DNA of 64,000 bases from Octopus vulgaris (lineage: Eukaryota). Position numbers and translations under genes: made by a program. Shown piece after piece: positions 1-64,000 of the stretch. Within the stretch, counting starts at the first letter, position 1. Each line of letters starts with the position of its first letter. The notes under the pieces were generated by a model. That model ran no database searches, was not told where the DNA came from, and was given only the letters and a program-made list of their open reading frames with translations. The stretch is from NCBI GenBank assembly GCA_951406725.2, contig OX597814.1, positions 56,234,001 through 56,298,000 of the forward strand, given 5' to 3'.

Positions 1-606
1 GAGTGAAGAATCAGGTTAAGTAAATGAAGGATGCAAAACTATGATGCTAAAAACAAAGTGATTTAGGTAAGAAAAAAAGGGTGAGTATTGACAGAGGTGT
101 CCAATAGGAGGAGTGGGTGATTGGTTGCAATAACAATTGGCCAAGAGAGAGTGAGTGATGACTGGCAGTTCAGAAAGTGTTAAGGTAGAATATATTGGGT
201 ACAGGTGTGATGCAATTCTTATACAGAAGCCTTTGCTTAAATAAGACATAGAGTGATAATGATAAAAGTAGATGGGGACTGAATACACGTAGGTACTGTC
301 CATCATCATATGGGTAGCATGAATGATAGAGCGATGAATTACAAGAAGATGAGAGGACATTAGAGTGAGGTAGTGGCGGTAAGGCATCACTTTAGAGTGG
401 AAAATGTGTCTGGATCAATTCATTAATTCAAATGGAGAGTACTTTGGAGGCAATAAAAGTGTAAACATGTAAAACCAAATGCATAATATAATATTGCAAA
501 ATTCTAGTTTCTTTTGGGTGCCTCCTCATATATATGTATGTGTGTTTATATATGTATGTATATGTGTCTGTGTGTGTGTATATATATATATATACACATA
601 CAAACA

Positions 607-1473
607 CAGGGTGCGATGGGTAAATTGTTGCTATTTTATCATTTTAATTTCACGTATGTGCATTGTTTGTTTTTGATTTTGTCAACTACACAGTATAGTA
701 GGGTCAGTTGGGCACCATCTGTGTGGAAAACAGCACCATGACACAATTCACCCTGCCAGAAATTTGAAAATGACATGCTATACTTCTTGGCATTCATGCT
801 GGAAGCACATTTCAGAGTGTTTGGGTGTCAATCTGAGTATCTGCCGTATCCCCAAAACGTACCAAGAGTGATAAAAATCAAGCATCCAGTCAATATCATG
901 GTGTTTGGAGTGATCACTAGTGATGGCAGCATTATACCTCCATTCATCTTAACACACAGCCTCAGACTCAATACGGAGGCCTACATCAAGTGCCTGGAGG
1001 AAGTAGTGCTGCCATGGGTGAAGAAGGTGACTGTTGGAAGCCCCTATGTCTGGCAACAGGACTCTGCACCACACAAGCAGGAGAACCCACTCATGGCTGT
1101 CAGACAATTTCTGTGACCACATCATCCCTAACATCTGGCCACCTAACTCCCCAGACTGCGGCCCCCTTGATTATCATGTGTGGGGCGCAGTTGAGCGAGA
1201 GAGATGAACAAAACTCCTTGTAACACTAAAGATGAACTGAAGGCAAGGATTATGGCAGTATTCACCAGCTTAAACGTCATGAAGAGTTGCAGGAGATTTC
1301 AAAGTTGTCTGGAGGCCATGGTTGAAGCCAATGGTGAATTTATTGAATAAATTTACTCTTTAGTATTTCAAGATATTTTTATGAAATTTTGGTAAGTATA
1401 TTTGTTAAAACGAGATGTCAGTGTTATTTTCATTTTTGTGTAATTTAGACAATAATTTATTCACTGCACCCTG
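607..1473 (+). mobile_element. Internally deleted Tc1/mariner-superfamily transposon, DD37D (maT-like) transposase relic
   Basis: Imperfect TIRs CAGGGTGCGATGGGTAAATTGTTG (607) and revcomp CAGGGTGCAGTGAATAAATTATTG (ends 1473, followed by TA). Frameshifted coding: VFGVITSDG...WQQDSAP / WPPNSPDCGPLDY / VEANGEFIE*. Confidence 0.85.
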
Positions 1474-2379
1474 TATGTGTGTGTGTGTGTGTATTTTTGT
1501 ATATATGTGTGCATGTATATATATATATGTATTTTTGTATATATGTGTGTGTATGTATACACACACAAATGCACATACACTCATACATACAAATGCATAT
1601 ATACCCGGCATTGCTCAGGATTAAAATGGTATAATTTGTATATATATATATTTCAGTTATGTTGAAACAGGTGATACAGGAAAGTGAAGCATTGATAACA
1701 AAACATTGAACTAATTTGACATGTCATGTATCTATTTGGTGGAATCCAGGCCCTAACCTGCCATGGAAAATAGGGGTTGGTGGATAAGTGATTTTTGAAT
1801 GCACTGAAAAGCTGTCAGTGGATATACTCTCCTTTGCAGTGGTCAGCGCTGCATCTAACTTAACCCATTGTATGCTTGACAGTCAAATGAATGTAGGTGT
1901 AATTGAAATATTGTACATAAATGGGTACATTCTGCAAATAGGCTACAATGGGAAATGGCAATGTGAAAGTGAGTTGTTGAAATGTTGCAGAAGGGAAAGG
2001 TTAGCATTGGATTGCTGGTGTGGCTGTAGAATGAGAAACATAAAGTGAGCCACTCACACACACTCACAGAAACATATGCATTCATATACAAAATGTGACA
2101 ACACTCACATACATATAGTAAGACAGACATACATAGCTTTTCGCGTCGTTTTTTTTTTTTTTTTGGTCGTCAGCTCACTCATACACATTCACTCACAGAC
2201 ACATTCACACTCATACGTAAAATGTGACATCATCATTATTGTGGTATAAAATGTCCTGTACTATAGTTGACTATAGAAAGATTATCTCTATAAAATGTTA
2301 TATTATTTTAATTAAAATCCCCCAAAAAATTTTATGTTGACACTTGGGGGCAGTGTAAAAGATAAAGAAGTTCCTGAAC

Positions 2380-2935
2380 AAGCTTATGCATCCTGTTGAG
2401 CCAGGGATGATCAACTTCTTCTTAGATGAAAAGAACTTTTGTCAGGATCAGTTGCATAACACCCAGAACAACATGTGACTTGCCTACAATCCATGTGATC
2501 TCCTATATATAATGAAAACCAAATTCCCCCAAACTGTGATAGGTTTTGGGTGTGTCTCCAGTGAGGATAATGTCATGCTGGCCCACATCTTTGAAAAGGG
2601 CCTTGGGCCCAATTCAGATAGCTATGTGAAGCCGCTGGAGAGGGTTGCTGCAGGAAGGCCATGTGTGTGGCAGCAGAATTCAGCTCTTTGCCATACTTTT
2701 AGAAAGAGACAGAAGTACTTGTCAGAGAATTTCTATACTTCACCAGCCCAAATTTCTGACCTCCTAAATCCTCCCAGTTGTAATTCCATGAATTACTATG
2801 CGAGGGACATAGTTGAGGACACCAACTGCTCTGTCTACAATACCAAGGCCAAGCTGGTGGCCCAAATCATTGAAGGTGTTTGGAGATCTTCCCAGTGATG
2901 TAATGGGGAGCACATGTGCCAGGTTCCAGAGTTAG
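2380..2935 (+). mobile_element. Second decayed DD37D (maT-like) transposase fragment
   Basis: FFLDEKNFCQD (first catalytic D region), then ORF 2512-2898 KTKFPQTVIGFGCVSSED...WQQNSALCHT...NSMNYY, homologous to the 607-1473 element. Confidence 0.8.
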
Positions 2936-3699
2936 TTTTTACCCCAAGTCATGATCTAGTTAATAATTTTTGATTTTTTAAAATACTTTTATCTTAGGAT
3001 GGGATATTGTGATTTCTTTTCCTTTTATACAAACTGTCAAATTTAACCTGAACACTCTGTATATATGAATGTATATTTTTTTCTCTTTTGTATGAAATTT
3101 TCTTTTCTTGTTTTTCATACAGTTCCTTGTAGTTTGTCTGAAATAGTAAAATTTTTGATTTCATCATCAAAAAACATACAAAAGAATTTGATAAAAAATA
3201 GAAATGTGTTTTCAGTACATTCTTGAAAGAAACAGCATAAATGTAGATATACTTAATGCATGTGCATGTGCATGCATGCATGCTTACATGGACATATGTA
3301 TCTTTTGTTGATGTATATCAGCAAAAGATATAAATATAATCAAGAAAACAGGAAAATTGATGCCTTCCAAACAAAAGCTCTTGAGAATTTTGTTTTGTCA
3401 GATATGCAGTGAACTAGATTTTTGGCCCATTGGGAATCCATAACCCACAAAATTATTGTTTATCAATTGCTATATAAAATAATGAAAACTGGCATACTGC
3501 TGTCTGGACAGCCTTGGGAGAACTTAGTAACAATAGATCTTCCACAGTGATCTATACTCTGCATAAACCACTGGCCAGCATTTAGGTACTAAATTTCAAG
3601 ACTTTTCACTGTGTTTTGATAAAAACAGAGCTTTAAAATAACACCAAACTTGACAACAATTCTTTCTTCAACCACAAAATAGTAGATAGCCTGTTGATC

Positions 3700-4370
3700 T
3701 GGCCTGACTCATTAACCATAGAGGAAGCTCAAAAATGTTCAGAAATATCAAGTTACTAGGTCTAGAGAATAATCCAGCCATTATCTGCAAGAGTTCGTTC
3801 TTTCACAAACATCTGTGGGTCATCTGTAATCAGGTCTATAAAGGAAACAAATCAACAGTTTTCTCAAAGTCTTCCATTATTCCACTACCAAAGAATGGTG
3901 ATTCTCACCTGCTTCAGAGCTACAAAGGAATTACACTTTCACTTCTAGTCTTCAACATCTACAACTGTATGCTATTTAACACAATTTCCTTTTGTATTCA
4001 TTCTATTCTGCAGCAGAATCAAAACAACTTTCACAAACACGGATCAACAATATCACAGATCCTTGTTATTAGAAAAATCATAGAAATGTTCAGAAATTCC
4101 AAATATCAGTTGTATTTGTGCTTTTTTCTAAAATGCTTGGTAGTGTTCATAGAATGGTTGTGTTACATATCCTATTGAACTGTTGTATACCAGATGAAAA
4201 TGTCAAGCCATTACTATCATGTGTGAAAATCCATCAAATTTTTCATATAGCACAGATGGTCGACTAAGTTTTTAACAAAATCAGGCATCCTTCAAGGAGA
4301 CACCCTTTTACTTTTCTTTTTTTTTCTTTGCGATTGTGATGAAGACTATATCCTTAAATCTCATCTTTAT
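3700..4370 (+). mobile_element. Decayed RTE-clade LINE reverse transcriptase fragment
   Basis: IIPLPKNGD...YKGITL...NQNNF...STISQILVIRKIIE (RT domains 1-2) and GILQGDTL at ~4284, with frameshifts and stops. Confidence 0.75.
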
Positions 4371-6772
4371 CAAAACAAAGGTCTCACAATTTCAAGCAGA
4401 AGTTGAGTCAAATGTATTTCTTCTTTCTAAGACAATAGGATGTGATTTGAGGGAATTTGGCTAATATTTTTAGCATGTCAAACAACCACTTAGAGGCTCC
4501 TCACTTGTCTGTTTCTGTTACAGTTGCTGATATTGGTTGTTGATTATGATGATAGTGGCTGAATTAAGCAAATTCCATGAAAAACACATTAGGAAAATGA
4601 ATGTATTTTTTAATCATTTTATTGTGAAGTAGTGTAGTATTGTTACATAAGACTTAGTCTGCATTGACAATATTTACCCTGATTATATAAATATCAAAGA
4701 ATTGCTTTGAGCATCAATTGATATGTACTATTTTAAATAAGATTATATAAATAATTTCTAATTTTGGCCAAAATAAACAGATTAAAACTTGCAAACTTTA
4801 CTTCCCAAAATAGCTTGATTTTACATATATATATTTTTTAACATTTTCTCTCTTTCTGAAATTCTGTAAGAATTTGCATTAAGCACAATGGTTGTGGGGT
4901 TAAAGTATTACTTTACTGATTCTGTAATCCCAAGTTCAAACTTCACAGATATAGCTAGTGAGTTTGTACCCTGAAAAAATCATTTAATTTTGCTTGCAAA
5001 CAAGTTATAAACAGGTGGAATATTTAATGGTAAACATAATTGCTTCAGGCATATCTCTGAATATAAAACAAAATACTAATCATAGGAAAATGTACAAATG
5101 GATGTAAAATAATAAATGTAGTTAGAAAGAATGATGCTAATAAAGAAAATATACTGGATTGGGTTTTTTTTTTTTTTTTACTTGTTTCAATCATTGGACT
5201 GCAGTCATGCATTACTTTGAAGAGCTTTATTCAAATGAATTGGTTCCAGTGCTTATTTTTTTCCCTTTAAATCAGCCAAAGAGACAGAGTACTGTCAGCC
5301 TCTTTGGCTGAACTGCTAACTTACAGAAATGTAAACACACAAACACTAGCCATCAAGCAGTTGTATGTAAGTATATACGTAAGCCATATAAGCGTGTGTT
5401 TCTATTTGTCTTTGTATATATGTATATGTACATATGAATCCGTATATGTGTATCTATCTGTGTATGTTGTGTAAATATACATAACCATGACATATTCTTT
5501 GATATGTGTTACACTTATCAAGTGTACACATATCAAAGTGAAAGCTAAATCATTCCTAGGTTATGTTTTCTTTGCATGTTTATGTCAGAAATATTCTTAA
5601 TGGCTCAAAGGTGAAGCATAATTCATTTTCTTTTGATTATATCTTAAAATCTTGAAATGTAAACATATTTCAACACATTTGGCACTTAACTGGGATGTTA
5701 TTAGATATCTGCAGTTATATGTCCCTTGTATCTATATATTCACCACTGTGCAGTTTTCATTACCTTCATTACTTTGTTATTCATTTTTACATATTTATAT
5801 TTTCTTCATATATATAAGGCCATATTAGTTATGCCCTGTCCTTGTGTATTATTAGCTCTTCAATAAATGATTGTATTCTTTCTCTTACAATTAACTGATA
5901 TTGGTATACATAGCTTTCAACTTCAATAATTCATAGATTACTTTTACTTTCTTTTCTTGGCTTACATTCTAATATTTTCAATTTAATGTACAATTTTATA
6001 TAATTATTGAAGTGTATTCAACCTCATCACCATCTATAACCTCATATGCTCAGCTCACATCATAATATTATCAAGATATCTATAATCTACTGCTCATTTT
6101 TTTCATTACAGCTTCGAATGATGGCTTTTCTCTTTACTCTTTATTCATTGACAATAATCTACAGTCAACTTAATTAATTCTACTCTGATTCTATGACTTC
6201 TAGAGTTTCTCCAATTTCATATAACTTCATATAACCTCATAAATTTATGGCATAACCATTTTCTTCTTTAGCTTTATTGAAGTCTATAACCCATAAATTT
6301 TAAAATATCTATTACTGTCACACAATTTATGACTGTTTATTGATTCAAATTTTAGACTCTCCAAATTATATGCACACCTATAAATTTAGTAATACTTTGC
6401 TACTATTTACCTTCCTTACCCAAAGTAGAAGACACTTGCCCAAGGTGTCATGCAGTGGGTCTACCAAAGCCATATGAGTGGATTTGATAGATGGAAACTG
6501 AAAGAAGCATGTTGTGTGTTTGTCCCTGCCCGTCACTGCTTGTCAACTGGTTTTGATGTGTTTATATCTCTGTAACTTAGCAGTTCAGCAAAAGAGAGTG
6601 ACAATATAAGTCCCAAGTTTAAAAATAAAAAAGTACTGGAGTCAATTCATTTGACTAAAATTCAACGCTGTACCCCAGCATGGTTGCAATCTAATAAGAG
6701 AAACAAGTAACAGAAATATATATATATATAAAACACACACATACATACACATACACATAAATATATACAAAC

Positions 6773-7171
6773 ATTATCACTCTGTGTTAATACTGCCTCT
6801 GTCGCAAATATATTCATTTTTAATAAGCTCATTGGTTAATCACGCATGACACCAATTCCTGTTCTGACAATGTTTTCTATATATCACTGGTGGGGAGATG
6901 AGTCACTGCTATCTCTAGCAGCTGAGTGTCTATTATTGACAAGAGCAAAGAAAGTTGAAATCACTTGATCTGGTGGTCTTGGCACTGGAGATGGCAGGGA
7001 TTTATCACCCCACTAGTGATATAAACAAGAGTGCATTTTGCATCAAAAACCAGATAGAAAAGTTTCTCTCATGGTATCTACTGCAGTGTAGTTTGATAGA
7101 ACTGAATATTTACGTTTAAGTGGGGATTAAAATTATCTCTCTGTATTAATACTGCTTCTGTTGCTAATATA
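6773..7171 (+). mobile_element. Retrozyme-like non-coding element: 359-bp unit with 40-bp terminal direct repeats and a central hammerhead hairpin
   Basis: Direct repeats 6773-6812 and 7132-7171 match at 35/40 positions. Internal inverted repeat 6880-6918 / 6985-7023. Hammerhead-like core at the apex. Confidence 0.55.
6930..6976 (+). ncRNA. Type I hammerhead ribozyme-like motif with U3-A8 core variant
   Basis: CTATTA|TTGACAA|G-AGC-AAAGAAA-GTT|GAAA|TC-ACTT-GA|TC|TGGTGG: stem I (WC plus G-U), UUGACAA in place of CUGANGA, weak stem II, GAAA, stem III, AUC cleavage triplet. Confidence 0.5.
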
Positions 7172-7175
7172 CATA

Positions 7176-7471
7176 CAGGGTATAACAGGTAAAATGGGAC
7201 CATTTAAATATCTTTGTTATAATCGGTATAACTTGGAAAAATCAAACACTGCAAATTTTATGTTTATGCAAATTTATTGTGGAATGTTTAGCACTTATTT
7301 CAGTTCAATGTGACCACCTTTTGCTTTCTTTACCAGTTCAATCCATTTACTAAATGATGTGCATGCCTTAACTATTTCTTCCTTTTTCATTTTACCGAAT
7401 GCCCACCTGATTAAATCCTTCAGTGAAGACACACAGTTGTGAGAAGTTGCATTGGATATTACTTCAACTAT
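7176..7471 (-). mobile_element. 3' end of a Tc1/mariner (DD37D-like) transposon
   Basis: TA|CAGGGT terminus at 7174-7181. Minus-strand frame IVEVISNATSHNCVSSLKDLI...KACTSFSKWIELVKKAKGGHIELK* (stop 7295-7297). Confidence 0.75.
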
Positions 7472-8365
7472 TCACAGCAAACTAAAAAATTTTAGATTGC
7501 TCTGACTTTCTACAAGGAGCTGTCCCTATACATAATATTAATTCAAGGTGTGATTTGATTCAGTCATCTAAAAAAAATACCTTATTTAGTAGTTATCTTA
7601 GAAAAATAGCCTTTATGATGCACAGTAACTGAGTGGTTAAGGTATTGCACTACCTACTCAAAGAGCATGAGATCTAATTCTCTGCAAGCATTTCATTTTG
7701 TTTCTGAGCAGAAAATTTTACTTTGCATTGCCTCAGATGTCAAGAATAGGTACCAGATTATCCGGGAATGCTATCCATAGTAGTGAGATTTATTTTGCAT
7801 TTGCTTAACATCTTGAAACCATGTATAAATATCAATGTTTTTAAAGACTTTTGGCATTTAGGATGCATTTATAGTGCAATTTATTACAGTGTATAAGTAC
7901 TTTTGGCAGCTTTAAAACTTGCATATATTTCCCATTAGCAGAGACAAAGGAAATCATTTTATGTGCAAATGTTATAGTGTATATCATATAGAACATTTAG
8001 CAGCATAAAAAGTTAATGTCAAGCATGAAATGTCTATAGTGTGTGTAATTAATGTGACAGACAGAGCAGCAAAATGCGATCAAAGGAATTTACTTTAGCT
8101 GATCTGGAATATATAACTGACAATATACTGAAGACATTTCGAAATGAGAGGATATATCTATTGCAATGGTATCTAGGATATATGAAGATTCATGGGGACT
8201 GGATAGGGAAATATTGTGTTGCTCCATTTCCAATAGTTAAAAATAAGTAATTCAACTTAATGGTGCTGAAGAAACAACTAAAGGTGTGTGTGTATCTTCA
8301 TGTGCAAAAAAATATGAGAGTCAACCAAAGATCTGTAACTGGATCTCTTTCCCCTCCCCCACCTT

Positions 8366-8374
<9 letters not shown>

Positions 8375-8399
<25 letters not shown>

Positions 8400-8424
8400 A
8401 GCCTTCCCTTGCATGCATACATAC

Positions 8425-8467
<43 letters not shown>

Positions 8468-8468
8468 T

Positions 8469-8523
<55 letters not shown>

Positions 8524-8531
8524 TACATACA

Positions 8532-8560
<29 letters not shown>
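8375..8560. repeat. Compound microsatellite (CT)n/(AC)n/(ACAT)n
   Basis: Directly visible tandem arrays; they explain the spurious THTH/CVCV ORFs. Confidence 0.95.
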
Positions 8561-8562
<2 letters not shown>

Positions 8563-8837
8563 TGTCAGCTGCCTGTTGACTGTTCTTGCAGGAGAGTTGC
8601 ATGTGAGCTGCAAGGCTTGCTCTTGATCTGCAGCTGTGATGACATCTGCTGCAGGTGAAGCTACTTGACACAGTAGAAAACAATTCATATGCTCTTTGGT
8701 ATCTTCTCTGTTGTTTTTCCTCAGATTGCTGGTTGGATTCCATAGCCTTTCACAGAGAAATATTTTCAATTTAATGATTCATTAATAAACAGATAAATAA
8801 GAAAACATACATAAGAAAAAAAAATATATATATATAT

Positions 8838-11328
8838 CATCATCATCATCATCATTTAGCGTCCGTTTTCCATGCTAGCATGGGTTGGACGGTTCTGCTG
8901 GGGTCTGTGAAGCCAGAAGGCTTCATCAGGCCCAGTCAAATCTGGCAGTGTTTCTACGGCTGGATGCCCTTCCTAACGCCAACCACTCCGTGAGTGTAGT
9001 GGGTGCTTTTTACGTGCCACCCGCACTGGTGCCAGCCAGAGCTGGCAAACGGCCACGAACGGATGGTGTTTTTTATGTGCCACCGGCACGAGGGCCAGGC
9101 GAGGCTGGCAACGAACACGAAACGGGGCGGTGCTGGCAACGGTCGCGAAACGGAAGGTTCTCTTACATGCCACCGGCACTGGTAACACATCTGCAATTTC
9201 CATTGATCGATTTCCATTGATCGATTTCGATTCTGATCCTCACTTGCCTCAATGGGTCTTCACAAGCAGAGTTTCGACATGCCACCGGCACTGGTAGCAC
9301 ATCCGCAATTTCCATTGATCGATTTCGATTCTGATCCTCACTTGCCTCAACACGTCTTCACAAGTAGAGTTTTGTGTCCCAAGAAGGGAAGGTATGCATA
9401 CGTAGGCTGGCTCCATCCCATGTAGAAGGCCACGGGTTGTGGACTCACTTGTCCTGCCGGGTCTTCTCGCGCACAGCACACTTCCAGAGGTCTCGGTCTC
9501 TAGTCATTTCCTCGGTGAGACCTAAAGTTCGAAGGTCGTGCTTCACCACCTCGTCCCAGGTTTTCCTGGGTCTGCCTCTTCCACAGGTTCCCTCAACCGC
9601 TAGGGTGTGGCACTTTTTCACACAACTATCTTCATCCATTCTCGCCACATGACCATACCAGCGCAAACGTCTCTCTTGCACACCACAACTGATGCTTCTT
9701 AGGTCCAGCTTTTCTCTCAAGGTACTTACACTCTGCCGAGTGTGAGTACTGGCATTACACATCCATCGGAGCATACTGGCTTCATTTCTAGCGAGCTTAC
9801 GCATATCCTCAGCAGTCACGGCCCATGTTTCACTGCCATGTAGCATGGCTGTTCGTACACACGCATCATACAGTCTGCCTTTCACTCTGTGCGAGAGGCC
9901 TTTTGTCACCAGCAGAGGTAAGAGCTCTCTGAACTTTGCCCAAGCTATTCTTACTCTAGCAGTTACACTTTCAGCACACCCGCCCCCGCTGCTGACTTGG
10001 TCACCTAGGTAACGGAAACTATCAACTATTTCTAGTTTTTCTCCCTGGAAAGTGACAGAAGTTGGTCTCAGAGCATTTTCAGTGTTTATTGTTCCTGAGC
10101 ATCTGCCACATACAAAAACCATCTTCCTAGTTAGCCTTCCTTTGACATTGCTGCATCTCTTATGTGTCCATAGCTTACACTTGGTGCATCTTATAGAGTT
10201 TCTACCTACACCTTTTCTACAGATCGAGCAGGGCCATCTACCTGAAGGTGTTTGTGATTTGTCTACCTTCCTACTGATTACGACTTTGGTTTTAGCTAGA
10301 TTGACTCTGAGGCCCTTCGATTCTAATCCTTGTTTCCACACCTGAAACTTCTCCTCCAGTTCTGATAGCGACTCAGCAATTAGAGCAAGGTCATCAGCAT
10401 AGAGGAGCTCCCAAGGGCATCCTGTCTTGAATTCCTCCGTTATTGCCTGGAGGACTATGATAAATAGGAGGGGGCTGAGTACTGAGCCTTGGTGGACCCC
10501 TACCTCTACCCGGAATTCTTCACTGTACTCATTTCCAACCCTCACCCTACTAGCGGCGTCCCTATACATGGCCCGCACAGCTCTCACTAACCATTCATCT
10601 ATCCCTAGTTTTCTCATTGCCCACCAGATAAGGGATCGGGGGACCCTGTCGAAGGCTTTCTCCATGTCAACAAAAGCCAGGTACAGGGGCTTATCTTTGG
10701 CTAGGTATTTCTCCTGCAGCTGCCTTACCAGGAATATAGCATCAGTAGTACTTTTCCCTGGCACAAACCCAAACTGCATCTCATCTAAACTAACTCTCTC
10801 TCTAATTAGTTGGGCTATGACCCTCTCCGTAACCTTCATCACCTGGTCCAACAGCTTGATACCTCTGTAGTTGTTTGTATCTAGGGCATCACCTTTACCT
10901 TTGTAGCAGTTGACTATTATACTGCTACACCAGTCATTGGGTATGACCCCTTTGTGTATCACCTGATTAACTATATGGGTGACTAGGCTATAGCCGACAC
11001 TACCAGACATTTTGAGCATCTCTGCAGTGATTCCTGATGGGCCTGGGGCTTTCCCTGTCTTCATGCTTCTAATTGCCTTAGCTACCACAGAACTATCAAC
11101 TCGGATAGCTGGTCCCTCTGTTGGGTCAACATTCGGCAGACTCTCTTTATCCCATTCATTTTCTTCATTCAGCAACCTTTCATAGTGGCATCTCCAAACC
11201 TCTCTCTTTGCATCCTCATTTAGCGCAAGTGAACCATCTTCCATGCGAACACACTTCTCTCCTACCACATCACGATTCTCTCTCACACACTGTCTTGCAA
11301 CACGAAACACCTCCAGTCTTTGGTCCTC
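8838..11328 (-). mobile_element. Young 5'-truncated RTE-clade LINE with (GAT)n tail
   Basis: (ATG)n tail at 8838-8855, 3' UTR 8856-9444, open RT frame, flanked by (AT)7 at 8824-8837 and 11330-11343. CpG-rich. Confidence 0.95.
9445..11310 (-). CDS. RTE LINE ORF2 C-terminal portion: reverse transcriptase with embedded PHD-type zinc finger; endonuclease lost by 5' truncation
   Basis: 621 aa without stops: KAPGPSG, NYRGIKL, QFGF, FVDMEKAFD, GVHQGSVLSP, YADD, C4HC3 motif, FRYLG, HGSETW, RLRWYGHV, RGRPRKTW. The frame extends upstream to the truncation point, so the ORF start is not a real start. Confidence 0.93.
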   Translation of the reverse strand: MFRVARQCVRENRDVVGEKCVRMEDGSLALNEDAKREVWRCHYERLLNEENEWDKESLPNVDPTEGPAIRVDSSVVAKAIRSMKTGKAPGPSGITAEMLKMSGSVGYSLVTHIVNQVIHKGVIPNDWCSSIIVNCYKGKGDALDTNNYRGIKLLDQVMKVTERVIAQLIRERVSLDEMQFGFVPGKSTTDAIFLVRQLQEKYLAKDKPLYLAFVDMEKAFDRVPRSLIWWAMRKLGIDEWLVRAVRAMYRDAASRVRVGNEYSEEFRVEVGVHQGSVLSPLLFIIVLQAITEEFKTGCPWELLYADDLALIAESLSELEEKFQVWKQGLESKGLRVNLAKTKVVISRKVDKSQTPSGRWPCSICRKGVGRNSIRCTKCKLWTHKRCSNVKGRLTRKMVFVCGRCSGTINTENALRPTSVTFQGEKLEIVDSFRYLGDQVSSGGGCAESVTARVRIAWAKFRELLPLLVTKGLSHRVKGRLYDACVRTAMLHGSETWAVTAEDMRKLARNEASMLRWMCNASTHTRQSVSTLREKLDLRSISCGVQERRLRWYGHVARMDEDSCVKKCHTLAVEGTCGRGRPRKTWDEVVKHDLRTLGLTEEMTRDRDLWKCAVREKTRQDK

Positions 11329-12892
11329 TATATATATATATATTTATCTTTATGCAAAAACATGAAAACATCTATGCAGCATCAGAGAAATGTAGGTTAA
11401 AACGTAAAAGCAAATTCTGGATGTATTTGGAGTCCAGCAGAATTAAGATGAAGTAGGATTTAAGCCTAGAAATACTGCAGCTTAGTATTTTGGGAAGATT
11501 ATATCATTCATGACCAAACTGCTGATTGATTGCTAACAGACATCTAATGACATATTCTCTATACTGTCTGTAGAAACATTGATATGTATTGTTGAATACT
11601 AGAATGTTACTCATATTTTATTAAAGCTGTTGGCAAAGACAAAATTTGAAAGTTCATATAACCTACAGTTACTTAATAATTATCATTATCGTTGATTGTT
11701 GTTGGTTGGTCATTTCATCATGTTGACATTAGCTACAGTGTTTGGCTGGCTGCCTTGAATGGTGGATATCTTGGTCATGGTCTCATTATATAGTATTTGT
11801 ATTCCCTCTAGAAGGAAGAGAATGTTGCCAAGTTACTCATTGTCACTGTTGACATCACCACCATCACCACCACCTTTGTCATCATCACCGTTATCATATT
11901 TATATTGCTGCTCTATACCTGTGTTAGATAAACTTCACAACATGCAGTTTGTAGGCCACATGTGTTATAGGACCTCCCCCCCCCATAGGGAATTTTTTTT
12001 TTTCTTTTTACACTTTAATCTAAAGAAGGGTGGTATTACCCATAAAATTTGAAAACAAATGAACTGCTGTATGGAAAAAGTAAGAGCAAGTGCAGGCATG
12101 GCTGTTTTAAGAAGCTTGCTTCCCAACCACATGGTTTTGGGTTCAGTCCCACTGTGTGACACATAGGGAAAGTGTTGGAAACCCATCAGAAAGGCCATTC
12201 TTGTTCTCAGGTGTTAGGTTTAATTCATTGTTTGGTAAAACACCACCACCTACCTCATGGGTGCATTTAGCAAAGAGAAAGATAGTTTTCTCTGTTGCAA
12301 GAAGTTTGGGTTGCAAGTTTGTCCCTTTCTCTCATCTGTCCTGGAAGTGCTGAAAAATGTCATAGGAATTGCCTTTTCTGTTCTAAACCATTAAAGAAAA
12401 GTGTTTTTACATTCTTTGGATTGTGGCACTAGAAGTACCAAAATTGCAGGACCTTCTTGGATGGTAAGCCTAATGAAATTTTTAGTAATGCAGCCTACCT
12501 GATGGTGAACCATGTCTTATGCAGCTTGCTTCTCAAAAGAGCCTGATTTAACTATTCCACGTTCCCTTCATTTCAGAGAGCAATATAATTATTTTTCCAT
12601 CAAAGTTTATGTATATAACTCCAAATTTTAAAAATTTGACTCATGATAAATGAAGCCAAATAAAACAATAAGCTTTGGCATTAGCAACCAAGAGCTAATG
12701 GTTTGCATCTTATACTGTATCAATGGCAAAAATACAAACTCTCAATTACTCAATTTGCTTAACTGACAGTATGTACAATTGGAGGAGTATAACTCATTAC
12801 TATAATGCTACTGGAGCTCCATGAACTTAATTTATTACATTGGCATGAATTTGTTGTGGAAGATTATGGTTGATTAAATTGCCCTTAGTGCA

Positions 12893-13150
12893 ATGCATGG
12901 CCTAGTGGTTAGGGCATTGCACTCCCGATTGTGAGATCGTGGTTTCACTTCCCAAACTGGATGGTCCATTGTATTCCTAAGCAAAGCACTTCATCTTACA
13001 TTGCTGTGATCACTTCAACATCTAATGTATGGAACACCATTCACCTGCACAGCCAATGTCAATTTGATGGAGGGGGTGTGCTAATGTGCAGCACAAACAA
13101 GATTCAAGCTTACCCACATAGTTGCACCATGGTAGAAACTAATTGGGAGT
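12893..13150 (+). mobile_element. tRNA-derived SINE, family C (decayed)
   Basis: A-box TGGCCTAGTGG and B-box-like GGTTTCACTTCC head; related copy at ~31330-31468 on the - strand. Confidence 0.55.
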
Positions 13151-14064
13151 TCTCTTTAACTGATTCCATCATTGTGCCAAAACAGATTCAATAGTGCAAC
13201 ATAGATTAGGTTAGAAGTGTGTTTCAGGCAGTGGAAGAAAAAAACATTTACTAGAGCATAAAAGCATAACATCACCATATATTCAGTTTTCAACAAGATC
13301 TTGGAATGTTCTGACATAATGTCTATACACACACACACACACACGTGCGTGCGCGCGTACTCACATTGTACTCCTGCTTACTCATGGTTTGGCATTCGCG
13401 GTCCTAGTTATTCGTGGAATGAATAATTGTTCACGGAAACCACCTCAGATTCGCAGAATCGTAAATATTGTCTGCAATTTGTTATGACTTCTTTCATGAC
13501 AATATATATTTTTTCACACTTTTTAAAGCTCAATTATAAATAATAATGCACCATATTTGCCGGCTTATTGGAAGCCCCTTTGCAGCTGAAGCTCCCTCTG
13601 ATTAGAATAGCCATGCATCACATCGCTTGATTGTTTTAGATACAAGTACACTGTATCTTGTATCTCTTATTCCTGCTTTCAATCAAAGCTTGCTAATTAG
13701 TATCACAACATCTATATATATTTCACACACGCGCGCGCGCACACACACACACACACACTCTCTCTCTCCTCCCTCTCTCTCCCTCTCTCTCTCTTGCTAT
13801 ATTTGTCTCTCAACAACAGCCTCTCATTGTAGTGAAAGTATATGTATATATGTATGTATGTATGTGTGCACACACACACACTGTATCACACCAGTATTAC
13901 TTGGGTTAGCAGTGACAGATTAAAGATATATACAACATGAGACTGAACAGCAATTTTATACCAGTGCTTTTTTAAAATCATCACTACATTTCAGCATACA
14001 CATCATTTATTTCAACAGGATAATTTTTAAGGTTGTGAGCCAATATAGCCTCATTGAAATTAGG

Positions 14065-14108
<44 letters not shown>

Positions 14109-14326
14109 TTATCATTATAGTATAGATTACTGTATCTAAGTGGTAATACAAACTAAATTTTTCAAAGCCATGATTATTTTTAATCTCTGCTCAATCTCCC
14201 ATATGCACATATTAGACACAAGGAAGATTTTTTGGTACATTTTTGGGGGAAAAACTGCATCCAGTAGCTATCTCGAGTGTTTTGTTGAGTGTTGCATTTT
14301 TCGCAGCATGTTATTAAAGCCCTAAG

Positions 14327-15870
14327 ATGCTGCCCAAATGACCTACACCTTCTAAGGCTTCTGGCAGTGAACCTAAGTGCCAGAAAAAGGTTATAACACT
14401 TCATGAAAAGGTACATCTGCTGGATATGCTCTAGGAAGGTAAGAGTTATGCCCCAGTATGTCACTGTTATGATGTCAGCAAAAGCACCATATGTTACATA
14501 AAGAAGAACAAGGTAGTGATCAGGTCTACCGTAGCAGTAAGTTTCTGAGAAAGTGCCAAAAAGATAACGAAAGTGAGAAATAAGCACTTGGTCAGGATGG
14601 AATCTACCTTGGCATTATGGATCAGTAACTGCAAGAAGAAAAACATCCCCTTGAGTGGCAACATCATCTGTGAGAAAGCATGGAAATTATATCAGCAGTT
14701 CAACAGAGGAGACAGAGCAGAAAGCATTGAAGATGCGCAACCAAGAACATTAACAGCACCGGAGCCCCAAGATTTTCAAGCCAGCAAGAGGTGATTTGAC
14801 TGTTTCCAGAAATGGTTTAAAATAAAGTCTGTTTCCCTGCATGGAGAGACAGCATCATCCTCAAAGGATCAGGCAGGTCATTGAGGACAAGGGATACAAG
14901 CCCGAACAGGTTTTCAATATGGATGAGACTGGCTTGTTCTGGAAGAAGATGCCTTCCGGAACATACATCATGAAGGACGAAGCCAGAGCCCCAGGATTTA
15001 AGGCATAGAAGGACAGAGTGATGCTAATTATGTGTGGCAATGCTGCCGGCTTCATGATGAAGCCAGGATTTATCTACAAGTCCATGAACTCGAGGACCTT
15101 CAAAAATAGGAATAAAAACTTGCTGCCTGTCCTCTTGGTGCACAAACCCAAGGCCTGGATTACCAAAAGTCTAACTTTGAATTGGTTCCACCAATACTTC
15201 ATTACTCAAGCCAAGGAATACCTCCAAGACGTATGCATTGAATTCAAGGTGTTGCTTTTTATGGATAATGCTGATGGTCACTCTTTGGATTTGAATCATG
15301 AGGGAGTCCAAGTCAAGTTCCTCCCTGCTTACACCACTTCCCTTATCCAGCCTATAGATCAAGGCATGATCTGTGCCTTCAAAGTACTTTACACTTGGAA
15401 CTCTCTCCAACACCTTGTGGATGCAATGGATGCAGGCAAGAATTTCAAGTTAAAGGAGTACTGGCATAACTTCACAATCACAACATGCCTGTCAGTCATC
15501 CACGCTGCTCTTAAAGACATGAAAAAAGAAACCCTCATTGCATACTTGAAGAGTGTGTCCAGGACTATAGGGCTTGTCAGCTGAAGATATTCAGCACGAG
15601 GCTGTCAACAATGCGGTGAAACTGGAAAGGTACTTGGAGGCGAAGGTTTTGACAATATCACACAAGATGAGGTCAACAACCTTATTGATGCCCACTTTGA
15701 AACCCTGACAGAGGAAGATTTGTTGGAGTTAACTAAGTCCACTGGCGAAGAGGAGGAGGAAGTGCTAGATCTAGAGGATGAGGTGGGCCTGATAATCAAA
15801 CATCTGTCTGACCTTTTAAGGACAGCAAAGGACTTGCAAGGGAAGGCGGAAGCATGGGGTCCCTATATAG
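14327..15870 (+). pseudogene. pogo/Tigger (TIGD1-like) transposase relic
   Basis: MLPK*PTPSKASGSEPK...TLHEKV, CENP-B HTH (RMESTLALWI...ICEKA), VFNMDETGLFWKKMP, KVLLFMDNADGH, FLPAYTTSLIQPIDQG, acidic tail. Several stops and frameshifts. Possible left end near 13368. Confidence 0.92.
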
Positions 15871-16087
15871 AGATTGTTGGTGATAGAGAGTCAAAGTGAT
15901 CAATATAAAAGTTGAATTCTTTCCTGGAGCAAATTATATTTTTTATATTATCATTTACAACTGATATTGTCTTTGGGATGTAGATTTCAAAAATGAAATT
16001 CATTTTTCTCAAGGATGCACTGTCTCAGAGCCTATTTGGGTTAAACACACATACATACACTCACATTTATATAGAAGATATGTGTGT

Positions 16088-16132
<45 letters not shown>

Positions 16133-17334
16133 CATACATACATATACATACATACATATATGTGTGTATGTGCGTTTATTGTATGGTTGTGTCTCTTTGT
16201 TTTGATGCCATGTGATAGTTGTAAATGAGCATCACAGTCATATATGCAGTGTCATCCATTTCCAGTATTCTGTAGGAAGAAGTCTAGCTGTAGAAAATCT
16301 ACCTCACATAAACTCTGCCTGATCCATGCACATGTGGGAAAGTGGATGTTAAATGATGATGATATACACACACACACATAGGCTTCCTTACAGTTTCCAT
16401 CTATCATTTTCACTCGTGGGGCATTTGTTAGTCTGAAGATACAGTAGAAGACATTTGCATATGTTACCAAGTAGTAGAATCAAGCCCAAAATCACATGAT
16501 TGGAATGCAAAGTTCTCAACCACACAACACTGTCTGCAACTTGGTATACACACACACACATATGTGTGTGTGTGTTTGCTATTTATATCCATTTTCCCAT
16601 GATTGTCAGGTGTCTATGGAGCAGATTATATGTTGGGGCAGTTGTTTTTACAGCTGGATACCCTTTCTACTGATAGCAGTCAAGAAGGGATGGAACCTGG
16701 GAATGTATTTAGAAACATTTAGTTTTAAAGAAAATAAAACAAAGACACTGCTAAACTAATTACTTTGTTTACAGATAAGCTATAAGAGTTGTGTCTGATT
16801 CACCATATGTCCTTGAAAGACAACTGTTGTGTGATATAAACATTACAAGACTCCTATTTACAAAACTGAAAATGTTACATACAGATAAAATAGCAGGTAA
16901 ACCCAGGAGAATGACCTTCAAAGTTATTCTAAAAATCAACTGATATTCTTAGTACATGTCTTACCATTATATAAAAATAAACCTTTAAAAATGAATACTT
17001 TACCATGCACAATAGGAATAATAGTGCATTGCACGAGAGAATAATTGAGGAATGGAATATTCCCTTCTGATTAATTTAATATTTATCTTCCTTAATTAGT
17101 TGGCACCTATTTTACAGAAGCATGATTGAAAGCTATATGGTTTACAATAACTTGTCAGGTAAAGAACTGGATGACTTTATTTGTTAGAGAATTATGTTCT
17201 AAAGAACATTTACACTTTTTGTTATATTCTTCAAAGTTATGATAAAACAACAAATATGCTAACATTAGTTGGAGACCAGATTCTGTGAAGAAATTCCTAT
17301 TGGAAAATGTTCAAGAAAAAGCTGTCAACAACTT

Positions 17335-17686
17335 GATGTGGTAAAGTGTTTACTTCCCAAAACATAGTCCCAGGTACACTGCATAGTAGCTTGGGCAAGT
17401 GTCTTCTATTATAGTTTTGAGCCGACCAAAGACTTGTGAGTAGATTTGGTTGATGGAAACTGAAAGAAGTCTGTCAAGTGTTTGTGTTTGTGTTTGTTTG
17501 TGTCTGTGTCACCTCACCACTTGACAGCCACTGTTGATGTGTTTATGTCTCTAACTTAGCAGTTCAGCAAAAGGCCCTGATAGAATAAGTACCAAGCTTT
17601 GCAAAAAATAATTACTGGGGTTGATTCATTTGATTAAAAATTCTTGAAGGCAGTCTAATGATTTAAACAAGTAAAAGGTAAAAGGT
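17335..17686 (+). mobile_element. tRNA-derived SINE family A copy
   Basis: Head...TTGGGCAAGTGTCTTC, central (TG)n, tail ...AAACAAGTAAAAG; matches the other family A copies. Confidence 0.85.
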
Positions 17687-19159
17687 ATCTGTCACATGAG
17701 AATAGATTTAAATAATTTGATTTGTTTTTCAATCTTCCACAATTGGAGGTAGGAAATATGCATGCATTCGTTCATTTTTCATCAAATTTTTTCTGTGCTA
17801 GCATGGGTTAGATGAATAGATTATTGCAGCAATGCCTACAATTTGACACTCTTCTTGTCACTAAACACTTTTTGTTTTTCAAATGAAGGGCCTTCACTTG
17901 AAAAACAAGTACAGGTTAGTGACAGTGCTTTATCATTTTGATATTTTGGTGTACAAATCATCCACTGGTTTCACAACTAATATCAACAATACTGTTCATA
18001 GTGAGTAACTTTCATAGTATGTAAATATAAACAAACCCACACATACACGTGCATACTTATACATGTATATATTTCAGTTTCAGTCACCAAATTTATTCAC
18101 AAGGCTTTGGGTGACTTCTGTCTGTAGTAGAAGACACTTGGACTAAGATGGCAAACATTGAGATTGAACCGCAAACCACTTGGTTGGAAAGCTTACTTCC
18201 TGACTATACAGCTATTCCTGTATATAACAATATTTAATACCACTACCTAATTGATGGATGCTAGTCTGTTGCTAGCCTCTAAGCCAAGTGTACAATCCTT
18301 CTTTCTCCTACAAGTCTAAAAGCAGAGGCTCTGAAATAGGTGCTTAAAATAAATTTAAAATGAAAGAACCAATCAATTTCGAAAGGAAGGGTGTAGAGTT
18401 GAAGGCAACCAACCAATTGACTAGATAAATATTGGTATTTCAAACAACCTTTTAATATTCTGAAATGGCACATTACACTTATGTAGACATTTACAGGCTC
18501 TGCTTATCAGCCATAAATGTGAGGAAAAAAAAAACCCTACCAAGTAAACTAAGAAATACAAAATTTTCAATGTAAGTTTGCCAAAATTGCTGTTAAAATG
18601 ACCAGTTATGAGTATATTATCTTTGTGTTATTGTTATGTTGCACTATTCAGCTCTCAGCTGATCTATAGCATTGATTTAGCTAAGAGTTTGTTTAGGGAG
18701 ATCAGACTGGTGCATTCAAAAGTCAAGTAACTAGAAAGATGCTTTTCCATTGGCTTGTTTTCTTTCTCTTTTCCCTTCAGCTTCTTCTCTCTCTCTCTCT
18801 GTTTTGTTTTTGTTGTTAATGTTTTATAAATGTCATCGGCATTTATCTTCATAATGTCATCTTGCTCAAATTGAATGTAATAGTAATAGCAGCAACATAA
18901 GTACCAGCAGTAGTAGCAGTAAGCTCTCTTTGATTTTAACTTGCTTATGAGTTATCACCTGATTTTTCTAGTTATACTTTCCCTATCTATATTGTGAGAG
19001 TTTTGCCTTAAGATTTACAATATCTAGTAGACAGTTCACACTTTAGACAAAGCTAAGAGTTTATTGACATTGTTTTGGCTGTTATGTTAATTAGGTTTAG
19101 TGATAACATAGAGATGCTTTTACTGGTTTCGTACTTTGTCAGTGGTATTTCAAGTCATC

Positions 19160-19740
19160 TTTTCCACACTCCTCTATGGCTGTGAGACATGGGTGTTGTA
19201 TTGATGAGACTTGAAAAAAAAATCAAACAGTTCTGGCTGCACAAACTTCACTCAATCATGAGGATTCTATGGAAGGACTACACTACCAGTGTAGTGGAGT
19301 GCCCAGCATTGAAACTACTGTCTTCAGTGGTCAGAACACGTCAAACATATTCCTCAAATACACCTTCTCCCCATCAAGTCCTCTTTGCAGAGTTGGGCTC
19401 AAGCACTAGACTACACAGAGCCCCCAAACTCTATTACCAAGACCAGCTCAAGGCCACTTTCCTCCACTGCTCCATTGATCCAAATAGCTGGGAGACAATT
19501 GTCAAAGATCACCCAAAGTGGCAGCATGTCATCATCCAGTGAACAGACGTCAAGTGGCAGAGGTCAGATATCAAAGATACAAAGAGCAACTAGCACTTCC
19601 TTGTCCCCCACCAACTCCACCCCTGCAATAAATGCCCCTGACTCTTTTATACTACCCATTGCTTGAACAGGCACTAGTACCCCTTGCACCCATCAAGATG
19701 AAGAGGCTCAATCACTGGCAACGGACCTACTACTCAGATA
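19160..19740 (+). mobile_element. Decayed RTE-BovB-like LINE C-terminal fragment
   Basis: TLLYGCETWVLY, LHSIMRILWKD, PHQVLFAEL, PKLYYQDQLKA...SWE...W; typical RTE ORF2 C-terminus. Confidence 0.75.
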
Positions 19741-21040
19741 CAAGTTAACATCAAGGATGACCTCCTCAGTCCTCTTTATTATGGTACCTGTAAATAAATG
19801 GAAAATTTATTACTCTGAGTATATTCCCAGATTCAAATTGGCTTTGATGGTGAGTTAGATGAATCTTTGGAGCATTGGGTGAAATGCCTAGCAATAGCTA
19901 TTCTCAGTTCTACCATTCTGTTTAAATTCCGCTGAGAGTAGTTTTGCTTTTCATCCTTTTCAGGATCCACCAGTCTACTGCCTTGGGTGGAATCATTAGT
20001 ATGGCAGATGAGATACCTTATGGTATTTTTTCCACCCTTTTTGCTTTGAGTTCAAACTTATACCATATCCTACTTAATCTATCACTCAGTTTAACACCAC
20101 TTCCTGATTCTTATCACAAAAATTCAGGCTAGATCATAGGTGTGAGGATGTCTCCCCTCCTTACCACAAGTCTTGACAATCCTGTAAAGTGTCAAGGTTA
20201 TTATCTTTCTTTCTAACTCAGTTTTTAGAGAAAAGAAATCTAATTTCATCATCATCTTTTAATTTATATCTTGTAACTGTTTACTTCATATCATAAATAA
20301 TTTGTATGAAAAGCCTCTTGTTGATGACTGACTGAATTCCATGATGTTTTTACTTGTGATGTAACTTTTTCTGTTTATATATTTAAATTTTTTCTTTCTT
20401 TAGTAGTTCAATCACCTCTTTCAGAACTTTTGAGACTAGACTAATAGGAAGAAAATAGAAAGTTACTCTCAGATTGCAAACTTGTTCCAAAGGCTTGCAA
20501 CAGAGTAGTTTCTGCTAAAGGCATCCATCAACCATGTGGTGATGTAAATTACTACATTTTATATGGGCAAGGCTGTGAGGTTAAGAAATCAGCTTTCCAG
20601 CTACATGGTTTTTTGGGTTCAGTCTGTGTAGCACCTTAGACAAGTGTCATTTAAAGAGTTGTGGTTGACAGAAACTGAAAGAAGCCTGTCATATAAGTAT
20701 GTATATATATATATATATTGGATCATCCTATAAATGATGCAGTTTTTTTATACTTCTTTTATTTTTCAAAAATACTCACAAAATTATTTTTAAAAAACCC
20801 CACTAAGGTGAAGTGAAATTTTCATCACACACTATATTCAACAGTGTTTCAACATCTTCATGTAATGTTGTTGTTTTTTTCTGAAATGTTCTTCCTCTAA
20901 GAAATAATTCAGTCACATTATTAAAATATTCAACAAAACAGAGCACATCTACTTGGTTATTTATAAATCAACTTTTGGAGTAGGCACATGAAAAAGAGAA
21001 TGAGTATCTTCTGAAAGATAGATAATACAAGCAAATAAAG

Positions 21041-21108
<68 letters not shown>
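21041..21108. repeat. (TA)n microsatellite
   Basis: Directly visible. Confidence 0.95.
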
Positions 21109-21111
<3 letters not shown>

Positions 21112-21490
21112 AGAAGGAATCTGGAAATCCAGATAGTTATGCAGTAATCTGTGAACATTGCTTATCCAAATGTGTAGGTGAAAGAGGGAAACTTTCTCCA
21201 GTAGAAATAGTAATTTCGCTCAAACTGTTTTCATTTGATTACAGGTGTTAAGACTAAATGACTGTGAGTTAGTCATTATTTAGTATATATTTATAATCAA
21301 TATGATAGTATCATCACTCTCTTCCATGTCTTCAAGTATGTTTTCAAGTATGTCTTCAAGTTATATACATTGTCACCCAAACATTAGTGAAACAATTGAA
21401 AACCATGGAATAAATATAATACTAACAAATTCACCCTTCATTAGTTATATCTATAAATAGATATCATCATGGCATAAATATGTACATATA

Positions 21491-21558
<68 letters not shown>

Positions 21559-22050
21559 CAGACACACACACAAACAGCTATACAATTAATTGATTTTGTT
21601 TTGAATATCACTTGAAAATGATATTCGTTTTTCAATATCTCTTCAAAGCTGAGAAAATTTGTTCTTATACTGACAAACTAACAGACATGGAAAACAGAAA
21701 AATTTCTTCAGAATGGGTTTCTCATCATTCACTCAAACTATTCATAATACTTTCAATCAAAATAATGATTCCATGCTGCCTACTTTGGTTTTGATTTTCA
21801 GCTTAAGCTCTAGTTTCTCTTTTCCAAGAATGATAATATTCTTCTTATCTATTTCAAAGTTGGGAAAAGTAGAGAGAATATGGAACTAATTGACTGTTTT
21901 GCTATCCTGGGGGCAATTGAAAGCATGAGAAATTCTCCTTGGTTATAATCTTTTTAAAGGAATCAATGCTTATGCTAATAGATAATTTAGGTGCTAGCTT
22001 ACTTTTTTACGTAACCTTTTTTAAATAACTTTAAATATCTAAAATTAAAT

Positions 22051-22578
22051 ACTCTTTTACTCTTTTACTTGTTTCAGTCATTTGACTGCGGCCATGCTGG
22101 TGCACCGCCTTTAGTCTACCAAATCGACCCCGGGACTTATTCTTTGTAAGCCCAGTACTTATTCTATCGGTCTCTTTTGCCGAACCGCTAAGTGACGGGG
22201 ATGTAAACACACCAGCATCGGTTGTCAAGCAATGCTAGGGGGACAAACACAGACACAAAACATATACACACACACTTATATATATATATACATATATATA
22301 CGACAGGCTAAGTGACGAAGACGTAAACACACCAGCATCGGTTGTCATGCAATGCTAGGGAGACAGACACACAAACATATACACACACACTTATATATAT
22401 ATATACATATATATACGACAGGCTTCTTTCAGTTTCCATCTACCAAATCCACTCACAAGGCATTGGTCGGCCCGGGGCTATAGCAGAAGACACTTGCCCA
22501 AGATGCCACGCAGTGGGACTGAACCCGGAACCATGTGGTTGGTTAGCAAGCTACTTACCACACAGCCTCTCCTGCGCC
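22051..22578 (-). mobile_element. Young tRNA-derived SINE family A copy with internal tandem duplication
   Basis: Revcomp head GGCTGTGTGGTAAG...CCGGGTTCAGTCCCACTG (A/B boxes), central microsatellite, tail GGCGGTGCACCAGCATGGCCGCAGTCAAATGACTGAAAC(AAGTAAAAGAG)n. CpGs retained. Confidence 0.9.
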
Positions 22579-22627
22579 TATGTTAAAGTATTAGCATGAA
22601 CAAATGGACGAAAACTTTACTTTTTAA

Positions 22628-22710
<83 letters not shown>

Positions 22711-22855
22711 ATCTATCTATCTATCTATCTATCTCTGCTGGTTTCTTCTTTTTGCTTTATGTGGGAAATAGTCAAGAAAACTCTGGGGTCACTTGACTGA
22801 ATTCAGGTTTTAAGAAGGGATAAAAAATTCTCCATTGGTTAAATCTTTTTAGAAA

Positions 22856-23178
22856 GCAAGTGTGGATATGTGGTAAGAAGTTTGATTTCCAACCACATGG
22901 TTCCAGGTCTAGTCTTCTACTATAGCCTTGGGCCAACTAAAACCTTGTAGGTGGACTTAATAGGGTTGTATATGTGTGTGTGTGTGTGTGTGTCTTTGTG
23001 TCTGTGTTTGTCCTTCACCAACACTTGACAACCAGTGTTGGTGTGTTTAAGTTCCTGTAACTTAGCAGTTTGGCACAAGAGCCCAAAAGAATAAGCACCT
23101 GGCTTTAAAATATTTAAGGTGGTGCCCCAGCTTGGCCACAGTCTACTGATTGAAACAAGTCAAAGATAAAAGATAAAA
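22856..23178 (+). mobile_element. tRNA-derived SINE family A copy
   Basis: Same head, body and tail as 22051-22578, opposite orientation. Confidence 0.85.
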
Positions 23179-23742
23179 TGTGTATTCTTCGATGCCAAAT
23201 AATCATACAAGATATATCAGAAAGCAATAAAACAAACTCGTAAATTGACTAAATATGCTTTTCATGTCTAAATCTGTCTCACTGTGAGGAAAATCTCAGG
23301 AAGTTCTCTGAATAGGCAAGATTTTGATCTCTGCTGCACAGGACAGTAAAAACATCAGCACTTCAAGAGCAAAAAATGTTGACAACATGGCTGGAAGGCA
23401 AGCAGTAAAATATCTGCTTTCTTTGTTTTTCTCTTTCTTGACCACTCACCCATTTTTTTTTGTTTTCTTTTTTGAAAATAATAAAATACAAAGAAAATAA
23501 CATCACCACTCTTATTATGATTGAAAGCAAGCAGTAAAAATTTTGCTTTCTCTTCTCTAGGTTTCTTTTGACAGCTTTATACTAAGAAATGAAAGAATGT
23601 GAAATAAAAGTAAATATGAATCTAGCGGAAATTATCAATAATCTATTATGATATATTGCACAAAAATTATTTATTGGGGAAAAATAGTAAGGCACGTAGT
23701 ACATGTATTGCATACATAGACCCTTCATCCCTGATATATATA

Positions 23743-23778
<36 letters not shown>

Positions 23779-23832
23779 CACAGTGCAATGCCAGTAATTT
23801 CAGGGGAGAGGGTAAGTATATATATATATACA

Positions 23833-24201
23833 CAGGCGTGGCTCTGTGGTAAAAAGTTTGCTTCCTAACCACATGGTTCCAGGTTCAGTCCCACTGCTTA
23901 GCACCTTGAACAAGTGTTTTCTACTATAGCCTCAGGCTGACCAAAGCCTTGTGAGTGGATTTAGTAAATGGAAACTGTAAGAAGACAATTGTGTGTGTGT
24001 ATGCATGTGTGTGTGTCGATGTTTGTCTCCACCACTGCTTGACAATTGGCATTGGTATTTTTATGTCCCCATAACTAAGATAGAATAAGTACCCGGCTTT
24101 AAAAAAAATATGCTGAGGTTTATTCATTCAGCTAAAATTCTTCAATGTGGTACCCCAGCATGGCCACAGTCGGATGACAGAAACAAGTAAAAGATAAAAG
24201 A
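23833..24201 (+). mobile_element. tRNA-derived SINE family A copy
   Basis: CAGGCGTGGCTCTGTGGT...GGTTCAGTCCCACTG head through GAAACAAGTAAAAGATAAAAG tail. Confidence 0.88.
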
Positions 24202-24958
24202 TTTATGAAAAAGTGCAAGTGAAGAATGGAGATTATTGTTGGTATTTAATTCATTGTGTGTGCGTGTGTGTGAATAGACACACACACACATACATACATG
24301 TGTATATATTTTGTGTCTTCTTAGTGTGTTTCATTGCACTCTTCACAAATGAAACTGTTTGTGCTTGTCAAAACCTGTCATATTTCCACTTTATATATAT
24401 CCATCACAGTTCCTGCATATGTGCATAAATGGGTGTGTCTGTATATACATAAATACACACACATACACACTAACATTGAAATATGCATGTAACATGCACT
24501 CATAAATGCATACATATACATGTAAACAATGTTTTAGCATTTGAACTACCCTGGAATATCTTCAATTTACGCTATTCAAATCTCCAGCTACTGTAATAAA
24601 TAATAAAACATTGAAGCATTTTAACATTTTCATATCAGAAATCTACATTTGAACTATATAGATAAAATAACCTTCAATCCAAACCATAATGGGCAGCTGT
24701 GGATATATCAAACTAGAAGAGAATATTTAAAGTACTATCCTCATATTAAGTCTTCCCTGTTTTAAAAAAATTAACCAAAGATTTGCATTATTTAGTATTT
24801 TGATATTGGTAATAAGTTATATAAAAGTTTCAGATGGATGTATGATACAAATATGTGGTTTATGATTCAATATTGTAAATATATAATAGTAAATAGATTT
24901 CCAAAGCAAAGAAATGTAATTCAAACAAATTGCCAAATGTATTTTCAAAAAGTAAGTA

Positions 24959-25041
24959 TTTATTATTATTGTTGTTATTGCTGCTGCTGCTGCCGCTGCT
25001 GCTGCTGCTGCCGCTGCTGCTGCTGCTGCTACTACTACTAC
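24959..25041. repeat. Compound trinucleotide repeat (TAT)n-(TGC)n-(TAC)n
   Basis: Directly visible; intronic. Confidence 0.92.
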
Positions 25042-25095
25042 TTCAGAGAAAATGTGTTTCTTTGGTTTCATATATCATTCCACTGAAGGTAGAAA

Positions 25096-25527
25096 TTTTG
25101 GTTTCAAATTCTGGTGCAATGCCAGTAATTTCAGGGGAGAGGGTAAGTTGATTACATTGACCCCAGTGGTCATCTGGTACATCCCAAATGGATGAAAAGC
25201 AGTCAACCTCAGCAGAATTTGAACTTGGGATATAAAGATGGACAAAATACAGATAAGCATTTTGCTCAGTAACAATTCTACCAGCTCACCACCTTACTGA
25301 AAGCAGAAGTATTGGTTCTGAATTTTGGCACAAGGCCATCATGTTCAGGAGTGTGGGTAAGTTGATTACATCGACCCTAGTGTTCAACAGATGCTTATTT
25401 TATCAACCCTTAAAGGGATGAAAGGCAAAGTCGACCTCAGTGGCATTTGAACCCAGAACATGTAGATGGACAAATTGCTGCTAAGCATTTTTCCCAGTAT
25501 GCTAACAAGTCTACTAACTCACTGCTT
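25096..25527 (-). mobile_element. Tandem pair of tRNA-derived SINE family B copies
   Basis: Each unit reads (revcomp) GGTGAGCTGGTAGAA...GTTCAAAT.C..CTGAGGT.GACT..GC.TTTCATCC...GATAAAATAAG...GGCCTTGTGCCAAAA. Further copies at ~47655-47876 and ~40545-40683. Confidence 0.85.
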
Positions 25528-25979
25528 TACTGAAGGTGGAAATATTAAAATGTGAATTATTGAGTACATTTAATTCTGTTTTTCATTCCATCATCTAATA
25601 AGAAAAATGTGCCATTAAAACTGTATTACCCGTGAGTGTGGACTTAATCCAACACATGGTTTAATACTACCATCTGGCCCTTATGTATCTTTAGCAGACC
25701 CCACGTTATTACAAGCATTTGGGAGTCAGGTCTTCAGTTTGAAGAGTACTTCTTCCTCTCAGTTTGAACTTGTAGGCCTTCAAAAATGAAACTTTAGGTG
25801 TTACACTCTTTCCCCCTCTGATTAAATAGAAAAAAGTTATTACTTAGCTTTATAATGTACAACTTGGTATATTAGCCTCAATATTCTGCTTATTGTCTGC
25901 ACCATTATTCTTAACAGAATTCTTCAGTCTTGAACACACACACACACACACAATAATAATAATAAAAACTTCTTGGGTA

Positions 25980-26330
25980 CACCATCCGAGCGTGATCATT
26001 GCCAGAGCAGCCAACTGGCTTCCGTACCTGTGGCACATAAAAGGGCACCATTCGAGCGTGATCGTTACCAACGTCGCTTCACTGGCACCTGTAAAAAGAT
26101 TCAAGCGAGGTCATTGCTAGTACTGCCTGACTGGCCCCCGTGCAGGTGGCACGTAAAAAGCATCCACTACACTCTCGGAGTGGTTGGCGTTAGGAAGGGC
26201 ATCCAGCTGTAGAAACTCTGCCAGATCAAGACTGGAGCCTGGTGCAACCATCTGGTTGCCAGCCCTCAGTCAAAATCGTCCAACCCCTGCTAGTATGGAA
26301 AACAGACGTTAAATGATGATGATGATGATG
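25980..26330 (+). mobile_element. RTE LINE 3'-UTR fragment (or SINE sharing the RTE tail)
   Basis: GGTGGCACGTAAAAAGCA...GTTAGGAAGGGCATCCAGCTGTAGAAAC...GACGTTAAA(TGA)n, as in the 8838-9444 UTR. Confidence 0.88.
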
Positions 26331-27437
26331 AACAATTACTCTATTACAAAGCCTCAGATCTCCTTTACACTAGATTATTGCTAAAGGATACAAGATAAGG
26401 CATGTGCATGCATATGTACACACAAATGCATGTACTCCTTAATGGCAATCTAATTTTCATTTTGATAGATGCCAAATGAAATATTTAATTTTTATATGCA
26501 TTACAATTACCAAATATTTAATTCCACATGCATTACAGTTACTGAATATTTCATTAAGAATTATTGAAATTATCAGATATTAACTTTTACTTACATTGCA
26601 ATTATCAAATATTGAAATATATATGCATTGCAATTATTAAAATATTTGATTTCACAATTATCAGAGTCTGGTATTTATTCTATCGGGATCTTTTGCCAAA
26701 CCTCTAAGATATGGAGATGTAAACAAACCAACACTGGCTGTCCCACTCACAAAACTTTGGTCAGCCTAACTATGGTAGAACACACTTGTCCAAGGTGCCA
26801 TGCAATGGGACTGAACCTGAAGTCATGGGGTTGGGACGCAAACTACTTACCACAGCCACATCTAATATCTAATCTGATATCCACTGATAAGGTTTTGGAA
26901 CAGTATGCAGTCCTAAAACAACTGAAAATATCCTAAATTTCATAGCATTTGAAAATAAATGCTCAATTTACTAGAAATAGCTGCCAAATTTTTCATACAT
27001 CATACCAAATTTGGCAAGGAAGGAGATTCAGTAGGAAATATGTACACAGATCACAGGGATACTCATTCAGGTTTAACCTGGGGCTAAACATCAATATGCA
27101 CATAGAAGACACACAATACTGAACATATACATACATATTATATCATATTTCCATATCTCTCTTTCTACATCACAGGAATACTAATGACTCTATTTTTCAG
27201 CAACCTGGTAGGAATGTACAGATACAGATCATAGGCCTACTCATTCAGAGTTAACTTGGGGTTAAACAACAATATACACATAAAAGAGACACAATACTGA
27301 ACACGTGTATTCATATTATACTGTGTTTCCATCTCTCACTCACTCACTCACTTACTCACTCACTCACTCTCTCTCTCTCTCTCTCTCTCTCTACTTCACA
27401 GGGATGCTAATGGCTCTATTGTTATATGTATTTGTAG

Positions 27438-27524
27438 GTTTGAAAGAGACCAAGTGATTGAAGGTCCTCCATATGCAGGACAGGATCGACACAATGGAGA
27501 AATTGCAGCATTTCATTTAAGCAG
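27438..27524 (+). CDS. FAM20B: FAM20B glycosaminoglycan xylosylkinase, internal exon (87 nt, phase 2-2)
   Basis: TTTGTAG|G...AG|GTAATT; encodes FERDQVIEGPPYAGQDRHNGEIAAFHLS(R), matching the FAM20B YAGxDRHNxExAAFHL motif. Confidence 0.92.
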
Positions 27525-27620
27525 GTAATTATGTGTGTGTATTTTGATGTTTGTTTGCTTCACAACTGCTATTTTTTTTTAGCATGGTTAAATGAATGCA
27601 TCTTATCAAGGCATTGTTTT

Positions 27621-28217
27621 GCCGAGTCTATTGTCAATATCGTCACTCCTCCTTCCTTCAAACTGGAAGGAAGAGCTATTTTCATCATACTTGTGACTAT
27701 GGCGAAAGAATGTATCTGGTAGACGCGTCTGAAAGGATTAAAGACAAACACTTTCCTCCCTGGTCAATCTCTCATCAACTTCTTCAAGTATCACTTGAAA
27801 AAGAAAGTGAGAGTAGAGAGGCAAGTTTTGTCTAGCGAATGTTTCAAAAAAAAGATGGGTGAATGTAGCAAAGATGGCACATATGAATGACAAAGCCACC
27901 TTGAGCATAATCCTATGAACCCGGAAAAATTTAAAACAGACAGTTACCAAGGTTTCCATGGCCTTTTCCATAGGCTTTTCTTTCCATGGATAAACCTTAT
28001 CTGCTTTCCCCTTTACACTTTACATCATGACATTTCTGTGATACATGATCCCTATTGATCGGTTTTTTTTCTTTTTTCTCTTTTTTTATGATCCCTTTTG
28101 ATCGAAAACCTACACCCCTTTTTATTTATTTATTTATTTTTTTCTCCCCAAAAAGAAAAGCTCTACTTTGTAATTTGTCCCCTCTGTGTTCAGCCCTCTG
28201 TGGCTAATAAAGAAACA
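27621..28217 (+). mobile_element. 5'-truncated L1/Tx1-like LINE 3' end with 17-bp TSD
   Basis: TSD TATCAAGGCATTGTTTT at 27604-27620 and 28218-28234. Frame ...LVTMAKECIW*TRLKG...FFKYHLKKKVRVER...F..RW resembles a Tx1/L1 ORF2 C-terminus. T-rich 3' UTR with AATAAA at 28206. Confidence 0.75.
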
Positions 28218-28869
28218 TATCAAGGCATTGTTTTACAGCCAGGTGTTTTTCCTGTTGTTAACTTTTATCCCTTTCTCAAGTTAGGAAGCTTTTCATTTCA
28301 CTCATCTTTGAAAATAGAGAACTACCTAGCAATTTGTTAACCAGGAAATGTTAACAAACAACACCAGCCATAGCTCAGCTCAGTGTAGAATGTAAACATG
28401 CACATACACATAAATGTGTGCACGCACACGCACACACATGTACAATGGGCTTTGTGCAGTTTCTGTCTACCAGATTTGCCCTTAAGACATTGACTGTCAT
28501 TTGGCTATAATAGACACATGTCAAAAGTGCTGTACCCTGGGAATGAACCGAAAACTACATGCTTGGAAAGTGAACTGCTTAGCCACACAGTCTATATTAT
28601 TTTTAATGGCTTACCCAGAAGAAGAAGAGCAACAACCTTGAATCTTTACAGAGTCTCTAAAATGGATTGGATAAAAGGAAGTGAGGCAGTTATGCTCAGG
28701 CGAGACACCTGGTATAAATTTACTTAATGAACCCAGTAACTGTGAAGTTAAGATATTAAACTACCAATTATTTGATGGTAAATTACCATAACTATCATTT
28801 AACATTACCACAGCCATCATTTAACACTGCCTTTCTTTCTGAAGCTTTTTGTTCCCTATGGAGCCAGGA

Positions 28870-29883
28870 AATCATGTATCTCCTTTATAGCAAGACACCT
28901 GTTTCTGCCTCTCTGTCTCTTTGTCACATTCTAACCTTTCATCATCTGACAAGATCACCTCCTCCAATGTTCCCTCCTCTTTCAAAATTCCTTGTCTTGC
29001 AAGTTACTTGGTTACCCTGCTGGTGCCATGTAAAAAGTATCCGTCCACACTATGAAGTGGTTGGCGTTTGGAAGGGCATCCAGCTGTAAAAACATGCCAA
29101 AACTGACCTCACCTGTGTTGGTGCTGCATAAAAATCACTCAGTTCACTTTATGGGGTGCTTGGTGTTAGGAAGGGCATCCAGCTGTAAAAGCCATGCCAA
29201 ACAGACACAGTAGTCTGGTGTAGTCTTCAACCTGGCCAGCTCCTGTCAAACCGTCCAACCCATGCCAGCATGGAAGATTGACGTTAAATGATGATGATGG
29301 AGTATTGGCCATCAGTGACTTTCCTCCACTATACTTGACTCTGGGCTGTCTTTTTTGCTTGCCTCTAGTTGGATCCCTGCTTTTCCAGGTCTGCCTCAGT
29401 ATCCTATCTGTCCTACCTCTGGCTATTTTTAAAGCATCCTTCCTTCCACCTCCCTTGTTGATTCCAGATCTGGTCTGACATCATGTTTCTCTTGATAGAA
29501 GGTATTCCTCTCCCAGATCTTATTGGTTTTGAAATATTATTGATAGTCATGGCCAATACCATTGTCATGTACCTGGCATGTAAAAAGCATCTTTCGAATT
29601 TTGGGCCTCGCAGAGGCAGTGACATGTGACCAAGATCTTTGGCAATATACCATGCTTGAGAAGACTTGATAAGCTGGTGTTTCATAACTGGCATCCATGC
29701 TGATGGCACATGGAAAGCATCCACTACAGTCTTGGAGTGGTTGGTGTTAGGAAGAGCATCCAGCTGTAAAAACCATGCAAAATTAGATTGGAACCTGGTG
29801 TAGCTTCCCAGCTTAGCAGTTTTCAGTGAAACTGCCCAACCCATGTCAGCATAGAAAACGGACGTTAAATGATGATGATGATG
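28870..29883 (+). mobile_element. Two consecutive RTE-type 3'-UTR fragments
   Basis: AGGAAGGGCATCCAGCTGT motif and GACGTTAAA(TGA)n tails ending at ~29299 and ~29883. Confidence 0.8.
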
Positions 29884-30248
29884 CTTCTGTAACTTTGCTT
29901 TCTTCTAGGTAGGGGTTCAACATGGGAGACCCTACCAGAAACATGCACACCACTGTTATAGCTCTCAGATTCATTGAGGCATACACATCACCACACCACA
30001 ACAAGGACAAAATTTGTTTAGTTAAAAACATGTAAAATTCCTATTGCATGATTGTGTCCTTTGTAGTTTGAAGAGATTCAAACTTGAAAAATTCTCCTGA
30101 GATAAATTTAATATAGTTATAACTATGTTTAACTTATATACTTTATTACAAAATAATAAACAATTCTAAGCACATTTTATGATGACAGCAATAATGACAT
30201 ATATTTACATTTGTTTTAAGTTTTCACAGTGAAGTTTAACTGTATTAA

Positions 30249-30468
30249 TTCTTTAGTATTCAAGCTGCTCTGTCAAGTGCAACACTTATTTATTCACATT
30301 GTTTTGAATTAATCATGCAATATTTCATAGCTTCAAGATTTAAATGATGTGAGTATTTATCTTTAGAATGACATTGTAGGGTAGATGTGAGAGGCTGGAT
30401 CTGGCCTTTTTGAACATAAAACATGTAGAATGTTTGGGCCAGATATGGCTGCTTTAGATGGTAAAGGG
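30249..30468. mobile_element. piggyBac-like MITE (~220 bp)
   Basis: TTAA|TTCTTTAG...TAAAGGG|TTAC; the same family occurs inverted at 40808-41037. Confidence 0.7.
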
Positions 30469-30477
30469 TTACTTTAG

Positions 30478-30870
30478 GTTATGTGGTCAAGAAGCTCACT
30501 TTGCAATCACATAGTTTCAGGTTCAGTCCTAGTGGGTGGCACCTTGGACAAGTGTGTTCTACTATTGCTTCTAGCTGACCAATGCTTTGTAAGTGATCAA
30601 TGCCTTGTTAAGAAGATCAGAACTGTGTGGTAGCCTGTTGTGCATGTGTATGTCTTTATATTTGTATTTGTCCCACTTCCACCACTTGACAACCAGTGTT
30701 AGCTTGTTTGCATCCCCATAACTTAGCCATTGAGCAAAAGAGACTGATAGAATAAGCACCAGACTTCGTTAAAAATAAGTACTGAGGTCGATCAGTTCAT
30801 TTAAACACTGCAAAGTGGTGTCCCATGCATGACTGCAGTCCAATGACTGAAACAAGCAAAAGATAAAGAT
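30478..30870 (+). mobile_element. tRNA-derived SINE family A copy
   Basis: Head, body and tail as in the other family A copies. Confidence 0.85.
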
Positions 30871-31525
30871 GATATATTAAATTTATCACAGATTTTCTTA
30901 TGTATGTTGTGTTGTGCAAAAATATTTATTAATAAACATTATTAATCAAAAGATTTGAGAAGAAAAGTCTGACCCTTCACTCATAAGTGGGTATGACCAG
31001 GTTGCTTGTACCATACTTTTGGTTAATTGTTTTAGGCATGGCTACCTTAGCAGCATTATAGGGCAAATCTATGCACTACGCTCAACAGTATTTATTTATT
31101 GACAACAAACCACCACTACATGGATTAAAATTTGGCTCATAGACTTGTGAGGCCTCTGGGCTCACTACTCACTGTTCCAATACCTTAAGATGGCACTAGT
31201 TTTAGGTACCTATGTAGTTATGAGCAAAGGTAGGCACCATCTTAGACTCCCACCCTTGGGCCCAGTAGAACATCAAGGATGTGACAGATGGAGGGAGAGA
31301 GAGCAGCACCAGTACTAGGTTGATACTCATTTGCAGCTAAGTATCTTAGAATACACAATGTGAAATGAAGTGTGCTGCATAAGGATACAACTCACTGCCA
31401 GGTCCAGGAATTGAACCCATGTCCTTATGTTTGTGAACCCAATATCCTAACCACCAAGCCATGTCTCCCAAGTGGTCACCTTGTTTCAGTGTTGCTTAAT
31501 TTTGATGATCAGATGAGAACTGGTT

Positions 31526-32148
31526 TAACAAAGCACGCGGAATTCTGTTCTTGATTCGACGGTCATTCGGAATGCTCACAGCAGCCATATTCCTACCACT
31601 CTATGTCACGCTGGTGAGACCCATATTGGAGTATGGGATTCAAGCCTCTTCTCCTTATCTCCTCAAAGACACACAGCATCTCGAAAGAGTCCAGAAGCTG
31701 GCTACCCGCATGGTTCATGGTCTCAAAAATTTGTCCTACGAAGAAAGGCTGAGGACGCTCGACCTTTATTCTCTTGAAAAACGCCGCCGCCGTGGTGATC
31801 TCATTCTCGCCCACAACATCATAAGCGGAAAGTGTAACCTCTCGAAAGAGCTGTTCTTCACTCCTGCTCCAGAGCATCGGCTGCAGGGTCATTACGAAAA
31901 GCTCTACCTGCGACGATTTCATCTCAATCGAAGGAGAGGAGCTTTCTCCGTCCGGGTTGCGGATCCGTGGAACAAGCTGCCAGACGAGATGGTGAAGATG
32001 CCGACGACCGCTTTGTTCAAAGCCTCCCTGGACCTCAAGTAGCCTGAACTCTTTACATGAACACCACCCTGTACTTAACTCCATGTCCCCCTACATGGCC
32101 TTGCTATTTGCTTTTGAGCCAAATTAACTAACTAACTAACTAACTAAC
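31526..32148 (+). mobile_element. Young 5'-truncated CR1-clade LINE with (TAAC)6 tail
   Basis: LYVTLVRPILEYG...LERVQKLATRMV...SYEERL...SLEKRRRRGDLI...F.VRV...WNKLP; short 3' UTR; (TAAC)6 at 32125-32148; CpG-rich. Confidence 0.93.
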
Positions 32149-32976
32149 ATTTTCTTAATGTGATATCATTGCAAGTGTGTCTAAATTACATTTTTTAAAA
32201 ACACCATTTTGACTAAGCTGGCATTGTAGACTATTTACAAAATACTATTGTTGTTGGTAATGTTGTAATGTCTACTTTTCCGTGTTAGCATGAAGTCTGC
32301 TAAACAGCATATTATCAAGCACATTGATATTTTATAATTTCATCTTTGAAGCCTAGCATCCTGGAATCTGATTACACTTATTCCCATGACTTTTTTGATC
32401 TTCTTCCACAAGTACTTTCCTCCAATAGCTCACATCACATTTTCAACTAATATTTATTATCCATCCTATCACAGTCATTGCTCCTGCATCATGTTTGGTA
32501 AGTTCACCATCATCAATTCACTGTTTTTTTGTGTTTTTTCCAATATAATAATTTTAACTATTATTGGTGAGATACTATGAATATATTTTCTTGATAAACT
32601 TTCCTCATAGTGAACTTTCTTCTTGGTGAATTGATGGCAGTGTACTTCCCTTGTGGTTAATTGGTGGTGGTAAACTTACCTATAATCCTCTTGCATACAA
32701 CAGCTGATACCTTTAATACCCAACCATTTCCAACACACTTTCTATCTTTTAAGCAGATTAATATAACACACTCACTGTTTCATACTCACTTTATCCAGCC
32801 CCCACTGAACTTCCACATTCAGTGTAGTTTCACAGTTTTCACATATGTTCCATAGTGTTTATTTTTACACAAAGAAAAGCCCTGTTTATCAGCCTAGATA
32901 GCATTTCAGTGAACCTCTATGCCTTTATGAAAAAGAAACAAAAATGAAAACATTATTACTTATAAGCAGTTATATT

Positions 32977-33576
32977 GACATGGATTGGCTTTGTGGTAAG
33001 AAACTTAGACAAGTGTCTTCTGCTAGAACCTTGGGACAACCAAAGCCTTGCAAGTGGATTTGGTAGATGGAAACTGGAAGAAGCCCATGGTGTATACATA
33101 CGTGTGTGTGTGTATGTCTTTGTTTCTATGTTTGTCCCCCACTACAGCTTGACAACTGGTGTTGGTGTGTTTGCATCCTTGTAATTTAGCTGTTTTCCAA
33201 AAGAAACTGATAGAATATGGTCTTGGCTTAGAAAAACAAATAATTACTGGAGTCAATTCATTTGACTAAAAATTCTTACTCTATCGATCTCTTTGACCAA
33301 ATCATTAAGTTACAAAGACAGAAACACACCAAGAAACACCGTCAAGCAGTGGTAGGGCACAAACACACACACACACACACCTCACACATATGTGCATGCA
33401 CAACACACACACACACATGTATATGATGGGCTTCTTTCAAGTTTCCATCTACAAAATCCACTCACAAGATTTTGGTCAGTCTAAGGCCATAGTAGAAGTC
33501 ACTTGCTCAAGCTGCCATGCAATGGGACTGAACCCAGAACCATGTGGTTTGGAAGCACACATCCATGCCTGTGCCA
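32977..33576. mobile_element. Two SINE family A copies joined tail-to-tail (+ then -)
   Basis: 32977-33277 reads head to tail on +; 33278-33576 reads tail to head (- strand copy). Confidence 0.8.
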
Positions 33577-36500
33577 GTATATATATATATACACATATAT
33601 ACATACACATACAGACCACACAAAGGTGTATACGTGGTGTATGTGTCCATGTCTGTCAAAAATGGATCAATAATGAAAACTCTAGCAACTTTGCTTAATT
33701 TTAAAATATAATTACATGAAAGAAGTGAACACTTTTCTTTAGGCTAGGAATTTATATTACAATTAATACTTAACTATGTCTTCTGTTTATTTTCCTACTT
33801 ATATAAATAGTTTCAGGCTTGAAGACTTATATAATTGAAATTACTTTTAGCATATCATCATGGCTTAGTATTGCTCAGTTATACTATAAGTAGTTTATTA
33901 AAACATTATTCAGTTTAGCTTAGTTGTATAGTTTAAATCTTAATTTTGATTTTGCTGTTTGCTTCTTGCTTGGATGCAAACATGACTGTATGGTTAAGAA
34001 GTTCACTTTGCAAGGTTCCATCCCACTGTACCAGGTTCCATCCTACTGTACAGAACTTTCCTTATAGCATGAGGTTGACTAATGCCTTTTGAGGGAAATT
34101 TATGAAACAGATGCTGTGTGGAAGTCTGCCCTGCATGTGTGCATGTATATGCACACAGACATGCACACATGCACAAGAACAAACTTCCACATGAAAGCAA
34201 GATATAAGCTACCAAATCATACTCACATGCAAGTGATTACTAAGCTATGCATATCCAGCCAACCATCCATCTATCCATTCATTCATTCATCCAGCCAGCC
34301 AGCCATTTATTTATCTGCCTGTCTATCCATCCATCTATTTATCTGTCTATCTATCCATCCATCTATTTGTCTATTTATCCATCCATCCATCATTTGCAAG
34401 TGAGTTCAACATGGCAGCTTGTAACACACATTCACTAATTGTTTTAGCTACCAGCGTAGCTATGAGCAGATACAAACATGCTCTGCCATCCCAGTAACAG
34501 TAGAACATTGTGGATATGATAGCCAGAAGACAGCAAAGCTGCACTAATTCAAGGTTGGTATTTGTTTACAGATGAATAGACTGGAACATCATGAAGTATA
34601 CACTTATCAGTTAAAACCTCAATGTATTTTTCCACTATTTCACTTACATGGATGTTTTGATATCCTACTGGTATTAAAATTCCATCCATATTGATGTGAC
34701 TGAAGTAAACTTCCTTGCCCAAGAGCATTATCTGATATTAGTAATAACTCACTACATATTTGTACATTTGATTTTACTTCTGTTTTTCCATTCTAGAAGA
34801 AGTTAGTCATATATATTTCATTTAGGCATTGGTTTACAGCTGAATGCCCTTCATGCTTCTAACCCTTACCTGATTTTCAATTACAGGATATCTCTTATTC
34901 ACACACACCTTCAAAAATATAGAGCCAGCAGACATTTCGTTGACAAGGAAACAGTAATAAACTGCACCCTTTGTAGCTCACTGCTTTTGCATACAATGCA
35001 TGCTGGATATAAACATCCAGTCAGGGATGCAGACGCAACTTTCATCCTTGTGTGGTTGTCCATAAAATGTAGCTATCCAATGTAGCTGAATTGTTACAGC
35101 ATTGGATGGAATGCTGGCTTGTGGTAACTGATCCACCTATTTACTTTCTGATAGCAATGCCTGTGATGACACTGGTGCCAAGCTGCCTTTCTTTTGACAA
35201 CACGTGTTGTGAGGAGGTGAGTCTTACATGTATGGGCAACTTCCTCCTCCTCCTCCTCATCATCATCATCACCATCATCAAGAGCTTGCCCAGATCTCTG
35301 CAATGATTAGAAACTTTCTCAAGTGCAAAAGCCAATGATTAGTCATGACTGAAGAAGACTTTAAGAATAAAATTAAAATGACTGGAAGCAAATGCATGTA
35401 TTTTGATTTTACCAATTGTGTATACATTTCTGTTTATTTGTAAAAGTGTATGTATACCTGTGGATATGTACCCATCTAGATTTTCATAGCATTAATTCAT
35501 ATCTTACAAATGTGTGTAATACCATTGTAGCCTTCCAGTAGATGATGGATAAAATGCATGTTTTATAAAACTGCAGCTATAATAGATGTCTTCTTATAGG
35601 ATAGAAACAGGATTAAATTAATGCCAGGTACATATAAATGTGCATAGATTTTATTTTGGTAGCAACAATTGCTGTGTTTGAATAGCTTTCATTAATACTG
35701 ATCGAGTGGCATTTTGACCAGATAATCCAATCATTCATGTAAATCACAAACAGAGGATGGTTGATAGAAATTGAATTATTGTTTAAATTTTTTGTTGAAT
35801 TTTCGAATTGCAAACCTGAGTAAACAGCATTGCTTTCCTCATCATTGTCAGACATAAAAATCAACATCATTGTCTCCACTATCACTATTATTCTTAGCAC
35901 CAGGACTGCAATCGTCATCATCACTACCAACATTATCATTATTACCAGGACTACAACTACCATCATCATCATTTTTCATTATCGTTGTCGTCAGCATCAT
36001 TTTAATCATTGTCAGCATTGTTGTCAGTGTCATCATCATTATCATTTTATCATGACCAAACACCACCAACCCATCATCATCCATTGATAGTATATGTTTG
36101 TTATTTGTAGTTATCACTTGTATCTGTCAATTCCTCTAAAAATCCTATCACTCTTCAACTTCCACTCCACCCTGGTCATATTTCTCTCACCTTTTGTCCC
36201 TTCATTCATTTTCTCTTTGATACTTTCACTCATTTAAAAAATTACAATATTCTTTTTTTCCATTCTCTTTCTCTTCTGTCACTCTACCCCTCCTCTTTTC
36301 TCCTCTCTCTTTCATTCTTTCTCTTACTTTCTGTCTCTTCTCACCTGTTTTGTCTTTTCACTTTTTCCTTCCTTCCTTCTGTCTCTTTATCTCACTCCTC
36401 TCACTTTCTCTGTAATTTCTCTCTATACCGGTCATCAGATTCAAGGATTTTTACATGATTACATTGACCCTAGTAATTTGTTTGGTATTTATTTTATTGA

Positions 36501-38541
36501 TATCATAATGGAAGAATGGTGAAGTCAAACTAGGTGTAAAGAGATTTAACAAAGTATTTTTATTTGATGCACTAATTCTGCTATCTCTCTTTGATTAATA
36601 CTCAAGCTCTAGGCTATCCAAAGTATACTGAATGTATTTTTTTCATCTATTTGAGTCTCTCTCCATCCTTTTCATCACTTTCCTTAGTCATTCACCAGTT
36701 GTCATTCACGCTTGAGAATTTTGCAAATCAGAATCTCTTAGTCTTAGCTATGCCTATGGGCTATATCTGTTTTTAACCCTTTTAGTTAGGGAGAGAAGAG
36801 CAATGCTCATAGCCTTTTATGTTTTCAGGATCCTGAAACTAGTAGGAAGAGAGGAAGTTATTCACAAACCAGAGACCTAACCTGAATGCCTCAACATAGT
36901 GAATTTCACTAAAGGCCTCTTAGGACCAGGGAATTGTTTTAAACTGGGCAAAGAATAAAGCTACCACCTAAGAATTCAGAATACAAAAATCTTGAACAAA
37001 TACCAGACATCTTGTCTTCCATTTCAATAATTCTTCCAATTCCACCCAAGACTGGTACTCTATTTTTGTGAACTCTGAAAGAATAACAAGCAAAGAGACC
37101 TTGGTGGGATTTGAACTCAGCATATAGAGATCCAGAACAAATGACCACAAAGCATTTTGTCCTATGCAGTTATGACTCAGCCAATTTACTACATGTATCT
37201 TTTGAGTTGAAATCTTCCTAGCATTGCACTATGAATTCACTAGTGGCCCACTCTTTGTTCATACAGATAGTATCACAAGGTTTGGTTATATCTCTCACTA
37301 TTCCTTGCTTCTGTATATTAACAACCTATTTTCCATCACATTTAATGATATGCCCTCCTATGCTTAAAATGAGACCATTCCATAAAGTTCAAATAAGACC
37401 TATATTAGATTTTGTCATGTAAGTAGTGAGTGTCTTTTTGTTTCCAATCTTCTATGAAAACATGTCAGGTCATGGGGGAAATCTTAGCTTGCTTGAAAAC
37501 AAGTGAGGGTTGGTGACAGAAAGGGCATCCACCTGTAGAGAAGCCACCTTGACAAATTCTGTCCAACCCATATCAGCAGGGAAAGTGGGCATTAGATGAT
37601 GTTGATAGTATCTTTGATGGAGTTTATGCTACTCACACACGCATGCACACATTCTAGACCACTTCCAGAAGAAAACAAATCAACTAAATGCCAAAGGTTT
37701 AATTACCAACACACTGCAATCACTAGTTCACAAACTTTCTTTTTTGTTTCCACATTGATTCATCTATTGCTACTATGAGAAAACTTTGCACTAAATATTA
37801 TAACTGCATACCTTCTCCATCTAGGTCCACTCAGCATATACATCTGTTCACCTCTCTTTATCTTTAGTGTGTCTTACCTCCCACACTTTACATTAAACAC
37901 TTCGCAAAACTTTGCAACCTCTAAGAATTCCTTCTCCATCTGTATTTGTCCTACAGACACTGATTTCCACATGCTCCAGTTCAATAAGAAGTGAATCAAT
38001 TTCACCTCTCTAGTTGGGGTTTGCAACTAGTTTAGATCCTACAGCCAATTTAGGAAGGCCCTGTACACAACCCTTTCCCCCTTGGTTGTTTTATAAAGAA
38101 AACAGTCCTACCTTTCATTCAGTTTTTAGTCTTTTTTCTCCTGTTTTTTTTGTTTATATTCACACTCTGTTATATAAATATACAAATATTATCTTTGATC
38201 AATCTCATCTCAGTCCTCATTCAGGGCAGAGAAGTGAAAGTTAGTAATAAACCTGTTGAATTATCTTAAACAGTTAATATTTTTTTATTGATTTTTCTTC
38301 CCATCAATCACATTCAGCTGATTAATTAATTACCAATTAACTAAGTCTGACAAGTTTGATCATGCATCTTAAAGACTTTTGATTGATATGGAAAGTTTTG
38401 TTTCCTTGACATGACATACAGGCCATTGTCTTTCATTGTTATTGTCATGTGTATTCTGCACTGAAGCAGCTGTGTAAGAAAAAGGTTTCTATCATGCTAT
38501 GCATGTTCATATTTATATGCCAGTGTATGTGTGTGTGTGTG

Positions 38542-38578
<37 letters not shown>

Positions 38579-39121
38579 GTAAAAACCACTCTTAATCTCC
38601 TTTTCTATGATAAGGATAACAATTTACTGCATAAGCTGATGTGAGAATTTTCATGTTGTCATTCATCTTGCAAGAAATAGCAACCACATCTTTCATAAAT
38701 CACACACTAATGTTTTTAAAAAATTAAGCCTATGATTGATTGTGTTGTCTTAGTTATACTGCAACTGAAATTAATGCATGATGGTCATGGCTAGATTGTC
38801 TAAGCATAAGCTTGCTTAATTGGGATTGATTTCGGTGCTAAACATCAACAACAGCTACTCTACAGCTCCTATGCAGTAAGCTTACACTGCCTGTACAATA
38901 CTGAATTTCTCTCAATATGTATATGAATAATTTCATTATAAGATCCATAACTGTTGAATTTTTTTTACTGTATATCAAGATACTTTACTCTTTGCCCCAT
39001 TGTCCCTCATGTATTAAATATGTATTAAACACCCTCTTAGGGGATTCAAAACTGTAAATTCCAATTGAGGTCGAAGTGTAGTTTTGTTTGTTGGAATATA
39101 GTTCAGTGGACAGTCTTGAAT

Positions 39122-39513
39122 TTATCTTATCTTTTATCTTTTAAATGTTTCAGTCATTAGACTGTTGCCATGCTAGGGCACTACCTTGAATAATTTTAGT
39201 CAAATTAATTAACCTTAGTACTTATTTTTTAAAGTCTGGTACTTATTCCATCAGTCTCTTTTGCTGGACCACTAAGTTACAAGGATGTAAACACAATAAC
39301 ACTGGTTGGCAAGAAGTGGTCAGGGAGAAACACAGATACACATGTACATGTGTGTACACATGTCAGACTTCTTTCACTTTCTGTTTACCAAATCCACTCA
39401 GAAGTTTTTAGTCAGCTTGAGGCTATAGTAAAACACACTTGCCCAAGTTGCCACACAGTGGGACTGGACCTAGGACCATGTCGTTGAAAAGCAAACTGCT
39501 TACCACACAGCCA
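39122..39513 (-). mobile_element. tRNA-derived SINE family A copy
   Basis: Full tail-body-head on the minus strand. Confidence 0.85.
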
Positions 39514-40321
39514 TTCAAGAGTAAAAGAAAGAAGAGAGAAGGTTGAGTAAGTCATGTACTAAGAATACTGGTTAAACTTACTTACACTTACCTAAATCAT
39601 ATATTATTTTATCTCCTCTCACAAATCACTCACCTGGCATCTTTATTGCCTTCTTAAGTAACTGAACATAGGATTGTCAGATACTTTTCTAGAGCAAAAA
39701 TTTCAAGTTTTGTATTTTTGTTATCAAGTACTCCTCATTATAGCTACAGGCATACATCAACTTAAGTTTGTAATTTGGTTCCAAGACATGCAACTTAAAT
39801 TGAAAAATGACATAATATGAAAAACATTTTAAAATATTTATCAGCTTATATCTCTTTTAATAAACGGTTTATACATATTTTCACATGTGTTTTATTTGAT
39901 TTTTCCATTTCAGTATTGGTTTTTGGTGTTTTTTCAAAAATTTTGTGCTTTTAAATATCTTTGTTAGATAATTTGACTGAAGTTGAAGCTTATTTCTACC
40001 ATATATTTCTTTAAATAAAAATGATGTAAAGTAAAAAAAAAAAAAGCATAACACCATGATATAAGTTGAAAGATGCCTGTAGTTCTATTTGATAATACAA
40101 ACTCAAACTTCATCCACTCTTTTATAACTTCAGAGAGTGTGTTCTCCAAAATTAAAGTATTTCACATTCTGAAGAATATTAAATCATGAAATTTGAGTAA
40201 ATTTCATGATAAACAAATTTAGTTGCTCTTACTCTCATGCCTTTTTGCCCTACAGAATCAGTGATATTACCATGAGAAAGGTTGAGCTATCTCTTTAGGA
40301 CTATGAAATTTCTCATCTTAA

Positions 40322-41037
40322 CCCTTTTGTTGTTACCAATTTCTCTTGAAGTACACTGATTTCAGTGAGTTTATCTCCCCATAATGTAGTAGTTCAGCAA
40401 AAGAGACTGATAGAATAAGTGCCAGGCTTAGAAGAAAAATAAGTACTGGGTTCAATTCATTCAACTAAAAGATAAAAGAGATAAAGAATTTAGTAAAAGA
40501 AATTTGTCATTATTAATCTAGTGCTTGGAACATAAATTTTTTCGTTCTAATTTTGGTACAAGGCCAGCAATTTTTAGAAGACAAGCAAGTCAATTACATC
40601 AACCCCAGCACTTAACTGCTCCTTATTTTATCAACCCCAAAAAGGATGAAAGGCATGCTAACATCTTATCAGCTTGCTGCCTTAGTTTGTATCATAAATT
40701 AACATAAAATTTTCATGGCAGTTTTTAATTCAGATAACTTTTAAAACAGGAATTTAGTATCATAGACTCAGGAGCAGTCTTAGACAAGTTGATATCAAAA
40801 GGGTTAACTCTTTAGCATTTAAACCAACTGTATATGCTACTTGTTTTATGGCCCATATATGCCGCTTGTTTTATGTTCTAACCAACCAGATCCAGCCTTT
40901 CACACCTACCCTTCAATGCCATTATAAAAATATACAATCACATCATGAAAATTCCAGAGCTATGAGATAACACATGATTAAGAACAGTGTGAAAGAAAAA
41001 GCGTTACATTTGACAAAATAATCTGAATGATAAATGG
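40322..41037. mobile_element. Two abutting piggyBac-like MITEs, the first with nested SINE fragments
   Basis: TTAA|CCCTTTTG...CAAAAGGG|TTAA (40322-40803), then CTCTTTAGCATT...AATGATAAATGG|TTAA (40808-41037). Confidence 0.72.
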
Positions 41038-41592
41038 TTAAAACAGCTGCTGTCTCAAGAAATGAATTTTCTCTTTTAACGGTATTAGATCATGAAATTT
41101 GAGCTGATGTTAGAAAAAAACTATTCAGAAATAACAATTTCTAAGCCACTTTAAGAATTAAAAATTTTTTGTCTTTAAACTATTGCTCACCATAATACGA
41201 TCCATAATGGAATACTGCTCACTGTTCCATTCACAAACATTGTATACCTTATTCAAATGAAAGCTAATTGATTGATTGACAAATATCAGTTACCAACATG
41301 TTTCAACCACTGGTACACTGACATACTATATCATTCTTCTGTCCTGTGCCTACCTTTCATTCTTTTGTCATCACTCTGCATTGTCTTTTATCCAACAAAT
41401 CCCATGCTAAACACCTCACCCCATCATTCCACTTCAGATCTCTGCATCTCTTTTTCTGTCCATATTCATTTTCTCTGAAGGTACCAGCCTGTGAAAGTTA
41501 AAACTGAACATTACCCCTACTGTCATCGTCAGCATGGGAGTAGTACTGCTCGTTTCTCTCAGATTAGAGAAAATTAAATAAAAACTGACTTT

Positions 41593-41684
<92 letters not shown>

Positions 41685-42316
41685 TAAAACCAAACACCTT
41701 TACATTTGCAGTAGTCAATAATAGTGGTGTTCTGTTAATTGACAAAATCCTCTCCATTTATAGTTTGGTTTCTCAATGAAATAGTCTCTGTCACTAGAGT
41801 TGATAGAAAAAGCAACCATATCTCCCTCTATATTACACCATACCATCTTAAATATAGATGGATACTTTTAACAATGTATTCTGTATAAATAAAATTGCAT
41901 GTTGGTTATGGCTTGAATGCCTTTGATCATAGGTCTGCTCAGTCAGAGCTGGCCTGAGGATAAGTAATATCGACAACTATATGGTTTTCGAAATATCAAA
42001 CTCGCATGTTATACTTATGCCATCACATTTATGTAGTTGAATACTAGCTGTAATTGTCATCTACCCTCTCTCTACCCATTCAAAGTTTTTATTATATTAA
42101 CAACCCTGTATCACATCTTGTATTACTTAAAGCTGTAGAATTACTCTGTTTAAAGTGCAAATGTTCACAACTCTTTTTACTTTATTTTTATTATTATTAT
42201 TATTCAACTCTACTTACGGAAACAAAATCTGTTAAAATTGCTTCTAAGAGTAAATGTAATTGATTCTGTCAAGTTTGGTTTTCTACAGCAGCATCCTAAC
42301 ACTAATTCAAAACAAT

Positions 42317-42357
<41 letters not shown>

Positions 42358-43460
42358 AGCATATATATATATTGATATATTCAGTATAACTATTTCTATA
42401 TAGCTACATCTACAATTCAGACATGAGCATGGATGTTTTACATGTTTTTATTTACTTACTGCAATGTATTTATTTCAATCGGTCATTTACAACTGAATAA
42501 GCTTTAAATTTGTTTCCTTTTTGTTGATGTTTTTTTAATTTTTGATACCACAGGTTTTATTGAATTATATTATACATTCTTTTATTTTTGTTTTTTCATC
42601 TGTATGTATGTGTATTCACCATCATCATCTTTGTTTTACTATGCTTTCTCATGTTGGACTAGTCTTTTTCAACTCAGCACCATGTTAGTTGTCACCTTCT
42701 TCATGCAGATTCAGCCTATTGAGATTAGTTTCACCACTTCTTCACATTGTCTTCCTTGCATTTCATTTTCCAATAGTTACTTCTATTCAGTTTGCTTGAC
42801 ACCTTTTATGCTTAATCATTGTCCTTCAAATACATCATGTCCATAACAGTGGAAACTTCCCTCTTGCCCAATACAGCTGACTTATCTCCATTTCATTTGC
42901 GTGCCATTGTCACACTGATATTATGAATGCAGTGAAGAGAGTTAGCCTCAATATTTTTCCAGCCTTCATTCATCTGCATTCATTGCCTATATTTTGCTAC
43001 CATGCAATATTGAATTTTTTATGCAAATATCATACAAACTACTTTTCACTCTGAGAGGGTCAGTACTTTTGTTGTAAGCAAATGCAATATCTCCTCAAGC
43101 ATTTTCCAACTCATTCTTATTTAGATTAAACCTTTGTAGCCCCCACCTCAACTGCTATTATCAATTACTTTTGGAAGTCCTTCTAAGGTGTTGAAGGAAC
43201 TCATTAAATAAGCTCTTTCACTACTTGTTACTCCTCTACATCAACTGTATTCAGAGTTCTTTTCTGTTAGTTTGCCTGTGATCACTTATGTACCCAGCAT
43301 CACTTACATACCCTTGTATATTGGGTATACTGTACACAATTCCTACATACACCTTTTCTGTATACTGTGTATGGCCATTTCCCACATGGCAGCAGAGTTC
43401 TTTATTCTCTCCTACTAAAATTTTTGTCAGCTAAAAGTAGTTCTCTCTCTCTCTCACACA

Positions 43461-43513
<53 letters not shown>

Positions 43514-44106
43514 AGACATACACACTTACATACATGCACACATGCATGCAAATATGCTCCCATGAGCACTGTTGCATGCACATATATATGCATGCATATT
43601 AGCATTTCTTTGCCCCTTTCTTCTCAGCATCAATAAGTGTGAGTATGCCATTGTTTTTCCATACACACATTTCTGTTAGCGATGTCTTGATCCATACTGA
43701 TACACTGATTTATTCCCTCTTCACAGAACATTGACCAACATCTTACTCTCTGCTTCACTTATTGTTAAGTGTACCTGATTTTTCTTCTAGTCATTTAGTA
43801 TTATTTCTTACTACCATTTCTGTCTCTTTTCTTCTAGTTTTTCAAAACCTGTTCCTTCACTTTTATTTTCTGTACCAATATATATAAATATTCCTAGCTG
43901 AAACATCTATAGATCTGATTTGTGGTTTGTTATAAGCATTACTTCGTATTTCTTTGGCTTCATGTATTGTCAAGGGATCTTTCAGCTTTTCTATCTTCTC
44001 CATATTTATCTTTCACCATGCTAATATTAATAGTGGCAGCTCTGAAGCCACCATGAATGTGATGATGATAGTTTCTTGTATCAGTTTTGATAGATGTGTT
44101 ATTTTA

Positions 44107-44500
44107 CAGGGATGAGTCAAAAATTATATGCATTCTTGTTTCTGTAATGTATTAAAACAAAAGCAGGGGTTGAACAATATATTATTTTTCAATATAGTCT
44201 CCTTGCTTTTTGATGCACTTCTTCCAGTGCTCCACATGATTGTGTATTCCATCACAGAAGAAGGTTTTCAGCTGGTCACACAGTCATTTATACACCACTT
44301 CATGTGCTTCTTTGTAGCAAATCAACACTTCATAATGGATGTTTGATGAATCAAAAGAGGTGATAGTCAAAGGAGGTGGGGCAGAAAGATCTGGACTGTG
44401 TATGCAGGGTGTTCCAGCAACTCAAAACCCAGTTTTTCAGTGGTTTCAATGGTGTGCAACAATAACACTTGATTTCACTAGAGATCTTGGCATTTGGTGC
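44107..44500 (-). mobile_element. mariner (DD34D-type) transposon 3' relic
   Basis: TA|CAGGG end. Minus strand LGFELLEHPAY..SPDL..DYHLF...KTFFCDGI...WKKCIKKQGDYIEK*. Confidence 0.8.
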
Positions 44501-44677
44501 AATGTTTGACATGATTTCCTTTTTCTTATTTTACCTTGGACTGGTTGACTTAAAATTGTAATAGTTGTTGTTCAGTTTCATCAGTTCTTTGCCAACAGTG
44601 TGTCAAAAACTTAAGTTTGCATTATTTGATGGTTTCTGTAAATAATGTAAATAATTTGATGGTTTCTGTAAATAGGA

Positions 44678-45170
44678 CATCATCATCATTTAATGTCCAT
44701 TGTCCATGCTGGCATGGGTTGGATGGTTTAACCAGAGCTAGAAGCTGGAAGGCTGCGCCAGACTCCAGTCTGATTTGGCATGGTTTTCTACAGCTGGATG
44801 CCCTTCCTAACACCAACCAGTCTGAGAGTGTAATGGGTGCTCTTATGTGCCACCAGCATGGGTGCCATTTGTGTAACACTAGTATCTGCCATGACTGCAA
44901 TGTTGCTTGGCTTGATGGGTCTTCTTCTCAAGGATGACATAATGTCAAAGGTCTTGGTCATTGCTTCTGTGAAGCCCAATGCTCGAAAGGAACTTAACCA
45001 CTTTACCTCCATGAGGCCCAACACTCAAAAGGAACTCAGTCACTTTGCTTCCACAAGGCCCAATGCTTGAAAGGTTCTCTTTATGCGCCACCAGCACAAG
45101 TGCTAGTTACGTGACACTAGCATCAGTCATGACTATGATTTCATTTGACTTGACAGGTCTTCTGCGCAGT
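44678..45170 (-). mobile_element. RTE-type 3'-UTR fragment
   Basis: (CAT)n tail and CAGCTGGATGCCCTTCCTAAC motif. Confidence 0.85.
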
Positions 45171-47880
45171 AAATCTTGTTCCCAATTCTACTTATCCTGA
45201 TTTTGATTGCTTTCATATGCATCCAGCATTCACAACCATATGTCAGTATGATTTCTATAACAACTCTAAAAAACTGTACAATAAACAACGGATGAGTAAA
45301 TGCCAGGTTTTCCATAGAATAATTAATAATAAAGTCTCTTAACAAGCAATAGAAACATAGCTTTTAGTCCCTTCATGGGCCTATTTCCCTTTCCTCTTTC
45401 AAATTCGTGCTTACTTTGTCTAATTTTGTGTGTGGTATACTGTGTATTCATGTGTATAAATGACTAACATATGTATTTGTCTATACATACATGTAAACTT
45501 TGTGACTCTTATGTTTCTGTAATGAATTTTGTATCTTGTCTTATATATTGTCCCTGCTTGTGAAATGCAATGATTAGCTGAATCAATAGAATGTTTAATA
45601 AAAATGCCTTGCTGTATTTAGCTGCATCCTTTTATACAATCTAATTGTGAATCCTGCTGAAATCAACTTTGCCTTTCATCCATCTGGTTCAATAAAAGTA
45701 AATACCATGCAAGTAACTGAGGTTGATTAGCTCAACTACATTCTGTTCCATTAAATGTGTGCTTTTGTGCTAAAGCTAAAAATTATTATTATAGCTGGTG
45801 TTATGGTCGTCATTGTCATCATCATCAGCAGTTGTTTTATGCTGTAAAAAGAATAATAGCAGTAGTGAAAGTTATGGTTGTTATAGTAGTAGTTGTAATT
45901 GTAACCTTCAATAAGACCATAAAATAGTGTATCCTGTTTATTGTAGGTGTGTGTATAGTGCATGTACTCATTTACATATGAGGAACACACTCCTATATAG
46001 AATGAAGTATGTATATCTATTGATGTTATTTCTTTTGCTCTGTTATGACTTGTTTACAGCTTAATCTATACCACAGTGTGTCTGTGTGTATAAGTGTTAT
46101 GTTTAGAACAAATGTATGGATTTCTTTTAACCTGGGATATGTATGTCCTTGTGTAGTGATATAAATGATTGGATGTACTCCAGTATCTTATATTGTTTTA
46201 CCTCCACTTATTTTAGAGGTTGAATTTTGACCCTGGGCAGAAGTAATATAATTTTGGCACTGACAGAATTTGGTCACAGAATGAAGTAGTGAGTTATGTG
46301 TCATAAAGTAACTTAGGTAATGAAATTGTAGACTCATTAGAGTCTTGAAATAAAGTGCCTAAAATATATTTATTCCATTTTGCTGCATTTTGAGTTCAAG
46401 TCTTGTCAAGCTTAACCTTTAACACACTGTAGGTGCATCATGCCACTGTATGGGTTTTCTCCCTTGTAGTAACAGGGGAAACAATTCTGGAGAAAATGCA
46501 GTGTACTAAAAGTTAATTTTGCCTTTCATCCTTTTGGAGTTGTCAAAAAAGTACCAGTCTGGAGCAGAGTATAGATATGCCTGATTGAATGCCTTGCAAT
46601 ATCTATTCCAGTCTTTTGTGTTTTGAGTCCAAATATTGTCATAGCTTCCATTAGAAGTAGTCTTAATCTGTCACTTGGTTTAACACAACCACCAGTCAAC
46701 TGGGATAACATCTGCTGTAATAATTCAGGCCAAGTCCTCAATTTGAGGATACCTTCCTTTTCTTATCCAACAGTAACTAAAACCCTGGAAGAGCTCTTGG
46801 GCATTGCCTTCCTTCCTAATTAAAAGATAAATGAAGTAAATAAATAAATAAAAGAAATTATCCTTGGTCTCTAAATTTTGCACCATCTTCTCCATCTTAG
46901 TTCTTGCTCTGATTGTATGTAGTAATACATGATTAGTGAGTCAATAACAAATGATAGAACATCACACTAAATTTTGTTCACTATTCTCTTGCATCCTAGT
47001 ACATCATTCTATATCCTTATTGTTTGAACTTTGTCGAATGACTATAAAAGGATTGATAATATCAATAATACATTGGAGGTGATTTATTTAACATTGAGTC
47101 TATCAAAGAAATAGTTATCATTGTAGAGGTAGATATAAAAAAATAGTGTTTACATTTGCATCAGTGTTTTTGCATTTTATCTTGAGTTTGAATGTATATA
47201 TCAACCCACCTGTATTAACCTCGCTAAGATAGATTGATACTGTATAACATTAACGTTCCCTGGACTTTTTGGTAAGGTTTGTTACTGTACTGAACTCATT
47301 TAAACATTTTCATTATGTCTTAGTACTGTAGTAATCTTATCCACACATATCACCTAGATATTGGGATACTATAATAACCTTACTTATATACTATGTAAAT
47401 AACAAATCAATAAGAGTGCTTCTATGTGGTCAACTGACCTGCAGGAATGACAACCATATCTCTTTTATATCATGTTCTTGTGTTATATGTGAGTGAGAAA
47501 AAGGAAAATGAGAGATGTTCACTTTTAGAATTACTTTGATCATAGAATATATCTGCTCAATTGTAGCTGGTTTGGAACTAAACAGTAAGAAGAATAACAA
47601 CTGTACTAACATCGCCCTTGTGTTGATGATGTTCAGTAAAAGTATTGATTGCAAATTTCGGCACAAGGCCAGCAATTTTGGGGAATTGGGATAGTCGATT
47701 ACATTGACTCCAGTGCACAACTGGTATTTAATTTATTGACCCCCCCCACACACACACACACAAAAGATGAAAGGCAAAGTCAACTTCAGCAGAACTTGAA
47801 CTCAGAATGTAAGGACGGTTGAAATGCCACTAAGCATTTTGCCTGGTGTGGTAATGATTCTGCCAGCTTGCAGCCTTATT

Positions 47881-48232
47881 CATCATCATCATCATCACTT
47901 AGCGTCCGCTTTCCATGCTAGCATGGATTGGACAGTTCAACTGGGGTCTGGGAAGCCAGAAGGCTGCACCAGGCCCAGTCTGATCTGGCAATGTTTCTAT
48001 GGCTGGATGCCCTTCCTAACGCCAACTACTCCATGGGTGTAGTGGGTGCTTTTTACGTGCCACTGGCACAGGTGCCAGATGAGTCTAGCAAACGACCACG
48101 ATTGGATGGTACTTTTACGTGCCACCGGCACGGGGACCAGGTGAGTCTGGCAACGGCCACGAATGGATGGTGCTTTTTACGTGCCACCAGCACGAGGCCA
48201 GTCAGGGCGGCACTGGCAATGGCCACGTTCGT
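47881..48232 (-). mobile_element. RTE LINE 3'-UTR fragment abutting a SINE B head
   Basis: Close match to 8838-9130, with three TTTTACGTGCCAC modules. Confidence 0.88.
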
Positions 48233-48434
48233 TTGTACAGTAAAAATATTACAACTAAACCAGATTAACTTCACCCTCACTCTCTAACTCTGTATTAACT
48301 TCTCTTTATCATCCAGGTTCTTTTTTTAAATACATCCAGAAATCACTATTTGTATATATTTGCAAAACAGTCTTTGCCCTGCAGTATTCCAATGTGGGTC
48401 TCATTTGAGCTTTCGAGAGGGTTAATAGTTAAAG

Positions 48435-49150
48435 TGTGGATGAAATATATTGGCTGGCCCTGAAAAGGTAGACTATTCGCTTTGTGATGCCATTTTTGAT
48501 ATGAAGAGTATATGCATTCATGGCTTAGATCCTCACTGATGGTGATGCCTTACATTTGTTATGACATTAAAGGTTCTAGTCGCATGTTGCTCACATTAGA
48601 TGTGTGGGAGATAAGACATTTCCTACATAAATGTAGAAATCGTATCTATGCTGTTGAAGGGACAAGATTGGCATGACTCCATTGGGACATGTTTACAAAA
48701 CCTTTGTTCCTAGAATCAGTAATATTCTGTCATTTCATCATAGTTCAAGATGTCTAGGTTGCATATGGATGACATTTGGCTGCAAAAGGTTAGAGAAGAA
48801 TGAAGAGTGATATCATTTGTGTAGGAATGGGTGTTTTTGGCAGTGATAACTCAAAGTTTGCTGATGTATTGGAGGAACACTGCAGAACACAAAATTGAAG
48901 CTTGAATCACAAAACCCAATAGAAAACCATTGAGCCAAGAGAAGAAAGTTGAATGGAGCCCATAGGCAAACATCTACCAGATTTGTGTACCACAATTGAA
49001 TACCTTTTTGATACTGAATGTAACACAACACTGTTTTCATCAAATTTTGTGAGGACAAGGACCATCAGGTGATTGACATTGGAGAGTAAGTCACCAATAT
49101 ATTTGGCTTTATGAAGGTCATACTTGTAGTCATTGAGGAAGACAGAGAAA
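48435..49150 (-). mobile_element. Heavily decayed CR1/Jockey-group LINE RT remnant
   Basis: Minus-strand pieces VTFSIKKVFN (~ALDISKAFD), AYGLHSTFFSWLNGFL, THSYTNDITLHSS (~YADD), GITISEDLS, LFRASQY. Confidence 0.55.
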
Positions 49151-49425
49151 TTCTAAAGAAATGAGCTTATCCATCTATTTGAGATTATTTAATGACCCTA
49201 CAATATATTTTTATCTTTAGAACCATTCCCTTTTGTTGTGATTATGTCTTTATCACATTTATTGCTAAGCAAAAGAAGCACATCTGTTTTTTTCTTCTCA
49301 GCTTTATAGTCTACTGATAGAGATGTGCTTAAGTATGCTCATTGGCATGGTTTTAGGTATGTTACTAACTAGCAACTAGTAACTACAAATTTGCAAATAC
49401 ACAATTTTTTCATTTGTTATTTCAG

Positions 49426-49535
49426 AATACTTGGCTTTCGCAGGACACCTTTGACAGTGGGCCGTTATTTAAACTTGCAGACTGAGGTTATTCCTGTGGC
49501 AAGTTCAAGATTGTTAGATACATTTTTTTACAAAG
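49426..49535 (+). CDS. FAM20B: FAM20B internal exon (110 nt, phase 2-1)
   Basis: TTATTTCAG|A...AAAG|GTTAGT; (R)[36 protein letters not shown], in frame with both flanking exons. Confidence 0.92.
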
Positions 49536-50220
49536 GTTAGTAAGACTGAATTTCTTTCACCACTTTTCATATTAAAATTTTCACAATAACATGTGTAACA
49601 TGTAGATGTATCTATGTAATGGAAAATAGTTTTTAAACTTCTGCTGCTGTTGTTTTCACTGTCATTGATGCATTGGTAACAACAGTATCAACATTTTTTT
49701 TTATCTTTTAATTCGGAGCTCATGACCTTTCATGGGACCTTCAAGATGAGCTGGGGTAAGGGAGGACTGTATTCTCAAACAAGAGACCTGACCTGAAAAC
49801 TTGTACTCTACTTTGGAACATAATGAAACTGAAGAATTTTAGCTGAGTGAATTTAGCTTATTTTTTTAAGCCTGGTACTTATTCTATCAGTTTCTTCTGC
49901 TGCACCACTCAGTTAATGGGATGTAATCACACTGATCCCAGTTGTCAAGCTGTGGTGGGGAAAAACACAGATACAAAGACGCATTCATATATATATATAT
50001 ATATATATATACATAAATATATATATATACACACACACACACATATATATATATATATCATACATGTATGTAAATTAGAGAAGAACCACCATGTAGCAAT
50101 TCAACAATGATATACTTAAATCATACCATATAGAAAAAAATTAAAAATATGATAAAACATTTACCAAGAACTAAATAAAGTACGAAATAATAAATAAATA
50201 AATAGTATGTAATTAGTAAA

Positions 50221-50300
50221 TAGACTACACTTGTTTTGTGGCTATATTTTCAAATTGATAACAATAAAATCAATTTAAATATAGTCACTCATCAGGTTTA
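50221..50300 (-). ncRNA. Type I hammerhead ribozyme-like motif, long stem II, G12 replaced by A
   Basis: Revcomp TAAAC|CTGATGA|GTGACTATATTT-AAATTGAT-9nt-ATCAATTT-GA-AAATATAGCCAC|AAAA|C-AAGT-G|TA|GTCTA. Confidence 0.7.
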
Positions 50301-50805
50301 AGATAAAAATAATAAAATAATTAAATAAATGTACGTATATTATCTTATAAGAAAATATAAATATGTATAATACGTAATTTTACAATAAAAAAACAAACAA
50401 AATTCAACAATATATCTTAAAATAAAAATATAAAATATCTTATTGAATATATTCTGTTAACTAAATCATTAAACTTAATACGTCGGGCTTAGTGTTTATA
50501 ATAAATTTATCGCATTATAATCGAAAGAATTCCAACTTTGTCTGATTTTCACATTTTATTTATAATCTTTTAATAAATGATACACTATAATGAAATGATA
50601 GAATATTAAATGTCCATTCTGTCAACAAACTGTGACACCAATCACTAATCAACTTAAATAATTTAGTGAAGCCACACACTGATTGGTCAGAATACAGTTT
50701 GCAAAAATTAACATTCTAGAGCCTATAGGAATGTATTTAATGCACACAGTTCAGCCATCTCACAACAGTTGTAAATTGTAAATCATAACTGTCACCACTA
50801 CTACA

Positions 50806-50850
50806 TGAACCTGAAGATTGCATAGTTTAATGCATAAAATTTCTAGTTCA
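50806..50850 (+). ncRNA. Minimal type I hammerhead ribozyme-like motif, G12 replaced by A
   Basis: TGAAC|CTGAAGA|T-TGCAT-AGTTTA-ATGCA-T|AAAA|TTTC|TA|GTTCA; perfect 5-bp stems I and II. Confidence 0.6.
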
Positions 50851-53572
50851 GTCAGAATGGACATTTAATATTCTATCGTTTCATTATATTACATCAATTA
50901 TTAAAAGATTGTAAATAAAACATGAAAATCAAAGTTAGAATTCCTTTGATTAATATATTATTCCATATGCATGCACATATGCACACAATGAGGTTCTTTC
51001 AGTTTCTGTCTACAAAATCCACTCGCAAGGCTTTGGTTGGCCTAAGGTTATAGTAGAAGACACTTGACCAATGTGCTACACAGTAGGAGTAGACTCAAAA
51101 CCATGTGGTTGAGAAGCAACTTCTTATCACACAACCATGCCTGTACCAATTCAAAATTTCTTCCTTTTTCCTTAATAGTTTGGTTGTAGGAAGAAGAACA
51201 ATACCTCTGACCATTTTCAGAGCTGCTGAGGCTGGTGAGAGGAAGTAAGTTATTGTCAGACCTACTTCAAATATTTGCAAAGTTATGAACTTTTACTAAA
51301 TGCACATTAAGGTTAGGTAATGGTATTAAATAGTGTGACAAACTGTCTTCTACCTAAGAATAAGAAAGGTCCTTCAGACAGGCTTCCATACAGTTTCTAT
51401 TTACCAGGTTTTACTAACAAGATGTGGCTGACCCTTGCCCAACATGTCATGAACTTAAAATCATATAGCTCTTAAGTACACTTCATTATCAAAAGGCCAC
51501 CCCTGCACCCTTGTTAAACAATTCTAACAATAAGAATATATGATTTTTTTTCGGTTTCTTTCAGTTTTTCCCTGTTTTTTTTTTTTGTTTTTTTTGGTTA
51601 GACAAATTATCCTTAATTGTAACTTATTAGCGTTGTAAAAGGATGTTCAAAACTTGAAAACAAAATTAATAAATAAAATTTTATTTTTCTCCAGCTAAAC
51701 ATTATTTCATTTTATTGGTCATTAACTTTTATTGGCTGAGATGACAAGACATTAGATGTTTCTGCTAATGTAATTTTAATTATAGCTTTTAAATGGAACC
51801 ATGAATTTTTAGACTTTAATGCCTCTCCTTTATATTTGAAATAAAAAATCTGTTGGCTATGAACAATGAAGTCTAAAAAAAAAAGTTGACAAAACATTTC
51901 CTGTATTTTTTATTATTTTTATTATTGAATTTTGTATGTAAGCAGAGCAAAAATTTAGTTTTCACATTTCAATTTTAAGTGGTACTCATGTGAATTTTTG
52001 TTTCCCCCAGTTTAGTTAGGGCATTCTCATATGAAAGCTGGTTAATAGAACTAGTTTAATGCCATTAATATATTTACCATTTATGATGAAGTTGTTTTGT
52101 AAGAATCAGAACAAATATTTTTTTCTCAGACCACAAACTTTACAGCAACTTTTAGGATAGTGTCACATGAACACTGGATTAGCAGAACTATCAGAGTATT
52201 GGATAAAATGCCTTGTAATATTTTACTAGAATTGTTTGAGTTTACCTTTCATTAAATACCAATTGATGCAATTTATTATGTATATGTAATCATGCCTAAT
52301 TTTAATGTGAAAGCAGTTAAGAATTAAAATCCATTTTACTGAGAGCATGTGAACAGCTACTACTCTATTGGTGATTTTTAAAAGGTTATCAGATAAATTT
52401 GCTCATTTGTTTTCTACTTGGCACTCCATCATCATGTGTGAAAAGAGGTCAAATTTATTCTAATTCCAAGAACGATAAACAAAACTTAGAGGAAGAATAG
52501 AGCTAATAAGAAATTATGATAAAAATATTTTTCATGTTAATTGAAAATAACAATGATTAAAATAATGTCAAAAAAGAAAAAAACAAAAATGAAGTTATCT
52601 AACAACCCAATATTCAAAAAGATTGTTTTGTTATATCTGTACATCTTTTCTGAATTAAGTGTTGACTGGTGCCTTTGAAAAAAATTAATAACATAAGTCA
52701 ATGAAGGAACCTTTGTGTTTGCCTACTGTATAAGGCAGTCAAATTTCCTCTAAATCATACTACTTTCATTAAAAAGGAAAAGGAGGACAAAATGGATCAT
52801 AATTTGTGGGTAAATTGGGTTTAAGTCAGGAAGATTTACACATCAGCTTTATTCTCCCATTTAGGCCTACCTTAAGTAAGAGTCAAGATGAAAACCAGAC
52901 AACTCGAAACTGGCCTAATCGCCATTGAATACACTAGAGGCAGTCTTCCCATGGTAAGGTATCATGTGCTCTTAGTGAGGATTTGATCTCCTCACCTGGG
53001 TTAGTCCACTTGTCATGCTCCTGTTTCTTGAAGCCACATAAGTCAGAGTGGGGTACCAAGAAGATAGCAATGAGAGAGGACTTGTTTTCACTGTATCATG
53101 ACAAACGCATCCACCAAACATGCCATTATTCCTTGAACATTCTATCTACCTCTTACACATTAGTCCATGATATACAAAAAGATGAGATGACTGAAATAAA
53201 CTTTAATCATAGGTTTGTTCAATCAATACTAACCTGTGCTAAGCAACAACAATAATCAACATCCATCTCTCCATCTTCACTGTTATTGATGTTGTTCTTG
53301 AGCTAAGAGTGTAAACATAGTCTTGGTTGAGTGATTAAGAAGTTCACTTTGCAATCATGAATTTTCAGGTTTGATCCTACTGCATGGCATCTTACATAAA
53401 TGTCTTACCATAAACTGATCAGAGTTTTGTGAGTGAAAATGGGTAGACAGAAACAGTATGGAAGCCAATCAGAGGGATTATATATGTAATTCAAAGGTCC
53501 CTTCTTGTCACATATTGTGTTACACTGATTTGGCTTAGGAGCTCTGTTAAGAGTGTATGTGCTTTGGGAATG

Positions 53573-53611
53573 CTTGTAGTATTCCCAAGGAATACTTGGG
53601 AATACTACAAG
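53573..53611. repeat. Perfect 17-bp inverted repeat with 5-nt loop
   Basis: CTTGTAGTATTCCCAAG-GAATA-CTTGGGAATACTACAAG. Confidence 0.95.
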
Positions 53612-56199
53612 TTAATTTAATGAGTCAGATGTCCAATTGACCAAGCAACCAAATTTTTGTTATCCAGACTAAATGAGGATCTGTCAGATTAAAGATAATG
53701 GAAAGACAGAAACACTAAAATACTACACTAAATATATTTCTGTGTTTATCTAAGTCAGCATACAGTGTTAGTCTGAAGCATATATTTGGTGATAAAGTAA
53801 TTACTAATTTTTTACTGGCATCAATTTAATCATTCATACCCCACCCTAGTGTACCGCCACACTCCCTGAAACTTTGCAGCTATAAAGCAATGGAAGAAAT
53901 TATTATTATTATTGGAGTGAGTTCAATTCTATCATGATCAATTAAAGTACTAGTCTTTTAATGGGCTTGATTGATTGTACCCTCTCCCAAAATATGTGAC
54001 CTTTCTTGTTAGAAATCGTTATTAGATACATGAGAGCTGGTGGTAAGGGAGGGTGGTGGAGAGTGATTACTTGTAGTATTAAGTTCTATCCCACAATACT
54101 TTCTGAGTTCAAATTTCACTGGGTTTCATTTTTACTTTTCATTCCACAGAGATTGATAAAGTAAGTACTGTGTTGATGTATATTCAATACAATTGATTAC
54201 TTACATTACCTTCGTTACAAATTTCTGGCTTTGGCCCAATGTCAGAAAAGCAAAATCATTATCGTTAGTAAAGTAACTTTTACCAGATATCAGGGAGGTA
54301 GGGATTATTGTAATTTTTGATATCTTCCATGTACAATTGAATAAAAACAAAAGAGAAATCAATGCATTAGTATTGTGCCATTGCAGCATATTGCAGGGAA
54401 AACCCTCAAAAGGAAACTTTTATTTTACATCAATAAGAGTGGTATTGTCTGTTTACAACCTTCATATTTAATTATTAAATGGTTAAGTTTCTTAAACAGA
54501 ATATAGAATCAGTATATAGTTGTATGTGATTTATCAAAGGTTTTATAAAATTTTACATATTTTGAGGACCAGTAACTTTTATGGGTTTTTTTAAAATCAT
54601 TTTCTACTGACTCAGTTTTTCAGTTTATTTTATAGCTAAGGTCATATTAGAGTATTGTCTGTCTGTCTTCTTGAGTTTTTAATGTGTAGTTATTTCAGGT
54701 TTAGAATTTAGGAGTAAAATTTTTCATTGACTGAAGTTGTAGGGAAGCTTCTGTGTGTGTATGTGTGTGTGTATTTGCTTCAATATGTCTATCTATTGTT
54801 GACACTGTTTGAATGATATATCCCACAGTTCAGTGGTTTAATGGGTTTTAACAAGTGAAGACCAATCAAATAAAATGAATAACTCACTTAAAAAAGTCAT
54901 AAAAGCTGGTAACAAAGGTAATTCTGCTTTGAACTCTGTCTTAGTAAGTCCTGTTCAGGCTATGCCAACATAGGTAAAAGATAATAAAAATAACAATGAC
55001 AGCTATTTACAGCTTTGAATTAATACCTTTCAATGTAAAGTGATATATTCTTTTCACCAATCAAAGATACTGAGTTTCTCTTTTTTGTGACTCAGATTGA
55101 TTCTTATAATACATATCTAAAATTGACTGTTTATTTTTCTGAAAGTTATATTTATTCAGTCAACTACTTGATACTTGAAAGCAAAGTAACCCTGCTCAGT
55201 TTCTATTATCAGTTTTAGCACTTTCACTTTTATGGATGCTGGCTTCTTTATTTTATCATTATGCCACCAACTGTTGTATTAATAGCCAACTTGAACTATC
55301 TATTTCTGTTATTCAAACTCTCTGTTACTAAACTTGGAATGTTACTAAACACATGCTATACATGGCTATTTGATTTAATATATCACTATTGTTAAAGCTG
55401 TCATATTCAGCGCTTTAGAAATTGCAATGCTAAGATTATTGCAAATAACTTACTTTGATTCTCCTTTCATTTTCTAACAAAGACTTATATTCTGTATAGA
55501 TTAATGAATACTTTAATTCCTAATAATATGCTAAATATTCCATTCCTATATAGCAAAAGGGTGTTGTTAGCAGCTTGTGGAGAGAAATTGATGCTATGAT
55601 TGATTGATTGATTCTAGTTTCAGCTCATGAGCTGTGGCCATGCTGGGGCACCGCCATTTATGATTATTATATTTTAACAAGTTATTTACAAATTTTCTAA
55701 ATATATTGGCAATCTATTCTATCCATACTAAATAAACTGGAAGCAAATTCTAATAAGCATTGACTTTCTTGTAAATATTGTAGATTTTCCATATGATCTT
55801 TGTCATGTTTACATGAGACCCTTTACATTCAGAAATCCTAATCACCTGGCAAGTTAGAAGTAGCTATGAAAATAATGATTGCCTGAAACATATGTAATAA
55901 TTTGCAAATATATTAATATTATGCACCAATATTAACATATCAAAGACTTATTTACAGCATGCAGTATTCACAATATGTATTATTCATTTCATTGGTTTCA
56001 AATCTTACTATAACTCTATCATTTTCACATACCCCTATAAAGTAAAGGCTGGCTTAGTACTCCTATGGATTCTGTTACTGCAGGTTTGATTCTCTTATTC
56101 CATTTGTTATTTCACCTCACTTGTATGAGTGCTTCTCATGCCTGGAGGTGTGTACCACTACTAAAATGGTCATTGTCACCACTTTTGCCATCATCCTTG

Positions 56200-59100
56200 T
56201 TTGTATCAATTAGCTTGAGCTTAGGGCTGATTTGGTCTCCATAAGCCAAAGTTCTAATGATTGATAACTGTATTGGTTCCAGCCAGCATCATAGAATTTT
56301 CCATTTCTTATATTAAATCATTATTTTTTTATAACTCATCTGCTGATTTGAGGAATAGGATATACTTAAGGAAACATTGTTCTGACATGTTACCAGAGCA
56401 GGAAAGCAGGGGAATCATAAAATAACTAAACAATAGTTAAGGTAAAACAATTCAAACTTTTCTCTTTGGTGAGTAAATGCCTTTAAGTTCGTTTTAAATG
56501 CTAAACCATCCACTCTGTGAACCCATTTGATTGGAGATGATGTCTGTGTTTGCAAGGAATGTAGTTAATTTTCTGTAGTCAAGGACAGAGACTATCAAGG
56601 GAATATTGACCAAGAAAGAGAATGTAGCCTGTTTTGTAGTTGAACTCTTCTAATCAGATATACAAATTATCTTTAGCCATCCTGTAAAGGAATCTACTAG
56701 TACAAAAATCATTTCAATACTGTTAATATGGGTATGATATATCTGTATAAAAAATCATTAGTCCATGAATGAAGCCTATTTTCAAAAAATCTTTATCTTT
56801 GCATATTTAGGACATTTATACATGTAGTTCCCCAACATTGTATGAATAGCCTAATCAGCATGTTTCAAACATAGAGGGATTGCATGTAGTAATTCCATAG
56901 TGCCACAATGGATATCATTGTGAACACTTTTAATAATTTTTGCTTCATAAATACTTATGGGGTAACAGTAAAGTCACTTTTGCAAAGGATACCATTTCTA
57001 GAGTTAATGTATGTTGAACAGGCTTATAGGATTTTCCAAACATTTTTTTTTCTTTTGGAAATGATTTTATCTAGTGGCCGATGATGCAGCATTACTGAAG
57101 CTAGTTGACCAAGATGTACTTGTCAGTTCCTACCTAATGTATCTTCATCATCATCATCCAAACTGATGTTTTTCTGTTGCAATCTAAAATATAACTATAA
57201 AAATGCAATGACTGAAGCATTTCCTTCAACATATGCAGTATCAAAATCAAATGCCATGAGCTGAATGGCTCACTTTAGTATCCTTGAAGATGTAATTGCA
57301 AGACGTTCAGGACATGGGTTTAAAGATGAATTCAAAAGGTTTATGACTGAGTTTAAGTAGAAATTCTCTACTTCATAAAAATGATAGGCATGATTTGTTA
57401 TCCACCAATTTTTTTTAAGAATCTCTCTCAATGTTCAAATAAGGTGGTTATTCAGCAATATAGTTAATAATAAAGAATGCTCACTAACATCAGTAGTCAA
57501 TGTGTTGTCCTTGTTGGCATCAAATAACCACACAACTGGATACTCCATGAGTGCACTTTCTTAATTCTTGAATACCTTTTTCTGAACATTGAATTTGACA
57601 CTTTTCTTGTACAATTTCACAAAGGAGGTTACTGTTTTAGAATATTTTTACAAATATCGACCATAAACTTTCACCATTCTTAAAAATGATTCTAATTTAG
57701 GTGGCAAAAGCAATCAAGAATATGAAGACAAGGAAAGCCCCTGGCCCACTGAGAAGCTAAAAGTACCTGGCGGAATAAGATATAGTCTAGTCACCCATAT
57801 AGATAATCAGGTTGTCCATGAAGAAGTCACACCCAACGATTGGTGTAGCAGCATTATAGTCAACTGTTATAAAGGCAAAGGTGACATCTTAGACAGGAAT
57901 AATTGCAGAGGTATCAAATTGCTGGACCAGGTAATGAAAGTCTCTTGTTCATCATAGTCTTCCAGGCAATAACAAAGGAATTTAAGATGGGCTACCTTTG
58001 GGAGCTCCTCTATGCTGATGACCTTGATCTTATAGCTGAATCATTACCAGAACTAGAGAAGAAATTTCAGACATAGAAGCAAAGTCTAGAATCAAAGGAC
58101 TTTAGAGTTAATCTATCAAAAATCAAAGTCTTAGTAAGTAGGGGAGCAGACAAATCATAAATCCCTTTCGGTAGATAGCCCTGCTCGATCTGTAAAAAAG
58201 GCATAGGTAGAAATTCCATAAGATGTACCTGGTGTAAACTATGGACACATAAGAGGTGCTGGAATATCAGAGGAAAGTTGACAGGAAAAACAGTTTCTGT
58301 GTGTGGGAAGATGCACAGGTTCAATTAACCCTACAAATGTACAGAAAATAGACTCCATCAAATTTTCTGTTAACTAGGTGACCAAATCAGTAGTGGGGGT
58401 GGTGGATGTTCCAAGAGTGTAGCTGCTAGAATAAGAATAGGCTGGGGAAAGTTCAGAGAGCTCCTACCTCTTTGTTATCTGTTGATAACAAAGGCTCTCA
58501 CAGTGGAAGGTAGATTGTATGATGCCTGTGTGCAATCAGTCATACTACATGGCAGCAAAACATGGGCTGTGACTGCTGAGAACAACATGCGTAGGCTTGA
58601 AAGAAATGAAACTAGTGTGTTTTGCTGGATGTGTAATGTCAGTGTGCATGCTCAACAGAGTATAAGCATCTTAAGAATAAAGTTGGGCATAAGAGGCATC
58701 AGATGTGGCATGCAAGAAAAATGACTACACTGATATGGTCGTGTGATGCATATGAATGAGGACAGCTGTATGAAGAAGTGCAAAACTCTAATGGTGGAGG
58801 ACAGGGTGATAAAGCATGATCTTTTAACATTGGGTCTCATGGAGGCAATGATAAGTGATCAAGATCTTTGCCATGCTTTGGAAAACCCATCAAACCAAGT
58901 GAAATCGTAGTCATGACTGATGCTAGTGTTGTGTAACTGGTACCCATGCTGGTGGCACGTAAAAAGCACCATTCGAACATTGAGCCTCATGGAGGCTGTG
59001 ACAGGTGACTGAGACCTTTGGCGATATATTGTGCTTGAGAAGACCTGTCAAGCCAAGTGAGGTTATAGTCATGGTCAAGTAACTGGTACCCATGCCAGTG

Positions 59101-59870
59101 GCACGTAAAAGCATCCACTACACTCTTGGAGTGGTTGGTGTTAGGAAGAGCATCCAGGTGTAGAAACCATGCCAAATTAGATTGGAACCGGGTGTGGCTT
59201 CCCAGCTTACCAGTTTTCAGTCAAACTGTCCAACCCATGCCAGCATGGAAAGCAGACATTAAATGATGATGATGATGTGCAAAATGTTAGTCTTGAGAAA
59301 CACCTTCCTTCAAAACGAAAATGTCCCCAAATAATATCTAGTTACTGTTAAAGATACAGTTGTCTGAATTTATAGTCATACCTGCATCTCTCAGTCGATC
59401 CAATATAATTAACTTTGGTCTTCAGTTTCAATTTCTCCTTGGTAGTTGCCTTTAGTATTTGTCATCCTGATAATTATTTTGTTTCTTTATATCATCCCCC
59501 AAGGTCTTTTCTATTACATGTTGAAAAATGGCTCTTGTTTTTATCCCATAATACATTCTTGTCAACTACTACAAACCAATTGGGTATCGGTATTTCTTTA
59601 AAGATCATCACCTATTGGAATTTGATAGTAAGCACATTACCAATCAAATTTTGCAAATTTGAAATTTTCATTATTTATATATTGCAATTAAAGGCTACTG
59701 AAAAATCACCACAGAAATATAAATTTCCATTTGGTATTTGTACAACTACAATAGGGGATATCTACTAGCTACTACTTGGTAGAATATGCTTTAGTAAGCC
59801 TTGTTCAATCATTTTCCATTATTCAGTAACTACTAATGGAGAAATATCTTTGCTTCCAATTTAGTGCAGG
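56200..59870 (-). mobile_element. Decayed Ty3/Gypsy pol remnant (RT-RNase H-integrase) interrupted by an RTE LINE
   Basis: Minus-strand pieces in Gypsy order: SPIVVVQIPNGNLYFCGDF, AYYQIPI, YQDD (59461-59472), LDRLRDAGMTIN, LESFL, LTTDVSE, SHKPFEFIF, AIQLMAFDF, HNDIHCG..CPK, LVDSFTGW, QSNG. Confidence 0.8.
57701..59277 (+). mobile_element. Older decayed copy of the same RTE LINE family, internally deleted
   Basis: VAKAIKNMKT...NDWCSSIIVNCYKGKGD...ELLYADDL...PHD region...HGSKTW, 3' UTR and (TGA)n tail; ~360 bp of the RT core missing at ~57942. Confidence 0.9.
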
Positions 59871-60935
59871 CCTTATAATTCTTTAGCAGAGTGGTGTCTG
59901 CAAGGGACAATGGATTTGATTACTATTGTATTTTTAATATTTAATACGTCAGTTCCAATGTGACTGTGACTTTTATCGCAGACTGTCACCATTATTGCCA
60001 TAATTTCTCACCGAGTACCTCTCTGTCTCTAGAGTGCTTTAAAACAAGAAAACAAAAACAATATCTTAATTGTTGGTCTGTCAGACTGATGAAGTTGCAG
60101 ACAGATGGCTTTTGTGAAGTTTGTATTGACCAATAAATATCTAAAATTTTTACTTCAATGTGGTTTTTTTTCTGTTATCCTATAGTGTAAATACATTTGT
60201 TGCAATATTACAGCTTTTTTCATCTAACATGTTTGTTATTTTACGTTATGGCCGCAGCCTTCGGGCTAAAACATTTTAAAGGATTTAAGATCAAAAATGG
60301 TTCTTTTTTGTATCATAGTTTGCATTTCGTTCTCAATCAACATTTCCCTTTAATGCAAATTTATAACCAGATACTTAACATAAAGAAAATTTCTTCATTG
60401 TGGCTAAGTGATAAGCATCAGCAACTCATGGCTCTACTTCACATGAAATCTCAACTCTTAAAATTCAGTGTAATCTCTAATTGTAACAAGTTTACGCATG
60501 ATTCAAATTACTTACTTCCCATGTGTAGCAGTTTCAGTACTCTTGGTGTGAGGACATAGAGAGTATAGGTCTTCATTGAATTACTTTTGTATTAATTCCT
60601 CTTCAGTACTTTAGTCTCCATGTTTATGAAACTCACAATATTTATGACCAATCACAAACAGAGAAATATTTAAAAAGGGCTTCGAAGAATCTTGATGTTG
60701 AAGCACAAATCTAGTTAATTTCACACTGGTCAGTGTCTTTGTATGCTCCACATTATTCATTATTATCATTCATACTTTGTTGAAACACTTGCCCTGCAGT
60801 TGTTTTGGACAAATCATTAGCAACACTTTCAGTATAACTTCATTACAAGTTTTTCATCAAAATAAATCTATCTCCTTTGCACCACTATATTCATAAATAG
60901 TTGTCTGTTTGTCTGCCCCTCTCTGTCTGTCTGTC

Positions 60936-60978
<43 letters not shown>

Positions 60979-61704
60979 CTACCTACCTACCTACTTACCT
61001 ACCTACCCATCATGATACAGGATTTATCCAAACATTATTGAGATCACCCTATTGGTTTATCTTGGTGCTTCTTATATTTTACTACTCAGCTGTAACATAA
61101 CAAACTGACATTTGCAACAGGACTGTATATCTCTTGCTTTTGTTGCTTACACCAGTGATTTTTCCAACATTTTTTTGAGCCATCACTGTTTTCAACTCTC
61201 ATTGAATTATTTACCTAAGTTAATAATAACAATTGTATTTTAAAGGTTAAATGTCAGGGATATGTCTAGGAAATCTTAAGCACCACTTATCATAGCTTGT
61301 ATGTGACACTCTAACATATCTTGATTCCATGTTTAAATAATTATTATTCTGTTGCTGTTTCATTTTCAAATATTAACATTTCAGTACTTTTTCTACCAAT
61401 AATATCTGTAATAAAGCACAATGGAACTTGCTGGATGATATGGCAAGAAATGTAATATGTTATACATCTAGGACCATAACACAGTGACTGCATTAATAAG
61501 GTTTGAACACATGAACATTCATTCAGTTGTCCAGTACCTTAGCATCATAGCCATTGTACTTAATAACTATTGAATATTACTCAAACACTAAGTTTAAAAT
61601 ATAAAAATATGAGCATGATAAATGGATCAGGGTATAACTGAACAGTTTATGATACAGTAGTAATTACCAGAAAAGAGAGAGAGGCTGCTCTTTTCTTTTT
61701 ATTT

Positions 61705-62310
61705 CTTTCCTATCTTTTACTTGTTTTAGACATTGGAAGGGCTTTAGTTGAACGAGTTGACCCTAGTTCTTATTTTTTTAAAGCCTGTTACTTATTCTAT
61801 TGGTTTCTTATGCCAAACTGCTAAGCTACAGAGATGTAAACAAACCAACACTGATTGTCAAGTAGTGGTGGGGTACAAACACAAAGAAACACACGTGCCT
61901 GTGAACACAAATATATATTTTCTTCTTTCTTTTTACTTCTTCTTTAGGATCTGTTCTCCATGCTGGCATGGGTAAGATAGTTTGATGGGACTGCTAAGTT
62001 GAAAAGCTGCACCAGACTCCAGTCTGTTTTAGCTTGGTTTCTACTGTTGGGTGCCCTTCCTAATGCCAACCACTCTACACAGTGTACTGAATGTCTTTTA
62101 CCTGTCACTGGCATGGGACATGTCATCATATATGTATGTATGTATACACTGTGGGCTTTTTTCTGTTTCCATCTAACAAATCCACACACAGGCTTTGGTA
62201 GCTCGGGGCTATATTAGAAGACATTTGTCTTTGGTGTCATGCAGTAGGACTGAATCCAGAACTATGTGATTGGGACGCAAACTTTTTACGACACAGCCAT
62301 ACCCATGTCT
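61705..62310 (-). mobile_element. SINE family A copy with a nested RTE-type tail
   Basis: Tail and body 61705-61890, RTE-type UTR ~61950-62120, head 62153-62305. Confidence 0.75.
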
Positions 62311-62373
62311 CGTAAACTATATTAATGTACAAAACAGTAAGCATCTATTTACTGATCCTATTTTTTTTTCCAG

Positions 62374-62542
62374 ATAACGACACTTGCTTTTATGGAAAAT
62401 GTTACTACTGCAAAGGGAAAGAAAGTGGCGTGTGTGCCCAGAAGACCATCCTCGAAGGTACCATTGTTCTTTGGATCTCTCATAAAATGCAACTTTACAG
62501 ACATCCATGGGGCAGAACATACATTGACAACAAACAAGCTAA
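62374..62542 (+). CDS. FAM20B: FAM20B internal exon (169 nt, phase 1-2)
   Basis: T-tract-CCAG|AT...AA|GTAAGT; (D)NDTCFYGKCYYCKGKESGVCAQKTILEGTIVLWISHKMQLYRHPWGRTYIDNKQA. CFYGKCYYC and RHPWGRTY are FAM20B-type rather than FAM20C-type. Confidence 0.95.
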
Positions 62543-64000
62543 GTAAGTTTAAACAATTCAATTTCATTGCAGTTTGTTTTCTGTGTTACCATTGTCATCA
62601 TCATCATCATTTTAAAATCCAGTTTTCCATGCTTGCATGGGTCAGATGGAATTTGTTTAGGTAGATTTTCTCTGGCTAGATGTAGTTCTCGTCATCACCC
62701 CCGACCTGTTTCCCAGCAACAAGGTAATAATATTTCCCCCTGGCCGAATAAGTTTTCACCAAAGATTGGAAATGAATGACACCACTTGTATGACTGTAAC
62801 ATTCATTTACAGCTATCAGGTAATGTCAAAACAAGGTAACGTGCGCGCGCGCACGCACACACACGCACACACACACACATGGAGACACATTCATGTACAT
62901 GCCATTTATACATTCATAAACATATGCATGCACACACATACTCAGTGGGCTTCTTTCAGTTTCCTTTTCACATTGCTTTGCTTGGTTGAAACTATAGCAG
63001 AAGACACTTGCCCAAGGTGCCATGCAATGAAACTGAACTTAAAACCACAAGTTTGGGATTTCATATTTATTTATTTCTGTTTATTTTATATTGTAATTGA
63101 TGAACAGCAGGAATATAGGTTTGGGGTTTCCAGTAGGCCACTAACTGTTTACATTTCTGACAGTATGAGTGGTAAAGAAGTGTCTGTTATTCATTTCAGA
63201 ACAACTATCACAAGGGATTTCATTTGTAAAGCAATGCTTCTTCACATTCCTTGTTTACATGTGTATTCTTTGCTACTGTACTTTAGCGAAAGATATATAT
63301 ATATATATATGTATATATACACACATGCGCACGCACACGCACACTGTTTGTTGTTATTCCACCCTAGGAAGGTCAGTCCTAATGAATGAAAGATGTTCTA
63401 GCCATGACTATCCCATTTGTTATTTAGATGAAGTTTATAGCTAAGACTTCATTATCCAATGTGTCTTTCTTCAACAGATTAAGTGACTACATAGAGGCTC
63501 CTTTGTTCATTGATCTAATATTGTTCTATCAGAAATTAAGCAAGTCTAAATAGATACAGAAAGGCACAGATAGACAGACAGACCTTGCACATCTATATCT
63601 TGCTTGCATTCCTTCTATGTTATTTATGACTTCCAGTTAATAAATAATCAGATTTAAGCATGGTTAGCCATAAGCAGGTAGTGAGATGCATTTGTAAATG
63701 CAGTGCTGTTGATGAGCAACTAACACATCATATATTGAATCAAAATTTTCAGCATCTGAATACTTCAGTATAGATTATTAAATCAATGTTGCCTCCTTTA
63801 TCTATGACAATGATTAACTTGTGAAATTGATGAAGCACATAAATAACAGGCTAGAAAACAATGACTGTTTAATGCCAAAACAGCTCCATAGTGGCACAGT
63901 GTGAATTTAAACAAAATAAGCAATTATCTTTTGGCAGTTACTTGAGATTGCATACGATCAAATTGGGAATTGAAACACTGCTACATGGAAGATAACATAC

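What the first reader, a model, noticed from the sequence alone, without database searches (positions are those of the whole stretch)
50068..50952. Non-coding insert with two divergent hammerheads, nested in a SINE within the FAM20B intron
Seen: a minus-strand hammerhead motif (50221-50300; CTGATGA, ~20-bp stem II, C-AAGT-G stem III, GUA site) and a different plus-strand one (50806-50850; CTGAAGA, perfect stems I and II) point away from each other. There is no ORF, and the insert splits a SINE at its microsatellite, 0.5 kb after an exon. Established: Penelope-like elements carry minimal type I hammerheads in their pLTRs and often insert with inverted segments. Inference: a composite non-autonomous PLE derivative with ribozymes on both polarities; the sense-strand one would cut FAM20B pre-mRNA if active.
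Basis: partly seen in the sequence, partly recalled or inferred. Interest (0 to 1): 0.75.

Follow-up and report, generated by a model that had tools for sequence, protein, structure and literature searches.

The report
Two broken jumping-gene tails, stacked
This intron stretch is the tail ends of two unrelated Penelope-like jumping genes sitting back to back, likely from separate insertions into the same simple-repeat tract, and both of their self-cutting RNA motifs carry a mutation predicted to switch them off, so it is ordinary genomic debris.

Summary
The two hammerhead motifs, the split SINE and the FAM20B-type intron are real, but the insert is not one composite element. It is three pieces. 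A (50060-50523, minus) is the 5'-truncated tail of a Hydra-type Penelope-like family. B (50622-50968, plus) is the tail of an unrelated Neptune-type family, with its usual inverted 3' copy (50518-50621). Both families trace to RT plus GIY-YIG genes elsewhere in the genome. The pairing did not recur: 0 of 29 A loci held B, 0 of 29 B loci held A, and only the window spanned the junction among 40 scored of 609 candidates. Both families put about 70% of their 3' ends into (TA/CA)n tracts, so chance neighbours are expected. Other copies carry complete type I cores with palindromic helix III. Both window copies read AAAA for GAAA (G12A, the general base) and have lost the palindrome, so cutting of the FAM20B pre-mRNA is very unlikely. 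Opposite-strand hammerhead pairs are already in print (PMC4209133). Sequence look-ups in this scan's notes found no earlier report of either family. Verdict: ordinary, interest 0.12.

The parts
49427..49537 (+). Upstream exon of the host gene (FAM20B-type xylosylkinase); GT donor follows at 49538
   Evidence: phmmer best hit 5xom, E 2.5e-6; frame; downstream Fam20-family exons from window 62364
49857..50059 (-). 3' half of the split interspersed repeat (octopus-type SINE; label recalled) including the (TA)n/(CA)n tract at about 49987-50059
   Evidence: uninterrupted copies L059, L016 and L042 map to both flanks
50060..50523 (-). Piece A: 5'-truncated 3' UTR end of a Hydra-type Penelope-like family; 3' end in the microsatellite
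   Evidence: 39 other top places, 86-91% alike, cover only this part; longer copies run upstream into a GIY-YIG frame (L073, L078, L072, L082); 16 of 422 sites differ from the family majority
50221..50300 (-). Decayed type I hammerhead of family A: long helix II, G12A at 50237, loop CAAGTG instead of palindromic CACGTG, helix I mismatch at 50298
   Evidence: intact core in 16 of 29 other copies
50518..50621 (-). Inverted, tail-less copy of the last ~100 nt of family B (no hammerhead); overlaps the 5' end of A by a few bases
   Evidence: 11 substitutions in 100 sites against the other arm
50622..50968 (+). Piece B: 5'-truncated 3' end of a Neptune-type Penelope-like family, with part of its short tail
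   Evidence: 39 other top places, 82-91% alike; RT, thumb, Zn-finger linker and hammerhead in order in L056, and linker, GIY-YIG and hammerhead in L035; Pfam GIY-YIG E 1.4e-8
50806..50850 (+). Decayed minimal type I hammerhead of family B: G12A at 50836, loop TTTC instead of palindromic GTAC
   Evidence: intact core plus palindrome in 19 of 29 other copies
50975..51147 (-). 5' half of the split SINE-type repeat

Best explanation
The insert is the stacked 3' ends of two unrelated Penelope-like retrotransposon families, likely laid down by two separate insertions into the microsatellite of one SINE, and both hammerheads are predicted to be dead. Shown: the family identity of each piece, the coding parents of both families, the microsatellite preference of both, no recurrence of the pair among the loci examined, and G12A plus a broken helix III in both motifs. 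Inferred: a Neptune-type GIY-YIG/RT complex first inserted B with the usual inverted 3' copy at the other end of the break. A Hydra-type complex later primed at the same (TA)n tract, copied 460 nt of its RNA and joined its truncated 5' end to the end of the inverted B copy through a few matching bases. B-before-A is the less certain step (about 0.65). In the parent elements the hammerheads would process tandem transcripts as dimers through the palindromic helix III; here they have decayed like the rest of the copy.
For: No co-occurrence: 0 of 29 A loci hold B and 0 of 29 B loci hold A within 1.5-kb flanks. Only the window spans the junction among 40 scored of 609 candidates; the two hits that overhang it are B ends running into (TA)n. 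Different clades: A's parent has CTCRDKTTC (CxCX5C), CLLC/CKH and DKT; B's parent has CNDSRCSTC (CX4CxxC) and a Pfam GIY-YIG hit. Shared target: 3' ends lie in an alternating purine-pyrimidine tract in 20 of 29 A and 20 of 27 B copies (2 of 29 B had no anchor), against 429 of 2900 flank samples. Each family alone adjoins the same SINE's microsatellite elsewhere (A in L028, B in L055). The 5' end of A abuts non-microsatellite DNA in about 25 of 29 other copies, so a flush joint with B is normal. A rough chance expectation is 0.1-0.9 A-B pairs within 100 bp and 1-9 within 1 kb. Divergence from the family majority is 16/422 for A and 28/395 for B, p=0.043. G12A slows hammerheads more than 500-fold to about a million-fold (PMC2553840).
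Against: Only the best 40 candidates per search were scored, so a rare second composite could be missed. The age gap is weak: the arm-to-arm measure for B (11 substitutions over 200 lineage-sites, 5.5%) does not differ from A's 3.8% (p=0.40), and the majority lines come from the 29 closest copies, with subfamily structure ignored. No microsatellite remains between A and inverted B, which also fits a template jump. No relative was shown to carry B without A at this site. Inactivity is predicted, not assayed.
Confidence: 0.8

Rival explanations
1. One event with a cross-family template jump: at the left end of a break an RT copied 460 nt of A RNA and jumped to the 3' end of a B RNA, while the right end primed on B RNA, giving a one-off Hydra/Neptune chimera.
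For: On the minus strand the tail-less 3' end of B joins the truncated 5' end of A with a few matching bases and no microsatellite between. The ages of A and B are not separable by the arm-to-arm measure (p=0.40).
Against: It needs RNAs of two clades at one site at one time. Flush 5' joints are the norm for A. The majority-based ages differ (p=0.043). Inverted B ends form without A in 4 of 29 other B loci.
Confidence: 0.12
2. A recurring non-autonomous composite element with ribozymes on both polarities, or a MITE-like unit bounded by the 100-nt inverted repeat.
For: Divergent hammerheads and an inverted repeat are present.
Against: No recurrence. The inverted repeat is simply B's own 3' end, and other B copies continue upstream into a coding frame instead. 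Both cores are mutated.
Confidence: 0.03
3. The plus-strand hammerhead is a co-opted intronic ribozyme that cuts or tunes the FAM20B pre-mRNA.
For: It lies in the sense strand of an intron, with helices I and II intact.
Against: G12A and the loop change GTAC to TTTC. No second copy in the window to dimerise with. Even an intact minimal PLE hammerhead showed no cleavage as a monomer (PMC4209133). Its divergence is like that of other copies (7.1%, range 3.0-9.8%).
Confidence: 0.02

Closest known systems
Minimal type I hammerheads of metazoan Penelope-like elements (Cervera and de la Pena 2014, PMC4209133; parts 1-2 of 4 read: abstract, results, discussion, start of methods)
   Same: Type I topology, short palindromic helix III, extra base 5' of helix II in family B, position at the PLE 3' end. 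The paper states that dual motifs occur about 100-700 bp apart on opposite strands and that most motifs are single remnants of truncated PLEs.
   Different: Here the two motifs come from two different clades. Helix II of family A (about 55 nt, 19-22 predicted pairs) is far longer than the 7-8 bp described. Both window copies lack G12.
Hydra clade of C-terminal EN+ PLEs (Craig et al. 2021, PMC8557442; section 11 and passages read, supplements not read)
   Same: CxCX5C linker, DKT, no CCHH, CxxC and CxH around the conserved E and N, canonical hammerhead, (TA)n targets.
   Different: The RWK motif reads RIKWK in the intact sister family. Family A carries a long AT-rich 3' region with an internal ~830-nt duplication. 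No tree was built.
Neptune clade PLEs (same paper, passages)
   Same: [quoted passage not shown]
   Different: Neptune against Nematis was not settled by phylogeny.
Non-LTR retrozymes (PMC7229834, listing only; bioRxiv 10.64898/2026.07.22.740005, listing and passages)
   Same: Non-coding, hammerhead-bearing, PLE-related sequence.
   Different: No tandem monomers and no recurring unit here.

Membership tests
Type I PLE hammerhead, window copies | Invariant core CUGANGA, GAAA and UH | tested here: not met
   both read AAAA
Type I PLE hammerhead, window copies | Palindromic helix III for dimer formation | tested here: not met
   CAAGTG and TTTC
Type I PLE hammerhead, families A and B | Core, helices I and II, and palindromic helix III in other copies | tested here: met
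   A: core in 16 of 29, core plus palindrome in 6 of 29; B: both in 19 of 29; 0 hits in shuffles
Type I PLE hammerhead, families A and B | Self-cleavage | not testable with these tools
   needs an in vitro assay
Hydra-clade PLE (parent of A) | RT followed by C-terminal GIY-YIG | tested here: met
   order in L097; ORFs of 840-862 aa in the sister family L101-L103; the Pfam hit is weak, E 0.021 and under the cut-off
Hydra-clade PLE (parent of A) | CxCX5C linker; CxxC and CxH around E and N; no CCHH | tested here: met
   CTCRDKTTC, CLLC..NE, N..CKH read in L072 and L082
Hydra-clade PLE (parent of A) | DKT in place of DKG | tested here: met
   SDKT in L092 and L101-L103
Hydra-clade PLE (parent of A) | N-terminal RWK motif | tested here: inconclusive
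   RIKWK in the sister family; not seen in A's own broken copies
Hydra-clade PLE (parent of A) | Placement in the RT tree | not tested
   no reference set was held
Neptune-clade PLE (parent of B) | RT, CX2-5CxxC linker, C-terminal GIY-YIG | tested here: met
   L056 and L035 order; CNDSRCSTC in L034; PF01541 E 1.4e-8
Neptune-clade PLE (parent of B) | CCHH motif in the endonuclease | tested here: met
   C-x2-C, H, H read by eye in L034 and L035
Neptune-clade PLE (parent of B) | Tree placement apart from Nematis | not tested
   no reference set was held
Non-autonomous composite element or retrozyme | Recurs as a unit, or as tandem monomers | tested here: not met

The most novel reading that the evidence does not exclude
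The locus records a single retrotransposition in which a Penelope-type reverse transcriptase jumped from a Hydra-clade RNA to the 3' end of a Neptune-clade RNA: a cross-clade template switch that would show how these elements build their inverted and tandem insertions.
Probability: 0.12. Interest if true: 0.45.

Novelty: new member of a known kind. Interest (0 to 1): 0.12.

Why it matters
As found, it matters little: it shows how microsatellite-targeting retroelements pile up in one SINE and can mimic a designed two-ribozyme unit. Two small useful facts remain. Hydra-type PLEs with canonical hammerheads are abundant in this genome, with intact sister ORFs. Family A's hammerhead has an unusually long helix II that short descriptors could miss. 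If the template-jump reading held, it would bear on the open question of how PLEs make inverted and tandem insertions.

Tried and rejected
Rfam scan of 48000-53000 found no hammerhead model, only microsatellite-driven hits; minimal or mutated motifs are not expected to score. A MITE reading of 50518-50952 was rejected because the arm is B's 3' end. Public runs: no RNA holder listed, which says nothing about expression. Contigs laid on the insert at 88% likeness were swamped by other copies. No listed piece bridged either internal junction in any of the 7 different runs laid (X3 and X13 twice), and the piece tables were cut, so presence or absence of the insert in relatives is undecided. Weak hints only, not used as evidence: family A had little or no cover in the two organism-E runs while B was deep, and all four runs had some contig over 50975 beside B's right end. 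Pfam did not recognise the RT fragments or the 36-aa exon. The first count of B 3' ends found an anchor in only 10 of 30 loci and was redone. The 5' junction count is approximate: alignments can overrun into TA tracts (L006, L010). Scan notes: by place, 8 shown of 249, all about other elements (rewired hammerheads, retrozymes); by sequence, nothing relevant. Five paper searches listed no paper on these two families; the supplements of PMC8557442, which list families and their hammerheads, were not read and may name them.

Full report
Observation. The region was read and both motifs were found where stated: a minus-strand motif at 50221-50300 and a plus-strand motif at 50806-50850. The insert has no reading frame of note (longest ATG frame 34 aa, GC 23%). 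It splits an interspersed repeat at its microsatellite: uninterrupted copy L059 maps to 51143-50975 and 50029-49857. The name SINE, and the octopus host, are recalled and come from no call. The exon at 49427-49537 matches the xylosylkinase 5xom best (E 2.5e-6). FAM20B is the xylosylkinase of this family (established knowledge), and Fam20-family exons resume at window 62364 on the same strand, so the insert is intronic, 0.5 kb after the exon.

Anatomy. Searching the genome with the whole insert gave 3642 candidates, 40 scored; apart from the window, every top place covered only the left ~470 nt. The right part gave 1469 candidates, 40 scored, whose main matches covered only 50622 onward. So the insert is piece A (50060-50523, minus), an inverted copy of B's last 100 nt (50518-50621), and piece B (50622-50968, plus). 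Both outer ends are 3' ends.

Parents. Longer B copies run upstream into a GIY-YIG frame (PF01541 E 1.4e-8). RT, thumb, linker and hammerhead stand in that order in L056, and linker, GIY-YIG and hammerhead in L035. The CX4CxxC linker and CCHH-type residues fit Neptune as defined in PMC8557442 (passages); Nematis is not excluded by a tree. Longer A copies extend through an AT-rich region with an internal ~830-nt duplication into a broken endonuclease frame (L073, L078). That frame has CxCX5C, CxxC and CxH, and related RT frames have DKT, the marks of the Hydra clade (PMC8557442 section 11). A sister family about 70% alike in protein keeps open frames of 840-862 aa (L101-L103). The two halves therefore descend from different clades.

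Hammerheads. Among the 29 other copies of each family, the core is intact in 16 (A) and 19 (B), and core plus palindromic helix III in 6 (A) and 19 (B). The descriptor gave no hit in five shuffles of the same 733 kb. The window copies both carry G12A and a non-palindromic loop, and A also has a helix I mismatch. G12 is the general base; G12A costs more than 500-fold in a minimal and about a million-fold in a full-length hammerhead (PMC2553840, passages). Even an intact minimal PLE hammerhead showed no cleavage as a monomer and low cleavage as a dimer (PMC4209133), and the window holds no second B motif. Cutting of the FAM20B pre-mRNA is therefore very unlikely, though untested.

Does the pairing recur? 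No case was found. 0 of 29 A loci held B and 0 of 29 B loci held A within 1.5 kb. A junction query scored 40 of 609 candidates and only the window spanned it; the two overhanging hits are B ends running into (TA)n. These searches are capped, so a rare second copy is not excluded.

Why they are neighbours. 3' ends lie in alternating purine-pyrimidine tracts in 20 of 29 A copies and 20 of 27 B copies with an anchor, against 14.8% of flank samples. A alone adjoins the same SINE's tract in L028, and B in L055. With candidate counts as rough copy numbers, 0.1-0.9 A-B pairs within 100 bp and 1-9 within 1 kb are expected by chance. Divergent hammerhead pairs also arise inside one family through inverted copies: 4 of 32 B loci and 1 of 32 A loci. 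PMC4209133 already reports dual motifs 100-700 bp apart on opposite strands, and PMC8557442 describes the inverted 5' copy and one-sided tail.

Order and rival. A differs from its family majority at 16 of 422 sites and B at 28 of 395 (p=0.043), which suggests B came first. The arm-to-arm measure for B (5.5%) does not differ from A (p=0.40). A's 5' end is flush with the end of inverted B. That fits a later insertion, since only 4 of 29 other A copies have a simple repeat just before the 5' junction (approximate). It also fits a single event with a template jump between clades, which I put at 0.12. Public contigs could not decide this.

Verdict. Real motifs, real Penelope origin, but most likely a one-off stack of two decayed tails. 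The families are new members of known clades and the arrangement is of a kind already described. Interest 0.12. Papers seen: PMC4209133 parts 1-2 of 4; PMC8557442 section 11 and passages, no supplements; PMC2553840, PMC13282606 and bioRxiv 10.64898/2026.07.22.740005 passages only; others as search listings.

Noticed in passing
L024:244-1685, also L020, L021, L070, L073, L078: Family A often carries an internal tandem of about 830 nt: endonuclease end plus UTR without hammerhead, then a degenerate endonuclease end plus UTR with hammerhead, about 70% alike. This two-part unit has spread as such.
   Followed up: partly
L101:1822-4344, L102:1937-4456, L103:2467-5052: Open Hydra-type PLE frames of 840-862 aa; L101 and L103 have a short-stem hammerhead (loop CAATTG) just upstream of the frame. 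Many more long frames are listed, so a sister family may be recently active.
   Followed up: partly
L019, L082, L088: Three further type I hammerhead-like motifs with long helix II (40-58 nt) from unrelated repeats in the flanks.
   Followed up: no
window 51425-51429: Contigs of two related organisms carry about 21 extra bases here that the window lacks.
   Followed up: no
G000:C5:20815603-20818796: A second Fam20-family gene with compact exons.
   Followed up: no
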